This document shows, in pieces, positions 1-64,000 of a DNA stretch of 64,000 nucleotides; position 1 is the first letter of the stretch; each line of letters opens with the position of its first letter. Location of the stretch: the NCBI GenBank assembly GCA_965217115.1, contig OZ244239.1, positions 928,001 through 992,000 on the forward strand, written 5' to 3'. Under the pieces are notes generated by a model that worked only from the letters and a program-made list of their open reading frames with translations, was not told where the DNA came from and made no database searches. The translations under genes and the position numbers were made by a program. Origin of the DNA: Bdellovibrionales bacterium (lineage in GTDB: Bacteria > Bdellovibrionota > Bdellovibrionia > Bdellovibrionales > CAYMLA01).

Positions 1-600
1 CATATATAATGTTTTTTTTCTTATTTGGAAAAGCACTAACCCCACATTTTCTCTCAATGCTTTGTTTTTCCATTTTCCTAGGATATAGGGCCGGCGTGAA
101 ATTTTTATTTTCAATGGCGCTTGTTTTTTTAACGACTTAAAAATGATTCTTTGTAACGGCCATAGCTTTCTACGCCATTTTTTCTTGATCACACTATCAG
201 CTAAGGAGATGTCTATGGGAGTTAAAATCAGAGATTCCAAGGCACTGACTCTTGGAGCAATGAAATCAGCAGAGCCTTCTATGAAACCTTTCTCAGCTTC
301 GCTTTCATCCTCAAAAGCCGTTAATTTTTCTTCTTCTGCGTTTAACGAAAATTCCTCATTTTTTTTTACACTCTCTTCTGATTCTTCTTCATCAATGCCT
401 AGATTTTTTAGCTCCTCATTACTCAACTCGTCATTACTCAACTCGTCATTGTTCAACTCGTCATTGTTCAAATCATCAACATATTCAATATCCTCTAACG
501 CTTGAGCCTTTAATTCATGGCATGAAAATCCATACCAAAAAACAGTCACAGCAAAAACATGTAATAATATCTTTAATCTACTCTTTGCCACTTTCACCAC
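1..600 (-). CDS. Partial hypothetical exported protein with acidic low-complexity N-terminal region (runs off the left edge)
   Basis: Hand-translated open frame from GTG at 600 (in-frame TGA just upstream) to position 1: MVKVAKSRLKILLHVFAVTVFWYGFSCHELKAQALEDIEYVDDLNNDELNNDELSNDELSNEEL... It has a signal-like N-terminus ending LKA. Not in the ORF track because no stop falls within the window. Confidence 0.75.
   Translation of the reverse strand, partial: MVKVAKSRLKILLHVFAVTVFWYGFSCHELKAQALEDIEYVDDLNNDELNNDELSNDELSNEELKNLGIDEEESEESVKKNEEFSLNAEEEKLTAFEDESEAEKGFIEGSADFIAPRVSALESLILTPIDISLADSVIKKKWRRKLWPLQRIIFKSLKKQAPLKIKISRRPYILGKWKNKALRENVGLVLFQIRKKTLYM
416..475. repeat. 4 x 15-bp tandem repeat encoding (L[N/S]NDE)n on the minus strand
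   Basis: tcattactcaactcg / tcattactcaactcg / tcattgttcaactcg / tcattgttcaaatca. Confidence 0.9.
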
Positions 601-818
601 TCAACTTCGCATTTACATATTTTAGGGCGTGTAAGCTCTACCATTCATCAAACAATACCATGAATATTCACTCTCAAGCAAAGCAAAGAAGACAATAAAG
701 CTCCCTAATCATCAGTGTCAATGCCATGAAATTAGACTTGAACTCGCTATTCTTTCTGCTACCATTCCTAAGTAAAAACACCTCTGAATGTTTGCAATAA
801 GAGAAAAGGAGTGCTTTT

Positions 819-1343
819 TTGAAACTGTCTCTTTATATTATTCTTCTCCTCTTACTCCCATCCAGTGCCTACTCTGTTAAAATAAAAAAAGGAGATGTTT
901 TTCCAACTTTTAAACTGAAAACTCTGGATAATCTAAAAGAGTTTTCTCTGGAAGATTTCAAAGGGAAAGTTGTCGTTTTAGACCTTTGGGCCCATTGGTG
1001 CGCCCCTTGCCTGGAAGCAATGCCTGAATTGGTAAAGTTACAAACAAAATACGGCCTCCATGGCTTACAGGTTGTTGGTGTTAACGTCGATCACAAAATC
1101 CCTAAAGCCATTGAATTTGTTAAGAAATTCCGTCCTAATTTCCCCATTGTTCATGATAAATCACAGAAATATTTGAAAAAAATTAACATACAGGTTCTTC
1201 CAACGACTTTTATTTTAGACCACAAACTAAGGCTCAAGGCTCTATTTAGAGGGTATGGCTCTAGTACGAAGAAAAATCTAGAGAGACAAATCAAAAAATT
1301 GCTACAGCAAGTCCCTCTATCCCCACCCGTGGGAAAGAAATGA
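819..1343 (+). CDS. TlpA/ResA-like exported thiol-disulfide oxidoreductase
   Basis: Signal peptide, KGKVVVLDLWAHWCAPC (CxxC) and LPTTFILD cis-Pro loop; SD aaggag before TTG. Confidence 0.9.
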   Translation: MKLSLYIILLLLLPSSAYSVKIKKGDVFPTFKLKTLDNLKEFSLEDFKGKVVVLDLWAHWCAPCLEAMPELVKLQTKYGLHGLQVVGVNVDHKIPKAIEFVKKFRPNFPIVHDKSQKYLKKINIQVLPTTFILDHKLRLKALFRGYGSSTKKNLERQIKKLLQQVPLSPPVGKK

Positions 1344-1583
1344 TCTAAAACAGAGCCATATCCAAACTGAAATGCGCTCTAAAGGATTTGAGCGCTTTTC
1401 TGAACAAATAACAGCAAATCGACAGACTCTCAAGCGACCCTAAGCCCCTCTTCACAGCCCATTCCTTCACCCCTTTAATTTTGTAAATTTATATATATAT
1501 GCTCTTTTTTCACTTATTTTCTTCTCATTTTCACTATTTCCACGTATTTAATGCTTTAAGAGAACCTTACCATGGAGGCTTTT

Positions 1584-2078
1584 GTGAAAAAAACAGATTT
1601 TCTCTTCGAAAGAATAGTCAGTGAGGTGCAAAAAATTAAAGACCTAGACACACTTAAGAAAGAACTCAAAAAACTCGCCAAAGAAATACAAAAAGAGATC
1701 CAAAAAATCGGAAGCCCCGTCGACCTCGCCAAAAACCAGCTAAAACAATTAGAACTTCAATACAGTGATCTTCTTAAAAAAATATCTAAGGCTCAGAAGC
1801 AATTTGATAAAGAGGTCTTCAATGCTCTTGGTAATATAAAAAAAGTACGCAAAGACGCGAAAAAAACTTTCCACTCTTACAAGAAAAAAGCTAAAACTCA
1901 AAAAAAGAAAATTAAAGTCGCCATCAAAAAGAAAGCTAAAAAGAAAACAGCTGCCGTAAAAAAAACTAGTAAAAAAATAGCTAAAAAAATCTCTAAAAAA
2001 ATTAATAAAAAACTAAATACAACTAAAAAAACCTCAACACGTAAAAAAAACTCAACACGTAAAAAAACCTCTTCTTAA
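1584..2078 (+). CDS. Coiled-coil protein with Lys-rich histone-H1-like C-terminal tail
   Basis: ORF 1572..2078; GGAGG precedes GTG at 1584. Tail KKAKKKTAAVKKTSKKIAKKISKK...STRKKNSTRKKTSS. Confidence 0.75.
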   Translation: MKKTDFLFERIVSEVQKIKDLDTLKKELKKLAKEIQKEIQKIGSPVDLAKNQLKQLELQYSDLLKKISKAQKQFDKEVFNALGNIKKVRKDAKKTFHSYKKKAKTQKKKIKVAIKKKAKKKTAAVKKTSKKIAKKISKKINKKLNTTKKTSTRKKNSTRKKTSS

Positions 2079-2101
2079 AAGCAAAGTAAAAGGTCATTGC
2101 T

Positions 2102-5038
2102 ATGAATAGCTTCTTTCCGTCACTTGATAACATGAACAATAATGAAGAGTTTATTTCAAGACACATTGGTCCTAATTCCTCAGAGACTCAAGAAATGCTA
2201 CAAAGCTTAGGAGTTAGTGATTTTGATAGCCTCATTAATAAAACACTTCCTGAAAATATTCTCACGAAGAAAGATTTTGACTTAAAACACGCACAAACAG
2301 AACACCAAACTCTCAAAGAGATCAAAGCTCTCGCTAAACAAAACCAGATTTACCGTACTTACATTGGCATGGGGTTTCACGATACCATCACACCTCCCGT
2401 TATTCAGAGAAATGTTTTTGAAAATCCTGGCTGGTACACAGCTTACACCCCCTATCAACCAGAGATTTCACAGGGACGCTTAGAGGCTCTTATTAATTTT
2501 CAAACCATGTGTTCTGAGCTCACTGGAATGGATATCTCTAATGCCTCTCTTCTCGATGAAGGAACTGCTGCAGCCGAAGCCATGATTTTGTGCCGCAATC
2601 AAATTCGTGATAAGAACAGGAAGACTTTCTTCATCAGCGACGACACCCATCCACACACTATTGAGGTTATCAAGACCCGCGCCCAACACTTGGATATAAA
2701 TATACAAATCGGCCCTGTTGTCTCTACAGATTGGTCTCTGTGTTTTGGAGCATTGCTCTCCTATCCGAACACCTATGGTTCCATTGAGAATATGAGTTCG
2801 CTCATTGCTAAAATACAAGGAAATGGTGCTCTTGTTGCTGTTGCAGTAGATCTACTCAGCTTAACTATTCTCAAGCCTCCCGGGGAGATGGGTGCAAATG
2901 TTGTCGTCGGTAACACACAGCGCTTTGGTGTTCCACTTGGTTTTGGCGGTCCCCATGCCGCATTTATGGCCACACAAGATAAATTTAAACGCAGTCTTCC
3001 TGGCCGCATAGTCGGTGTTTCGGTGGATACTAAAGGACGCAAATCTTATCGATTGGCTCTACAGACACGGGAACAGCACATCCGTCGAGAGAGAGCATCA
3101 AGTAATATCTGCACCGCCCAAGTTCTTTTGGCCAATATGGCTTCTTTCTATGCTGTTTATCATGGTCCACAGGGGCTTATTCGTATTGCTAAACGTATTC
3201 ACAAACTCACATCGGCACTCTACGAAGGACTGCAGTCTTTAGGTTTTGAATGTCTTCACGGAGATTTTTTTGACACAATCGTTCTTCGCACAGTCACTCC
3301 ATCTACTGAAAAAAAAGGACAGAAAAGCAACGACGAGATTTATCAAGAAGCATTGAATAAAAAAATTAACCTCAGAAAGGTCCCTCAAGGTTTAAGTATT
3401 TCCCTTAACGAAACAACGACTTCTGAGGATATTTCTGACATTTTAGAAGTTTTTAGTGGACAAAAAAGAGACCTCACAAAGCTCATCGCAGATGCATCTA
3501 AAAAAATCCCTGATGACCTTATTCGATTATCTACTTTTATGACTCATAAGGTTTTTAACTCTTTTCACAGTGAAACATCCATGCTCCGTTACATTCAAAA
3601 ATTACAGAACAAAGATCTCTCACTCACGCAAGCCATGATTCCTCTAGGCTCTTGCACCATGAAGCTCAATGCCACCACAGAACTTATCCCCGTGTCCTGG
3701 CCTGAGTTTAATAAGATCCATCCCTTTGTGCCTTTAGATCAAGCCAAAGGTTATCTACAGCTCATCAAAGAAACGGAACAAATGCTTGCCACTATCACTG
3801 GTTTCTCTTGCGTATCACTGCAACCCAACGCCGGCTCCCAAGGAGAGTTTGCAGGTCTACTTGTTATACGTCGCTACCAACAGGAGAAAAATCAAGGGGA
3901 ACGTAATATATGCCTCATACCCCATTCAGCCCATGGCACTAATCCTGCCAGCGCTGTTATGTCAGGACTTAAAGTCGTCGTCATCAAATGTGATAACGAT
4001 GGTAATATTGACGTTGACGATTTAAAAAACAAAGCTCAAGAACACAAGTCCCACTTATCTAGTTTAATGATCACCTATCCTTCCACCCACGGAGTCTACG
4101 AAGAAACCATCCAAAACATCTGTAAAATTATTCACGATAACGGCGGACAGGTCTACATGGACGGAGCCAACATGAATGCTCTTGTCGGGTTGGCTCGCCT
4201 TCCCGAGTTAGGGGCCGATGTGTGTCATCTAAATCTCCATAAAACATTTGCCATTCCCCACGGTGGCGGCGGTCCAGGCGTTGGACCCATTGGCGTCGCA
4301 GAACATTTAAAAAACTTCCTCCCAAACCATGGACTCGTTCCTGAGGCTGGACCTATCACGGGAATTGGTTCTACGACCTCGGCTCCTTGGGGAAGCGCCA
4401 GTATTTTACCCATCTCTTGGGCATATATGAAGATGCTGGGAGGCAACGGCCTCAGAAAAGCCACTGAATATGCTATTTTAAACGCTAACTACATTGCTAA
4501 GAAATTAGAAAACCATTATGAAATTTTGTACAAGGGAAAAAATGGCATGGTCGCCCACGAGTGCATTATTGATGTCAGACCCTTCAAACAAAGTGCGGGT
4601 GTCACGGTTGATGATATCGCTAAACGACTGATTGATTATAGTTTTCACGCACCAACAATGTCTTGGCCTGTCCCCGGAACTCTTATGGTGGAACCCACAG
4701 AGAGCGAAGAAAAAAAAGAACTGGATCGCTTTATCAATGCCATGATCCGTATTCGAAAAGAGATACAGGCTATTGAAGAAGGTGTCTACTCCCGAGAAGA
4801 CAACGTTCTCAAAAATGCTCCTCATACAGTTGAAGGCCTCATTGCCCCCTCTTGGAGTCATGAGTATCCAAGGGACGAAGCTGCTTACCCTGTTCCTGGT
4901 TTAAGAGATAACAAGTACTGGGCTCCTATTACAAGAATCGACAATGCCTATGGCGATCGCAACTTAGTTTGCTCCTGTCCTGCCATAGAAGAATATGAGA
5001 CAGAAGAATATGAAACAGAAGAACATGAAACGAAATAA
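2102..5038 (+). CDS. gcvP: Glycine dehydrogenase (decarboxylating), glycine cleavage P protein
   Basis: WYTAYTPYQPEISQGRLE, LQTREQHIRRERASSNICTAQ, PLP-Lys motif HLNLHKTFAIPHGGGGPG, C-terminal DNAYGDRNLVCSC. Confidence 0.98.
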   Translation: MNSFFPSLDNMNNNEEFISRHIGPNSSETQEMLQSLGVSDFDSLINKTLPENILTKKDFDLKHAQTEHQTLKEIKALAKQNQIYRTYIGMGFHDTITPPVIQRNVFENPGWYTAYTPYQPEISQGRLEALINFQTMCSELTGMDISNASLLDEGTAAAEAMILCRNQIRDKNRKTFFISDDTHPHTIEVIKTRAQHLDINIQIGPVVSTDWSLCFGALLSYPNTYGSIENMSSLIAKIQGNGALVAVAVDLLSLTILKPPGEMGANVVVGNTQRFGVPLGFGGPHAAFMATQDKFKRSLPGRIVGVSVDTKGRKSYRLALQTREQHIRRERASSNICTAQVLLANMASFYAVYHGPQGLIRIAKRIHKLTSALYEGLQSLGFECLHGDFFDTIVLRTVTPSTEKKGQKSNDEIYQEALNKKINLRKVPQGLSISLNETTTSEDISDILEVFSGQKRDLTKLIADASKKIPDDLIRLSTFMTHKVFNSFHSETSMLRYIQKLQNKDLSLTQAMIPLGSCTMKLNATTELIPVSWPEFNKIHPFVPLDQAKGYLQLIKETEQMLATITGFSCVSLQPNAGSQGEFAGLLVIRRYQQEKNQGERNICLIPHSAHGTNPASAVMSGLKVVVIKCDNDGNIDVDDLKNKAQEHKSHLSSLMITYPSTHGVYEETIQNICKIIHDNGGQVYMDGANMNALVGLARLPELGADVCHLNLHKTFAIPHGGGGPGVGPIGVAEHLKNFLPNHGLVPEAGPITGIGSTTSAPWGSASILPISWAYMKMLGGNGLRKATEYAILNANYIAKKLENHYEILYKGKNGMVAHECIIDVRPFKQSAGVTVDDIAKRLIDYSFHAPTMSWPVPGTLMVEPTESEEKKELDRFINAMIRIRKEIQAIEEGVYSREDNVLKNAPHTVEGLIAPSWSHEYPRDEAAYPVPGLRDNKYWAPITRIDNAYGDRNLVCSCPAIEEYETEEYETEEHETK
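4988..5032 (+). repeat. 3 x 15-bp tandem repeat extending the GcvP C-terminus (EEYET EEYET EEHET)
   Basis: gaagaatatgagaca gaagaatatgaaaca gaagaacatgaaacg. Confidence 0.9.
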
Positions 5039-5089
5039 CATGATTCAAAACACTGACAATCCCATGATCGGAATCTCTGGATTCTCTAA

Positions 5090-5836
5090 ATGAGCTTGCA
5101 CATTGTCTCAATTCCCATTGGCCATCCAGATGATGTCACTCTCAGAGCGATCAACACCTTAAAATCTTCAGATTTAATTATTGGTGAGGAGCGCAAGGTC
5201 GCTGTCAGGTTCTTGAAAAGTATTGGTTTAAGTGACTTTAAATTGGAGCTTCTTAACGAGCATTCTGATAGTCAAGATTTAGATTTTTTAGAAGATCAGT
5301 GTCTTCACAAAAAAGTATCTTTGATTTCAGATTGTGGAACTCCTGTTTTCTGTGACCCTGGTTCACAACTAATTGATCGCTGTCGTAAAAAAAACATCTC
5401 TCTGGTTGCTATCCCAGGGGCATCGAGTCTTATGACTCTTCTATCTCTTAGCAGTAAAGCGATTAAAGAATTTCATTTCCACGGTTTTCTCCCTGCCAAC
5501 AATGAAAAGCGCCAAGGTTTCTTACAGGCCCTTGCCAAGGAGAAACAAGCCTCCGTACTGATGGACACCCCCTATAGATTAAAAAAAACCTTAACAGAAT
5601 TGGCGAAATTTATTCCTCACCGAGAATCTCTCCTGGGGATCAACCTCACTCAAGAGAATGAATATGTTTTAGAAGGAACCTTAAAAGAAATCGTACAGAG
5701 GTTTTCCCAAAAAGAAACTTCAACTGAGAGAGCATTACCAGATAAAGCAGAATTTATTATTTTTCTCTACACGATTGAGAAAAATCACTCACAATCAAAG
5801 CAACGACCTCAGATCAAACATCGATCAAGGCGTTAA
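5090..5836 (+). CDS. rsmI: 16S rRNA (cytidine-1402-2'-O)-methyltransferase, tetrapyrrole methylase family
   Basis: LHIVSIPIGHPDDVTLRA, LISDCGTPVFCDPG, IPGASS, GFLP and TPYRL motifs. Confidence 0.88.
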   Translation: MSLHIVSIPIGHPDDVTLRAINTLKSSDLIIGEERKVAVRFLKSIGLSDFKLELLNEHSDSQDLDFLEDQCLHKKVSLISDCGTPVFCDPGSQLIDRCRKKNISLVAIPGASSLMTLLSLSSKAIKEFHFHGFLPANNEKRQGFLQALAKEKQASVLMDTPYRLKKTLTELAKFIPHRESLLGINLTQENEYVLEGTLKEIVQRFSQKETSTERALPDKAEFIIFLYTIEKNHSQSKQRPQIKHRSRR

Positions 5837-5837
5837 T

Positions 5838-6800
5838 TTAAAGCTTTTCAGTAAAGTCTGTTAGTAAGAAATAACGATCGAATAGAGAGTTGTATCGGGA
5901 CCACTTTTCCCCCGACTTTCGTTCGTCTTTCATAAAACCTTCAAGAATATTTATACGACTATCAAGTTCATCCACCATAGAAACAACAAGAGCCTCTAAA
6001 AACTTAGGTCGCTTAGGGCTGCCAAACTCCAACTTACCGTGATGACTTAAAACAATATGCTTACAGATATCTCTTAACTCATCAGAGAAGCCTTCAATAT
6101 GATTTGATTTCCTATCGATCAATTCTAAGGCAATGCCCATATGCCCTATCAACCGCCCTTTATCCGTGTAAGAAGTCGTTCCTCCATAGGACAACTCCCA
6201 AACCTTACCTATATCGTGATAAATAGCTCCAAAATACAGAAGATCTCGATTCAAAGTCTGATAATGGCTGGACAAAAATTTCATGATTTTTAAAATAGAC
6301 ATCGTGTGATCTAAAAGTCCCCCTATCCATGCATGATGAATATTCTTTGCCGCAGGAGCCTTTAATAGCAATGGCTTTATTTCTTTATCATTAACCGTAT
6401 TTTCCAGCAACTGTCGTAAATGACTATTTTCCACTTCATCAACAAATTGCAACAGCTCGACATACATTAACTCTGATGAATTATCACTCGCGGGTAGAAA
6501 GTCTTTAATATCATAATCATCGACTTGTACTTTTTGTATATCACGAATAATAATCTGCTTGCGCCCTTGAAAAACCTGTACAACTCCTTGCACCCAGGAT
6601 AAGTCACCATCATCAAACTTTTTGTTCAAGTCATCGGCATTATCCCAAACTCGCCCATCAATTTGTCCTGTTTTGTCAGAAAGCAACACAGATAAGTAGG
6701 GTTTTCCCGTTTTTCCCATGTTTAGATGCTTCTCTTTCACAAGAAGAACTGTCTCTATTTTATCTTTTTCCTGGAAATGCTCTACACTGATCTTTTTCAT
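5838..6800 (-). CDS. yhaM: 3'-5' exoribonuclease YhaM/Cbf1 family (OB fold + HD domain)
   Basis: GKPYLSVLLSDKTGQIDGRVWD, PAAKNIHHAWIGGLLDHT, YHDIGK, GRLIGH, SHHGKLEFGSP. Confidence 0.92.
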   Translation of the reverse strand: MKKISVEHFQEKDKIETVLLVKEKHLNMGKTGKPYLSVLLSDKTGQIDGRVWDNADDLNKKFDDGDLSWVQGVVQVFQGRKQIIIRDIQKVQVDDYDIKDFLPASDNSSELMYVELLQFVDEVENSHLRQLLENTVNDKEIKPLLLKAPAAKNIHHAWIGGLLDHTMSILKIMKFLSSHYQTLNRDLLYFGAIYHDIGKVWELSYGGTTSYTDKGRLIGHMGIALELIDRKSNHIEGFSDELRDICKHIVLSHHGKLEFGSPKRPKFLEALVVSMVDELDSRINILEGFMKDERKSGEKWSRYNSLFDRYFLLTDFTEKL

Positions 6801-6857
6801 GTGATTATCTTATAATGATTTGATCAAAGAAACATCGTTTTTTTTCACATCTCTCTC

Positions 6858-8018
6858 TTATCGCACTATTCCTTGCTCCCCATGACTCCCTCCACCGTCA
6901 CCCTGTGAATCTTTTTTTGGATGCTTCTTAGCAATCGCCTGTTGCACCTTTTCCTCACAAGTTTGATTATAATCGCCCATTATTTTAGCTGATTTCTTAG
7001 ACTGGAAGTTCTGCAAAGCTCCCTCGCAACAATCAGCAATGAGTGTTGTGAGCCCTTCTTTAAAAAGGGGTTTGAAATTCTTCTCTGCCAATGCTTTTAC
7101 ATTAAATTCAACGTGATAGGTGAATGGGCTTTTCCCTAAATCTTTAAAAAAGGCTCCTGAGAAATCACTCTCTTGAACAAACCTAGGGTGTTCTTTGTCG
7201 GTTTTAGCAAATAAACCCTTTTCGTCCAGTTCCCTAAGACCATCCCCTGCAAATACAAGGATTTTATCACCACTTGATATATTTTTTATTCTTGGAAAAC
7301 TAAAATCTCCATCTTTGATCCCTAAGGTGTACTTCTTGCCCCCTACTGTTATATCAGAAAATGATCGACCCTTCTTATCCCTGCGACAGGTAAATTCTGT
7401 TGGATTTAAAGACTCCAACAACCTTTCATCCGCGGAATCAACATTCTTGTATATAGTCATGCCTACCCAAGTTATACCAGCAATGACTCCATTAATGGCA
7501 ATTGAAATTGGCAACATATTAGCAGTTGTGATAACAATACCAACAGCATGGGCTTTAGGCGCTATTAATGATAAGAACACAGACGGTGATTTACTTGGTT
7601 TTTGATAGAGTTTATTTATCGCTGTGTAAAGGGAGCGAAAACTCCTATGGGAGGTCGCATTTAACTCTTTGCCATTAATAAGGAACTTTCCCTCAATGGC
7701 TTTTTGAAAACCGACGTTGACCTTCTCGCCACCCACCCTCATCACCAGATCATTGCCACTCACGGAGAGTTTTATCTTTTGGGATTTAGGTGTTTGCTCT
7801 ATCAGATCTTGGATGAACTTCCTGTCGTCTTTCAACTTCAATATCTTCTTTAAACCAACGAACATCTCCCGCGCATGGACGCCATGGATCTGTTCATAGG
7901 CTCGACCCATTAACTCTTGATTCACATCACTCAAAGGAGTCCCAAACACGACGGGTGAAAAAAGCAAGCCCACCATAGATGTAAAAAAAACTGACATCAG
8001 TAAAACCATTCTCTTCAT
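6858..8018 (-). CDS. Exported paralog-array protein, copy D (unknown function)
   Basis: ORF 6858..8054; GGAAGG SD favours ATG at 8018 (MKRMVLL). Signal peptide, internal PKAHA motif, hydrophobic segment, C/CC/C. Confidence 0.9.
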   Translation of the reverse strand: MKRMVLLMSVFFTSMVGLLFSPVVFGTPLSDVNQELMGRAYEQIHGVHAREMFVGLKKILKLKDDRKFIQDLIEQTPKSQKIKLSVSGNDLVMRVGGEKVNVGFQKAIEGKFLINGKELNATSHRSFRSLYTAINKLYQKPSKSPSVFLSLIAPKAHAVGIVITTANMLPISIAINGVIAGITWVGMTIYKNVDSADERLLESLNPTEFTCRRDKKGRSFSDITVGGKKYTLGIKDGDFSFPRIKNISSGDKILVFAGDGLRELDEKGLFAKTDKEHPRFVQESDFSGAFFKDLGKSPFTYHVEFNVKALAEKNFKPLFKEGLTTLIADCCEGALQNFQSKKSAKIMGDYNQTCEEKVQQAIAKKHPKKDSQGDGGGSHGEQGIVR

Positions 8019-8063
8019 CAGAAACCTTCCATTCAAATTCAATGGGTTTTTCATGTGCTGCTC

Positions 8064-9236
8064 TTATTTCACTGTTGTTCTATTATTAGTCGTTCCATCA
8101 TCACCTGATGAATCTTTTTTTGGATGCTTTTTAGCAATCGCCTGTTGCACCTTTTCCTCACAAGTTCGACTCCTAGCGCCCATCGTTCCATATGATCTCT
8201 TATTAAATTGGAAGTTCTCCAAAGCTCCATCGCAACAATCAGCAATGGCTGTGAGCCCTACTCTTAAAAAAGGCTTGAAATTTTTCTCTGCCAATTTTTT
8301 TAACCCACGTTTATCACCTTGATAAAAGCGGCTGCTTTTATAGTCTCTAAAAACAGCTTTTGAGAAATCACTCGCCTGAACAGATTTAGGGTATGGCTCG
8401 GTTCTAATAACTGAACCCCTTCTGTACCGTCCCCTAAAACCATCATTTGCAAATATAATCTCTCTTTTATGCCCATCAGCCTTACCAACTGATATGCTTT
8501 TTATTCTTGGACGATTAAACGCTCCATCTCTGATCTTTAAGGTGTACTTCTTGCCCCCTACTGTTATATCAGAAAATGACTGATCATCCTTATCCCTGCG
8601 ACAACTAAATTCCGTTGGATCTAAAGATTGCAGCAGCCTTTCATCCATAGGAGTGCCTCCAAGATTCGTATCTGACCCTAGAAAATCTATACCATTAAGA
8701 ATTGAGGGTATAAGAATTACAGGAGTCATTGCAGCAATAGCAGAAGTAGCTATCAAACCAAGAGCATAGGCTTTAGGCGCTATTAACGATAAAAACACAG
8801 ACGGTGATTTACTTGGCTTTTGATAGAGTTTATTTATCGCCGTGTAAAGAGACCGAAAACTCCTATGGGAGGTCACATTTAACTCTTTGCCATTAATAAG
8901 GAACTTTCCCTCGATGGCTTTTTGAAAGCCAACGTTGATCTTCTCTCCCCCCACACTCATCACCAGATCATTGCCACTCACGGAGAGTTTTATCTTTTGG
9001 GATTTAGGTGTTTGCTCTATCAGCTCTTGGATGAATTTCCTGTCGTCTTTCAACTTCAATATCTTCTTTAAACCAACGAACATCTCCCGCGCATGGACGC
9101 CATGGATCTGTTCATAGGCTCGACCCATTAACTCTTGATTCACATCACTCAAAGGAGTCCCAAACACGACTGGTGAAAAAAGCAAACTCACCATAGATGT
9201 AAAAAAAACTGACATCAGTAAAACCATTCTCTTCAT
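8064..9236 (-). CDS. Exported paralog-array protein, copy C
   Basis: ORF 8064..9260; start placed at MKRMVLL by homology with the other copies. Motif reads PKAYA. Confidence 0.9.
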   Translation of the reverse strand: MKRMVLLMSVFFTSMVSLLFSPVVFGTPLSDVNQELMGRAYEQIHGVHAREMFVGLKKILKLKDDRKFIQELIEQTPKSQKIKLSVSGNDLVMSVGGEKINVGFQKAIEGKFLINGKELNVTSHRSFRSLYTAINKLYQKPSKSPSVFLSLIAPKAYALGLIATSAIAAMTPVILIPSILNGIDFLGSDTNLGGTPMDERLLQSLDPTEFSCRRDKDDQSFSDITVGGKKYTLKIRDGAFNRPRIKSISVGKADGHKREIIFANDGFRGRYRRGSVIRTEPYPKSVQASDFSKAVFRDYKSSRFYQGDKRGLKKLAEKNFKPFLRVGLTAIADCCDGALENFQFNKRSYGTMGARSRTCEEKVQQAIAKKHPKKDSSGDDGTTNNRTTVK

Positions 9237-9280
9237 CACAGACCTTCCTTTCAAATTCAATGATTTTTCATGTGCTGCTC

Positions 9281-10462
9281 TTAGTGCACTGCCGGAGTAT
9301 CCCTAAAACGCACTCCACCGTTATCTTGTGAATCTTTTTTTGGATGCTTTTTAGCAATCGCCTGTTGCAGCTTTTCCTCACAAGTTCGACTCCTAGCGCC
9401 CATCGTTCCATATGATCTCTTATTAGATTGGAAGTTCTCCAAAGCTCCCTCGCAACAATCAGCAATGGCTGTGAGCCCTACTTTTAAAAAAGGCTTGAAA
9501 TTTTTCTCTGCCAATTTTTTTAACCCACGTTTATCACCTTGATAAAAGCGGCTGCTTTTATAGTCTCTAAAAACAGCTTTTGAGAAATCACTCTCCTGAA
9601 CAGGTTCAGGGCGGTATGGCTCGGTTCTAATAAAAAGTAAACCATTTCTGTACCGTCCCCTAAAACCATCATTTGCAAATATAATCTCTTTTTTATGCCC
9701 ATCAGCCTTACCAATTGATATACTTTTTATTCTTGGGCGATTAAACGCTCCATCTCTGATCTTTAAGGTGTACTTCTTGCCACCCACTGTTATATCAGAA
9801 AATGGTTGATCATCCTTATCCCTGCGACAACTAAATTCCGTTGGATCTAAAGATTGCAACAGCCTTTCATCCATAGGAGTGCTTCCAAGATTCGTATCTG
9901 CCCTTAGAAAATCCAGAACAGTCCAAATTGTGGGAGCAACAATTGCACCAAGCATTGCACCAATACCAACACTAGCTATCAAACCAACAGCATGGGCTTT
10001 AGGCGCTATTAATGATAAAAACACAGACGGTGATTTACTTGGTTTTTGATAGAGTTTGTTTATCGCCGTGTAAAGGGACCGGAAACTCCTATGGGAGGTC
10101 GCATTTAACTCTTTGCCATTAATAAGGAACTTTCCCTCAATGGCTTTTTGAAACCCGACGTTGATCTTCTCGCCACCCACCCTCATCACCAGATCATTGC
10201 CACTCACGGAGAGTTTTATCTTATGGGATTTAGGTGTTTGCTCTATCAGCCCTTGGATGAATTTCCTGTCGTCTTTCAACTTCAATATCTTCTTTAAACC
10301 AACGAACATCTCCCGCGCATGGACGCCATGGATCTGTTCATAGGCTCGACCCATTAACTCTTGATTCACATCACTCAAAGGAGTCCCAAATACGACTGGT
10401 GAAAAAAGCAAGCCCACCATAGATGTAAAAAAAACTGACATCAGTAAAACCATTCTCTTCAT
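9281..10462 (-). CDS. Exported paralog-array protein, copy B
   Basis: ORF 9281..10486; same architecture as the other copies. Confidence 0.9.
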   Translation of the reverse strand: MKRMVLLMSVFFTSMVGLLFSPVVFGTPLSDVNQELMGRAYEQIHGVHAREMFVGLKKILKLKDDRKFIQGLIEQTPKSHKIKLSVSGNDLVMRVGGEKINVGFQKAIEGKFLINGKELNATSHRSFRSLYTAINKLYQKPSKSPSVFLSLIAPKAHAVGLIASVGIGAMLGAIVAPTIWTVLDFLRADTNLGSTPMDERLLQSLDPTEFSCRRDKDDQPFSDITVGGKKYTLKIRDGAFNRPRIKSISIGKADGHKKEIIFANDGFRGRYRNGLLFIRTEPYRPEPVQESDFSKAVFRDYKSSRFYQGDKRGLKKLAEKNFKPFLKVGLTAIADCCEGALENFQSNKRSYGTMGARSRTCEEKLQQAIAKKHPKKDSQDNGGVRFRDTPAVH

Positions 10463-10557
10463 CATAGACCTTCCTTTCAAATTCAATGATTTTTCATGTG
10501 CTGTTCTTAACCAATACTCTTTAAGCAGAGAAATGCTAAATTTTAAACACCTCTCTC

Positions 10558-11727
10558 TTATCGCACTATCTGACTATCCTTACCAGACACTCCACCGTCA
10601 CTCTGTGAATCTTTTTTTGGATGCTTTTTAGCAATTGCCTGTTGCACCTTTTCCTCACAATTTCGCTTATCAGCGCCCATCGTTCCATATGAGATCTTAG
10701 CCTGGAATTTCTGCAAAGCTCCCTCGCAACAATCAGCAATGGCTGTGAGCCCTGCTTTTAAAAAAAGTTTGAAATTCTTCTCTGCCAATGGTCTTACCGT
10801 GTCTGAATCTTTTTCGTAAAAGCGCCTGCTTTTATGGTCTCTAAAAACAGCTTTTGAGAAATCACTCGCTTGAACAGACCCAGGGGTTCCTGTGTCCTCT
10901 CTAAAAATGGTACCATTTTTGTACAGTCCCCTAAAACCATCATTTGCAAATGTCATCGTTTTTTTATCCCCATCATCCTTACCAACTGATATACTTTTTA
11001 TTCTTGGAAAACTAAACGCTCCATCTCTGATCTCTAAGGTGTACTTCTTGCCCCCTACTGTTATATCAGAAAATGATTGCCCCTTCTTCCTGCGACAACC
11101 AAAGTCCGTTGGATTTAAAGACTGCAACAAGCTTTCATCCGCACCAATAGCTCCAAAACCAATACCCATCTTTGTAGATATAAAGTCATTAGAAAACGCA
11201 ACAGCGGTAGCAACTCCTGCTGCTGCTGCTGCTGCTACACCCAACATAACACCAGCATGGGCCTTAGGCACTATTAATGATAAAAACACAGACGGTGATT
11301 TACTTGGTTTTTGATAGAGTTTGTCTATCGCCGTGTAAAGGGACCGGAAACTCCTATGGGAGGTCGCATTTAACTCTTTGCCATTAATAAGGAACTTTCC
11401 CTCAATGGCTTTTTGAAACCCGACGTTGATCTTCTCGCCACCCACCCTCATCACCAGATCATTGCCACTCACGGAGAGTTTTATCTTATGGGATTTAGGT
11501 GTTTGCTCTATCAGCCCTTGGATGAATTTCCTGTCGTCTTTCAACTTCAATATCTTCTTTAAACCAACGAACATCTCCCGCGCATGGACGCCATGGATCT
11601 GTTCATAGGCTCGACCCATTAACTCTTGATTCACATCACTCAAAGGAGTCCCAAACACGACTGGTGAAAAAAGCAAGCTCACCATAGATGTAAAAAAAAC
11701 TGACATCAGTAAAACCATTCTCTTCAT
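10558..11727 (-). CDS. Exported paralog-array protein, copy A (promoter-proximal)
   Basis: ORF 10558..11730; same architecture; (GCA)6 poly-Ala in the variable hydrophobic segment. Confidence 0.9.
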   Translation of the reverse strand: MKRMVLLMSVFFTSMVSLLFSPVVFGTPLSDVNQELMGRAYEQIHGVHAREMFVGLKKILKLKDDRKFIQGLIEQTPKSHKIKLSVSGNDLVMRVGGEKINVGFQKAIEGKFLINGKELNATSHRSFRSLYTAIDKLYQKPSKSPSVFLSLIVPKAHAGVMLGVAAAAAAGVATAVAFSNDFISTKMGIGFGAIGADESLLQSLNPTDFGCRRKKGQSFSDITVGGKKYTLEIRDGAFSFPRIKSISVGKDDGDKKTMTFANDGFRGLYKNGTIFREDTGTPGSVQASDFSKAVFRDHKSRRFYEKDSDTVRPLAEKNFKLFLKAGLTAIADCCEGALQKFQAKISYGTMGADKRNCEEKVQQAIAKKHPKKDSQSDGGVSGKDSQIVR

Positions 11728-11917
11728 CACAGACCTTCCTTTACAAGAACTCTTTAAAATTCACCACTGACATAGTGTATAACACTCCAATCCCGGGTCC
11801 TAGTTCCATTCCTCATTTCCATTTTAATTCTTGGCTTAAGACTGGAAGTGAACTAGACCTTTGTGTTATGTAAATTTCTTAAGATCTCTTGCAAAAAAAA
11901 CCCGAAATCGCCCGATC

Positions 11918-13630
11918 TCAAAGGCTCTTGCCCCCTCGATAACGATACAGAGGCAGGTAATTAGGATAGAGTTTTTCAATTTTCTCAATCCAATATTTTT
12001 TTCGCTTTGAAGTTTTTAACAACCCCATATAAGCAGGGAGAAGGCGACTGTTTATCTTTAAAGCCTCTTGCCAACGACTCTTAGCACATTTTAACTTGTT
12101 TCTCTCAGCACAAATTGATCCTTCTATTAAAAAAGGCAGGGCATATTTCTTGCTTTTTTGGGCAACTCTTCCTGATGAGATTGCCTCTCCATCTTGCCCT
12201 GTTCTTCTCAAGTAAAAGGCTCGAATTGTCTGAACAAAGCCATCCTTTGGAGCCATGAACACAGCCTCGTCAATAAATTTAGTCGCCTCATGCTCCCTCT
12301 GGGATAAAACCAAGCACAAGGAATAAAGAGCTCTCTGTCTACTCTTTCTTAAAAGATTCTCTGAAACAAATTTACATTCATCAAATAAATCAATCCAATC
12401 AATATCACTTTTATAAACTAAGATATCCCTGTAATAATTCTGTGGGCTATCTCCTAAAGCATCTAAAAAGCCCCTTAGAAACCTCCCCTCCTTTTTCGTA
12501 TTTCCCAGTATTGCACTGTAAGCTTTCAACAAAAAAGCGGGCGCTCTATAAGGGTTTAACTGATCAGTCACAATTTTCAATGCCTGATTAGCTCTCAATA
12601 AAATTTTCCCCCGCTCTTTGCCTTGAAGGTTTTTTTTATACTCCTTTAAATACCCCCAACCAGAGATAAAGTAAGATAACAGAGAGGACTCTCCAACCTC
12701 CATCACTTCCTTAGAGGATGTTTTTAAATTTCTCCATTGCTTTTGATGGAAATTTAACATCATTTTATTTAACAGAGCTGAAGTGAAATTTCCGTTAATA
12801 CTTAAAGCCTTCAACAGTTGATTTTCAGCTTGCTCCCAATCATTGCTCTCCATATAGAGAAGGCCCAAAGCCGTGTAAACCTCCACTGCGACTTGCCTCC
12901 CTCTCTTAGATGCAAGCAAGGACTCTAATTCCCTCCGAGCAGCAACTCTCTCTCCCTTCAGAATCATACGCAAAGGAGATAGCTTCACTAAAATCTCTGA
13001 TTGATTGGGGATTAAAACATCTGCTTGAGATAAAAAACTCCACGCACCTTCATAATCACCCACCTGATAAGAATCCCATCCTTTATTTGCCAAGTTTTCA
13101 AAATTATTTATTTTAGATTTAAACACACTGTTTTTGATTAAAAAAAACACTCCTGATATGAGAATAAATGCCACGACTGTGACCCACAGGTATTTTCGAT
13201 AGGATGAGATTTTTTTTTCAACCTCTCTCTCTATATTTGAACCAAAACGCTTTTCTGCTTTTTTACTTTCCCCCTTAATAAGTTCCTCTGGCAATACAAA
13301 CTCAGGATCTGTTTTATCAAAATTACCAACATCCAGAACATCTGTGTCCGTAATTGTATTATTAATACTTACGGTTCTTGTCTTATCATTCAGAGAGAGA
13401 TTTGTTCTCTCTATCGTGCTGTCCATCATCTCTTCTCTTAATTTGGAAAAATGAGGCTCTAAAGAGATTTGACAATATCTTCCGAAGGGCTGACAAATCT
13501 CATCGTCATCGATAAGGTTTCCATTTTGTAAATGCTCTGCAATTTCATTATAACTATAGGGACCAAGTAGCTCACCATTAGAGCGAACAAGCCATTTTTT
13601 TATTTGTTTATCATTCTTCTTTAAAGACAC
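11918..13630 (-). CDS. Membrane-anchored TPR protein with N-terminal GYF_2-like domain
   Basis: KWLVRSNGELLGPYSYNEI (GYF_2-like), one TM helix (YLWVTVVAFILISGVFFLI), TPR-like repeats (VYTALGLLYMESNDWEQAENQLLKALSING). Confidence 0.75.
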   Translation of the reverse strand: MSLKKNDKQIKKWLVRSNGELLGPYSYNEIAEHLQNGNLIDDDEICQPFGRYCQISLEPHFSKLREEMMDSTIERTNLSLNDKTRTVSINNTITDTDVLDVGNFDKTDPEFVLPEELIKGESKKAEKRFGSNIEREVEKKISSYRKYLWVTVVAFILISGVFFLIKNSVFKSKINNFENLANKGWDSYQVGDYEGAWSFLSQADVLIPNQSEILVKLSPLRMILKGERVAARRELESLLASKRGRQVAVEVYTALGLLYMESNDWEQAENQLLKALSINGNFTSALLNKMMLNFHQKQWRNLKTSSKEVMEVGESSLLSYFISGWGYLKEYKKNLQGKERGKILLRANQALKIVTDQLNPYRAPAFLLKAYSAILGNTKKEGRFLRGFLDALGDSPQNYYRDILVYKSDIDWIDLFDECKFVSENLLRKSRQRALYSLCLVLSQREHEATKFIDEAVFMAPKDGFVQTIRAFYLRRTGQDGEAISSGRVAQKSKKYALPFLIEGSICAERNKLKCAKSRWQEALKINSRLLPAYMGLLKTSKRKKYWIEKIEKLYPNYLPLYRYRGGKSL

Positions 13631-13639
13631 TCTTTTACC

Positions 13640-15199
13640 TCAATGACGAAAATGTCTTTCCCCTGTCAAAAGAATATTTACTCCCAATTCACTGGCTTTG
13701 AGCAAAACTTCTTTATCCCGGATAGAACCACCTGGTTGAATAATCCAACGAATGCCAGCACGATCTATTTCTTCAATAGAGTCTTCAAAAGGAAAAAATG
13801 CGTCACTGGCCAAAACGGCTTCTTTGCAATCAGGGTGAAACTCTTTCATCCGACTAATTGCTTGTCTAACAGCATCTACTCGATTGACTTGCCCCATACC
13901 TAATCCCAAAGACTGCCCCTGCCCACAAATAGCTATGGCATTGCTCTTTAAATGGGCACACACGTTCCATGCAAATTGTAAATCTGCCTTAATACAAGAA
14001 GAAGGCTCTTCCCCTGACACTGTCCATCCATCATTCCACGGGGACGGCTCATCTTGATTTTGCACTAAAAAACCTCCTGCCACTGTTTTTACTTCAACAG
14101 CATTCATTCCAGGTATTTCTTCCAAATCTAGCATTTGTGGCCACTTTAAAAGACGCAAGTTTTTTTTCTTCTGTAAAATTTTTAAAGACTCTTGAGAAAA
14201 AGAGGGTGCTACCACACACTCTAAAAACAACGAATTTAAAAGTTTCGCAACTTCTTCCGTCACTTCTTCATTCACCGATACAATACCACCAAACACACTC
14301 ATTGGGTCTGCTTTTAGAGACTTATTAACTGCCTCGGTTAAATTCTCTCCAACAGCAACGCCACAAGGATTATTATGCTTTACCGAAACTGCCGCAGCCT
14401 GATCTTTAAAGGAGCGCAGCACCCTTGTCGCCGCTTCCAAATCCAAAATATTATTGTAGGATAACATCTTGCCCTGTAAAATTTCTGATTGATGCAAGCC
14501 ACTCAAGGCTCCTTTGGTTTTGTACCAAGATGCCGATTGATGGGGGTTTTCACCATAGCGTAGGCGAGATTGCAAAGCCCCCCCTAATGAATACTCTAAA
14601 TCTAGTTTATTATTTAATTTTCGTGCGATCATGCTGTCATAGGAAGAAACATGAGCAAAAATTTTCGCTGCTAACTCTTTTCTTTCATCAATGCTTAATT
14701 TATCTCCTGATAAATCTTTCTGTGCAATCCAATCATAATCAGACGGATGACAAACCACTGTAACACGTTCAAAACCTTTAGCTGCGCCCCTTAAAAAACT
14801 CGGTCCACCAATATCAATAAAATCACTCAACTCACGGTCAGCTAAACCTTTCTGCGAAGCCTCTTCAAAGGGGTAAAGATTACCAATCACTAAATCAATA
14901 GGCTGTAGCTGATATTTTTCAAGAGTTTGCAAGTCCTCTGACTTATAACCTCTCGCCAAAATAGACATGTGAATATGGGGATGTAAAGTCTTTACACGAC
15001 CATCCATAACCTCTGGAAACCCCGTATACTCGCTCACATCCATGACCTTTAAACCATTTTCCCTTAAATGTCGTGCTGTTCCGCCTGTAGAAAGTATCTT
15101 TAAACCACGGTGAGCAAAATTATTTAAAAAATCAACAAGCCCCTCTTTGTTAGAAGCACTCACCAGAGCCAGTTTAAACTGTGATAGAGATTCAGACAC
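13640..15199 (-). CDS. purH: Bifunctional AICAR transformylase / IMP cyclohydrolase
   Basis: STGGTA, TGFPEVMDGRVKTLHP, IDIGGP, LRYGENPHQ, KHNNPCG, ASDAFFPF, QPGGSIRD, RHFRH. Confidence 0.98.
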   Translation of the reverse strand: MSESLSQFKLALVSASNKEGLVDFLNNFAHRGLKILSTGGTARHLRENGLKVMDVSEYTGFPEVMDGRVKTLHPHIHMSILARGYKSEDLQTLEKYQLQPIDLVIGNLYPFEEASQKGLADRELSDFIDIGGPSFLRGAAKGFERVTVVCHPSDYDWIAQKDLSGDKLSIDERKELAAKIFAHVSSYDSMIARKLNNKLDLEYSLGGALQSRLRYGENPHQSASWYKTKGALSGLHQSEILQGKMLSYNNILDLEAATRVLRSFKDQAAAVSVKHNNPCGVAVGENLTEAVNKSLKADPMSVFGGIVSVNEEVTEEVAKLLNSLFLECVVAPSFSQESLKILQKKKNLRLLKWPQMLDLEEIPGMNAVEVKTVAGGFLVQNQDEPSPWNDGWTVSGEEPSSCIKADLQFAWNVCAHLKSNAIAICGQGQSLGLGMGQVNRVDAVRQAISRMKEFHPDCKEAVLASDAFFPFEDSIEEIDRAGIRWIIQPGGSIRDKEVLLKASELGVNILLTGERHFRH

Positions 15200-16581
15200 T
15201 AAAAAGAAGCTCCTGTAGCCAATAGTTTTAAATCATCATTGGTAAGAAATAATCCAATTCCAAAATAGTCAGATTTTTTTTTGCCCAAGACATCATCTAC
15301 ACCACCGTGAATGTAAATACCTTTGTAAATATCCATCTTTGCACTTAAGCGTAAGTTCAAATAAGAAAAATCTAACGCCTCCATAGAAAATTTAAATTTC
15401 TGACGAAACATATGATAATCAATCCCAAACCCACCTGTATTTTCTATAAGCCCACCCTTTACAGTGAAGTCATAAAAGTTTTTCGCAAATAACGCAGTCA
15501 ATTTCACCTTATTTCTAAATGTTACTGTTTCAATGGTGCTCACTGAATCACCGGGAATCGTCTCCGTATCTTTTTCCGTAACCTCCCTAACTCCAGTAGG
15601 ATCATCAACGACTCCAAGATAATAATAACGATCCAGACCAGGCTGAATCTTTACACCTAACGTTGATTTAGATATATTGGAAACAGGATAATGGTTTGTA
15701 TAAAAATCAATACTCGTTTGCAAACGATAGCCCGATCCTAAAAGGTTATTCACTCCTTCAATGGCTTCATTCAGCTCATCCACCGTCTGACTATCGTTCA
15801 CCAAGCGCCCTAAAGTCCCCTCTCCCGAATTAATTTTATCTGTGATCTCTGCCGTATTCTGTAACGTGCGATCAATACGAGATAGACTCTCCACGGCTTT
15901 ACTCCATGCTGCTTTAAAACCATTATCACTTTCATTATTAATGAAACCATCTAGAGTTTTAGAAACACGCTTAAACTCTTTGACCATGCTTCGAACATCT
16001 TTTTTATTATCCGAAGCCATTTCAGATATATCAGTTGTCAAGTTTTCTAAATTTCTCATCACGCGTCCAAAGGAGTCACCGGTGTTTCCATCTCCTTTCA
16101 AAGCATTGCGCATCGTATTGGCAACATCACCCACGACTTTAGATATTCTACCCATCTGTGTTAATAACGCCTGAATAGACCCTCTGTCTTCCACATAGAA
16201 AATCTGTCCCCCTTCCTCTAGAACAAGGTCATTCTCGTCCCCCGCTACCACCTCGATATGCTTATCTCCTAAGATACCATTGGCTCTAATTTCAATGCGT
16301 GCGCTATTAGTCAACGGAACGTCTGCATCAAGCACCATATCCACTCGTGCCAAGCCATTTTGTAAACGAATATCCTTAATTATACCAATGTTAATTCCAG
16401 CCATCTTAACACCACTGTTTTTCACTAAACCACTGGCATCACTCACAACAAACCAAGCCTTTCGAGAACCCCCTAAATAATTAGACTTTTCACTCACTTG
16501 CATGGACATAAAAGCAACAAGGCCTGCCACCACTGCCACCAAAAGACCTACTTTAAATTCCACTGCACCAAGAACACTCAT
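15199..16581 (-). CDS. mlaD: MCE/MlaD family lipid-transport protein (long form)
   Basis: N-terminal TM, DASGLVKNSGVKMAGINIG, GILGDKHIE, helical region with SGEGTLGRLVND; follows mlaE/mlaF. Confidence 0.9.
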   Translation of the reverse strand: MSVLGAVEFKVGLLVAVVAGLVAFMSMQVSEKSNYLGGSRKAWFVVSDASGLVKNSGVKMAGINIGIIKDIRLQNGLARVDMVLDADVPLTNSARIEIRANGILGDKHIEVVAGDENDLVLEEGGQIFYVEDRGSIQALLTQMGRISKVVGDVANTMRNALKGDGNTGDSFGRVMRNLENLTTDISEMASDNKKDVRSMVKEFKRVSKTLDGFINNESDNGFKAAWSKAVESLSRIDRTLQNTAEITDKINSGEGTLGRLVNDSQTVDELNEAIEGVNNLLGSGYRLQTSIDFYTNHYPVSNISKSTLGVKIQPGLDRYYYLGVVDDPTGVREVTEKDTETIPGDSVSTIETVTFRNKVKLTALFAKNFYDFTVKGGLIENTGGFGIDYHMFRQKFKFSMEALDFSYLNLRLSAKMDIYKGIYIHGGVDDVLGKKKSDYFGIGLFLTNDDLKLLATGASF

Positions 16582-16588
16582 TATTATC

Positions 16589-17350
16589 TCAAACCTTTTG
16601 CCTTAAACCTTTTTCTATAAAACTCTTCACTAGAGGAATCTCAGATTTTAAAAAATCCTCTGATGTTCCTGCAAACAAAACTTTCCCCCCATCAAGCATG
16701 GCAACACTGTCACTTATTCGAAAAGCCGCATACATATCATGGGTTACTACAATTGATGTTATCCCCTCTCGATGATTATGTGTACTTAGAATTAAATTAT
16801 CAACCATCTCTGCCCGTATAGGGTCTAGTCCAGTTGTGGGCTCATCATAAACTAAAATATCTGGGTCCAAGGCTAAAGCCCTGGCCAAGCCCACGCGTTT
16901 ACGCATTCCTCCACTCAACTCTGAAGGCATCTTGCCATAATGCTTTTCTTCCATTTCCACTAATTTTAATTTCTGCAAAGCGATTTCATTCACCTCTTTA
17001 GGTTTTAAATCACGACGATGTTCAAATAAAGGAAAGCAAACATTACCAAGAACTGTCTCATCATCAAAGAGAGCTGCATGCTGAAACAACATTCCAAAAT
17101 TACAACGAAACCGAGTGAGCGCTCTTTGAGACATTACCGATAAATCACAGCCCAAAACTTCAATCGCTCCCCTCGTCGGAGCTAAAAGACCTAAAATATG
17201 CCGCAAAAGAACACTCTTACCCGCTCCACTATAGCCTATAATAGAAGTGATTTTTCCTCTTGGGATTTCAAAGTTCATTCCATCAATGATGTAATCTTCT
17301 CCATCATTGAATGTTTTATACAGGTTTTTAACTGAAACTGCCGTTTTCAC
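16589..17350 (-). CDS. mlaF: Mla-type ABC transporter ATP-binding protein
   Basis: GYSGAGKS, LFQHAALFD, PSELSGGMRKRVGLARALALDP, YDEPTTGLDP. Confidence 0.95.
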   Translation of the reverse strand: MKTAVSVKNLYKTFNDGEDYIIDGMNFEIPRGKITSIIGYSGAGKSVLLRHILGLLAPTRGAIEVLGCDLSVMSQRALTRFRCNFGMLFQHAALFDDETVLGNVCFPLFEHRRDLKPKEVNEIALQKLKLVEMEEKHYGKMPSELSGGMRKRVGLARALALDPDILVYDEPTTGLDPIRAEMVDNLILSTHNHREGITSIVVTHDMYAAFRISDSVAMLDGGKVLFAGTSEDFLKSEIPLVKSFIEKGLRQKV

Positions 17351-18147
17351 TACAAAACCCCTATAAAAGAGTAATAAATACGAATCAAATTAGTTAAAAA
17401 ATAATCAAGAACAATGATCAGAACCATGCTCGTCACCACACCTCGGTTCGTCGATTCACCAACTCCCTTCGCTCCACCCGTCGTAAAAAAGCCTCGATAC
17501 ACACAAATCGTTGAAAAAACAAAACCAAACACAGATGCCTTTAAAAGGCCCTCAGCAATATGGTGAGGTTCCAGATTTTTACGAATTTTATCCCAAAAAA
17601 TAGCCTCATCCAACTTGAGCAAATTCACACATAGAAAATAAGCTCCCAATATAGCTACAAAATCAAAAATAGCGCAAAGTACTGGCATTGAAATAATCGC
17701 TGCATAAATTCTCGGCACTACGAGATATTGCTTAGAATTAATTCCCATAACTTCGAGGGCATCAATCTGCTCACTCACCCGCATTGTACCTAGCTGAGCA
17801 GCCATTGCTCCTCCTGCCCTCGCCGAGACAATAAGACCTGCTAAAACAGGGCCCAATTCCCTCGTAATACCGAAAGCCACAGTGGAGCCCACCAAGTTAA
17901 CAGCATTGACTATCTTAAAACCTAAAAATACCTGAAAAGCCAATGCCAATCCCGTAAATAAACCTGTCAATACGATAATGAGTACCGATCTATTACCAAT
18001 AAAGTAAATATGCTGAATCAACTCAGGAATACGATAGGGTCGAGTGAAGCTCAGACAAATGGACTCTGAAAAGAAGACAGCTATTCGTCCCATTTCTAAA
18101 ATAAGCTGATAAAATAACTGAAATATGCTGTTCAATAAATTCTTCAC
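17350..18147 (-). CDS. mlaE: Mla-type ABC transporter permease
   Basis: RELGPVLAGL, AQLGTMRVSEQIDALEVMG, GGAKGVGESTNRGVV. Confidence 0.95.
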   Translation of the reverse strand: MKNLLNSIFQLFYQLILEMGRIAVFFSESICLSFTRPYRIPELIQHIYFIGNRSVLIIVLTGLFTGLALAFQVFLGFKIVNAVNLVGSTVAFGITRELGPVLAGLIVSARAGGAMAAQLGTMRVSEQIDALEVMGINSKQYLVVPRIYAAIISMPVLCAIFDFVAILGAYFLCVNLLKLDEAIFWDKIRKNLEPHHIAEGLLKASVFGFVFSTICVYRGFFTTGGAKGVGESTNRGVVTSMVLIIVLDYFLTNLIRIYYSFIGVL

Positions 18148-18188
18148 GTTGCTCGATCCACTTCATCAATTTTTTTAAAGAACTGATT

Positions 18189-19382
18189 TTACTTTAAAAT
18201 CCGAGGAACCCGTGGGCTAATACCTGTAAGAATCTCATAAGGTATCATTTCCGCCTGATGAGACAACTCACTTACACACAAGATCACCGATCCCTCTTTA
18301 CCAAATAAAGTAAAATTTTCTCCTTCCTTAGGGGTCTTCCCCTTTATTGCCAATTCTGTTACATCAAAGAAAGTATACCCCATACACACTCGACCGACTT
18401 GTGGAACACGCTCTCCCTTGTACAAAGCTAGACTTTTGTTAGATAAGCAGCGTGGATACCCATCAGCATAACCACAGAAAATCAAAGCCAGAAGAGAGTC
18501 AGATTCTGCTTTCCAAGTTCCTCCATAGGAGATTTTCTGCCCTTTTTTCACCTCACGTACAGACATCACCTCTCCCTTCAAGGACATAACTGGGCGCAAA
18601 TCAAAATTTTCTCTTTTTATATTCTCTGGCAAAACCCCATAAAGAGCCAAGCCTGGTCGCATTCCCTTAGCTACAGACAGTAACTCCTTTGGGAAAATCT
18701 CTTCTCTGAGTAATTCAATAAGCCCCAAAGCCCCTGGACTGTTAAGACAATGAATGTCAACACCCTCGCACCACTCGCCAAGATCTCGCATAAATTTCTT
18801 AAAAAGAGTTAACTGTCTAATACTATCGCCAAGTGGATCCGCAATATCTTCTCCTGCCATTAAATGAGTGCCTATGCCAATGATCTTCACTGTCGAACAA
18901 GCAACAATTTCTTCTTTTATTTTTTCTATTTCATCATGAACAAACCCCATACGAGACATTCCTGTATCGAGTTTAATATGTATCGGGTACCTCTTTTGAG
19001 TCTCCTCTTTTGAAAAAAACTGAGACAATACTTGAGACAAAGCCCTCCACTGCCTCCAACTTCCAACAACGGGCGTACAACCATTTTTGATTAACTGATT
19101 TGCACCTTCCTGGGAAAAACCTCCAAAAACTAAAATCTCTGCCTGGATATTGGCTTCACGTAAAGCAACAGCCTCTTCAACAAGGCTCACGCCCAGATGA
19201 GTCACACCCTCTTCTTCTAAAATTCTCGCCACCGAAATCAATCCATGGCCATAACCATCGGCTTTCACCATTGGACAAAAGAATGGACTCCCCATTTCTT
19301 TATTGATCGCTAACAAAAAGCGACAATTATGCCTAAGATTTTTTCCACTGATTTCGGCAAAAGTATTACGAAATTGTTTCAA
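18189..19382 (-). CDS. alr: Alanine racemase
   Basis: VKADGYGHG (PLP Lys), HIKLDTGMSRMG, RPGLALYG, ISYG, GYADG, IPYEILTGISPRVPR. Confidence 0.93.
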   Translation of the reverse strand: MKQFRNTFAEISGKNLRHNCRFLLAINKEMGSPFFCPMVKADGYGHGLISVARILEEEGVTHLGVSLVEEAVALREANIQAEILVFGGFSQEGANQLIKNGCTPVVGSWRQWRALSQVLSQFFSKEETQKRYPIHIKLDTGMSRMGFVHDEIEKIKEEIVACSTVKIIGIGTHLMAGEDIADPLGDSIRQLTLFKKFMRDLGEWCEGVDIHCLNSPGALGLIELLREEIFPKELLSVAKGMRPGLALYGVLPENIKRENFDLRPVMSLKGEVMSVREVKKGQKISYGGTWKAESDSLLALIFCGYADGYPRCLSNKSLALYKGERVPQVGRVCMGYTFFDVTELAIKGKTPKEGENFTLFGKEGSVILCVSELSHQAEMIPYEILTGISPRVPRILK

Positions 19383-21070
19383 ACTCCCCTCTCGGCATAA
19401 ACAAAGTTATCTTTTCCTTGATCTATTTCAAATACAACTTCCACCACAGTTCCTTTTCCTATTTCAGAAGTTATATTTAATTCAGCTCCAAATGAAGTCA
19501 AAACACCTAAGACCACTGATACTCCCATACCCTTGTTTTCAACAGATTTTGACGAAAAAGGTTCCTTAATCTGTCGCAACTGCTCTTGAGACATACCACA
19601 ACCCGAATCTATTATTAGTAAATGAACTTTTTCACCTTTACTCTCAACCTTTACACTTAAGGTTGATGTGTCTGTTCTAGCCATTGCTTCCAGAGAGTTA
19701 TTTATAATTTCCGTCAACACTAACTGCAATAATGACGGTTCTGCTTTCACACAGCCACTAAAAGTATCCTCCACTTCCAAAGTGATTTCTAAATCCTGTA
19801 TCTTTAGCTCAAAAAACTTCAATACAGTGGGAATCAAAATCTTTAAATTAACTGAAACTGTTTCCATCCTCTCTAAACCAGCAAACAAGCTTAGGCGGTC
19901 TAATACTTCACGAATTTTCCTAGCACTCTCCTCTATTGCTCTCAAGTTTCCCTGAGTTTCATCCTCAACTCTCCTGGCTCCCATTAATTTTGCCTGACCT
20001 ATAATAGATGTGGTCGGCGGAACCAAGTTTTGTACAATACCTCTAGACATTTTCAATAAAGCTCTCTTCCTTATCTCAAATTCATCCACGATATTTGTCA
20101 TTGAAGATTCTATTTTTTTCTTTTTTCTATCTAAGTTCCATTTCTCATTGTTGTTATTGTATTTCTCCATGGAGGAACTCTTCTCTTCTTGAAGAACTAA
20201 TCGTTTTGTAGATTTTTGTAGGCATAAATAAAGTATTAATGAACACAAAAGAATCAATCCTAAAAAAATAAATATCAACTTTAAGAGCAAAGGGTTTATG
20301 GTTTTGTCTAAATCGTATTCCCAAAAAAAATACAAATTATTATAAGGAGGCTTTTTTATATATTTTCCTAAAGAACTTTTATCATCCTCTTTAAGTTCTA
20401 AAGGAAATAGGACGTTGAGTGGGATCTCAATGTTTTCCAATATGCTTTTAAGAGGTCGTCTCTTGCCTTTCTCTTGAAAAGAGTAAAACACTTCCCCTTG
20501 ATCATTTATCAAAGAAATATTTCTTTTTTCTAGGTTTCTATGAAAAGAAATATTTAAAAACCTATTTTTCAAAAAACCTACTGCAACCAACGTCTGTGAT
20601 TTCTTTAAGGGCTTTATGAATAATGTCTTCTCATCTATACGGATAAAAGTTTCTGTGTTATTTGAAATAGTTTTTACTGATATTTTTTTAATTTTCTCTA
20701 AGATTTTTTTCTTTTCTTTTTCAAAACCATTATGCCAGCGCAGTGAAATTTGAGATTTTTTTATTTCAAATAACCATATTCCGATAAAAGCCTCTGGCAT
20801 TTTTGATTCAAAAAGAGAGTTTTCTTGTGATTGTGTGTAGTCAAGAAGCTGTTTTCCTAATTTTTGTATTTTATCATCTACTTTTTGAGTTAAGATGCTC
20901 ATATCTCTTTGTGCCAAAAACCGTATCGAATTTTGTTTTTCTTCAAACAGAGATCTCTGCGCTTGCCACAAAACTCCCCCTCCCACAAGAAGACCACTCA
21001 GCACGCCCACAAATAAAATCAAACTTTTTAACTGTAGCCTAAACACCAAAAACTCCTTAAAACAAGCCAT
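19379..21070 (-). CDS. Membrane-bound sensor histidine-kinase-like protein lacking the H-box histidine
   Basis: Two TM helices around a periplasmic domain. HATPase boxes present (EIINNSLEA, IIDSGCGM, IKEPF, KGMGVS). H-box region reads RGIVQNLVPPTTSIIG. Confidence 0.8.
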   Translation of the reverse strand: MACFKEFLVFRLQLKSLILFVGVLSGLLVGGGVLWQAQRSLFEEKQNSIRFLAQRDMSILTQKVDDKIQKLGKQLLDYTQSQENSLFESKMPEAFIGIWLFEIKKSQISLRWHNGFEKEKKKILEKIKKISVKTISNNTETFIRIDEKTLFIKPLKKSQTLVAVGFLKNRFLNISFHRNLEKRNISLINDQGEVFYSFQEKGKRRPLKSILENIEIPLNVLFPLELKEDDKSSLGKYIKKPPYNNLYFFWEYDLDKTINPLLLKLIFIFLGLILLCSLILYLCLQKSTKRLVLQEEKSSSMEKYNNNNEKWNLDRKKKKIESSMTNIVDEFEIRKRALLKMSRGIVQNLVPPTTSIIGQAKLMGARRVEDETQGNLRAIEESARKIREVLDRLSLFAGLERMETVSVNLKILIPTVLKFFELKIQDLEITLEVEDTFSGCVKAEPSLLQLVLTEIINNSLEAMARTDTSTLSVKVESKGEKVHLLIIDSGCGMSQEQLRQIKEPFSSKSVENKGMGVSVVLGVLTSFGAELNITSEIGKGTVVEVVFEIDQGKDNFVYAERGV

Positions 21071-21308
21071 GCTATAAATAACACTCTATCAACTATTTCG
21101 CCCATTTATTTATTCTGACTTTTTCATCAAAAATACAATGTAATGCACCTAAAAATTTAAACAGGATTAATATAAATATATTTTAATATGAGCCTCTCAA
21201 AGAGAGCAAGCGACAAAGACTTTGACTCTCTGTATACCGTAAATATTTAGTCTATTTTTGTCAGAAACCTTGAAAACCCATCTAAAAAGAGTGTATATAA
21301 ATCTTTCT

Positions 21309-22916
21309 ATGAAAACCAATGAATGTGACTTTCTTATTATTGGATCGGGGCTAGCTGGCTTAACCGCAGCTATGCACCTTTCCAGATTAGGAGAGGTCCA
21401 TATTCTATCTAAAGGGCAACCTGATGAGACCAACACCTCAATGGCCCAGGGGGGTATTTCCTCCGTTAGCTCATCTGAGGATTCCTTTCTAAATCATATA
21501 AAAGACACTCTCACAGCAGGAGCAGGGCTCTGCCATGCTAATGTCGTTCGCAGTGTCATCGAACAAGCCCCCGATTGCATAAGGCAACTACAGGACTGGG
21601 GTGTACAGTTTGATCAAGACTCTCTCAAAAAAATGTCTCTCACCCGTGAGGGAGGCCATAATAAAAAAAGAATTCTCCATGTTAAAGATCAAACGGGGAA
21701 AGCTATTCACACCCAACTTTTACAAGTCACCCATGAATCCCCTCATATTAAATTTTTTTCCAATTACACAGGCATTGATCTTATTCTGGACGAACAGATT
21801 AAACCCTCTAAAACTCATCCAGCTTCTTGCATCGGGTGCTATGCACTAGATACTTCTTCCCAAGAAGTCATCGCATGGAAGTCCAAGATTACTATTTTAG
21901 CCACTGGTGGAGTTGGAAAAGCCTATCTTTACACTTCTAATTGGAGTGGCTCTACTGGAGATGGAATTGCGATGGGCTTTCGCGCCGGCACTCGAATCGC
22001 TAATATGGAATTTATGCAGTTTCACCCCACCTGCCTCCATCACCCTGAAGCAAGAAACTTTCTTATTTCTGAAACCCTCCGCGGAGAAGGCGCGTGTCTT
22101 ATCAATTCCCAGGGGCACAAGTTCATGGATGATCACCATGCCTTGGCTGAACTTGCGCCCCGTGACATTGTTGCTCGAGGCATTACTGCTGAAATAAGAA
22201 GAACAGGAGATAGCTGCGTATTTCTTGATATTACCCACAAACCTGCTGGTTTTTTGAAAACTCGCTTTCCTGTCATCTATAAACGCTGCCTTCAATATGG
22301 TATCGACTTAACCACTGATCCTATTCCCGTTATTCCAGCCGCACATTATCTCTGTGGTGGTCTTGTCAGCAATGAAGTAGGACAAACTGATATACAAGGC
22401 CTCTTTGCTCTTGGCGAAACGGCCTGCACGGGGCTTCATGGAGCGAATCGCTTGGCTTCTAATTCTCTATTAGAGTGCGTAGCCTATGCACATAATACCT
22501 ACAAATTTCTTCAAAAAAATATAGCTTCCTTCCCTCTCTCAAAAACAGATATTAAGAATTGGACTTCTCTTGAAAGCACAAATGATGACGAGCTTCTTGT
22601 TATTTCACAGACTTTAGATGAGATTCGCCATCTCATGTGGAACTACGTCGGCATTATTCGCTCTAATAAAAAACTTTCCCACGCGCAATCACGCCTCGAT
22701 AATATTATAAAAGAAACTAAGACTTATTATGGTCACTTTCAACTCTCTCAAGACCTCATAGAATTAAAAAATATCGCTCTAGTGGCAAAACTCACCGTTG
22801 AAAGCGCCCTACGACGTCAAGAGTCTATCGGTATTCACTACAATATTGATGCACCTAGAGCTACTGACTCAAAAAGTCATTTTAGTGATACCATTATCCT
22901 TCCCGGGCAGTTTTAG
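21309..22916 (+). CDS. nadB: L-aspartate oxidase
   Basis: IIGSGLAGL, TSMAQGGI, REGGH, QFHPT, LISETLRGEG, LAPRD, HYLCGG, GLHGANRLASNSL. ATG at 21309 preferred over TTG at 21258. Confidence 0.96.
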   Translation: MKTNECDFLIIGSGLAGLTAAMHLSRLGEVHILSKGQPDETNTSMAQGGISSVSSSEDSFLNHIKDTLTAGAGLCHANVVRSVIEQAPDCIRQLQDWGVQFDQDSLKKMSLTREGGHNKKRILHVKDQTGKAIHTQLLQVTHESPHIKFFSNYTGIDLILDEQIKPSKTHPASCIGCYALDTSSQEVIAWKSKITILATGGVGKAYLYTSNWSGSTGDGIAMGFRAGTRIANMEFMQFHPTCLHHPEARNFLISETLRGEGACLINSQGHKFMDDHHALAELAPRDIVARGITAEIRRTGDSCVFLDITHKPAGFLKTRFPVIYKRCLQYGIDLTTDPIPVIPAAHYLCGGLVSNEVGQTDIQGLFALGETACTGLHGANRLASNSLLECVAYAHNTYKFLQKNIASFPLSKTDIKNWTSLESTNDDELLVISQTLDEIRHLMWNYVGIIRSNKKLSHAQSRLDNIIKETKTYYGHFQLSQDLIELKNIALVAKLTVESALRRQESIGIHYNIDAPRATDSKSHFSDTIILPGQF

Positions 22917-22958
22917 ATTTCGTTTTTTCAGAACTAATAATGGTCTAAATGGAGCTTC

Positions 22959-23750
22959 TCATCTAACTGGGGATGGTGAAAATAGATGAAACTTTCCACC
23001 ACTATCATTCAAACAATAAATTTGTGACTCTTTTCCCCAAAATCCTAAATTAACCGAATGAACTCTACGACCTGCAAACTCAAAATTATACTCATCCCGC
23101 ACATGCACGTGCCCTGTGAAAATATAATCAAACTCTTTATTTGATCCTTTTATTTCTTCACATAGATTATGAGCGTAACTACGAATTAACTTCAAAGCCT
23201 GGGCTTCATTGAAATTATGCTTTTTTTCTTGTCTCAAACGACTAGCTTTACTCAATCTCTCTCCGATCGATGAAACCACTGAACCTGGCAGAGAAAATAA
23301 AATTATTTTTATAAAAGAACTCCGTATAAATCGACGCCAACGTAGGTAACTAGTATCATTTGAATTTATTAAATCTCCGTGCTCTGCCCGGACTCTAAAA
23401 GAGCCCAGACGAAAGTGAGCTTCATTCGAATGAACAGTCACCCCTAACTCTTCTTGCCAATAAGACCGCAAATGAAAATCGTGATTGCCCTCGAAGAAAT
23501 GAATCTCAATTTCTTTCTTTTTTACTTCCTTTATCAAAGAAATCAACTCAGCATATTTTTTTATGAAATAAGAGTGATCGGCAATCCAAAGATCAAAAAT
23601 ATCTCCCAATAAAAATACATGGGTTGCCTTTAATTCTCCAGATACGATAGAACGAAAAAAATGCAGCAGAGTTTTTCCATTACGCTCATTAAGGTCATTT
23701 AAGTGAATATCTGATAAAAACCAAGCTTGCAAAAAACTAAAGTTCTCCAT
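22959..23750 (-). CDS. lpxH: UDP-2,3-diacylglucosamine diphosphatase-like metallophosphoesterase
   Basis: [31 protein letters not shown] motifs. Confidence 0.82.
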
Positions 23751-25041
23751 CTACCTCATTCGGTTTACGTCGAAGATAAGAAGGTACATCTAAATCATCG
23801 CTATCTGTAAAAGAAAACTCTATATTTTCTACTAATTCCTCTTTAGTTCCGCGAAAAGTCTTCGCTTTTTCTAAAAGAATATCTCTGGGCAGAGCATCTT
23901 TCTTTTCCTGATAGATTTCAGGAGTTTTATTTTCAATCTGATGATATTGACCGTCTTTAGAAGACAATCCCTTACTCAGTATCTGAAATCCATCTCCCTC
24001 GCCCATCTGTTCAAGAACCTGAGTTTGACTATCCGTGAGGGTTTTCTGCATTTCTTTCATTTGATCAGATGCCTCTTTATGACTCTCATCACCAAACCCT
24101 GTGGCAATAACCGTCACGCTCACTGCATCTCCAATATTCTCATCAATCACTGCACCGAAAATAATTTCAGCATCCTCATGGGCTGCCTCCGTAATTAACG
24201 TCGAAGCTTCGTTGACTTCAAAAAGACTTAGCTCAGATCCACCTGTAACATTTATAATAATGCCCGTTGCCCCTTCGATGGCAACATTCTCAAGTAGTGG
24301 GGAAGATATCGCCATTGTCGCCGCTTCCACTGCACGATTATCACCTTCGGCTACTCCTGTACCCATAATGGCCACGCCCTTTGTTTCCATCACAGTGCGA
24401 ATGTCGGCAAAATCCAAATTAATCAAGCCACGAATATTAATAAGATCCGAAATTCCCTTAACCGCTTGATGAAGAACCTCATCCGCTTTCTTAAAAGTCT
24501 CAAGCAAAGGAGTTCTCTCTCCAGAAATAGACAAAAGCTTTTGATTAGGAATCACAATCAAAGTGTCCACATTTTCTTTTAATTCTTTAAGACCCATTTG
24601 AGCATGCTTTTGCCTTTTCTTTCCTTCAAAAATAAATGGGCGAGTGACGACACCGATTGTCAACGCTCCCATTTCTTTAGCTATTTTCGCCACAATCGGA
24701 GCGCCACCAGTTCCTGTTCCACCGCCCATTCCTGCAGTGACAAAAACCATATCAGCCCCTTCAAGCTGCTGAGCAATCTCATTGTAGGACTCGATCGCTG
24801 CTTTTTTTCCAATTTCAGGGTTAGCTCCAGCGCCCAAGCCCTTCGTTAACTCACTTCCCAATTGAACTTTTCCCTCTGAACTACTGGCATCCAAAGCCTG
24901 AATATCTGTATTAGCCACAACAAATCCAACACCTGTCATTCCCATTTTAATCATCGTGTTCACAGCGTTGCTTCCGCCGCCACCAACACCAACAACTTTA
25001 ATATTCGCACCTATACTGGTATTTTCTTCCAATTCAAACAT
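23737..25041 (-). CDS. ftsZ: Cell division GTPase FtsZ
   Basis: [25 protein letters not shown]-terminal [14 protein letters not shown] at 25041. Confidence 0.99.
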
Positions 25042-25059
25042 TATCACCCTCCTGGGTTA

Positions 25060-26292
25060 TTACTCCATCACATTCAAAAAATTAAACAGCTTACGTTTTA
25101 ATCCTAAAACTCCATCTCCCAATTTTGATTCCCGCTCCTCTTTTACGCCATTCTGCCTTTGCCCATAAAACAACAAACCAATAGCCGTCGCATAATCAGA
25201 GGACTTCACGACATCGGTCAACCCTCCAACCTTGATCGGTTGGGCTAAACGAAAAGGGATGTCAAACATAAACTCTCCCATCTCCTCCAAACCTGAAAGC
25301 TCACTAGCTCCGCCCGTCAAAACAATACCCGATCCTAAATCCTTAAAAAAACCACTGCTAACAATATCTTTCTTTATCAATTCTAGTGTCTCTTCAGCTC
25401 GTGGTTCTAAAATACTACAAAGGTTTTTTCGTAGAATACTTCGAGATTGGCGACCGCCAACTCCTTCAACATCAATCATCTCTTCATCATTCAACATTTC
25501 TGTCAAAGCACAGCCATATTTCTTTTTTAATTTTTCAGCATTTTGTTGAGGAGTTCTCAAGCCCACTGCTAAATCATGAGTAAAATGTTCTCCACCCACT
25601 GGTAACACAGAAGTATAAGCCACACTGCCATTAGCATAGACAATGGTACCACAACTCCCACCACCCATATTCACTAATGCCACGCCTAGATTTTTTTCAT
25701 CTTCACTCACTGTTGCCAATGACGATGCCAGTTGATCTAAGACTAAGCCTGCTATTTTTAAATTTGCTTTTTCAGTGCACTTAATAGCATTTTGACTAGC
25801 TGTTCTTCCGCTGGTCACAATATGGACAGACGCTTCAAGACGAATGCCCGACATCCCGATAGGGTCCCAAATCCCCCCTTGTTCATCAACTTTGTACTCT
25901 CTGGGTAAAACATGTAAAACATCGCGATCTGTTGGCACTGCCACTGCTTTTGCCGCCTCCAACACACGGTCAATATCCTGCTCACTCACTTCCTGATTTT
26001 TTATGGCAATCATTCCTTTAGAATCAAAGGATTTTACATGTGTTCCTGATATGCTCAACCATACCTCGCCCACATCATAGCCAGACATTAATTCAGCTTC
26101 TTCTTTCGCCCTAGTGATTGCCTCTGTTGTTGCATCAATATTAACAACTACGCCTTGACGCATTCCCGTGTTGGAAGCTGTTCCAACTCCCACGACATCT
26201 AAACCATTTTCTCCAATGACACCAACAACAAGAACCACCTTTGTGGTTCCAATATCAAGACCTGCAATAATCGGCTGAATCCGTTTAGCCAT
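25060..26292 (-). CDS. ftsA: Cell division protein FtsA
   Basis: GLDIGTTKV, PIGMSGIRLE, GIVLTGG, YATAIGL. Confidence 0.98.
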   Translation of the reverse strand: MAKRIQPIIAGLDIGTTKVVLVVGVIGENGLDVVGVGTASNTGMRQGVVVNIDATTEAITRAKEEAELMSGYDVGEVWLSISGTHVKSFDSKGMIAIKNQEVSEQDIDRVLEAAKAVAVPTDRDVLHVLPREYKVDEQGGIWDPIGMSGIRLEASVHIVTSGRTASQNAIKCTEKANLKIAGLVLDQLASSLATVSEDEKNLGVALVNMGGGSCGTIVYANGSVAYTSVLPVGGEHFTHDLAVGLRTPQQNAEKLKKKYGCALTEMLNDEEMIDVEGVGGRQSRSILRKNLCSILEPRAEETLELIKKDIVSSGFFKDLGSGIVLTGGASELSGLEEMGEFMFDIPFRLAQPIKVGGLTDVVKSSDYATAIGLLFYGQRQNGVKEERESKLGDGVLGLKRKLFNFLNVME

Positions 26293-26381
26293 TTTTCCTC
26301 TCTAGACCGAGAATTCTTCTCTGGTCTGCTGTACACTCTTTTGATGCATTAACGCCTAAAACTCACAAGACTAGGTAAAGA

Positions 26382-27137
26382 TTAAGGTTTTTTACGCAGC
26401 TTGACAAGAACTTTTTTTGAAAACCTAGCATCAATAACTCGACCTCTAACCTGATGAGATTCCATGTATTCAAGAACTCGGTTGACTCTTTTTATTTTTC
26501 CCGCAACTGGACCTTGGCCCATGATTACTTTTGTTCCACTCCCTATAAGTGATAACCAGAACCCTTCTTTATCATTGTACTCAATATCAGAAACCTTCTC
26601 TTTTGTTAACAAACCCTCCTTTGGCAAAGCTTTCAAGAACTCAATAGCCTTCTGACGAAGGGCTTGTTGTTTTTCTAAAGATTCTCCACGCAACACAACC
26701 AAGTCAAGCGAACCCGCTTCTTTTGTCGTCTCTAAAAGCCCCCCCCCTTCCATCACAGGATTTAAGCTTCCATTTTTGTTGAAAAGAACCGTCGCCACTC
26801 CTTTTGCCGTAATAGAAATCTCCAAAGTATCTGGCCAATGCCTTGATAGAACCACCGAATTCACCCAATGCTCTGCTAACACCTCGTCACGGATAGTTTT
26901 TAATTTTAATTTTAATAGCGATTGCCCCTCTAATTTTTCTAACTTTAATTGAAGCTGTGACATTTTTTTCTGCACCAATACATCTACCTGCGAACGGTTC
27001 GCTTGGTGGATGAAAATTTCTTTTAAGTTAAAGAGACTTTGTCCATCCAACCAATAAAGAATTCCCGCCAAACTCGACCCAACAAGTACAGCTAAAAAAG
27101 AAAATAAAAATAATCGTTTAAATAGAATCTTTCCCAT
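26382..27137 (-). CDS. ftsQ: Cell division protein FtsQ/DivIB
   Basis: N-terminal TM, POTRA-like WVNSVVLSRHWPDTLEI, C-terminal IDARF; position upstream of ftsA. Confidence 0.88.
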   Translation of the reverse strand: MGKILFKRLFLFSFLAVLVGSSLAGILYWLDGQSLFNLKEIFIHQANRSQVDVLVQKKMSQLQLKLEKLEGQSLLKLKLKTIRDEVLAEHWVNSVVLSRHWPDTLEISITAKGVATVLFNKNGSLNPVMEGGGLLETTKEAGSLDLVVLRGESLEKQQALRQKAIEFLKALPKEGLLTKEKVSDIEYNDKEGFWLSLIGSGTKVIMGQGPVAGKIKRVNRVLEYMESHQVRGRVIDARFSKKVLVKLRKKP

Positions 27138-27280
27138 AACCTAAGAATATTCTAAGGCAATCATGAAGAAAATACTCTCAACAATTAAATTTCATATCAA
27201 AATATTCGACTATAGACCTGAAAAAAGGCTCTTCACCTTTCTCTCGTTAAACTTAGCTAAGTTATAAAATAAAAAGTCCT

Positions 27281-28189
27281 TTAAAAGCCCATTAAGACAA
27301 CTTCGCTCTCAAGAGTGATCCCTTTTTTCTCTTTAATCGTTTTGCAAACGTAATCAATCAGATCAGCAATATTCTGAGCAGAAGCCTCTCCTGTGTTAAT
27401 AATAAAATTGGCATGCTTTTTTGAAACCTTCGCTCCACCTATTGAATATCCTTTCAAACCACAGTCCTCAATCAATGCCCCTGAAGAAAAACCTTCTGGA
27501 TTTCTAAATACAGAACCACAACTCGGTTTGTCTAAAGGCTGTTTAGACATTCTTTTCTTATTGGCTTCAAATACTAATTTCTTAATTTCATCCCTCGGCT
27601 TATTAGGCCACTTCAATCCAACACGCACAATGATCCCTGGTTGCCATCCACTGCAATCACGATACTGCCATCGTAAATCAGATTTCCGGTAACGCTTAAT
27701 ATGTGATTTTTCATTTTTACTCCACTTTAAAACATCCACCCATTCAATGATTTCTACAAATTCACGGGGAACCAATTCCTCTCTGACACCTGCATTCATC
27801 ACTACACCACCACCAGTATTTCCAGGTAATCCAGTCAAAAACAATGCAGGAGACAAGCTTTTCTTTAGATAATAGCGCATTACCTCAAATTTAGGCGTTC
27901 CCGACATAACAGAAAGGACATAGTCATCACCTACAATATTCTCATCTATTCCAATGAGATTCTTTGTTGAAACAACTAAACCTTTAATCCCTGCATCGCT
28001 AATCAGAACATTCGTACCACCACCTAATATTGTAATTAATTGTTTATTTTCTAAGGCCCAATCAACCACTTCTTTGAATTGCGCAATACTTTGTGGCTGA
28101 CAAAAAAACTCACTCATTCCTCCCACCTTCCAAGAAGTGTAGGGAGCTAAACAAATATTTTCTTGTATACAACTCAGTTTCAAACTCAT
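27281..28189 (-). CDS. murB: UDP-N-acetylenolpyruvoylglucosamine reductase
   Basis: LGGGTNVL, PGNTGGGVVMNAG, QPLDKPSCGSVFRNP, SKKHANFIIN. ATG at 28189 overlaps the murC stop. Confidence 0.96.
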   Translation of the reverse strand: MSLKLSCIQENICLAPYTSWKVGGMSEFFCQPQSIAQFKEVVDWALENKQLITILGGGTNVLISDAGIKGLVVSTKNLIGIDENIVGDDYVLSVMSGTPKFEVMRYYLKKSLSPALFLTGLPGNTGGGVVMNAGVREELVPREFVEIIEWVDVLKWSKNEKSHIKRYRKSDLRWQYRDCSGWQPGIIVRVGLKWPNKPRDEIKKLVFEANKKRMSKQPLDKPSCGSVFRNPEGFSSGALIEDCGLKGYSIGGAKVSKKHANFIINTGEASAQNIADLIDYVCKTIKEKKGITLESEVVLMGF

Positions 28190-29553
28190 GATTTTTTTAA
28201 ACAGCTTTTTAATTCTGCTCCAAATTTCCAACCATCACCTGCCCCAAGAGTTAAATAGACATCGCCCTCTTTAATTATCTTCTGACTTTCTATCAAGACA
28301 TGATCCCTTGGAATATAACACACATCTGGGTGAGATATTGCCTCAGAAAGCATCTTTCCCGTCACTCCATCTATGGGAGTTTCAGCACCAGGATAAATAT
28401 CTGTTACTATGACTTGATCAGCCAACTCAAAACACTGAGTGAATTCATGCCACATATTCTGTGTCCTCGTATAACGATGGGGCTGAAACATCACAACTAG
28501 CCTCTTACTATTGCTAAATTTTTCCTTAAACCCCTGCAATGTCGCGCGAATTTCCGTTGGATGATGAGCGTAATCATCATAAAAAAGTACGCCCTTCTCT
28601 TCACCTCTAAATTCAAATCGTCTTCCTACCCCTGTAAATTTTCCCACTCCTTCAATACAAGTTTCAAAACTAATTCCAGAAGATAAACCACAGACAATTG
28701 CAGCTAAAGCATTCAGAGCATTATGACGGCCAGGAAGAGAAACTAAAAAAAATCCTAAACTCTTCTTTAACCCTCCACTATGAGAACGGTAAACTTCATA
28801 TTTTCCTTTTTCACCCTTAATATAAAAATCATTCTCTTTTTCAAAACCGTAAAACAACATCTTCTTAGGAAACTCTTTAAATAACTCCCGCACTCGATGA
28901 TCATCACCACAAACAATCGCTAACCCATAAAAAGGAACTTTCAAGGTGAATTCATAAAATGCTTTCTGTAAATTTTGAAAAGATTTGTAATGATCCAAAT
29001 GGTCTACGTCAATATTAGTCACCACAGCAATCTCTGGAGTTAATTTAGAAAAGCTTCCATCGCTCTCATCAGCCTCAGCAATAATCCATTCACCTTGACC
29101 CAACATTGCCGTGGACTTAATTAAATCTAAGCGTCCGCCAACCACAATTGTCGGGTCCGTCTCAGCTTGTAAAAAAATCGACGCCATAATACTCGTTGTT
29201 GTCGTCTTACCGTGGGTTCCTGCAATAGCAATTCCCCGTTTAGAACGCATGATTTCCGCCAAAGCCTCCGCCCGTGGAATTACAGATATCCCCTGTTTTT
29301 GCGCTTCAACTATCTCTGCATTACTCTCTTTAACGGCACTCGAATAAACGACAACATCAATATTTTTAATAAATTTTTTTTCATGCCCTTGAAAAATTCT
29401 AACTCCTATCTCCTGTAAATACTTTGTCTGTGTATTGACAGATAAGTCACTCCCCTGAACAAAAGCACCCATATTATGTAGAAGTTCCGCCAAACCACAC
29501 ATTCCTATGCCACCAATACCTACAAAATGAAAACGAGCTTTTGTTAATTTCAC
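28186..29553 (-). CDS. murC: UDP-N-acetylmuramate--L-alanine ligase
   Basis: HFVGIGGIGM, AGTHGKTTT, EADESD, DDYAHHPTE, FQPHRYTR. Confidence 0.98.
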   Translation of the reverse strand: MKLTKARFHFVGIGGIGMCGLAELLHNMGAFVQGSDLSVNTQTKYLQEIGVRIFQGHEKKFIKNIDVVVYSSAVKESNAEIVEAQKQGISVIPRAEALAEIMRSKRGIAIAGTHGKTTTTSIMASIFLQAETDPTIVVGGRLDLIKSTAMLGQGEWIIAEADESDGSFSKLTPEIAVVTNIDVDHLDHYKSFQNLQKAFYEFTLKVPFYGLAIVCGDDHRVRELFKEFPKKMLFYGFEKENDFYIKGEKGKYEVYRSHSGGLKKSLGFFLVSLPGRHNALNALAAIVCGLSSGISFETCIEGVGKFTGVGRRFEFRGEEKGVLFYDDYAHHPTEIRATLQGFKEKFSNSKRLVVMFQPHRYTRTQNMWHEFTQCFELADQVIVTDIYPGAETPIDGVTGKMLSEAISHPDVCYIPRDHVLIESQKIIKEGDVYLTLGAGDGWKFGAELKSCLKKS

Positions 29554-29565
29554 CTAAATACCAAC

Positions 29566-30654
29566 CTATTGATTCAATAACTTATCAGCTATCTTTAATG
29601 CCGCCTCAGGAATATACATCTCTCGAGCACTTTCTCCCATCTTTTTCAATAAAGAAGGATTTTGTACAAAAAATTCTATTTTTTCAACTAATATTTTCCC
29701 CGTTAAGTCTTTCTGCAGGATCATCTCTGCCGCTTGCTGATTCACCAACTCCTGAGCATTTTTTCTTTGATGATCGTCCGCTGCTGTTGGCAAAGGAATA
29801 ATCACCGCTGGTCTACCTGCCGCCATCAATTCAGCCATCGTCGACGCTCCCCCTCGACAAATTACCAAATCAGCCCACTCTAAACACTCTGACATATCAT
29901 GAAGATAGCTTCTCACATTCACAAATGAAAATTTCTCTGCGTATACCGCCTTCATCTTAACAAAATTTCTTTGCCCTGTTTGATGAATTAAACTCACTTC
30001 TATGTTCTTTAAAGCCAATTCACTACAAACCTCATAAACTACTTCATTAATAATAGTTGCCCCTTGGCTTCCTCCAAAAACCAATATTTTTAACGCTTTA
30101 TTTTCTTCCATTACCTTATCTTTCATTTTAGAAACCAATTCAATTTCTCTTCTAACAGGTAATCCAACTCTCTCCACTCTCCGTGTTTTCAAATACTCAG
30201 CTGCTTTGTCGAAAACAACAAATGAACGCCGAACAAAGAAAGAAAGAATACGATTTGTCAGTCCTGGAAATGCATTTGGCTCCCACAAAAAAGTTCGCCT
30301 ACCCAATAAAGAAGCCATCAAAACAAAAGGGCCAGAGGCATACCCTCCCACACCTAAAACAGCCACAGGTTTTAAAATACAAATTAAATAAATACTCTTA
30401 CAAAACGCTACAGGTAAGAAAAATAACGTTTTTGTTTTAGACCATAAACCACCACTATGGTTCAGCTTCCCTACTTTCAACAAATGAAGATCAAAACCTT
30501 CTTGAGGAAGAATTCTCTCCTCCAAACCACCATAAGCTCCAACAAAATGAATTTTTATCTCTTTATTTGAACGATCTTCCAAGGAACGAGCTATGGCAAC
30601 GCCTGGGTAGATGTGACCTCCAGTCCCGCCCCCTGCAATAACTATGTTTTTCAA
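29566..30654 (-). CDS. murG: Lipid II GlcNAc transferase
   Basis: AGGGTGGHIYP, GGYAS, GGSQGA, HQRKNA. Confidence 0.98.
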   Translation of the reverse strand: MKNIVIAGGGTGGHIYPGVAIARSLEDRSNKEIKIHFVGAYGGLEERILPQEGFDLHLLKVGKLNHSGGLWSKTKTLFFLPVAFCKSIYLICILKPVAVLGVGGYASGPFVLMASLLGRRTFLWEPNAFPGLTNRILSFFVRRSFVVFDKAAEYLKTRRVERVGLPVRREIELVSKMKDKVMEENKALKILVFGGSQGATIINEVVYEVCSELALKNIEVSLIHQTGQRNFVKMKAVYAEKFSFVNVRSYLHDMSECLEWADLVICRGGASTMAELMAAGRPAVIIPLPTAADDHQRKNAQELVNQQAAEMILQKDLTGKILVEKIEFFVQNPSLLKKMGESAREMYIPEAALKIADKLLNQ

Positions 30655-31820
30655 AGTTTTGCTCTATAAGAAGATGATCGTCGGGAAGATGAACGTGCTG
30701 GCTTTCGTGTCACTAATCTCTCCAAATTCATTAACAATCCCATACAAAATGCCATCATTAACAAGGAGCTTCCTCCATAACTAATAAATGGTAAAGTTAA
30801 GCCCTTTGTAGGCAATATCCCTAAAACTACGCCTGTATTAATAAATACATTCAATGTAAAAGTCATCGTTAAACCAACAGCCAATGCCTTAGGAAAAATC
30901 TCTTTCAATTTAAAAGACAGCTGAAAACCTCTGAAAATTACAAAGCCATAAAGTACCATGATAACTAAAAAACCAATAAACCCTGTCTCTTCACCCAAAA
31001 CAGCCAATGTGAAATCTGTATGTGCTTCAGGTAAATAAAATAGCTTCCCCTGCCCTTGACCTAAACCACTACCAAACATCCCCCCTGAGTGAAAGGTCAA
31101 CATACTTTGGATAACCTGAAAACCTTTCTCCTGCGCGTCTGCCCACGGGTCAACAAAGGCTAGCATTCTAGATTTTCGATAGGGGACCTTCATCACCAGA
31201 AAATAGAATAAAGGAATTATTGCTAGGATAGCTCCAAAAATAAAACGCCATTTCAAACCGAAAGCAAAAAGCACAGCCACAGCTACAAACATACAAATTG
31301 CAAAAGAACCAAAATCAGGTTGTTTCAAAAGCAGCAACAACGGTGTGAAAAAAACAACTGCCTTCACTCCCCAATCTACCCAAATATTTTTATGCAAAGG
31401 CTTAGAGGAAGCCAGGCAAGTCGCCAAAAACAGACTCAACGCAATCTTTAAAAGTTCTGAGGGTTCAAATCTCAAACCCCAGGGAAGACTTATCCATCGC
31501 AAAGACCCTCCTACCTTTACTCCTATGCCAGGAATAAATGTAGCTATCATACAAAAAACTGCTAAAACCCAAAGAGTCCAACCCCATTTTTGAATCCACT
31601 TAAAGGGAATATTAGAAGTTAATAACAGCACCCCTATAGCCAAAATGCTAAAAACAGCTTGTTTTTTAAAGAAATAAAACCCATCTCCTAAAGATTCTAG
31701 AGCATATATAAAGCTCGAACTATAAACTTGTACTAGACCAATGCCTATAAGAGCGATCACAACCGTTAAAAGCCCACGATTATTTTTCTGCAACCTCTCC
31801 CCCCCCAAGCTGGCGTACAT
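30651..31820 (-). CDS. ftsW: SEDS peptidoglycan polymerase FtsW
   Basis: EPSELLK, QPDFGS, LPEAHTDF, KGLTLPFISYGGSS. The start may be TTG at 31793 (strong SD). Confidence 0.97.
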   Translation of the reverse strand: MYASLGGERLQKNNRGLLTVVIALIGIGLVQVYSSSFIYALESLGDGFYFFKKQAVFSILAIGVLLLTSNIPFKWIQKWGWTLWVLAVFCMIATFIPGIGVKVGGSLRWISLPWGLRFEPSELLKIALSLFLATCLASSKPLHKNIWVDWGVKAVVFFTPLLLLLKQPDFGSFAICMFVAVAVLFAFGLKWRFIFGAILAIIPLFYFLVMKVPYRKSRMLAFVDPWADAQEKGFQVIQSMLTFHSGGMFGSGLGQGQGKLFYLPEAHTDFTLAVLGEETGFIGFLVIMVLYGFVIFRGFQLSFKLKEIFPKALAVGLTMTFTLNVFINTGVVLGILPTKGLTLPFISYGGSSLLMMAFCMGLLMNLERLVTRKPARSSSRRSSSYRAKL

Positions 31821-31836
31821 AATGCTAGTCTACTTA

Positions 31837-31865
31837 ATTGTAGCGTAAATCAACTGTAACGTAAA
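31837..31865 (-). promoter_or_regulatory. Putative internal sigma70 promoter for ftsW and downstream genes, inside a 16-bp direct repeat
   Basis: Minus strand TTTACG-N17-TACAAT; repeat units at 31835-31850 and 31851-31866. Confidence 0.45.
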
Positions 31866-31988
31866 TTATTAATAAGCCACTCAGAAAGAATCAGGCTCAA
31901 GAAAAAGGCCAATTTCGACCCATGCTTTAAAACGATGACAATTATTTCGGGAAGGTATTAAGAAAACATGCTTAAATAGCCACAATAA

Positions 31989-32177
31989 TCAATGAATTTC
32001 CCCGCCGTTGGGCGTCGGTTCCATATTTGATTGTCTTTCTCTCTGTTCCTTTTTCTCTATAAATTTTCTAAGTTTTCCTGAACAAGAAGTTATCCAATTA
32101 GCTACACCAGAGAAACAACATTCAGCAGCTGCCATCAATAACTGACCACTTATTTTTTCATTTAATGCCGTCGGATT
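31989..32177 (-). pseudogene. Orphan C-terminal fragment resembling the paralog-array proteins
   Basis: Open frame NPTALNEKISGQLLMAAAECCFSGVANWITSCSGKLRKFIEKKEQRERQSNMEPTPNGGEIH*, compared with array copy B GLTAIADCCEGALEN...TCEEKLQQAIAKK...AVH*. Confidence 0.6.
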
Positions 32178-32178
32178 A

Positions 32179-33564
32179 TTAATTAAAAGAATTCACAATT
32201 TCTTTAAAGTACTGCCCACGTTCTATATAACTATCAAACAAATCAAAACTAGAACACCCAGGGGACAATAACACCTTGTCACCAATGCGAGATTTTTGAA
32301 AAGCGACATGAACTGCCTCCTCAAAAGTTCCAATCAAAAAGGTTTCCGATTCATCACCAATATCACGATTAATACGTTCCTTAGCTTCGCCTACAAGAAT
32401 CAAAGTTTTCACTTTTTGTCGAACCACTTGGCGTAGAGGTTCATAGTTTAAATTTGTGTCTTTTCCTCCCGCAATTAAAATTACATTTTCATTAAAGGAC
32501 TCTAGCGCTCTGAGAACAGAGTGAACATTCGTTGCCTTAGAATCATTGTAAAACTCTACTCCTCCAATTTTTTTCACATATTCAAGACGATGGGCTATTC
32601 CACGAAATTTTGACATAATGCTCTCAATGGCCTCTCTCGTAGCCCCGTGCTCTTTTGCTGCCAACATAGCAGCCATAAAGTTTTCAACAGAGTGTGGCCC
32701 TTTCATTTTTAAGCCCTCAATAGAAAATCTCTCAATCTCAGGCCCCGTACGCACACGCACCTCTTTATCAATATTAACAGCTCCACCTATATTCATAATC
32801 TGAGATTCTAACGATGGTTTGCGAGAAAAATAAAATATTCGCCCACGCTGAACAGAGAGGTCACGAGCTAACTCAACAACCGCATTGTCATCGGCATTTA
32901 AAATACTTGTCGTAGCTTGATTCGTATTTAAAAAGATCCTTCTCTTTGCATTGATATAATCCTCCATTGATTTATGGCGGTCCAAATGGTTTTCAGCTAA
33001 ATTTGTAAAAACGATGTTTGAAGGACAAAATGTTTCCACATGCTCCAGCATAAAACTGGATACTTCCATAATGACAACATCCGATTTCTCTTCTTTCAAT
33101 AAATATTCAGTTGCTGGCAAGCCATAGTTTCCACCCAACCAGACTTTTTTTCCTGATTCCTTCAAAAACAATTCTATTAACTTAGATGTTGTCGTCTTTC
33201 CATTTGTTCCCGTCACGGCAATAATCGGCTCTTTTATGAATTGAGCTGAAAATTCAAATTCCCCCGTAACCTTCACACCATTGTTACGAGCATAATCAAA
33301 TATTTTAAGCTGAGGATTAATTCCTGGGCTTAAAACAATCAAATCCTGTTGTAAAAATGTCTTTGGCGAATGTCCACCTAAATCGTAGTTCACGATATAA
33401 CCTTCCAAAGCATCCAAAGCCGTTGATAATTCAGGCTTAGATTTATGATCACTAATTGTAACCTCCGCTTCATAGCGAACTAAAAATTTGACCAAAGACA
33501 CACCTGAACGTCCAAGCCCAACGATTAAAATTTTCTTTCCTTTTAAATCACCTACTTCCATCAT
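32179..33564 (-). CDS. murD: UDP-MurNAc-L-Ala--D-glutamate ligase
   Basis: GLGRSG, TGTNGKTTT, EVSSF, HRLE, NDSKATN, SPGCSSFD. Confidence 0.98.
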   Translation of the reverse strand: MMEVGDLKGKKILIVGLGRSGVSLVKFLVRYEAEVTISDHKSKPELSTALDALEGYIVNYDLGGHSPKTFLQQDLIVLSPGINPQLKIFDYARNNGVKVTGEFEFSAQFIKEPIIAVTGTNGKTTTSKLIELFLKESGKKVWLGGNYGLPATEYLLKEEKSDVVIMEVSSFMLEHVETFCPSNIVFTNLAENHLDRHKSMEDYINAKRRIFLNTNQATTSILNADDNAVVELARDLSVQRGRIFYFSRKPSLESQIMNIGGAVNIDKEVRVRTGPEIERFSIEGLKMKGPHSVENFMAAMLAAKEHGATREAIESIMSKFRGIAHRLEYVKKIGGVEFYNDSKATNVHSVLRALESFNENVILIAGGKDTNLNYEPLRQVVRQKVKTLILVGEAKERINRDIGDESETFLIGTFEEAVHVAFQKSRIGDKVLLSPGCSSFDLFDSYIERGQYFKEIVNSFN

Positions 33565-33571
33565 TTTTGCC

Positions 33572-34648
33572 TTACCTCAACTTTAATGTACTAATGCTTA
33601 AAATAGCTAACAATATAGAAACAATCCAAAAACGGATAATAATCTTTGATTCATCTAGCCCCTTCAATTCAAAATGATGATGGATAGGAGCCATCTTAAA
33701 AACCCTCTTTCCTGTCAGTTTAAAAGAAATCACCTGAGTGATCACCGACAGAGCTTCAACAACAAAAATTCCTCCAAGTAAAACCAAAAGCAATTCATTC
33801 TTACTCAAAATAGCCATAATTCCCAGAAAACCACCCAAGCTGAGACTTCCTACATCACCCATAAAAACTTGAGCTGGATAAGAATTAAACCAAAGAAATC
33901 CCAGCCCTGCAGCGACAACCGTTGCACAAAAAGGCGCCAATTCACCAGCACCTGCTACATACGGGATCTGTAAGTACTCAGCTAAAATAAAATGCCCAGC
34001 AACATAAGCAAACAAAGCAAACGTTCCCGCGCAAACTATCACTGGGAAAATTGCCAAACCGTCCAACCCATCAGTCAAATTAACACTATTGGCACAACCC
34101 ACAACCACAAAGGTCGCAAAAGGAATATAAAGAACCCCTAAATCAAACACTAGATTTTTAAAAAATGGCACATGAAGCTCAGTGGAAAATTCACAAAAAT
34201 AAACCAGATAAGAAACAACCAATCCACTGATTAGAAACTCCACTAGTAAGCGAATTCTACCTGAGAGTCCTTTACTTCCTTTTTGCTGAACTTTCATCGA
34301 ATCATCAATATAACCAATCACTCCAAAACTAAAAGTGACTATCAGAGCTGCCCACACCAAGGGGTTAAAGAGATCCATCCACATCAAACAAGGAATTAGC
34401 ACACTTAGTAAAATTAAACCTCCACCCATCGTGGGAGTTCCTGTCTTCTTTAAATGTGACTCGGGCCCATCATCGCGGATAGTTTGCTTCATTTGCTTGC
34501 GAACCAAACGACGAATAAAACGAGGACCCGACAACCAAATAAGAAAAAAAGCCGTAAAAAAAGAAATGAACGTACGGAAAGTAATATATCGAAAAATATT
34601 AAAGCCAGATATCTGCTCCGACAAAGAATAGAGCCACTGATACAACAT
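33572..34648 (-). CDS. mraY: Phospho-N-acetylmuramoyl-pentapeptide transferase
   Basis: [37 protein letters not shown]. Confidence 0.99.
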
Positions 34649-34749
34649 GAATTCCCAACTCCTCTAGATCAAGATTCAGACCCTAGCATAAAAGGCTTAG
34701 CTATAGCAAGGGGGAATAATGGGCAAAACACTCTATATGTTTGATATTA

Positions 34750-35403
34750 TTAAAAAAATCCCCCTTGATTTCCCTGATTATTCTCAAAAAAATCAAAATC
34801 AATGCTGATAGCTGCCGCTAATATAATTGCTTTCTGTGATGATTCCCAGCTCCAATCACCAAAATCAATGGAAAAGCTGTCTGCATCACTAAAGGCTTCC
34901 TTCAGCAGTCCCTGCCATTTTTTATTAATTTCTCCGATTTTCTGATGACGGTTATTAAAAACCGAAAAGCGCCATAACTGCCATAATGGAGAACTAATAC
35001 GACCAAAAATATTTCCATCTCTCTCGACAAGGTCATACTTTTTATACAATAACCCAAAACGGCGACGGACACACCCTATATACTGTCCTCTGTCATCCAT
35101 AACGTTTAACTCAGAAAACAAAAAGAAAAAGTTTCTTGAGAAAAATAGCAGAGGGGATTTTTCGGTATTCATCACATCTATCTCTAAGGACCGATGAGAA
35201 CGTAAAATCCAACGTTTTAACTTCGTTGACCAGTTTCCTCCTCTTTCAACAATAACAGCCAAATGTCCACCGTTAGAATTCAAAAGATTATAATAATTCT
35301 TTGCTTCCCAGTCTATAAGGATCTCCATCCACTCTTTTTTCTGTGAAACAATTAAGCTTTTTTCTAAATCCAATAACTGTTGATATGATATAACTAATTT
35401 CAT
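34750..35403 (-). CDS. Phospholipid scramblase / LURP-one (Tubby-C fold) family protein
   Basis: QKKEWMEILIDWEAKNYY, IGEINKKWQGLLKEAFSDADSFSIDF, KAIILAAAISIDFDFFE. ATG at 35403 lies 2 bp past the murF stop. Confidence 0.85.
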   Translation of the reverse strand: MKLVISYQQLLDLEKSLIVSQKKEWMEILIDWEAKNYYNLLNSNGGHLAVIVERGGNWSTKLKRWILRSHRSLEIDVMNTEKSPLLFFSRNFFFLFSELNVMDDRGQYIGCVRRRFGLLYKKYDLVERDGNIFGRISSPLWQLWRFSVFNNRHQKIGEINKKWQGLLKEAFSDADSFSIDFGDWSWESSQKAIILAAAISIDFDFFENNQGNQGGFF

Positions 35404-35405
35404 CC

Positions 35406-36815
35406 TCAATCCTTCAAGCCTAATTGCTCTGATACTCCCCATTTTTGCAGAATTCTCTCTAACTTCATTCCACGAGAACCTTTAAGGACAACCAGTTCAA
35501 ACTTATCTAAGCAATTGCCATATTCATCAGCCCACTTTTCTAAAAAAGATTTCGATGAACGAAACTGACCTGAAAAATTAGCCCTCTTCAAACCTTCATT
35601 AAAAGAGACAACACTCTCACCAATGAACCAAATTTCATCGGAATTCTTGCCAGCTAAATATCCAACCTCTTCATGGGCTTTTTCCCTCTCTTGACCCATC
35701 TCTAGCATTTCACCCAAAATAACTAAAGATTTTCGTTCTTTTCTGGAAGTTCTTGCAAGGTTCTGAAAAAGAGCTTTCATGCTTTCTGGATTAGCATTGT
35801 ATCCATCAAAAATAATTTTCGTCTTATCTTTCTTTAAGACTTGATTTCGCCCCCAATAGCTCTGACAAAACTTCAGCCCACACCAAATATCTTCTCCTTC
35901 AAGCCCCACAGACAGAGCTAAAGCACTTGCCGCCATTAAATTTTGTCCATTATGCAAGCCAAAAACATTTACTTCACAAGAGCCTGTAACTCCTCCCACT
36001 CTTCCATCAATACGCAGTGGCTCAAACCCCTGAGCCTTAACATTTAAATTTACATCACAATTCATTTCTTTTTGGCTAAAAGTTTTTATTTGATCATTAG
36101 TATTTTTAAATTTCCCCATCATCTTTAATGTCAAAGGATCATCTAAGTTGAATACTCGTATGATAGAATCTGAATTATGATAAATCTCCTCTTTAGCTTG
36201 AGCCACCTCCTCTAAAGAAGAAAAGAACTCCATATGGGCTCTACCAATATTCAAACACACCACGACATTTGGTTCAGCAATTTCCACTAAACGCGCTAAT
36301 TCACCTTTATGGTTCATGCCCATTTCGCAAATAACTATTTCACTATTTTCCTCGGCTCCAAGTAATGTGAATGGAACTCCCCAATGATTATTAAAACTTC
36401 CTCGACTCTCATGAACTTTTTTAAACTTTTCTATTATTTTTTTTGTAAACTCTTTGGTTGTCGTCTTACCGTTAGAGCCTGTAATACCAATTACTTTAAA
36501 TTTATTACGACGACGCCAGTAGTTTGCTAGATCTTGAAGCCCCCTTAAGGTGTCTCTAACTTTTATCACTGTGACTTTTCGACTCACCTTCACATCAACA
36601 TCTTCATGGACAATCAAACAACTCGCCCCTTTTTCCACTGCTTGTATTAGAAAAAAATGACCATCAAATTGCTCTCCCTTGAGAGCAAAAAATATTTTCC
36701 CCTCTAGATTATTACGCGTGTCACTGCCCGTGCCAGAAAAATCAGTCTGCACCTGAGAGACAACCTCTCCACCTGTATTCTCCTGTAATTCCTTAAGAGT
36801 TAATTTCCATGCCAT
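35406..36815 (-). CDS. murF: UDP-MurNAc-tripeptide--D-Ala-D-Ala ligase
   Basis: ITGSNGKTTTKE, FNNHWGVP, EMGMNH, DGYNANPES, KGSRGMKLE. Confidence 0.97.
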   Translation of the reverse strand: MAWKLTLKELQENTGGEVVSQVQTDFSGTGSDTRNNLEGKIFFALKGEQFDGHFFLIQAVEKGASCLIVHEDVDVKVSRKVTVIKVRDTLRGLQDLANYWRRRNKFKVIGITGSNGKTTTKEFTKKIIEKFKKVHESRGSFNNHWGVPFTLLGAEENSEIVICEMGMNHKGELARLVEIAEPNVVVCLNIGRAHMEFFSSLEEVAQAKEEIYHNSDSIIRVFNLDDPLTLKMMGKFKNTNDQIKTFSQKEMNCDVNLNVKAQGFEPLRIDGRVGGVTGSCEVNVFGLHNGQNLMAASALALSVGLEGEDIWCGLKFCQSYWGRNQVLKKDKTKIIFDGYNANPESMKALFQNLARTSRKERKSLVILGEMLEMGQEREKAHEEVGYLAGKNSDEIWFIGESVVSFNEGLKRANFSGQFRSSKSFLEKWADEYGNCLDKFELVVLKGSRGMKLERILQKWGVSEQLGLKD

Positions 36816-38358
36816 GTAAACATTCCTTCGCTACGAAATAATCACTAAAAGCCCGTATTTCTTCACCAATCACCTGCTCTTCTTCGTGCCCCTTACCTAC
36901 GATCACAATTACATCTCCCTTCTGAGATTCTTGCAAAGCCATGTAAATAGCCTTTTTCCTTGAGACCTCTTGAACCACACAGCTTTTAACATACTTTTGA
37001 GAAAAACCCACCAACACATCTGCCATAATCTCCAGTGGTTCCTCTCCCCTTGGGTTGTCTGATGTTAAAAATACTCTGTCTGCAGTTTTTTCTGAAGTTT
37101 TTGCCATAAGAGGTCTTTTCTTTTTATCCCGCTCTCCACCACAACCAAAAACAACTGTTATTGTACACCCTTCAACACCTATGCTCTGTCTTAATTGATG
37201 AAAACTTGATAACACTTTCTCTAAAGCATCAGGAGTATGAGCATAATCAACAAAAACACTCCTATCACAAGAATTTGGTACGGCTTGCAACCTTCCTGGG
37301 ACTCCTTGAAATTGTCGCAAACCCTCTGCACATACTTCTAAACCAACTCCTCCTGCCACAGCCACCGCTAAAGCGGCAACTGCATTTTGAATATTAAAAG
37401 AACCAATTACAGGTAATGAAATTTTAACACTTCCTATCGGGGTTTTTACCTGAAACTGACTTTTTGAAAAATCCTGAAAGCTGATTTTATAGGAAAAATC
37501 ATCTCTGGCTTTTCCATGATTCTCTCCATAACTCCAAATCTCAACATTTTTAACACTTTTTACTACATTTATCATTTCATCAGCATAAAGATCATCTCTA
37601 TGAATGATTGCATATTTCTTTTTTTTATTGGAGCTCATTAAGAAGTAAGAAAATAACAGTTTTTTTGCTGAAAAATAATTTTGCATATTTTTATGATAAT
37701 CTAAATGATCCTGGGTTAAATTTGTAAAAACTCCCACATTAAAGTTTACAGCTTCCACTCTTTTCTGCATTAGCGCGTGACTGGAAACCTCCATGACCAC
37801 TGACTTAGCTCCCTGTTTTTTAAATTCAGCTAATCGCGAGTGCAAAGTTAACGAGTCTGAAGTCGTCAATTTCGATGACCAAGTTTTTTCTACGATCTTT
37901 CCAAAATTAACGCTTTTAATATGATGATCCAGAGTTCCCATAACACCCGTCGTTATTTTTGCATAGTTTAAAATACTCTCAAGCATATAAACTATCGTGG
38001 TCTTGCCATTAGTTCCTGTAATCCCCACACAAAAAAGTTCATCTGTTGGACAGTCTTCACTTTTATGGGCCAAGTGAGCTAAAGCTAAACGACTATCACT
38101 AACTTGCAAGATTTTTCCTTTGTAGTCTGTGGATATCTGACTTGTATCTTCAACAACAAGACCCGTGGCCCCTCTACGACAAGCTTCTTCAAGAAAATCA
38201 TGCCCATCAAAACGTTCACCTTTAATTGCAACAAAAATATCACTTTCTTGAAATTTCCGACTATCAGCACAAATACGAATAACCTTCACTTGCTTTCTTA
38301 CACAAGCTAAAAAATCACTTACGGAATTTAGAATATTCTGAGTCTCCATTATAATCAC
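36793..38358 (-). CDS. murE: UDP-MurNAc-dipeptide--meso-DAP ligase
   Basis: TGTNGKTT, MEVSSH, NLTQDHLDYH, DYAHTPDA, DNPR (DAP-type), GKGHE. Confidence 0.97.
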   Translation of the reverse strand: MIIMETQNILNSVSDFLACVRKQVKVIRICADSRKFQESDIFVAIKGERFDGHDFLEEACRRGATGLVVEDTSQISTDYKGKILQVSDSRLALAHLAHKSEDCPTDELFCVGITGTNGKTTIVYMLESILNYAKITTGVMGTLDHHIKSVNFGKIVEKTWSSKLTTSDSLTLHSRLAEFKKQGAKSVVMEVSSHALMQKRVEAVNFNVGVFTNLTQDHLDYHKNMQNYFSAKKLLFSYFLMSSNKKKKYAIIHRDDLYADEMINVVKSVKNVEIWSYGENHGKARDDFSYKISFQDFSKSQFQVKTPIGSVKISLPVIGSFNIQNAVAALAVAVAGGVGLEVCAEGLRQFQGVPGRLQAVPNSCDRSVFVDYAHTPDALEKVLSSFHQLRQSIGVEGCTITVVFGCGGERDKKKRPLMAKTSEKTADRVFLTSDNPRGEEPLEIMADVLVGFSQKYVKSCVVQEVSRKKAIYMALQESQKGDVIVIVGKGHEEEQVIGEEIRAFSDYFVAKECLHGMEINS

Positions 38359-40296
38359 TTACTCTAAAAAGATTTTTACAGTTTTATTTTTAGGGATTAA
38401 ATTTCCCGCTTTTGGACTCATAGAACTCACTCGACCTCTCCCTCTGACCCTGACTTTAATATCACTACCACTCAAGATTTTTAAAACTTCTCTTAAGGTT
38501 AATTTTTTTAAATCAGGAATTTTACTCAATTTCTCTTTACGATACTTTAAGCTTCGACGAATACTCTGTATAGCTCTCGTCTGGAGAAATGAACGTGTTT
38601 TTTTTATCACCTTTTCCGGAGAGATATTTTTCTCATTCAACCGCGTCGGGAGTAAACCATAATTGCGCACAGCAAAGGAGGCCACCTTAGAAAAGATAGG
38701 AGCCGCCACTTGAGAACCATAATAGCTTTCTTTCGGATTATCTACAGCAACATAAATAACAAATCGCGGTTTCTTAGCTGGAATAAATCCTGCAAAACTT
38801 GAAATATATGCTCCCCTTAAATAACCACGTCCCTTGGGATTGACCTTCTGTGCTGTTCCTGTTTTTCCTGAAACGACAAACCCTTTCACTCGTCCATTTA
38901 CACCAGTTCCTCCATTCTCAGTCGCTTTAGTAAGCATCATTTTTATCTTTTCAGCATTTTCTCTCGACAGAACACGACGAATTTCATGGGGACGAGAACC
39001 CTCAGGTAATTTAACTAAAGATGGCTTTAATAGAACCCCGCCATTGGCTATAGCCCCATAAGCATTCGCCACCTGCAGAGGGGTCACAGCAATACCGTGG
39101 CCAAAAGAAACATTGCTTAAAAGATGCTTATGCCAAGGTAACTTTTTCACAATTCCTTTAGCTTCCCCGGGAAAAATAATTCCTGTTTTTTTTCCAAAAC
39201 CAAAATTTAGAAGAGTTTTTTGTAAACGTTCACTACCCAAGTCAAAAGCTATTTTTGTTGTTCCTATATTTGATGACTTTGCCAAAATTTGACTTACAGT
39301 TAAATTTTTAAAGGAATGCTTGCGATCAGCTTCACGAATGACTCTTCGGCCAATACGCATTTCCCCATCTTCACAATAATAGGTAGACTCAGGAGAAACT
39401 ATTTTTTCATGTAAAGCTCCCGAAATTACAAATGTTTTCATTGTACTACCAGGTTCAAATATATCAGTAACAACACGGTTTCTACGTGAAAAACCTGCTC
39501 GTTTTCTTATGTGATTAGGGTTAAAATCAGGAACTGAAGCCATTGCCAAAATTTCAGAGGTTTGTGCATCTAGCACTATCCCTACTGCCGAATCCGCCTT
39601 ATACGTTTTCACAGAACGTCCAAGCTCTTTTTGTAACACATACTGAATCTCACTATCAATTGATAGATGAACATCTTCTCCATCACGAATCGAATTAAAT
39701 AGATATTCTCCCTCAACTAAAGAACGCCCACGGGCATCCTTAAGGACTTCTACTTTTCTTTCATCCCCCTGTAGGATTGAATTATATTGTCTCTCTAAGC
39801 CTTCTAAGCCTTTATCTCTTCCAACAAAGCCCAAAACCTGTCCCAGTAAACTCTCGTTAGGGTACAATCTCTTAGGTTCTTTTATAAACCCCAACCCTCG
39901 GATTTTCCAAGATTTAACAAGATTGTATTCTTTCTTATTCAAATATCTTTTAACCCAAATAAAACGACGTTGCCTTTTTTCTCTTATTTTTTTTAATATT
40001 TTACTTCGAGATATTTTCAAATAACGAGAGATCTTTTTGGCCACTGACGAGGGGTTTTTTATCAATTTAGGATCTGCAAATAAAGAATAGGACGTTACAG
40101 AAAAAGCCAACGGCTTACCTCGACGATCATAAATTCCCCCTCTCTTAGAGCGCAAAACCACTGTGCGATTAAATTGCTTGTTTTTAAGGCTCTGTAACCT
40201 CTCGTTAGGAAAAATTTGTAAAAACCCTGCACGGCTCACTAATAATATCCATAAAGATATCACGATAATAAAAAGACTCAATAAACGTCCTTTCAA
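38359..40296 (-). CDS. ftsI: Peptidoglycan D,D-transpeptidase FtsI/PBP3 with C-terminal PASTA-like domain
   Basis: RGGIYDR, EPGSTMK (SxxK), SSN, KTGTAQ. Confidence 0.96.
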   Translation of the reverse strand: MKGRLLSLFIIVISLWILLVSRAGFLQIFPNERLQSLKNKQFNRTVVLRSKRGGIYDRRGKPLAFSVTSYSLFADPKLIKNPSSVAKKISRYLKISRSKILKKIREKRQRRFIWVKRYLNKKEYNLVKSWKIRGLGFIKEPKRLYPNESLLGQVLGFVGRDKGLEGLERQYNSILQGDERKVEVLKDARGRSLVEGEYLFNSIRDGEDVHLSIDSEIQYVLQKELGRSVKTYKADSAVGIVLDAQTSEILAMASVPDFNPNHIRKRAGFSRRNRVVTDIFEPGSTMKTFVISGALHEKIVSPESTYYCEDGEMRIGRRVIREADRKHSFKNLTVSQILAKSSNIGTTKIAFDLGSERLQKTLLNFGFGKKTGIIFPGEAKGIVKKLPWHKHLLSNVSFGHGIAVTPLQVANAYGAIANGGVLLKPSLVKLPEGSRPHEIRRVLSRENAEKIKMMLTKATENGGTGVNGRVKGFVVSGKTGTAQKVNPKGRGYLRGAYISSFAGFIPAKKPRFVIYVAVDNPKESYYGSQVAAPIFSKVASFAVRNYGLLPTRLNEKNISPEKVIKKTRSFLQTRAIQSIRRSLKYRKEKLSKIPDLKKLTLREVLKILSGSDIKVRVRGRGRVSSMSPKAGNLIPKNKTVKIFLE

Positions 40297-40297
40297 C

Positions 40298-40612
40298 TCA
40301 GAGCCCCTTCTTATCTGTTCTGTCTATCACTAATTTTGAATCTGTTAATAGAATAATCTGGTTATTTCCTGCATTTTTAAGAGTAAAATTACTCTTAGCC
40401 AATTGCTCTACAAACTGAGGACGACGCTTTTTTGCTAATTGCATAACTTGCAATTGTTCTTCCTCTTTTAACTGACTCAGCTCTCTCATTAATTTTAATA
40501 ACTGATACCCCTGATGTCGCATTTCCATCTTTACAAATACAATAAGAAACAATGTAAAAACAATTATTAAAACTCCGATTATTGGTTTAAAATTTTTTAT
40601 CTTATCATCCAT
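40298..40612 (-). CDS. ftsL: Cell division protein FtsL-like
   Basis: Short bitopic protein (TM followed by a coiled coil) between rsmH and ftsI. Confidence 0.75.
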   Translation of the reverse strand: MDDKIKNFKPIIGVLIIVFTLFLIVFVKMEMRHQGYQLLKLMRELSQLKEEEQLQVMQLAKKRRPQFVEQLAKSNFTLKNAGNNQIILLTDSKLVIDRTDKKGL

Positions 40613-41618
40613 CAACACTCCTTTTTTTAGGAATCCCTTTCTGAAAAGCTCTTAGCCTTGCGCTCCGTGATCGAGGGTTCTCGTTAACTTCTTCCTCTGA
40701 AGCGACAACGGCCTTACGATTTAGCAAACAACCTTTATCTTGATTTTGCTGAAACAGACTCTTTACTAAACGATCCTCCAAAGAGTGGAAGGATATCACC
40801 ACCAAACGCCCTCCTTCACTAAGGTGCTTTATAAGCAGAGGCACCGTTTGGCGAATAGCATCCAATTCTCCGTTGACCTCCATACGAAGCGCCATGAAAT
40901 AAAGTGTCGCTGGATGATGTCCTTTCTTCTTCCATCCATCTACCTTTTCAATCAATTTAGATAATTCCATTGTTGTAGAGAGTATCTTTTGCTCGCGCAT
41001 CTCTATAATCTTACGAACAACTCTTTCCGGAGATCGAATTTCTCCTAAATCACGAAATATTTGCCATAGGTTTTCTTCAGAATAATTATTGATCACATCA
41101 ACAGCTGTTAATTTTTGGTTCTGATTCATACGCATATCTAGAGGACCGTCTTGATAAAAGCTAAAACCCCTTTGATTTTTATCTAATTGAGGTGAACTCA
41201 CTCCTAAATCTAAGAGCATTAAATCATACTCTAATGGAATCTTTTTCTGATCGATCAAATTATAAAAATCAGAAAAATCTGCCTGTAAAATCTGTAGAAC
41301 ACCCTGGGTAATTTGTTGAGAAAAATTCTTTTTGCCATACTCCACAGCTTCGGAGTCCTTATCCAAGGCCGTAATATGAATTCCTGGAAATTCCTGTTGT
41401 ACAAGACGCAAATGTCCACCTCGTCCAAAAGTTCCATCAAAATAAGTTTTTGGAATAAACAGCGTCTCTTCAAATTTAATTTTATATTTATTAAGCCTGG
41501 GCAAACGAGCTCGATACTCCCCTTTAAAAACACCCAAAACCTCCTGACCTAAAACAGGGATGTGCTTTGAGATGCTCTCTTTATCACTCACTTTCATACT
41601 CACTCTCATCAACATCAT
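40605..41618 (-). CDS. rsmH: 16S rRNA m4C1402 methyltransferase
   Basis: HIPVL, DGTFGRGGH, DLGVSSPQLD, PLDMRM, ISFHSLEDR, NPRSRSARLR. The start may be ATG at 41597. Confidence 0.97.
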   Translation of the reverse strand: MMLMRVSMKVSDKESISKHIPVLGQEVLGVFKGEYRARLPRLNKYKIKFEETLFIPKTYFDGTFGRGGHLRLVQQEFPGIHITALDKDSEAVEYGKKNFSQQITQGVLQILQADFSDFYNLIDQKKIPLEYDLMLLDLGVSSPQLDKNQRGFSFYQDGPLDMRMNQNQKLTAVDVINNYSEENLWQIFRDLGEIRSPERVVRKIIEMREQKILSTTMELSKLIEKVDGWKKKGHHPATLYFMALRMEVNGELDAIRQTVPLLIKHLSEGGRLVVISFHSLEDRLVKSLFQQNQDKGCLLNRKAVVASEEEVNENPRSRSARLRAFQKGIPKKRSVDG

Positions 41619-41700
41619 AATTTCGCATTTAAAAAAATCCTCAAATCTTCAACCAACCCATCTGATGCAATGCGGCCAATCCTTGTAAGACTATGTTTTT

Positions 41701-41729
41701 ATTGTAATTTCTAGGTATTGCGGGGTCAA
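41701..41729 (-). promoter_or_regulatory. Putative sigma70 promoter of the dcw cluster
   Basis: Minus strand TTGACC-N17-TACAAT, about 85-105 bp upstream of rsmH. Confidence 0.6.
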
Positions 41730-41896
41730 GTCACAGACCTCATACAGGAAGTTTTTATAAAGAATTAGCCCAAGGCATAGTCTTGTATCATTCAAACACA
41801 GACGTAAGTGCTCTTATTACTCTGGACCTTCTTTACTATTGTGCTAGTCTTTAGGGTAGTATCTATGTTTGTCACTTTATTTGAGAGTTTTTTCCT

Positions 41897-42844
41897 ATGA
41901 TTAAATGTCCTAAGTGCAACTTCGAGCAACCACAGGATCAATACTGTGCAAAATGTGGCATTGATATATTCAATTACACAGCCCCTTCTCCTTCCCTATT
42001 TAAAAGAGCCGCAACTAACTCTGTTTTTCATATTAGTTTATTTATCGCTATTGTTATTAGTGTCATCACCTGGGTTCAGAATGACAGACAAGAAGAACTT
42101 CGATCTCGGGTTGCTTTCTTACAAGGGCAATCCAGTAGTCAAAATTCCACAGAGGTTCAAGTAGATAATCAAGTTCAGAAAAAACTCATTTCACAACAAA
42201 ATCTTCCTAAAAAAAAATCGTCACCGATAGCTAAGACAAATCCAGCACTGGCAAATCGATTTATTGCAAAATCTAAACAAAGCACTTCTCCAACAGGTGC
42301 TTCTATTTACTTTGTAGAAATTAGCCATACTTCTTTACAAAATCTTCTTGATAATTCTCAAAATCCATCTCAAGACTTTAGTAATTTTAAAACAATTAAA
42401 GTTTCAAAGTTATTTTCTCAATTACAAAAAGGTCTAGGATCTAACTCCATTAAAGTGTTACATAAAATAACCAAGAGACTTAGTTTTCAACCTAATCAAT
42501 GGTTTCTAGGCGCTGAGGGGGTCACTGGTGACGACGATATTGGTTTAACAACATTACTTACTTATCAATCCTACGGATCTTTTCCTATTGAAGGGGAAAT
42601 AGAACTGCTGACCTCATTCTATAGTAATTTTCAAGATGAGTACCCGGTTAAAGAGTCTTTTCAAGACAATTTTTCCCTTAATCAAAATCAAGGTCTTTTA
42701 ATTACAGGAGTTATTCTCCCACGAAAGCTGAATGGGGAAGAGCAAGAACTCTATAAACAGTCTATTTTGAAAATTTTTCTTTCAGAAAAATTTCAAAATA
42801 AACGCTCGTTTTTCGCCATTGCCATCATTATCCATTCAGACTAA
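41897..42844 (+). CDS. Hypothetical membrane protein with N-terminal zinc ribbon
   Basis: CPKC...CAKC followed by a TM helix (ISLFIAIVISVITWV). Confidence 0.75.
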   Translation: MIKCPKCNFEQPQDQYCAKCGIDIFNYTAPSPSLFKRAATNSVFHISLFIAIVISVITWVQNDRQEELRSRVAFLQGQSSSQNSTEVQVDNQVQKKLISQQNLPKKKSSPIAKTNPALANRFIAKSKQSTSPTGASIYFVEISHTSLQNLLDNSQNPSQDFSNFKTIKVSKLFSQLQKGLGSNSIKVLHKITKRLSFQPNQWFLGAEGVTGDDDIGLTTLLTYQSYGSFPIEGEIELLTSFYSNFQDEYPVKESFQDNFSLNQNQGLLITGVILPRKLNGEEQELYKQSILKIFLSEKFQNKRSFFAIAIIIHSD

Positions 42845-43044
42845 CCAAATATTGACCAAGTAGATTCCTCTACTAAATTATTTCCAATTATTATCTATTT
42901 ATCATGGAAGTATTGACACTGAAGCTAGATACTAGACTTGACCTATTTCTATCAAGAATGTTAGATATACGAAAGACTTTCTGAAAAATGAAGACCTTGA
43001 CAAAATAATTACTACCTTATTTATTATTATTTTAAAGGATACTT

Positions 43045-43575
43045 ATGACTGACTTAAATCTCTCTCCTCTTATCACAGACGAACAATTAGAAAAAAAAAT
43101 CGCTGAAATTGGACAATCTCTCACAAAAAAATTCAATGGTGAGAACCTCATTGCTATTTGTATTCTACGAGGTTCCTTTATGTTCTTCTCTGATTTAGTT
43201 CGTCAAATAGATGCAGATATTTTTTGTGAATTTTTTGGCATCTCTAGTTATGGAGACTCCACTCAATCATCAGGGGAAGTTAAGGTAACACTCGACCTTA
43301 CGACACCTATCGAAAATAAAAATATTTTATTAATTGAAGACATCGTTGATACAGGCCTCACCATGAATTTTCTTAAAGAAACCTTGCAGGCTCGTAAGCC
43401 TAAGAGCCTCACGACGGTAAGTTTGCTCTATAAGCCCAAGGCCATCAAACAACCTTGTCAAATAGACTATGTTGGCTTTGAAATTCCCAATAACTTTGTT
43501 GTCGGATATGGCTTGGATTACCAGGGCTTTTATCGAAATCTTCCCTATATTGCCCAAGTTACTAATTTAAATTAA
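43045..43575 (+). CDS. hpt: Hypoxanthine phosphoribosyltransferase
   Basis: LRGSFMFFSDL, ISSYG, LIEDIVDTGLT, FVVGYGLDY, YRNLPYI. Confidence 0.97.
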   Translation: MTDLNLSPLITDEQLEKKIAEIGQSLTKKFNGENLIAICILRGSFMFFSDLVRQIDADIFCEFFGISSYGDSTQSSGEVKVTLDLTTPIENKNILLIEDIVDTGLTMNFLKETLQARKPKSLTTVSLLYKPKAIKQPCQIDYVGFEIPNNFVVGYGLDYQGFYRNLPYIAQVTNLN

Positions 43576-44357
43576 AAAGTAACCATGCTTATAAATAAAG
43601 TAAAAACAAGTGCCGACAGAATGAGCACCCAAGTATCTCTCGTTTTTTTTAAAACCAGGGGAAGTAAATGCAAAAAACACACATAAATCAATACTCCTGT
43701 TGCAAGGGCTATTGTCGTTGTTTTAAAGACTTCTATCTGGCTAAAGAAAACTCCTAAGAGAGTCCCCATTAACAAACTTGCTCCCACACTCAAACTTAAA
43801 TACTGAGCTATTCTTTTTGACAACCCACCAGCCAAAGCTAAGCTCGCTACAAGTATTCCATCGGGTAATAAATGAAATAGTAAACCCAAGCTCACCAGCC
43901 CTCCTGCTTCCGTATTTATGGCAAAGGCCGAGGCAATTTCAAAACCATCAAGGAAAGAACACACAAGAAAACACCCCACAGCAGAGCAAGATGATTTTTG
44001 AGACAAGATATGACTATGATTATACTGGTGATGCGAACCGTGATAACAGGTTGATTGGCTTTCTCCCGTTTTAAAAAAATCAGATAAGACTCTTGGAACA
44101 ACAGAGATATCAAAAAACAACGCGCACAATACTCCTAATAAAATAAATGCAGGCCCTGTTTTACTCTCTAGAGAATGGGGTATAAACTCTAAAAAAGCAA
44201 TTGCCAGTAAAAGCCCCGTACTCATAGCAATCATAAATTTTATTCTACTTTCGCTATACCAAGACGGTTTTGTCTTAACTATCCACACACCAAGGAATGA
44301 ACTCAATATCGCAATCACTAAACTAGCTGCCACCGCAGAGGTTAGAATTAATTCCAT
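43572..44357 (-). CDS. ZIP-family metal transporter
   Basis: Multiple TM helices, GLLLAIAFLEFIPHS, His-rich loop HGSHHQYNHSH, SFLDG / FHLLPDG, ATGVLIYV. Confidence 0.8.
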   Translation of the reverse strand: MELILTSAVAASLVIAILSSFLGVWIVKTKPSWYSESRIKFMIAMSTGLLLAIAFLEFIPHSLESKTGPAFILLGVLCALFFDISVVPRVLSDFFKTGESQSTCYHGSHHQYNHSHILSQKSSCSAVGCFLVCSFLDGFEIASAFAINTEAGGLVSLGLLFHLLPDGILVASLALAGGLSKRIAQYLSLSVGASLLMGTLLGVFFSQIEVFKTTTIALATGVLIYVCFLHLLPLVLKKTRDTWVLILSALVFTLFISMVTF

Positions 44358-44434
44358 TTTATCTCCTTAAGAATAACAATTTCTGCTTATTGTAATAGCA
44401 GCTATTTTCACAAAAGTTTTGAGATCACAAATCT

Positions 44435-45292
44435 TCAATGTATTTTTTCGGCCAATTCAATCGTGTTCTGTAATAACATAGTGATCGTCATCGGCCCCAC
44501 TCCTCCTGGAACGGGGCTTGCTGCTTTAACCCAACCATCTAGTTCATCAAATCGAACATCTCCACAAAGTTTTTTTCCGTCGATTTGATTATCTACGCGG
44601 TGAATACCTACATCTACAACTACGGCCCCTTGCTTAAAGTCTTCTTTACCTAAGAATCGTGGCTTCCCCACCGCCACCACAATAATATCTGCTTCTCTTG
44701 TGTAAGACGAAATATCTTTTGTTCGGGAGTGACAAATCGTCACTGTGGCGTTTTCACTCAAAAGTAAGTTTGCTACAGGTAAACCAACCAAACGACTCCG
44801 ACCTAAAACAACAGCTTTTTTACCACTTATCTCAAGGCCATAGTGTTTCAAAAGAGCAATGATGCCTTTTGGCGTACAGGGAGCAATTCGCATCTTCCCC
44901 GTATAAAGAAGACCTAGGTTCTCAGTCGTTAACCCATCAGCATCTTTGAAAGGATTCAATACCTGTAAAACACTCTCCTGACATAAATGCTCTGGCAGAG
45001 GAAATTGCACGAGAATACCGTCCACGGATTTATCACGGTTAAGTTTTTTAATAAGGGCTTCCAGATCATTCTGCGTCACAGTTCCAGAAAGATGGTGATG
45101 AAAAGAAGTTAAGCCCAATGCCTCACAGGCTTGTACCTTGTTTTTCACGTAAACTTGACTGGCCGTATCTTCTCCGACCAAAACGACTGCTAATCCCACA
45201 GCACGACCCTGTCGTTGCTTAAACTCCTGCGCGCGGACTTTTAATTGCCCACGAATAACCTGACTCACCTCTCGTCCATTTAGTTTTAACAT
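44435..45292 (-). CDS. folD: Methylene-THF dehydrogenase/cyclohydrolase
   Basis: ASQVYVKNK, GILVQFPLP, KDADG, PCTPKG, DVGIHR, PVPGGVGPMT. Confidence 0.98.
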   Translation of the reverse strand: MLKLNGREVSQVIRGQLKVRAQEFKQRQGRAVGLAVVLVGEDTASQVYVKNKVQACEALGLTSFHHHLSGTVTQNDLEALIKKLNRDKSVDGILVQFPLPEHLCQESVLQVLNPFKDADGLTTENLGLLYTGKMRIAPCTPKGIIALLKHYGLEISGKKAVVLGRSRLVGLPVANLLLSENATVTICHSRTKDISSYTREADIIVVAVGKPRFLGKEDFKQGAVVVDVGIHRVDNQIDGKKLCGDVRFDELDGWVKAASPVPGGVGPMTITMLLQNTIELAEKIH

Positions 45293-45404
45293 CCCATTCC
45301 TTTCTTAAATACTTAGTAAAATTAAGGGTTTAGACTAAACTTGACCTTGACTATGATCTCGAATAGTCTGTGTCGACCTCGCCCTTCAACTTAAGGAAGA
45401 AACC

Positions 45405-45635
45405 ATGGCCAACGACAAAAAGAAAGTCAAATTGTCACAAGACGGCTCCTCCATTGACTATACCATTGCTGACAACGCTCCGACAAATCTCAAAAAATTC
45501 CGAGCAAGTCCTGAAATAGAAGGTTTTTACCGTTTTGTCTATGAAAACGATCTACAAAGAGACACTTTTAAGGTTCTCGACCGCTTAAAGCGGGAGCGTT
45601 ATGCCAATAAGAAAACCAAGGGCAAAAAAAAGTAA
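45405..45635 (+). CDS. Small hypothetical protein
   Basis: SD aagga before ATG; KFRASPEIEGFYRFVYENDLQ core; coding-like composition. Confidence 0.7.
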   Translation: MANDKKKVKLSQDGSSIDYTIADNAPTNLKKFRASPEIEGFYRFVYENDLQRDTFKVLDRLKRERYANKKTKGKKK

Positions 45636-45899
45636 CTTCTCTGTGACAATTACAAAAATCGATACCTCCGAAAACATGTTTGAACATGGAACTAACAGGC
45701 CACGACCACAGGCATATTGTTCGAAAAACGGATAAATGACCATTTACACTTTTTCTTTTAGATATTTAACATCTTATTACCACTTCTTATTTTGCATAGA
45801 CTTCCTCTTAAGAATTTGTCTTTAACAGAAAATCAACGAACACAATCCCTATAATTTCAATTGTCTTAGAGGAGGTTTATCATTCTAAAAAGAACAAAA

Positions 45900-46166
45900 A
45901 TGCTTCATGATCAAAAAGGTCAGGGAATGATTGAGTACGTTATTCTTGTCGCTCTGATGGCTATTGGTACAATTGGTATGGTTCGCGTTCTTGGGGAGGG
46001 AATTAACGTCAAGTTTAGTTCCATTACAGCTGCCCTTCAAGGGGAATCGCCTGAACGTCGCCAAGTAGATATTCCCAAAAGTTGGCAAAAGAGAAGAACT
46101 CTAAAAGATTTTCTCAATGGCAGCACAAGTTCATCAAATAGAAATCGCTCAAACTCAGACAAGTAA
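45900..46166 (+). CDS. flp: Flp/Fap (type IVb) pilin-like protein
   Basis: QKGQG|MIEYVILVALMAIG prepilin motif with E+Y. The real start may be a non-canonical ATC/ATT at 45879/45882, behind AGAGGAGG. Confidence 0.85.
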   Translation: MLHDQKGQGMIEYVILVALMAIGTIGMVRVLGEGINVKFSSITAALQGESPERRQVDIPKSWQKRRTLKDFLNGSTSSSNRNRSNSDK

Positions 46167-46176
46167 GTAATAATCG

Positions 46177-46551
46177 ATGAAAAATCAATCAGGACAAGCC
46201 ATGATCGAAGCATGCCTCTCTCTTACTATTCTTGTTATCCTTATTAAATTCATCTTTTGGGGAGGATACGCCCTTTACACATCAGTTATTACTCAATATA
46301 TCACCTATGAAATGGCTATTTGCCGTAGCCAACCTCTGAAGCATCGAACCTGTCTCTTCTCCTATAGAGAAAAAACATATCAACTCTTACCTTTTGGAGA
46401 ACTACAAACTTTTAAAACCCATGAAAATACACAAAACAAAACTGTGAACAGTCGTCTTCGCTTTAGAATAAATATTCCTCTACTAAGCACACCGGTTATT
46501 TTTGATAAAAAAGTTTCTCTTACTTTCCCTCTCACCCAAGGAGCTAAGTGA
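46177..46551 (+). CDS. TadE-like pseudopilin
   Basis: NQSG|QAMIEACLSLTILVILI prepilin-type N-terminus. Confidence 0.75.
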   Translation: MKNQSGQAMIEACLSLTILVILIKFIFWGGYALYTSVITQYITYEMAICRSQPLKHRTCLFSYREKTYQLLPFGELQTFKTHENTQNKTVNSRLRFRINIPLLSTPVIFDKKVSLTFPLTQGAK

Positions 46552-47333
46552 AAACATTAAAATTCTTTTGGATCAGCTTGAATTTTAAAACAAGCTTCTT
46601 AAAAAACAAATGTATCATCTCCTCCAAGCGTGGTTTCTTTATTGCGATCATGCCATTTCTTATTGTTTTACTCTTGAGTCTCTTCTCTGTTGTTTTTGCA
46701 TCATTCTATGTCATTCGTTTTCATCATAAATCCCAGCATCTTTGTCGAAAACATGTCCTCAAAGCTCAAGAAACAATGGGAGCTTCCCTTAAAACTCTTC
46801 TTTTTCTGAATAACTCAGCACGATCTCTTAATAGCTCTTATCGCGCACTAGAGAGTTTGCAAAAAATCTCTTATTTAACTCTCTATCCTCCTTTTATAAC
46901 ATCTGTTAAAAAAGCAAAGCGACTCATCGCCTACTTAAAGAAAGCGTTATCTGCCAAACAACGAATGATTCTTTTTCAGGGAAATTCCTTAGCCAACCAT
47001 CATCTCAATCAATTTGTTATTGATTTTCGTCATATGACTCACAAAAACGACACTCTTTGGTTCAAAGAGATTCGTCAATTGCACTCCTCGTCCAGATTCT
47101 CTCCAGCGCGTTTAGCTGTCATCTCTACAAAAAAAAGATCTAACGATGTTCCTATCTATCAAACTAGTAAGCCATTCCCCCAAAAACAAGAGGTCAAGGC
47201 TTTCTGGGAATTTCGTTTTAAATCAGAAGAACAGGGGTGGTTATTCTCTCGATTAACAATTCCTTACTTAAGATCACAGTGCGCCGCTACTCTATTCAAT
47301 AGGAGAGACACATGGATTCCCATTCTCAATTAA
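46548..47333 (+). CDS. TadG-like / pilus-associated pseudopilin
   Basis: KRG|FFIAIMPFLIVLLL hydrophobic N-terminus; start overlaps the upstream stop; Tad context. Confidence 0.55.
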   Translation: MKTLKFFWISLNFKTSFLKNKCIISSKRGFFIAIMPFLIVLLLSLFSVVFASFYVIRFHHKSQHLCRKHVLKAQETMGASLKTLLFLNNSARSLNSSYRALESLQKISYLTLYPPFITSVKKAKRLIAYLKKALSAKQRMILFQGNSLANHHLNQFVIDFRHMTHKNDTLWFKEIRQLHSSSRFSPARLAVISTKKRSNDVPIYQTSKPFPQKQEVKAFWEFRFKSEEQGWLFSRLTIPYLRSQCAATLFNRRDTWIPILN

Positions 47334-47485
47334 ATAAAAATAACAACGGACAAGCTATTATTGAGTTCTCTATTATCCTTACCTTTCTCTTTTTGTCTTT
47401 AATTTATTTCTTAAGTTACCAGGGGCACCTTAATAGAAAAATTATTAACACTCACTTTAAAGGAACGATAACTTATGTCAAATAA
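47312..47485 (+). CDS. Small (57 aa) TadE-like pseudopilin missed by the ORF track
   Basis: SD aggaga at 47301; MDSHSQLNKNNNG|QAIIEFSIILTFLFLSLIYFLSYQGHLNRKIINTHFKGTITYVK*; overlaps both neighbouring genes. Confidence 0.75.
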   Translation: MDSHSQLNKNNNGQAIIEFSIILTFLFLSLIYFLSYQGHLNRKIINTHFKGTITYVK

Positions 47486-47996
47486 TACTACTTTTAAAGA
47501 TTTTTTCCAAAAAAACATGGCCCATATAGGAATTCTTGTTTTTTCCATTTTAATTTATTCCTCTTCTCTTATTTTTGAAAAACATTCCTCAATAAAAAAT
47601 ATTAACTCAGACGACTCACCTGAGTTCTTTGATACTTACATACCACATGGGTTTGCTATCGTGCCTATTGAAATCTCCAATCACACATCCTTGGATTCCT
47701 TAATTAGTTCTCGCGGAGTGGTTGATCTCTACGCAACTGATTTTACTAAAACCCATCAACCTTCAAGAAAAATTGCCTCTCACTTAAAAATCGTTCGAGC
47801 CCCTCTTAATCGTCATCAATTTGCTATCATAGTTCCAGATAATGATGTCTCTTTAATCCTTTCACACAAAGGTCCCTATTTTGTTACTATTCACAACTCT
47901 AACGGAAAGGAGCCTCTCTCTGTAAAAAAAAGCACCACACAGAAAAAGAGGGTTTTTATTAATCATATCTCAGATGAAACATCCAATAAAGATTAA
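47475..47996 (+). CDS. CpaB/RcpC-like pilus assembly protein (short form)
   Basis: N-terminal TM, then DTYIPHGFAIVPIEI...GVVDLY, resembling the CpaB C-terminal IPxG..A/V..I...VD motif; Tad context. Confidence 0.55.
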   Translation: MSNNTTFKDFFQKNMAHIGILVFSILIYSSSLIFEKHSSIKNINSDDSPEFFDTYIPHGFAIVPIEISNHTSLDSLISSRGVVDLYATDFTKTHQPSRKIASHLKIVRAPLNRHQFAIIVPDNDVSLILSHKGPYFVTIHNSNGKEPLSVKKSTTQKKRVFINHISDETSNKD

Positions 47997-48035
47997 TTTA
48001 TCTTATCGTTAAATAATTACCTTGGAGGGTTAAGT

Positions 48036-49049
48036 ATGAATCATTTTTTACTAAAAATAAGTCTATGTGTTTTAATATCTATTCATGGCTTCGCTAATTT
48101 TCAAACTAAAGAATCTATTGTTTTCTTTCATGCCAATAGTTCCTATGTAGATTACTTAGCCCATGTACAAACATCAAATAGACAAATCACTCCCATTGAA
48201 TATTACAACAACAGCAACCCTTCTCTTAAATCACAAGAAACCATTTTACTGTTATTCGAAAAAGCTCAACTTTTTTTTACACGAAAGATGTTTTCAAAAG
48301 CCGAGGTTTTTTATTTAAAACTCGTTGACTTATCGTTAACCTCTGACTGGCATCCCCTTGAAAGAGAGATTATCTTTCAATCTTTTTTACGCTTAGCTCA
48401 AATAAGCCCTAACAAAGCTGCCCCATCTTACTGGTTAAAAAAAGCTATTTCTTTTTCTCCAAAATTAAGCTTTCCAAAAAATATTAAAGACGGATTTCTT
48501 AGAGAGCGATTCTTAAAAGAACATAAAATTCTAAAAGAAAAGGCTTTTTTTATGTCCACATCATTTATGCAACGAGGGCTCATCAAGGTAAATGGCCAGG
48601 TCTACAATGTCGAAAATCAATGGGAAATACCCATTTATCCAGGAACACATCGTGTTTCTATCTTAACTAATAAATCATTTTATTTTTCACAAGTAAAAGA
48701 ACAAAGTAAACTACGCCACTGGACTCCAATTCTCCCTGAAGTTTTATCAGGGAACTGTCAATCTCCTCAGAGAAAGGAGTCATCTTCTCTTTTATCATCC
48801 ATATTTCTTGCTTTCTACTCGCCCACCTGCATTTTGAATTTTAGCACTCTCAAACCTGAAAACAAGAAATCAGTTCTCGCCACCAAACACTCTTTTCTTA
48901 CTCCAAAGAAACTAGAAATACACTCTAAAGAGAGCTTCTTAAGCAAGCATTCTCATTGGTTATGGATAGGCCTCTCTGCCGTAGCTATTGGAGCAATGAC
49001 CTCTCCCCAAAAAAACTATAAAATTCACGTTAAGAGGTCTAACTTTTAA
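48036..49049 (+). CDS. Hypothetical exported protein with C-terminal hydrophobic segment
   Basis: SD ggaggg, signal peptide, helical repeat-like region, IKVNG...PGTHRV (PEGA-like), C-terminal WLWIGLSAVAIGA. Confidence 0.7.
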   Translation: MNHFLLKISLCVLISIHGFANFQTKESIVFFHANSSYVDYLAHVQTSNRQITPIEYYNNSNPSLKSQETILLLFEKAQLFFTRKMFSKAEVFYLKLVDLSLTSDWHPLEREIIFQSFLRLAQISPNKAAPSYWLKKAISFSPKLSFPKNIKDGFLRERFLKEHKILKEKAFFMSTSFMQRGLIKVNGQVYNVENQWEIPIYPGTHRVSILTNKSFYFSQVKEQSKLRHWTPILPEVLSGNCQSPQRKESSSLLSSIFLAFYSPTCILNFSTLKPENKKSVLATKHSFLTPKKLEIHSKESFLSKHSHWLWIGLSAVAIGAMTSPQKNYKIHVKRSNF

Positions 49050-50836
49050 TCTGTTGGCTTCTTTTTTCTCCAACTAAGAGATAACTCAGCCAATTGCTTA
49101 TCATCAACTTCACTGGGAGCTTGAGCCATTAAATCTGAAGCTTGGGTTGTTTTTGGAAATGCAATCACTTCACGGATAGCATCCGTTCCACATAAAATCA
49201 TCGATAATCGATCCATTCCCCATGCAAAACCTCCGTGGGGCGGAGTTCCATAGGACAATGCTTCAACAAAATAACCAAATTTCTCTTGAATCTCATTTTG
49301 TTCCAACCCTAATGCTTTAAACATAGCATTCTGTACATTAGAATCATGAATACGAATACTTCCTCCACCTAATTCATAGCCATTGCAAACAAGATCATAA
49401 GCCTTGGCTAAAATACCAGCGTATTGACTCTCTTCACCCTGAAGCAAGGCTTCCTTAGAACTCTCCGTCACCATCGTAAAAGGATGATGACATGAATACC
49501 AACGTTTATCTTCCTCAGAGTATTCAAACAATGGAAAATCTGTCACCCAAAGAAATTTATCCTTGGACTTATCAATCAAATTTAACTCTTCAGCTAAGTG
49601 TAAACGCAAAGATGATAATGCCCTACTCGCTATAGAAAAGCTATCTGCTACAATCAAAGCCACATCTCCGTGTTCAGCACCCGTCGCTGAAAAGATATCT
49701 TGTAATTTTTGTTCTGAAAAAAACTTCGCTACAGGAGATGATAATTTTTCTCCATCTGATTTTATCCAAACCAAACCCTTGGCGCCTGACTTCTTGACCA
49801 TATCCGTCAGCTTATCAAGCTTACCACGGGAATAAGACCCACAACCGGGAACTGCAATCCCCTTTACGACTCCTCCACTAGATAGAATATTACTAAAAAC
49901 CTTAAACTCTTCACCCTCAACGACTTTCACAAGATCTTTAAGCTCCATACCAAAACGAGTATCTGGTTTATCACAACCATATTGAGCCATTGCCTCTTGA
50001 TAGGTCATCCGTGGAATCTCTCCTATCTCAACCTCTTTTATCTGCTTCCAAATATAACGAGCCATTTGCTCATTAAGGTTTAGAACATCTTCAATATCCA
50101 CAAAAGACATTTCTAAATCAATCTGTGTAAACTCTGGTTGGCGATCTGCACGGAGGTCTTCATCACGAAAGCACCTAGCAATCTGATAATAACGATCAAA
50201 ACCCGCGACCATTAAAAGTTGTTTTAACGTTTGAGGGCTTTGCGGCAAGGCATAACAAGCCCCTGGATGCACACGGGAGGGGACTAAATAATCTCTTGCT
50301 CCCTCAGGGGTGCTCTTATATAAAATAGGAGTTTCAATTTCATAAAATTTTTCTTTATTAAGAAACTCCCTCACAACAGACGAAATTTGATGTCGAGTTT
50401 TGATGAATTCTTGTAATCTCTGCGTACGTAAATCCAAGTAACGATACTGAAGGCGCAAATTATCGCCAACATTCGTATCAGATATCTGAAATGGAGGAGT
50501 TTTTGCCACAGAAAGGATTTCTGTGCATTGAGCGACAACCTCAACTTCACCTGTCGACATGTCTTTATTCACCATTCCCTCTGGGCGAGCCCTCACCTTA
50601 CCATGCACGGCGACCACATATTCATGACGAAAATCCTTCGCCACAGAAACTTCGCCATCATTAGGATCAAAAACAACCTGTAAAACTCCCTCTCTATCAC
50701 GGAGATTCACAAAAATGAGTCCACCTAAGTCACGACGGGAATCTACCCAACCCATCACTGTCACGCTCTGATCAATGGTCTCTACGCCTAATTCTCCACA
50801 ATAATGAGTTCTTCTCTGGTTACTTATAAAATCCAT
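49046..50836 (-). CDS. aspS: Aspartate--tRNA ligase
   Basis: RTHYCG, YRYLDLR, STPEGARDYLVPSR, CFRDEDLRADRQPEFTQIDLE, GTPPHGG, VIAFPKT. Confidence 0.99.
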   Translation of the reverse strand: MDFISNQRRTHYCGELGVETIDQSVTVMGWVDSRRDLGGLIFVNLRDREGVLQVVFDPNDGEVSVAKDFRHEYVVAVHGKVRARPEGMVNKDMSTGEVEVVAQCTEILSVAKTPPFQISDTNVGDNLRLQYRYLDLRTQRLQEFIKTRHQISSVVREFLNKEKFYEIETPILYKSTPEGARDYLVPSRVHPGACYALPQSPQTLKQLLMVAGFDRYYQIARCFRDEDLRADRQPEFTQIDLEMSFVDIEDVLNLNEQMARYIWKQIKEVEIGEIPRMTYQEAMAQYGCDKPDTRFGMELKDLVKVVEGEEFKVFSNILSSGGVVKGIAVPGCGSYSRGKLDKLTDMVKKSGAKGLVWIKSDGEKLSSPVAKFFSEQKLQDIFSATGAEHGDVALIVADSFSIASRALSSLRLHLAEELNLIDKSKDKFLWVTDFPLFEYSEEDKRWYSCHHPFTMVTESSKEALLQGEESQYAGILAKAYDLVCNGYELGGGSIRIHDSNVQNAMFKALGLEQNEIQEKFGYFVEALSYGTPPHGGFAWGMDRLSMILCGTDAIREVIAFPKTTQASDLMAQAPSEVDDKQLAELSLSWRKKKPTD

Positions 50837-51008
50837 GGCCTGTCCTTATTTCTGATAATCATAATAAGCTTATTGCCAAACGGCTACTATTTTCATTACT
50901 CAGGTCTTAAACCTGAATGAACGTATTATTAATGCCTCTCATTGAATCTGAGGTTTTTTCACCTCGAGCCTACGACGCAAGTGTCTAACCATGGTCGCCA
51001 GAGCCATA
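50835..51008 (-). ncRNA. Candidate structured 5' leader or small RNA upstream of aspS
   Basis: Long closing helix UCUGGCGACCAUGGU/AUUAUGAUUAUCAGA, inner UUGC/GCAA and GGCU/AGCC helices enclosing three hairpins, and a promoter-like element immediately upstream. Confidence 0.45.
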
Positions 51009-51016
51009 ATATAATA

Positions 51017-51044
51017 ATTCTAGCTACTATGAAAATTTTATCAA
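51017..51044 (-). promoter_or_regulatory. Putative sigma70 promoter for the aspS leader
   Basis: Minus strand TTGATA-N16-TAGAAT. Confidence 0.45.
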
Positions 51045-51249
51045 TTCCCACGATTTTTTTCACTCTATACTAGCACTCCATACCTTGTCCCACACTCTTG
51101 TCCAAGATTCTCTCAAATTCCAAGTGCTTATCTTCTGCGTCAAGGCCATTTTAAAGAGAAAAACTCTAGAAAACACGGTAGATAGTTACAAAAAATGTAT
51201 CTAATGCTATACTCCACGCTAAAAAAACAACACTTTAGCAAGGAACCTT

Positions 51250-51579
51250 ATGCCTCAATTTTCCATCCAATCTCACTCTCGATATAGTGCTGAAGAAACT
51301 TACAACAAAATTAAGGATTATATCTCTTCAGAGCAAGAAAATTTTAAGAATTTTGACCCCACTATACTCATTGAATTTAATGACAGTAATCACTCAATCT
51401 CTTTACGAGGGAAAAAATTTAAAGCTCAATTTGACGTGCAAAATTCTTCAAATGAACCTTCATCAGGAGAGGTCTCATCAAATATTACCGTTAATATAGA
51501 TATTCACTTCATACTATCTCCACTTAAAGGAAAAATTACATCTCTTCTACAAACTCAGTTAAAGGAATATCTTAGCTAA
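51250..51579 (+). CDS. Small protein resembling the 'polyhydroxyalkanoic acid system' (PHA_gran_rgn) family
   Basis: Length and C-terminal VNIDIHFILSPLKGKITSLLQTQL pattern; SD aagga. Confidence 0.55.
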   Translation: MPQFSIQSHSRYSAEETYNKIKDYISSEQENFKNFDPTILIEFNDSNHSISLRGKKFKAQFDVQNSSNEPSSGEVSSNITVNIDIHFILSPLKGKITSLLQTQLKEYLS

Positions 51580-51580
51580 T

Positions 51581-52519
51581 ATGAACAAGAAAAAGCGCTC
51601 AAGCAGAAAAAGCAAAAATCTAAAGGGGGTCGTTTCTGATATCATCAACACGAAGAAGCCACCTTCTTCTTCCCGTTCCCTCACCACTCCCGATCCAGTG
51701 TCTTTATACCTACGAGAAATCAGCCAATATCCTATTCTTTCACGAGAAGAAGAACACGAATTAGCTGTTAAATATAAAGAGACCGGCGATCCTCTTGCCG
51801 CCGAAACTCTCGTAAAATCCAATTTGCGCTTTGTTGTAAAAGTCGCTGCTGAATATTCCAAATTTGGTTCTAAACTTATCGATCTTATTCAAGAGGGTAA
51901 TGTTGGGCTTATGCATGCCGTAAAAGAATTCAACCCCTACAAAGAAGTCAAGCTTATCACTTATGCTGTGTGGTGGATTCGAGGCTACATTCGAGAGTAT
52001 CTTATGCGTCAATATTCCATGGTTAGAATTGGAACCACTCAAAAACAAAGAAAACTCTTCTATAAATTACAAAAAGAATTGGATAACCTAGAAAAACTCG
52101 GCCATGAACCAGATTATAAACTTCTAGGAACCCAGTTAGATGTTTCTGAAAAAGACATACAAGATATGAACCAACGAATGCGCCATCGTGATATTTCATT
52201 GGATACTAAAATTGATTCCGACTCCAACACATCTCTACTGGACCTACAAGCTGATCATCAAATTATTGATGTGGCCACCCAGCTAGAAAAATCAGAAGAA
52301 ATTTCCATCCTTTTAAAAAATATCGAAAGCATTCGCCCACAACTCAACGAGAAAGAAATTTTTATTTTAGAAAATCGCCTTCTAGCTGATCCCGCCATGA
52401 AACTCCAGGAGATTGGCAATAAATACGGGACTTCACGCGAAGCTGTACGTCAAATGGAAGCTCGACTATTAAAGAAAATAAAAGTTCTTTTTGAAGATAG
52501 TATCGGTTTAGACAAATAG
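51581..52519 (+). CDS. rpoH: RpoH/sigma32-like RNA polymerase sigma factor
   Basis: LYLREI, SNLRFVVKVA, DLIQEGNVGLM, YAVWWIR, RpoH-box-like QKQRKLFYKL, SREAVRQME. Confidence 0.88.
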   Translation: MNKKKRSSRKSKNLKGVVSDIINTKKPPSSSRSLTTPDPVSLYLREISQYPILSREEEHELAVKYKETGDPLAAETLVKSNLRFVVKVAAEYSKFGSKLIDLIQEGNVGLMHAVKEFNPYKEVKLITYAVWWIRGYIREYLMRQYSMVRIGTTQKQRKLFYKLQKELDNLEKLGHEPDYKLLGTQLDVSEKDIQDMNQRMRHRDISLDTKIDSDSNTSLLDLQADHQIIDVATQLEKSEEISILLKNIESIRPQLNEKEIFILENRLLADPAMKLQEIGNKYGTSREAVRQMEARLLKKIKVLFEDSIGLDK

Positions 52520-52565
52520 CTCTATTTGTCAGATACATACATAAATGAATACAAGAAAATCTGAT

Positions 52566-52592
52566 TAAAGATAAAGGTCTTAATACCGAATA
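52566..52592 (+). promoter_or_regulatory. Putative sigma28 (FliA) promoter
   Basis: TAAAG-N14-ACCGAATA, compared with consensus TAAAG-N14-GCCGATAA. Confidence 0.5.
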
Positions 52593-52672
52593 GTATGTAA
52601 ACTTTTATAAAAAGACATTAAGTGTCTATGTTTTTTGCACATATACTGAAGCGTCTAACATAAGAACTCTTT

Positions 52673-53641
52673 TTGCCAAAAAGGACTCTAGAGATGAGTT
52701 TTATTAATTCACCTTCACATACCAAGTTCTATGAGTCTATCTCAAATAGAGATTATATTCTTAAATACATTAAATTAGGAAAAAGAGACTTCTCTGACTT
52801 CATTGAATCCTTAAAGAAGGCGCATGTTAGAATTGAAAAATATGAAAGCCAAGTCCACGACCCAGAAGATGTAGAGTTACAAGCTCTCTCTCTAGCTATA
52901 CTCACTACAGCCAAGCACCAAAAACCAGGTCTTATTATCCGTAAGAATACTTTCTTAATAGAGCTAATTCATCTCATTGACGATCTTTTTGATCGTCCTG
53001 ATGGCCTGCCATATGAAATCATGTATCAACATAGATTCGATGCAGAAAAGCTTATTTCTCACATGGAAGAACTCAAACCTGCAGGTCAAGCCATGCTCAA
53101 GCTTGCCCAAACAAAAAAACAGACTGAAGCTATTAAAATGACCCTTTTAAAAACCAATTTTGGTGGATTAATCCAGCGAGCAGATAATTCAGAACTTCAG
53201 CGTAAACTCCTCATTGAATACAGAGAGTTTTCCAGCCAAGGACTTAATAAGGATTTTTCAGCTGATATTCTTAAAATTGATTCTGTACATTATTACATGA
53301 CAACTGGTGTTGCCTCTGAAGCATATTTAGCATTGGATGAGAGAGCAAATCCCAACCTTTCTGAACTAATGAATATTTTAGCCGCGCCCCTTCTTTACAG
53401 TCATAATCATCTTATCGAAATCTCAAAAGGTGAGGCTCACTTTTTCGATCAACCCCACCCAACAGATAAAGGCTCAATGGAAATGCTAGACATAACTCTA
53501 AAACACATAAAAAAATACGACGATTTTTCTGGAATCACAGATCAAATGAATTTTTTTTTGAAACTCTTTAAAGAGAATATTTCCAAAGATCTCTATAACT
53601 ATTACTCTAGCAAGATCATCCCCCTTTTAGAGGAGCTATAG
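52673..53641 (+). CDS. Hypothetical alpha-helical protein with an isoprenoid-synthase-like DDxxD motif
   Basis: LIELIHLIDDLFD. The start is uncertain (TTG 52673 or ATG 52694). Confidence 0.6.
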   Translation: MPKRTLEMSFINSPSHTKFYESISNRDYILKYIKLGKRDFSDFIESLKKAHVRIEKYESQVHDPEDVELQALSLAILTTAKHQKPGLIIRKNTFLIELIHLIDDLFDRPDGLPYEIMYQHRFDAEKLISHMEELKPAGQAMLKLAQTKKQTEAIKMTLLKTNFGGLIQRADNSELQRKLLIEYREFSSQGLNKDFSADILKIDSVHYYMTTGVASEAYLALDERANPNLSELMNILAAPLLYSHNHLIEISKGEAHFFDQPHPTDKGSMEMLDITLKHIKKYDDFSGITDQMNFFLKLFKENISKDLYNYYSSKIIPLLEEL

Positions 53642-53646
53642 GCATG

Positions 53647-54432
53647 CTACGCAAGCCGCAGGTTCTTATCTCCTAAGATAATGATTAACTTGGAACGTAA
53701 ACGAGACACCGCTTGAGCATGAAGCTGGGAGATTCGACTCTCTGTTACACATAAAACCTTGCCTATTTCTTTTAGATTTAAATCTTCGTAATAATACAAT
53801 GACAATACTAAACGCTGACGCTCTGGAAGCTCTTCAATTGCCAATGCGACCAGTTCTTTTACTTTTTTAACACTTAGTTGATTTAAAGGATTGTTATTAA
53901 AATGGCAGCCTTCTAAAATATTTAAGATCGACTTTTTATCAGCATTGCTAAATGTCTGCTGCTCCTCCATAGAAAGTATACTCACTGGCCGAACCTGATT
54001 TACCAAATCATGAAACTCTTCCATCGTTAAATCTAATTTATCAGCGACCTCTTCATCTTTAGCCACTCTTCCCAAGTCTGACTCTAACGCAGCTATCGTT
54101 CTATCTAATAATTTAGATTTATCACGAATAGAACGAGGCACCCAATCTTGAGCCCGTAATTCATCCAAAATGGCACCACGAACACGAAATTCGGCATAAG
54201 TCTTAAACTTATTATCTCGAGTTGGATCGTATTTATCAATAGCATCCATTAACCCTATCACACCACTCGAAATTAAATCATCCAACTCTATGTTTGACGG
54301 TAAACGTATTGCTATTTTTTGAGCAATAAATTTAATCAACGGAGCATACTCTGTGACTAGCTTATCTTTCTGAGCTCTCGTTAATTGATTTGGAGATTCT
54401 TTATATTTCCTTACCGACGAGTTATTTGTCAT
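53647..54432 (-). CDS. fliA: FliA/WhiG (sigma28) sigma factor
   Basis: RLPSNIELDDLISSGVIGLMDA, RGAILDELRAQDWVPRS, LYYYEDLNLKEIG, ESRISQLH. Confidence 0.97.
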   Translation of the reverse strand: MTNNSSVRKYKESPNQLTRAQKDKLVTEYAPLIKFIAQKIAIRLPSNIELDDLISSGVIGLMDAIDKYDPTRDNKFKTYAEFRVRGAILDELRAQDWVPRSIRDKSKLLDRTIAALESDLGRVAKDEEVADKLDLTMEEFHDLVNQVRPVSILSMEEQQTFSNADKKSILNILEGCHFNNNPLNQLSVKKVKELVALAIEELPERQRLVLSLYYYEDLNLKEIGKVLCVTESRISQLHAQAVSRLRSKLIIILGDKNLRLA

Positions 54433-54502
54433 GAATTTTCTCCCCCTTTCCCACTAAGAATATTCTACCAAATAAAAATAAATCTAAAAGTCCAATTTTG
54501 TA

Positions 54503-55306
54503 TTAAGCAACTCCAACTACTTGATTCCAGAAGAAGCCCATCTCATTTTGTTTTTTTAGATCATGTGACAAACTCTCTAAATACCTTCCAATACGTATTA
54601 TTTCACGTTTTGTCGCCCTCTGTTGCCCTTGTCTCATTATAAGACAATCACTATGAAAGCCTCTACGTAAGTAGCCATCCATAGGTATAGACCCTGCGTA
54701 ATCCAGACTTACGTTAAGAAATTTAAACACGACTTCATTGAATTTTTTAAATAAAAAATGGCCATGATTTCCGTCATCGACAAAGTTACAAATAACAGAT
54801 AGCTTTTGTTTTTTATTATTTTCAGTTAACACTTTTATCAAAGCATAGGAGTCAGAAAAACTCGATGGGTTTGGAGTGATAACTACCATTTTTTCCTGAC
54901 AAGCAGAACTCAAATGCAATGTTGTTTCAGATATTCCCGAAGCTGTATCAATTAAAACATAATCAAAGTCAGTTTTTAAATTCACAGTTTCCTCTAATAG
55001 GTAAATTCTTTGATCGAGAGTTAATTTTTGTAAATCATCAAAACTACTTCCACATGGAATTACCCAAACCCTTGGTGTTACTTCCAATAAAACATCGTTC
55101 AATGTTGCAGACTTACTAACAACGTCATAAAGACCTTTACTAGGGCTAATTCCAAACATAATATCAATATTCGCCACACCCATACCAGCATCAAAAATTA
55201 AAACTTTCTTGCCTTGTTTAGCCAAATAACAAGCCAAATTGCATATTAGAGTTGTTCTACCAACGCCATTTTTCCCAGAAATCATACTAATCGTTTTTGT
55301 CTTCAT
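54503..55306 (-). CDS. flhG: FlhG/FleN MinD-like protein with degenerate ATPase motifs
   Basis: SGKNGVGRTT, FDAGMGVANID, LIDTASGIS, DSYALIK; lies between flhF and fliA. Confidence 0.88.
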   Translation of the reverse strand: MKTKTISMISGKNGVGRTTLICNLACYLAKQGKKVLIFDAGMGVANIDIMFGISPSKGLYDVVSKSATLNDVLLEVTPRVWVIPCGSSFDDLQKLTLDQRIYLLEETVNLKTDFDYVLIDTASGISETTLHLSSACQEKMVVITPNPSSFSDSYALIKVLTENNKKQKLSVICNFVDDGNHGHFLFKKFNEVVFKFLNVSLDYAGSIPMDGYLRRGFHSDCLIMRQGQQRATKREIIRIGRYLESLSHDLKKQNEMGFFWNQVVGVA

Positions 55307-55318
55307 ACTCTCTGCCCA

Positions 55319-56431
55319 CTAATTAGAAATTTTAAATATTAAATCTAAAACTCGTTCTCTGGTCGCAATCTCATAATCTTCAGGAATATTACAGCCGACT
55401 CCAAAAGAGTGAAGGGGCACTTGAAATTTTTGTTGAAAATTATACAACAGCCCGTGTTGAATAGATTCATCGACACGATTAAAAATGACATCATCAAAAT
55501 CTGTCATTCGATAACGACGAGCCATTTCAAAAGCATCTTGATCCTTCGTTATCGCCGATTGTACATAATGCACTCGAGATGAAACACCCTGGGGAGGTAA
55601 CATTTTTTTTAATCTAGAGATCTCCTCTAACTCTTTTAACTTAAAACCAGGTGTATCCAGTAAAATATAGTCCACAGACTTTAGCTGCTCTAAAATTTGT
55701 GACCAATTAACCTTTCCACGCAAAATCCCAAAGGGAGCATTCAGAATCTGTGCATAAATCTTTAATTGATCTACAGCCCCCACTTTATCTGTATCTCCAC
55801 TAATAATAGCCACTTTTTTCTTTTCTTTAATAATTAAGTAGCTTGCCATTTTTATCAAACAGGACGTCTTGCCCTGTCCTGACGAACCAACAAAAACATG
55901 AACTTTTTCATTAGCTAATTCTTCAACGACTCGAGTGCTTCCCATGATGTAACGAGCAGCCCATGCATCAATCAAAGTTTCTTTCTTCAACTGGACTGGG
56001 GTTAAACTTTTCTGAGCTTGTAGAAGAATTTTTGCAATAAACTCCTTATCCAAACCCACCTTATTTAACTTTTGATATGTATTGCTTAAATCGTAAGATA
56101 ATCCAAATTTAGCTCCTGGATGAGGCGTTACAAACCCCTGTGGCTCCTTCTTAAACTGATAAATCACATTCTTTAAACGGGACACTTGCTGTTTAAGATT
56201 ATTGATCTCTCCCTGTGAATTACCTTCATCACTCTCTTCTTTCGTGTTTTTTTTCTTCTGAGATATATTATTCGAAATAGCTGCGGTCACTTCAACGCTG
56301 TCTTCACCTAACAAACCGAAGCTTTTTATGTTATCACGGATTGACAGAACAATTGCCTCTGGGCCCATATCCACCTTTACCATCTCTAAAACTTCTTTCA
56401 TTGTTTGAGCTTCAAATTTTCTAACTTGCAT
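55319..56431 (-). CDS. flhF: SRP-family GTPase FlhF
   Basis: MQVRKFEAQTMKEVLEMVKVDMGPEAIVLS, GSSGQGKTS, GAVDQLKIYA, DTPG, GCNIPED. Confidence 0.93.
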   Translation of the reverse strand: MQVRKFEAQTMKEVLEMVKVDMGPEAIVLSIRDNIKSFGLLGEDSVEVTAAISNNISQKKKNTKEESDEGNSQGEINNLKQQVSRLKNVIYQFKKEPQGFVTPHPGAKFGLSYDLSNTYQKLNKVGLDKEFIAKILLQAQKSLTPVQLKKETLIDAWAARYIMGSTRVVEELANEKVHVFVGSSGQGKTSCLIKMASYLIIKEKKKVAIISGDTDKVGAVDQLKIYAQILNAPFGILRGKVNWSQILEQLKSVDYILLDTPGFKLKELEEISRLKKMLPPQGVSSRVHYVQSAITKDQDAFEMARRYRMTDFDDVIFNRVDESIQHGLLYNFQQKFQVPLHSFGVGCNIPEDYEIATRERVLDLIFKISN

Positions 56432-56495
56432 TCTTCAACTCCATGACATTCATCAAAAACATATTGGCATCTTATGTTAATTCATTATACAAAAC
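56421..56495 (-). pseudogene. flhA: Remnant of the extreme 3' end of flhA
   Basis: Frame reads VLYNELT*DANMFLMNVMELKNAS*, matching the FlhA C-terminal VLS(Y/H)NEL motif, with an internal stop. It ends in an overlap with the flhF start (AAT GCA AGT TAG / ATG CAA GTT). Confidence 0.7.
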
Positions 56496-56497
56496 AC

Positions 56498-57466
56498 CTA
56501 CAGCTCCTTCATCCCTTTTAAACCTTTAGAAACAAACTCACGAATACCACCAATAGAAAAGTCATCACTTAAGTTTTCTTGACCCAGATGATCTGGAACT
56601 TGCTCTGGTGAAAAGTCCTCATAGTTCTCTTCTTCATCTAAAAAATCTAGAGACTTAATCATATTGATATTCTGATTTGTAATTCCAATAAGCATGGTCT
56701 CACCTGCTACACGAATTATAGCTAAACTCTTCCTAGATCCTACAGAGTGCTGAGTCAGCACTCGTATCTTGCTATCAGTCAACTGTACTTTTTTGTTTTT
56801 TAACCAACGCTTAATTCCTAAAAAACTCATCGCTAATAAAAAGGCCACAGCTAACAGAGATAGTAACATTTGAACCAAACCTCCAGATTCAGTTGATTTT
56901 TTTTTATCGTGTTGTTTCTTTAGAAGAGGTGTCTTTTCTTCTGATAAAGAAACTTTTTTATTTATAGTCATTTTTTGAGATAGAGATCGCTCCAAACTCT
57001 TTGCCTTAATTATAGATTGAGAATTCCAATCAACATGGCCTTTTTTGGATGCAACGTCATTTTCCACAGGAAGCTGAACCTTGACCGTAACAGTTTTATC
57101 TCTAGTAACAACATTCACCAAACCCTTAAAACGACCCGCTTTGATCCCGTCATAGATCACTCGAACTCTGAGAGTCTCTCTGGCTAATTGATACATATAA
57201 AGACTCTTTACTTTGTTTTTCTGAACTTTTTGAAACTTACGGCCTTCTTTAATTTCTGCTCCTGAAAAATCAATCTGAACAGTCTCGTTTATAAAATTTA
57301 ATTTATGCGATATTCCTTCTACTGATTTATCAAAAATAAAATGCCCAATAAATACCTTGTTGTTGTCATTAAAACTCGTCTGAGTTTCCTTAAGAACGAT
57401 AAGCGATCTTCCATAAGACAGAACAGAGGTTAGTGAAAATAATGAAAGCAACAGTAATCTCTTCAT
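56498..57466 (-). CDS. fliO: FliO-family protein (long form with N-terminal periplasmic domain)
   Basis: Signal peptide MKRLLLLSLF, TM helix, then IRVLTQHSVGSRKSLAIIRVAGETMLIGITNQNINMI (FliO core). ATG at 57466. Confidence 0.85.
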   Translation of the reverse strand: MKRLLLLSLFSLTSVLSYGRSLIVLKETQTSFNDNNKVFIGHFIFDKSVEGISHKLNFINETVQIDFSGAEIKEGRKFQKVQKNKVKSLYMYQLARETLRVRVIYDGIKAGRFKGLVNVVTRDKTVTVKVQLPVENDVASKKGHVDWNSQSIIKAKSLERSLSQKMTINKKVSLSEEKTPLLKKQHDKKKSTESGGLVQMLLSLLAVAFLLAMSFLGIKRWLKNKKVQLTDSKIRVLTQHSVGSRKSLAIIRVAGETMLIGITNQNINMIKSLDFLDEEENYEDFSPEQVPDHLGQENLSDDFSIGGIREFVSKGLKGMKEL

Positions 57467-57558
57467 ACATCTTCTCCATGACAAGGTAATTTCAATTTAA
57501 TTGCATCCCTTTATTTATAACTTTCAACAAATTCACACACCCACCCAACTATTTTCTA

Positions 57559-57575
57559 AGCAACGTAAATGCCAA
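57559..57575 (-). promoter_or_regulatory. Sigma54 (-24/-12) promoter upstream of fliO
   Basis: Minus strand TTGGCATTTACGTTGCT, i.e. GG-N10-GC. Confidence 0.7.
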
Positions 57576-57909
57576 TTAGACCTTAGATAAGCGTTTCTAT
57601 GAATTTGACTAATAGAAAGTCCTAATACTCATACAAAAGCCCAATGTTTCTCGCTCTTTGTACAGAGAGAAAATTGTCACATTATTGACACTAAATGATC
57701 GTCTTGGATTTTAGATAAACACACTTCGTTTTTAAATCAAATTTAGGTACTTTTCTGGAAATTCAACGGCCCAAGAGTGCCTAAGGCGCAATAGACAACC
57801 ATCAATGTCTCTGGCATCTCTTATTTGCTCCAAAAAAGCATTTTTGTCGCTACTCACCGTATTTTAAAAGAACACCCTCGCCCTAAATCCCCGTCAAAGA
57901 CCTGACACA

Positions 57910-57938
57910 TTGACCTTCCACTCCCTTAGGGTTAGCAT
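57910..57938 (+). promoter_or_regulatory. Putative sigma70 promoter for the SPOR gene
   Basis: TTGACC-N17-TAGCAT. Confidence 0.5.
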
Positions 57939-57978
57939 ATTTTAAATATTCTAAATGTTTAATAAGGAGAGCCCTAAC

Positions 57979-58686
57979 GTGGAAAAAAAACAACCCTCTA
58001 AAAGAAGAAAATCTCAAACTGATTCTTTTGTTAAATTGATTCTTATTTTTTTCATCTCTCTACTTTCCTTCTCCGTAGGAACTTTTGTTGGTAAAGAGTT
58101 CTCAGACAATCAATATGAACTCTCTAAATTAAAGAACACTGCTAAGCTTAATACTGCTTCAACCACGATGAAAGCTGACTCTAAGACCAATATAGGTTCA
58201 AGTAATCTTCTAACAGATGAAGACATAGAGAAATTGGCTGAAGAGTTTATCTCAGATAAAAAACCCACTTCCATTCAAGAAGATAACCCACTTAAGAAAA
58301 AGCTCTCCCCCACAACAAACACATCACAAGAAATAACATCAGAAAAAAAATCTGCCTCTAAGACTCCTATCGCTAAAAAGAATGCTTCCCATAAAATCCA
58401 AAGACTACCATCAAACTTACCCTCTGCCGTAGCAACTAGTCCCATTAATAAATACACCATACAAGTCGCTTCATACTTATCAGAAGAAGAAGCCAAGCAT
58501 GAGGTCTCTAAATTAAAAAACAATGGTTTTAGTGCTTTCTATGTTTCTGCTAAAATTAAAAACAGCACATGGTTTCGCGTTAGTGTCGGTTTATTTGAAA
58601 AACGCAAGGAAGCTATTTCTTATCGTAAAAAACTAATGAAACAAGCTAAAATTAATTCAGCTATTGTACAAAAAATCCTACGATAA
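57979..58686 (+). CDS. SPOR-domain membrane protein (FtsN/DedD-like)
   Basis: TM helix, low-complexity linker, YTIQVASY...WFRVSVGLF; SD aaggag before GTG at 57979. Confidence 0.88.
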   Translation: MEKKQPSKRRKSQTDSFVKLILIFFISLLSFSVGTFVGKEFSDNQYELSKLKNTAKLNTASTTMKADSKTNIGSSNLLTDEDIEKLAEEFISDKKPTSIQEDNPLKKKLSPTTNTSQEITSEKKSASKTPIAKKNASHKIQRLPSNLPSAVATSPINKYTIQVASYLSEEEAKHEVSKLKNNGFSAFYVSAKIKNSTWFRVSVGLFEKRKEAISYRKKLMKQAKINSAIVQKILR

Positions 58687-58711
58687 TTGCTTTAATTTGA
58701 ACGGTATTAAA

Positions 58712-59368
58712 TTATTTTTTTATGGCAATCGTCATCCCTTCATAGGTCGGTAGTAAAATAGACTCAAATTTATCTGAATTCGCTAAACGCTGATTAAATT
58801 CTCTCATCGTCTTTATCGTCTTCTGGCTTATTTTAGAATCTCTAGGTTTTCCATAAACTGCTCCGAAGAGAAACGTATTATCTCCAACAATCAAACCGCC
58901 TTCACGTACATTTTTTTCAGCCCAATCTAGATAAAGGCCATACCCACCCTTATTCGCATCAATAAAAACCATATCAAAAGGACCTTTTTTTGAAAGTTTC
59001 TGTAAACTCTCAGAAGCATCTCCAGAGAGAACCTCTATGCTGTTAGCGCACTCACTTTTGTTTAAAAAAGACTTTGCTTGTTCGGCCCTTTTCTCATCTT
59101 TCTCCAGCGTGTAAATCTTGCCTTTCAAAGGTAGGGCTCTGGCCATCCACAATGCTGAATATCCAAGAAAAGTACCAATCTCTACAACACTTTTTACCTC
59201 CCTTAGCTTAATCAACATATGAAGTGTCTTTGCCTCCACTGGATTCAAGCTCATTCCCCCTAAAGTTTGCGCTTCTGCTTCCTGTTGAATCTCTCTCAAT
59301 AAAGAGTCCTCTTGACTAAAAAGAGATTTCACATAGTCAAAAGCCTCAGATTTAGCATCTTCTCTCAT
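58712..59368 (-). CDS. SAM-dependent O-methyltransferase (Methyltransf_3 family)
   Basis: VEIGTFLGYS, FDMVFIDANK, GGLIVGDN. Confidence 0.92.
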   Translation of the reverse strand: MREDAKSEAFDYVKSLFSQEDSLLREIQQEAEAQTLGGMSLNPVEAKTLHMLIKLREVKSVVEIGTFLGYSALWMARALPLKGKIYTLEKDEKRAEQAKSFLNKSECANSIEVLSGDASESLQKLSKKGPFDMVFIDANKGGYGLYLDWAEKNVREGGLIVGDNTFLFGAVYGKPRDSKISQKTIKTMREFNQRLANSDKFESILLPTYEGMTIAIKK

Positions 59369-59444
59369 ATTTACCTCGTATTTGACCTCGGTTAAAAACC
59401 TCTATACTCTAGCATAGTTTTAGTCCATTTATCAGGGGTTACTC

Positions 59445-60113
59445 ATCAAAAAAAAACTTCTTATCTTTGATCTTGATGGAACTCTTGTAAACTCGGCAGA
59501 AGATGTTACTTTGGCCGCCAATATCGTTCTAAATAAATATGGGAAAAAAAATCTTGATATTACAGAAATAACATCCCACATGGGAACAGGTCCTGGAAAA
59601 TTAGTTCTCGATTTGTTTCCTGAACTTAAAAACTCAGACTCTTCTAAAAAGAAACAAATCATCCATGAATATTTACAAGCCTATCATGACAATATGACAA
59701 AAAATACCACAGTTTATCCTGGAGTTTTCGATTTTCTCGATCAATGGCAAGGACAACTTGCACTCGTTACCAATAAACCAGAGTTTTTAGCAAAACCACT
59801 TATGGAAAAATTCGGATTTAATAAATACTCTTGGGTCACACAAATAGGGGGTGATTCTTTATCTGAAAAAAAGCCTCACCCCTTGCCATTAATAAAATCT
59901 ATGGAAACCGCAGGTGTTAACAATCAACAGACCGTTATGATCGGTGATGGTTTTCCAGATGTCGAAGCTGCGCAAAATGCAAATATCCCCTGTATTGCTG
60001 TTTCCTATGGCTATTCACCAGTAAATGAACTCCTTACCGCAGGAGCCTATACGTCTATTAATTCTATTTTTGAACTTTCAAATGTCTTGAGTAATCTTTT
60101 TAAACTGGACTGA
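59445..60113 (+). CDS. HAD-superfamily phosphatase (phosphoglycolate phosphatase-like), apparently starting at ATC
   Basis: The in-frame extension upstream of the track's TTG (59511) carries motif I: IKKKLLIFDLDGTLVNS. Also VTNK, KPHP, MIGD...D. In-frame stop at 59421. Confidence 0.85.
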   Translation: MKKKLLIFDLDGTLVNSAEDVTLAANIVLNKYGKKNLDITEITSHMGTGPGKLVLDLFPELKNSDSSKKKQIIHEYLQAYHDNMTKNTTVYPGVFDFLDQWQGQLALVTNKPEFLAKPLMEKFGFNKYSWVTQIGGDSLSEKKPHPLPLIKSMETAGVNNQQTVMIGDGFPDVEAAQNANIPCIAVSYGYSPVNELLTAGAYTSINSIFELSNVLSNLFKLD

Positions 60114-60118
60114 CTACC

Positions 60119-61819
60119 ATGCCTCTTCTGCAAATAGACCAATTAACCGTAGATTTTCAAACAAATGAAGGATCTATAAGTGCTGTTAAAAACATATCTT
60201 TTGATATTTCCAAAGGAAAAATAATGGGGCTTGTCGGCGAGTCAGGATCTGGAAAAAGCGTCACTTCCTTATCTATTATGAATTTAATTCCTAACCCTCC
60301 AGGGAAAATATCTCACGGACGTATTCTATTTGAAGGCAATGATCTAGCCAAATACTCTGAGAAAAAAATGCGTCAAATTCGCGGAAAAGAAATTGCAATG
60401 ATTTTTCAAGAGCCTATGACAAGCCTTAATCCTGTTTATACTGTAGGGGATCAAATAGCAGAAGTTCTCACCCTTCACGAAGGAATCTCACATAAACAGG
60501 CCTGGAAAAAAAGTCTCTCACTCCTCGAACAGGTCGGAATTCCTGAACCTCATAAGAAAATTAATTCCTATCCCCATGAACTCAGCGGAGGACAGAGACA
60601 AAGAGTTATGATTGCCATTGCTGTTGCCTGTGAGCCAAAGCTTCTTATTGCCGATGAGCCAACAACAGCTCTGGATGTCACTATTCAAAAACAAATCTTA
60701 GAATTAATAAAAACTTTACAAAAAAAATATGGCATGAGTGTCCTTTTCATTACTCATGATTTATCTGTTGTTGCTGAAATTGCCGATGATGTTGTCGTTA
60801 TGTACCAAGGAAATATTGTCGAAAAGAACTCTTGCAAAGATCTCTTTTTAAAACCTCAACACCCATATACTAAGAGCCTTTTATCCTGTCGCCCTTCATT
60901 AGAGGAAAACCCTAAAAGACTACCCGTTATTAGTGATTTTATGAATGACGATGGTAGTGAAAAACACCACGCTCATTTAAAAAACCAAGAACAACGAGTT
61001 TACAGGCCTATCGACGAACTTAAAAATCCACTTATATTAGAAGTTGCCTCTTTAAAGAAGAATTACACCCAAGAAATTAACTTCTGGGGTCAAGCACGAT
61101 CTATCTCCAAAGCTGTCGATTCCGTTAGCTTAAAAGTTTATAAAGGGAGAACTCTTGGTCTTGTTGGTGAATCTGGTTGTGGAAAAACGACTCTGGGAAG
61201 AACGATTCTAAGGCTTATCGAGCCTAGTGGTGGTGATGTCGTCTATAACGGTAAAAATATTTTCTCTCTCAACGAAAAAGATATGTGTCACATGAGAAAA
61301 AAAATACAAATCATATTTCAAGATCCATATGCTTCTTTAAATCCACGAATGAAAGTTGGTAACTCCATTATTGAACCAATGCTTGTTCATAACATAGGTA
61401 AAAATAAAAATGAACGTCGAAAAATAGCTGAAGATTTAATTATCAAATGCGGACTTGAGAAAAAACACCTGGATCGCTACCCCCATGAATTCTCTGGTGG
61501 GCAAAGACAACGTGTGTGTATCGCTCGCACCTTAGCCGTACAACCTGAGTTTATCATCTGTGACGAAGCTGTCTCAGCCCTAGATGTCTCTGTACAGGCC
61601 CAAATCCTTAATCTTCTCTTAGACTTACAAGAAGAATTTGGCTTAACTTATATTTTTATTTCCCATGACTTAGCTGTAGTAAAATTCTTTGCCGACGAGC
61701 TTGCTGTAATGAATAATGGGAGGATTGTCGAGTATGCCAGCTCTGAAGAAATCTATCGATCTCCTAAAAATGATTACACAAAAAAACTTCTAACCTCTAT
61801 TCCTAAAGGTATTCTATGA
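60119..61819 (+). CDS. Peptide ABC transporter ATP-binding protein with duplicated ATPase domains
   Basis: GESGSGKS / [20 protein letters not shown] / [20 protein letters not shown] / DEAVSALD. Confidence 0.95.
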
Positions 61820-62749
61820 AAGCTCTTGGGACTCAAGCCAACGTTCAGCGTCTATAGCCGCCATACAGCCTGTTCCTGCTGCAGTGATGGCTTGTCTATA
61901 AATATGATCCTGCACGTCTCCACAGGCAAAAACTCCGTCAATATTAGTATAGGAAGAGTCTGCCTGTGTCTTGAGATAACCTGTTTTTTCCATATCTAGC
62001 TGACCACTGAATAAATCTGTATTAGGCCTATGTCCTATGGCAATAAAAAGTCCTTCCATCGGCACATCAGACTCATCACCTGTTTTCGTGTCTTTTAATT
62101 TAACTCCTTTCATTAATTCATCACCATAAACTTCAGAGACTCCCTTATTCCAAAGAATTTCAATCTTTTCATGCTTTATCACTCGATCGGCCATGATCTT
62201 AGAAGCCCTAAAATGATCACGTCGATGTATGACTATGACCTTAGAAGCAAATCGAGTTAAAAATAAAGCCTCCTCCATTGCTGTGTCACCACCACCTACG
62301 ATACCAACAACCATATTTTTAAAAAAAGCACCATCACACGTTGCACAAGCAGAAACTCCTTTACCCATAAAGGCCTTTTCAGAATCTAACTCAAGAAATT
62401 TAGCCGAGGCCCCTGTAGAAACTATTACTGTCTTTCCTTCATATAATTTATCTCCAACCCACACCTTAAGAGGATGTTGAGAAAAATCTACTTTAGTTAC
62501 ATTTTTAGTAACAAAGCGCGTTCCAAATCTCTCTGCCTGTTGACGAATCACATCAATTAACTCTGGTCCAGTCACTCCCTTAGGAAAACCAGGGAAATTT
62601 TCAACATCTGTTGTGATCATTAACTGTCCGCCCGCTTCTTCCCCTTCAAACATTATTGGATTTAGATTTGCGCGAGCTGCATATATTGCAGCTGTTAAGC
62701 CAGCAGGCCCTGAACCAATAATTATCACACTCTCCACAGTTTTTTCCAT
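61814..62749 (-). CDS. trxB: Thioredoxin reductase
   Basis: IIGSGPAG, GGQL, CATCDG, GGGDTA, HRRD, RQAITAAG; ATG at 62749. Confidence 0.98.
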   Translation of the reverse strand: MEKTVESVIIIGSGPAGLTAAIYAARANLNPIMFEGEEAGGQLMITTDVENFPGFPKGVTGPELIDVIRQQAERFGTRFVTKNVTKVDFSQHPLKVWVGDKLYEGKTVIVSTGASAKFLELDSEKAFMGKGVSACATCDGAFFKNMVVGIVGGGDTAMEEALFLTRFASKVIVIHRRDHFRASKIMADRVIKHEKIEILWNKGVSEVYGDELMKGVKLKDTKTGDESDVPMEGLFIAIGHRPNTDLFSGQLDMEKTGYLKTQADSSYTNIDGVFACGDVQDHIYRQAITAAGTGCMAAIDAERWLESQELS

Positions 62750-62851
62750 TATCAAAACCCCTTATTAGAAAATCTGCCCTCACCTATTTCGTTCAAAAAA
62801 TATAATTCAGTAAAAAGCAAAAGTCATGTTTATTAAAAAATTCAGAAGTAT

Positions 62852-63550
62852 TTACTCAGTGAAGTGCATAAACGCTTTGTCTTCCCTACAAGACACCTCT
62901 AGCCAATTATATAATCTCTCACCCACTTCAGACGGAGGCTGTACCAACCCTTCTTTTTGACGAGGCCAAGCAGATGCTGGCAGCATTTTTGTATCCATAT
63001 AAGATGGGCTAAAAAGACGTAACAGACAGTTTCTCTCTATATTTTCACCACCAATAGAACTTAAAAGCCCCTTCATTGCATGTTTTGCTGCCGCATAACT
63101 AGACGCCATTGGATCAGGAGAGCTCTCCGCCACTGATGAACCAATATACGTAAATAAATGATTTTCTCTTCCATGTAAGAGAAAATAAAGCAATTTTGAT
63201 GGGAAAATAAAGTTCACTTCATAGGCCCATCGATGGGAGCTCCATTTCTTTGTTTCAAACTTCCCATGTGGGCCTCCTCCTGCAAAGTATAAGACTCCCA
63301 AAGAGGGGACCGTCGATAGCACCTCAATTAACTTCTCTTGATCCTCATGAGAACTAAAATCAGCCCCTACAGTCTTAACTTTGTTATTCTTGATTTTCTT
63401 TGCAAGTTCAGATAGACGATCTTCTTTACGAGAAACTAGATAAAATGTCTTTCCCTGAACTTTTTGATCCCAAAGTAAGACAGAGACTCTACCAAAACCT
63501 CGACTGCTTCCTAAAAAAAACCAATTTTCAATTTTTTCTATATTTTTCAT
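62852..63550 (-). CDS. Short-chain dehydrogenase/reductase
   Basis: GSSRGFG, IGSS, YAAAK. Confidence 0.82.
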   Translation of the reverse strand: MKNIEKIENWFFLGSSRGFGRVSVLLWDQKVQGKTFYLVSRKEDRLSELAKKIKNNKVKTVGADFSSHEDQEKLIEVLSTVPSLGVLYFAGGGPHGKFETKKWSSHRWAYEVNFIFPSKLLYFLLHGRENHLFTYIGSSVAESSPDPMASSYAAAKHAMKGLLSSIGGENIERNCLLRLFSPSYMDTKMLPASAWPRQKEGLVQPPSEVGERLYNWLEVSCREDKAFMHFTE

Positions 63551-63637
63551 TTTTAATAACTACCTGCTCTTCAAAGGTCTTCATTTAAGACGATAGATCA
63601 ACATCCCTAGTTTCACTTGCTTTCTATAAAGAAGAAA

Positions 63638-63934
63638 GTGATAAAACACCGTATGATCTCTTTTATTAAAAAGAAAAACCCTATTCATAATCAAAAAGAC
63701 AACACTCTTATGGATATCCTCAACGAGAATAACGTTCCTGTTGCCAGTTCTTGTGGTGGAGAAGGGGTTTGTGCCAAATGTCTTATTACAATTCATCAAG
63801 GGTGGGAAAATCTCTCTCCTCTCTGTCAACGTGAACTCTCTTTACGTCAACAGCATTCATTCCCAGAAAATACACGAGTTAGTTGCCAAACATATCTCAC
63901 TGGAGATGTCACAATTGACGCTGATTACTGGTAA
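63638..63934 (+). CDS. 2Fe-2S ferredoxin
   Basis: CGGEGVCAKC...RVSCQ. The start is uncertain (GTG 63638 or ATG 63653). Confidence 0.9.
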   Translation: MIKHRMISFIKKKNPIHNQKDNTLMDILNENNVPVASSCGGEGVCAKCLITIHQGWENLSPLCQRELSLRQQHSFPENTRVSCQTYLTGDVTIDADYW

Positions 63935-64000
63935 TTGGACGAATCTAATGCTCATCTGAAAAAAAACATGTAAAAATTGCAAATGCTTCCATCTTTAAAG

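Follow-up and report, generated by a model that had tools for sequence, protein, structure and literature searches.

What do four adjacent genes do when the proteins that they encode begin almost identically and then part ways? At positions 6858-11730 of the window (the whole 64,000-nucleotide stretch of DNA that was analysed), four intact genes lie in the same orientation on the minus strand, each with 386-393 codons counted from the likely start, in agreement with a preliminary description of the locus. The open reading frames as listed (6858-8054, 8064-9260, 9281-10486 and 10558-11730) encode 398, 398, 401 and 390 aa. A GGAAGG ribosome-binding site directly before MKRMVLL is common to the four copies, so the likely starts are 8018, 9236, 10462 and 11727, which gives 386, 390, 393 and 389 aa; the earlier size of ~390 aa includes upstream codons that are probably untranslated. 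Other open reading frames within the four genes are antisense only. The copies and the region upstream of them are:

11731..11917, minus strand: intergenic region 5' of copy D, 187 nt, the sole spacer of promoter-sized length
10558..11727, minus strand: copy D, the first copy in order of transcription, 389 aa from MKRMVLL; the listed ORF reaches 11730
9281..10462, minus strand: copy C, 393 aa from MKRMVLL; the listed ORF reaches 10486
8064..9236, minus strand: copy B, 390 aa from MKRMVLL; the listed ORF reaches 9260
6858..8018, minus strand: copy A, the last copy, 386 aa from MKRMVLL; the listed ORF reaches 8054

Stop-to-next-ORF spacers within the array are 9, 20 and 71 nt, with 57 nt to the following gene, and the 3' end, the spacer and the 5' end recur as one unit along the array. 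We identified no promoter in the 187-nt region upstream of copy D. A promoter and terminator scan was uninformative: chance alone would yield 11.1 promoter-like sites, and the scan returned 2, both of them within the repeated 5' ends.

Each copy consists of a Sec signal peptide, an N domain of ~130 aa, a P-x-A-x-A motif, a hydrophobic segment, a Cys-bracketed C region and a polar tail. In alignment A1, residues 1-158 are 95-98% identical among the four copies and near-invariant up to APKA(H/Y)A, which bears out the claim that the first ~160 aa are almost the same. The signal peptides are typical by sequence; they end in SPVVFG/TPLSD, and we found no lipobox and no Cys before aa 211. While a signal peptide had been recognised correctly, calling the part that follows "beta-rich" was too simple, since the prediction for the N domain is three helices, five short strands and one helix, an alpha/beta arrangement. 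This domain lacks Cys in 64 of 70 family members.

11254..11727, minus strand: copy D, signal peptide (aa 1-26) and N domain to PKAHA (aa 27-158)
9989..10462, minus strand: copy C, signal peptide and N domain (aa 1-158); aa ~40-140 modelled at pLDDT >90
8763..9236, minus strand: copy B, signal peptide and N domain (aa 1-158)
7545..8018, minus strand: copy A, signal peptide and N domain (aa 1-158)

Directly after the conserved P-x-A-x-A lies a Gly/Ala-rich hydrophobic stretch that the preliminary description had overlooked.

11140..11253, minus strand: copy D, hypervariable Gly/Ala-rich hydrophobic segment (aa 159-196)
9872..9988, minus strand: copy C, hypervariable hydrophobic segment (aa 159-197)
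8646..8762, minus strand: copy B, hypervariable hydrophobic segment (aa 159-197)
7431..7544, minus strand: copy A, hypervariable hydrophobic segment (aa 159-196)

This stretch (about aa 159-197) is the most divergent piece of the proteins, with 46-60% nucleotide identity except between B and C. Gly, Ala, Ser and Thr make up 0.42-0.63 of it in the four copies, and its Kyte-Doolittle 19-residue maxima (1.76-2.11) fall in the membrane-spanning range; values of at least 1.6 occur in 33 of the 65 family rows where the motif was found. On a Hessa-type scale with values that do not come from a tool, the summed score was 0.78-3.06 in the copies, at least 2 in 52/65 rows and below 0 in 4/65. A clearly polar segment takes its place in nine members, which keep the N domain, the AxA motif and the Cys bracket. 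P-x-A-x-A itself is nearly invariant (A156 and A158 in at least 90% of 70 sequences).

After AxA, identity among the four copies is 0.52-0.82, and four Cys are invariant. The framework-plus-variable layout that had been described for this half holds in A1: conserved blocks (DExLLxSLxPTxFxCRR, FSDITVGGKKYTL, PRIKxIS, VQxSDFS, LAEKNFK, IADCCxGAL and CEEKxQQAIAKKHPKKDS) are separated by variable segments, and the earlier count of about five corresponds in copy C to the hydrophobic stretch (aa 159-197), V1 (231-290), a middle segment (296-320), V2 (340-359) and a Lys-rich C-terminal tail (378-393).

10561..11139, minus strand: copy D, C region (aa 197-389), Cys 211, 333, 334 and 357
10867-11043, 10777-10851, 10663-10719 and 10561-10608, minus strand: copy D, variable segments
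9284..9871, minus strand: copy C, C region (aa 198-393), Cys 212, 336, 337 and 361
9593-9772, 9503-9577, 9386-9445 and 9284-9331, minus strand: copy C, variable segments
8067..8645, minus strand: copy B, C region (aa 198-390), Cys 212, 334, 335 and 359
8373-8546, 8283-8357, 8166-8225 and 8067-8111, minus strand: copy B, variable segments
6861..7430, minus strand: copy A, C region (aa 197-386), Cys 211, 330, 331 and 354
7170-7331, 7080-7154, 6963-7019 and 6861-6908, minus strand: copy A, variable segments

The structure model of the C half was poor (pLDDT 33-78); in it, the conserved blocks are predicted strands or helices and the variable segments are coil with pLDDT <50. We infer that a conserved strand/helix framework carries the variable segments as surface loops. 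Of 65 non-redundant family members, 60 have an even number of Cys after AxA; across all 70 members the number is 4 in 31, 6 in 17, 8 in 6, 10 in 3 and 2 in 2. The first and the last Cys are kept in 67/70 and 68/70, 35-177 residues apart, and C212 and C361 are conserved in at least 90% of the 70 sequences. Even counts across the family argue for a C region that is disulfide-bonded and probably lies outside the cytoplasm, which lends indirect support to the disulfide-locked scaffold suggested earlier.

Is this a known protein under another guise? For the four copies, Pfam returned nothing at E up to 1 except a chance match to S21 (E 0.21, below the cut-off), NCBIfam and PADLOC gave no meaningful match, and none of 60 relatives had a Pfam match above the cut-off. 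Profile A5 (see below) found no match among PDB chains (best E 0.35), and the ESM Atlas gave no usable match for copy C or for the family member in genome G039. AlphaFold2 on six close sequences was unusable (pLDDT 33.7). The N domain was modelled well over aa ~40-140 and the C half poorly, and in the fold searches no match rose clearly above background, with an OspA-like sheet, p32/Mam33 and the carboxylase BT domain among the folds considered. Full-text literature searches turned up no paper on such a family, which is weak evidence that none has appeared, since unnamed families are hard to find by words. The family is undescribed and absent from the domain libraries searched, and the earlier remark that no known domain could be recognised stands.

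We then asked how the two halves change. By pairwise Nei-Gojobori counts among the four copies, dN/dS was 0.10-0.41 in the N half (dS 0.02-0.15) and 0.88-1.45 in the C half. In sliding windows, pS stayed at 0 for the first 65 codons or so, and pN/pS rose to peaks of 4-6 at two places, alignment columns ~251-290 and ~356-370. In V1 and V2 combined, pN was 2.6-3.3 times their own pS in the three pairs that include copy A (Fisher p 0.002-0.009, with windows chosen after the sliding scan had been seen and six pairs that are not independent) and 1.4-1.7 times in the remaining three pairs, which was not significant. Set against the pS of the whole C half, the pN of V1 and V2 was only 1.2-1.7 times as high in five pairs, and the ratio was 0.65 in B-C. 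The C half minus V1 and V2 had a pN/pS of 0.68-0.93, and the hydrophobic segment in B-C, the only pair that aligns well there, had a dS of 0.07 and a dN of 0.31. These values show a loss of constraint in V1 and V2 and suggest positive selection. Purifying selection and gene conversion keep the partly homogenised N halves alike.

The copies also exchange segments. Copy C is closest to D in the N domain (99-100% nucleotide identity at columns 61-150) and closest to B after AxA (80-100% vs 56-92%). In a second assembly, P0006 and P0014 resemble B/C apart from columns 301-325, where they carry a D-like block, and P0004 is D-like at 251-275 and B/C-like at 301-325, with a C-like tail. One copy there is split by a frameshift into P0007 and P0006, indicating that copies can be lost. 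The variable segments evolve at least as fast as the synonymous rate, and copies swap them. The proposal of an exported family with a constant N half, a putative delivery module in that proposal, and a framework-plus-variable C half is upheld.

How far does the family extend? The narrow profile A1 found 0/60 relatives. We widened it by adding a distant match, P0008, and iterating (profile A5): the N domain was found in 21/383 other genomes of the order after P0008 was added, in 95/383 on further iteration, and in 124/400 genomes sampled from the phylum that holds Bdellovibrio bacteriovorus. The order with the 95/383 genomes includes B. bacteriovorus as well. Members are mostly scattered single genes. 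One member, P0013, is 334/335 identical to the G039 member and is named a hypothetical protein of B. bacteriovorus. The four copies match A5 over their full length (E 1e-62 to 2e-66) and carry the defining signal peptide, N domain, P-x-A-x-A and Cys bracket in the C region. In the source genome A5 returned the four copies only, at E up to 10, and a genome of the same family as the source (G001) is without a member. The preliminary description had pointed to an undescribed system; the family is indeed undescribed, but it is not special to the source genome, as its N domain is spread across the phylum.

In a tree, the window copies group with P0004 and P0006 in a single tight clade, which sits on a long branch. 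In paralogue groups of other genomes, too, the N domain is better conserved than the C part. Single-copy orthologues in the order's largest genus (g31, with a member named B. bacteriovorus) conserve the C part better (0.55-0.71 vs 0.38-0.62 for the N domain), so hypervariability is not a property of the whole family. We found no conserved neighbour or partner gene: the top recurring family occurs at 6/69 loci, all of family group f2, and four wider contexts differ as well. Homology of the array to a lipoprotein that fills the same slot in relatives was considered and rejected (hhalign probability 0.2% and 1.1%). No related loci were confirmed with profile A2 in genome and metagenome contigs or with P0008 as query in metagenome contigs, a protein homologue search with P0008 returned only itself, and tblastn gave no match in phage and plasmid collections. 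Beyond the phylum, the all-database HMMER search used the narrow six-sequence profile, the sensitive one being kept to the phylum.

What, then, might the array be for? Judging from sequence, we tentatively favour, with rather less than even confidence, a recent tandem expansion of an undescribed exported family that likely serves as a small repertoire of recognition (binding) proteins outside the cytoplasm. In this picture the C parts would engage different external ligands, possibly components of the prey envelope, the hydrophobic segment would tether the protein to a membrane or insert it into one, and four copies would give the cell several specificities at once. The link to prey is drawn only from the phylum, which holds B. 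bacteriovorus.

A possible but unlikely alternative is that the proteins are membrane-inserting effectors, in which the N domain acts as a pro-domain or carrier, cleavage at AxA frees a hydrophobic N-terminus for a target (prey) membrane, and the C region sets specificity. The nearly invariant P-x-A-x-A sits immediately before the hydrophobic stretch, the marginal Hessa-type hydrophobicity is as expected for a segment that is exported first and inserted later, and the C region is probably extracytoplasmic. The stretch also resembles viral fusion peptides and glycine-zipper toxin segments. However, none of the copies is flanked by an immunity or partner gene, neighbour families do not recur, nine members are polar at that place, and no toxin domain was found; AxA cleavage is pure conjecture, and the scale values do not come from a tool. 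A bolder reading, which we consider doubtful, would make the family a new class of predator protein across the Bdellovibrio phylum: loss of the Cys-free carrier by a cut at AxA would bare a fusion-peptide-like Gly/Ala segment, which would lodge a disulfide-bracketed, hypervariable head in or on the prey envelope, with arrays like this one shuffling head segments for combinatorial prey recognition.

It is improbable that enemies drive the variation, with loops of exposed envelope proteins changing to escape phages, grazers or competitors and the array supplying alternative or mixed forms. The export signal, even Cys counts, loop-limited change and segment exchange fit escape just as they fit recognition, and the frameshift-split copy in the second assembly is in line with it. 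Against this, we saw no switch machinery (invertible element, repeat tract or silent cassettes), each of the four copies is intact and has a ribosome-binding site of its own, and neither a beta-barrel nor a lipobox was found for surface placement.

Quite improbable, too, are bitopic inner-membrane proteins with an N domain that remains periplasmic once the signal peptide is cleaved, the hydrophobic stretch as a span and a cytoplasmic Cys-containing C region, for example for metal-binding signalling or regulation. The Kyte-Doolittle maxima and the Lys-rich tail would suit them, and a stop-transfer helix at the hydrophobic segment would indeed leave the C region in the cytoplasm. Yet the even Cys counts are often not multiples of four, so that disulfides fit better than Cys4 metal sites; the nine members without a hydrophobic segment keep the rest of the architecture; the Hessa-type sum is negative in so few rows; and fast loop change would be unusual for a cytoplasmic domain. 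We give equally little credence to redundant duplicates whose C halves drift through relaxed constraint alone, without adaptive meaning. The whole-C-half dN/dS is near 1, the evidence for a ratio above 1 is post hoc, and the memberless G001 means that the genes are dispensable in that lineage; but none of the four frames is interrupted, neither the conserved blocks nor the four Cys vary, constraint persists outside V1 and V2 and in the N half, and the layout of blocks and variable, exchanged segments recurs in the second assembly.

That strain variants of one gene were wrongly assembled in tandem is scarcely credible: contigs from four sequencing runs never bridge two copies, with some bins uncovered in some runs, and three runs hold variant contigs for part of copy B (8346-8610, 4-8 differences), but the genome is one contig of 2,170,531 bases at 99.43% completeness, copy-specific segments of all four copies have exact matches in run contigs that may come from the genome's own sample, P0014, P0004 and P0006 each lie on a 5,119-base ENA contig, most likely the same one, and the repeating unit comprises the 3' end, the spacer and the 5' end.

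The array and its family would matter in several ways. How Bdellovibrio-type predators recognise and handle prey is still poorly understood (PMC10769870), and the family is widespread, with a distinctive layout that lends itself to testing. The locus is a compact natural experiment in one genome, with four copies that share an N half and whose C parts are reshuffled. Should these parts bind envelope components, the array would be a set of matched variants for mapping specificity; if AxA and the hydrophobic segment form a processing-and-insertion device, it would be a new route for delivering proteins to membranes. Even if the function is mundane, A5 defines a domain family for public libraries that about one third of the sampled phylum genomes carry.

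We finally compared the array with known systems. As in diversity-generating retroelements, the C-terminal part of an exported protein varies. Such an element was rejected: the only reverse transcriptase (RVT_1, at G000:C1:1868639-1869175) lies ~930 kb from the array, nowhere else in the genome does DNA match any part of the array, so there is no template repeat, and the copy differences include indels and are not adenine-specific. In Borrelia, Mycoplasma and Neisseria, multigene families of variable surface proteins diversify by gene conversion, and the array resembles them in its tandem paralogues, conserved 5' parts and segmental exchange of variable blocks.

Polymorphic toxin systems (Zhang et al., 2012; PMC3482391) share with the array a constant N part, a variable C part, diversification by recombination and several side-by-side copies. 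Unlike them, the array has no immunity genes, no toxin or trafficking domain and no truncated cassettes, each copy being full-length with a signal peptide. The spacers of 9-71 nt leave no room for immunity genes, so the polymorphic-toxin reading offered in the preliminary description is unsupported; Pfam, NCBIfam and PADLOC gave no C-terminal toxin or N-terminal trafficking domain, and blastn found neither silent or orphan C-terminal cassettes nor any other match to the array in the genome. Plasmodium's Rifin, Stevor and Pfmc-2TM families (two-transmembrane families; PMC1751529) likewise combine a signal sequence, a conserved domain and a hydrophobic segment beside a hypervariable stretch in large paralogue sets, but they are eukaryotic and unrelated in sequence, so the analogy is one of layout only. 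For comparison, B. bacteriovorus has mosaic adhesive trimer (MAT) fibre proteins (Caulton et al., 2024; PMC10769870). By the description in that paper, and by the absence of Pfam matches, the array appears distinct: MAT proteins form long, fibre-like trimers that include phage-like parts, and the array proteins, at ~390 aa and without a Pfam match, have an unrelated layout. As described there, MAT proteins are nonetheless a diversified exported family from the same wider lineage, with variable ends that give a range of binding capabilities, which sets a precedent for a predator with a recognition repertoire.

The array is an intact, recently expanded tandem set of genes for exported proteins, which belong to an undescribed, phylum-wide family. 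Its four genes, A to D, are separated by spacers of 9, 20 and 71 nt:

Array copies (window coordinates)
6858-8054, minus strand: open reading frame of copy A; product of 386 aa from MKRMVLL
8064-9260, minus strand: open reading frame of copy B; product of 390 aa from MKRMVLL
9281-10486, minus strand: open reading frame of copy C; product of 393 aa from MKRMVLL
10558-11730, minus strand: open reading frame of copy D, transcribed first; product of 389 aa from MKRMVLL

Each repeat has a GGAAGG ribosome-binding site followed by (A/G)TGATGAAG, common to all four, and therefore the products likely begin at MKRMVLL. Every conserved block listed in the preliminary description, together with the four Cys that it called invariant, is present in the alignment of the four copies. 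Plus-strand antisense ORFs of 89-140 aa also lie inside the array genes (7195-7605, 8053-8322 and 10892-11314); they are repeated because the array genes themselves are repeated, and nothing suggests that they are real genes.

An assembly artefact is very unlikely: although no contig from four sequencing runs (one sample and one study, the sample possibly that of the genome itself) joins two array copies, those contigs contain the segments peculiar to A, B, C and D without differences, the genome consists of one contig of 2,170,531 bases at 99.43% completeness, and a second assembly carries several array-type copies on a short contig. The G+C content of the array (0.40-0.42) is close to that of the flanks (0.37-0.40) and therefore gives no sign of foreign DNA. 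We also observed a variant of part of copy B (8346-8610), with 4-8 differences, in contigs of three of the four runs; a second version of this segment therefore exists in the sample.

We then looked for relatives. The four copies had no match in Pfam, where 0 of 60 relatives scored above the cut-off; NCBIfam and PADLOC gave nothing meaningful for the family, and the best E value of a 70-sequence family profile against PDB sequences was 0.35. A direct search of 5.77 billion proteins returned 6 matches, 4 of them the window's own, and a narrow search of relatives' genomes found a match in 0 of 60. A profile search of 1.84 billion representatives gave 3 matches, including P0008, a distant member of 289 aa with the same plan as the array proteins (E = 2.8e-4). 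After P0008 was added, the profile matched 21 of the order's 383 other genomes; a 13-sequence profile raised this to 95 of the 383, and the 70-sequence profile matched 124 in a phylum sample of 400 genomes. As judged by these profiles, the array proteins are not orphans, and their family is recognised by iterating from P0008. Its spread in the phylum is uneven (10/10 and 16/20 genomes in family groups f2 and f16 versus 0/34 in f18 and 0/17 in f26). The matches cover mostly the N domain, up to a hydrophobic stretch, and many genomes have at least 2-5 of them, with five candidates scored per genome. One member is identical at 334/335 positions to a protein that NCBI lists as hypothetical in Bdellovibrio bacteriovorus, which ties the order to that species. 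The window's own family has one further genome, G001 (94% complete), which had no match to the protein family, and in an N-domain tree the window copies group with P0004 and P0006 (two copies from the second assembly) in a single tight clade that sits on a long branch; the array has therefore expanded recently and locally. Elsewhere, in G243, six tandem genes (L097:9498-14180; 219-261 aa, MSQPAIPTPDEIWSILREVS at or near the start) with repetitive coiled-coil-like sequence sit between two loci of the array family, and a similar gene occurs at L091 in G244.

The window gene order begins with gcvP-like and rsmI-like genes (plus strand); purH, a TPR protein gene, the array and a gene for a YhaM-like HD/OB protein follow on the minus strand. 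G001 and G006, which are from different families, keep the purH, TPR and YhaM-like genes in the same order, with a single gene for a ~230-aa lipoprotein in the TPR-YhaM-like slot (L010:722-1402 and L009:765-1463, respectively). These two lipoproteins are 31% identical to each other, have no match in the window's genome and are unrelated to the array. The array (slot 6801-11917) therefore sits where relatives hold another envelope gene. Other family members occur singly and scattered, in surroundings unrelated to one another, and the most frequent neighbour family reaches 6 of 69 loci, all six from f2. That f2 neighbour (L032, L046, L049, L052, L062 and L066; for example L032:2973-4301, minus strand), the only one in more than four loci, is exported and has a high Ser/Thr/Pro/Gln content. 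The spacing of the array copies leaves no space for immunity genes, and the genome holds no further copy or DNA match of the array. Its single RVT_1 match (C1:1868639-1869175, a 319-aa frame, E = 9.8e-13) is a reverse transcriptase outside the window, ~930 kb from the array, and no template repeat for it was found in the genome.

Each product is built on the plan of copy C:

Parts of a single copy (numbered as in copy C)
aa 1-26: signal peptide, typical Sec (MKR, hydrophobic run, VVFG/TP)
aa 27-158: N domain, conserved and Cys-free, ending S-x-F-L-S-L-I-A-P-K-A-H-A
aa 159-197: hydrophobic stretch, Gly/Ala/Ser/Thr-rich
aa 198-393: C region

In an AlphaFold2 model from the 70-sequence alignment, aa ~40-140 of the N domain reach pLDDT >90 and form three helices, five short strands and one helix. 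The C-region model is of low confidence; in it, the conserved blocks fall on predicted strands (207-214, 220-226, 229-234, 247-251 and 257-261) and helices (311-328, 330-346 and 359-372), and the variable segments (237-290, 293-308, 347-358 and 378-393) are predicted coil with pLDDT <50, suggesting that they are loops.

Within the protein, divergence is greatest in the stretch at aa 159-197 (46-60% nucleotide identity between copies, 80-86% for B-C). Family-wide, features were counted over 70 sequences, or over 65 with six close copies counted once. Among the 65 rows with the motif found, the segment after the P-x-A-x-A motif that closes the N domain is hydrophobic in 33 (19-residue Kyte-Doolittle value at least 1.6) and clearly polar in nine (<1.0); summed on a Hessa-type scale, it scores <0 in 4, 0-2 in 9 and at least 2 in 52. 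It is thus a marginal, small-residue-rich hydrophobic element and not a uniform membrane anchor. A cleavage-activated effector that inserts into membranes is conceivable but unlikely, and variation driven by enemies, not prey, is decidedly unlikely.

The only columns conserved in at least 90% of members are the two Ala of P-x-A-x-A and two Cys. The N domain is Cys-free in 64 of 70 members. After the motif, the Cys number is 4 in 31 of the 70, 6 in 17 and 8 in 6, and so on; it is even in 60 of 65 sequences, which are related and not independent, though the parity rule nonetheless holds across clades. The first Cys is kept in 67/70 and the last in 68/70, with 35-177 residues between them. An even Cys number is a signature of disulfide-bonded, extracytoplasmic proteins, and we infer that the C region is probably disulfide-bonded and outside the cytoplasm. 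Members with 2, 6 or 10 Cys are at odds with Cys4 metal sites, and it is improbable that the proteins are bitopic in the inner membrane with their C region in the cytoplasm. The C terminus is a polar, Gly/Ser/Pro-rich tail whose last three residues are [GSA]-[VTA]-[RK] family-wide (final R or K in 39/65; for example, window 9284-9292 and 6861-6869), which resembles a recognition tag. Where other genomes hold groups of paralogues, their N domain is better conserved than the C part, whereas in single-copy orthologues of g31, the order's largest genus and that of the B. bacteriovorus-named member, the C part is the better conserved. This makes the C region a functional domain under constraint, which turns variable where the gene is amplified.

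Identity among the four copies is 0.95-0.98 in the N domain and 0.52-0.82 after the motif, and the alignment gives clear signs of recombination. Copy C is nearest D in the N domain (99-100% of nucleotides) and nearest B after the motif, with a stretch of 100% identity to B at columns 301-330. In the second assembly, P0004, P0006 and P0014, each on an ENA contig of 5,119 bases that is most likely one and the same, are mosaics of the window variants: P0006 and P0014 are B/C-like except at columns 301-325, where they are D-like (0.76 and 0.88), and P0004 resembles D at columns 251-275 (0.92), B/C at 301-325 and C in its tail (0.84). P0007 (89 aa) represents the N terminus of a copy whose frame is lost after ...REMLVG, and P0006 begins just downstream at MKDDRKF; a single-base frameshift, whether genuine or introduced by sequencing, seems to have divided one copy into these two.

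Selection between copies (Nei-Gojobori counts)
N half: dN/dS 0.10-0.41; dS 0.02-0.15
C half: dN/dS 0.88-1.45; dS 0.09-0.29
Hydrophobic segment, B-C (the sole pair aligning well there): dN/dS about 4.5; dS 0.07, dN 0.31

A sliding scan of the four copies found zero synonymous differences across approximately the first 65 codons, which points to recent gene conversion; pN/pS peaked at 4-6 in columns ~251-290 and ~356-370. For the variable segments V1 and V2 together (copy C aa 231-290 and 340-359), windows picked after the scan and compared in pairs that share history, the ratio was 2.6-3.3 in the three pairs including copy A (Fisher p 0.002-0.009) and 1.4-1.7, not significant, in the three pairs without it; the C half outside them gave 0.68-0.93. 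With the synonymous rate of the entire C half as reference, pN in V1 and V2 was 1.2-1.7-fold in five pairs and 0.65 in B-C. On these counts it is safe to say that the variable segments change at or above the neutral rate and that the framework and N half are constrained. Redundant copies under neutral drift are a poor prospect. Overall, the N half is homogenised, and the C half is a framework with variable segments that are exchanged between copies. Of the readings weighed, the likeliest, though held only tentatively, is that the copies would together recognise a range of variable external ligands, for which the prey envelope would be the obvious candidate in this phylum.
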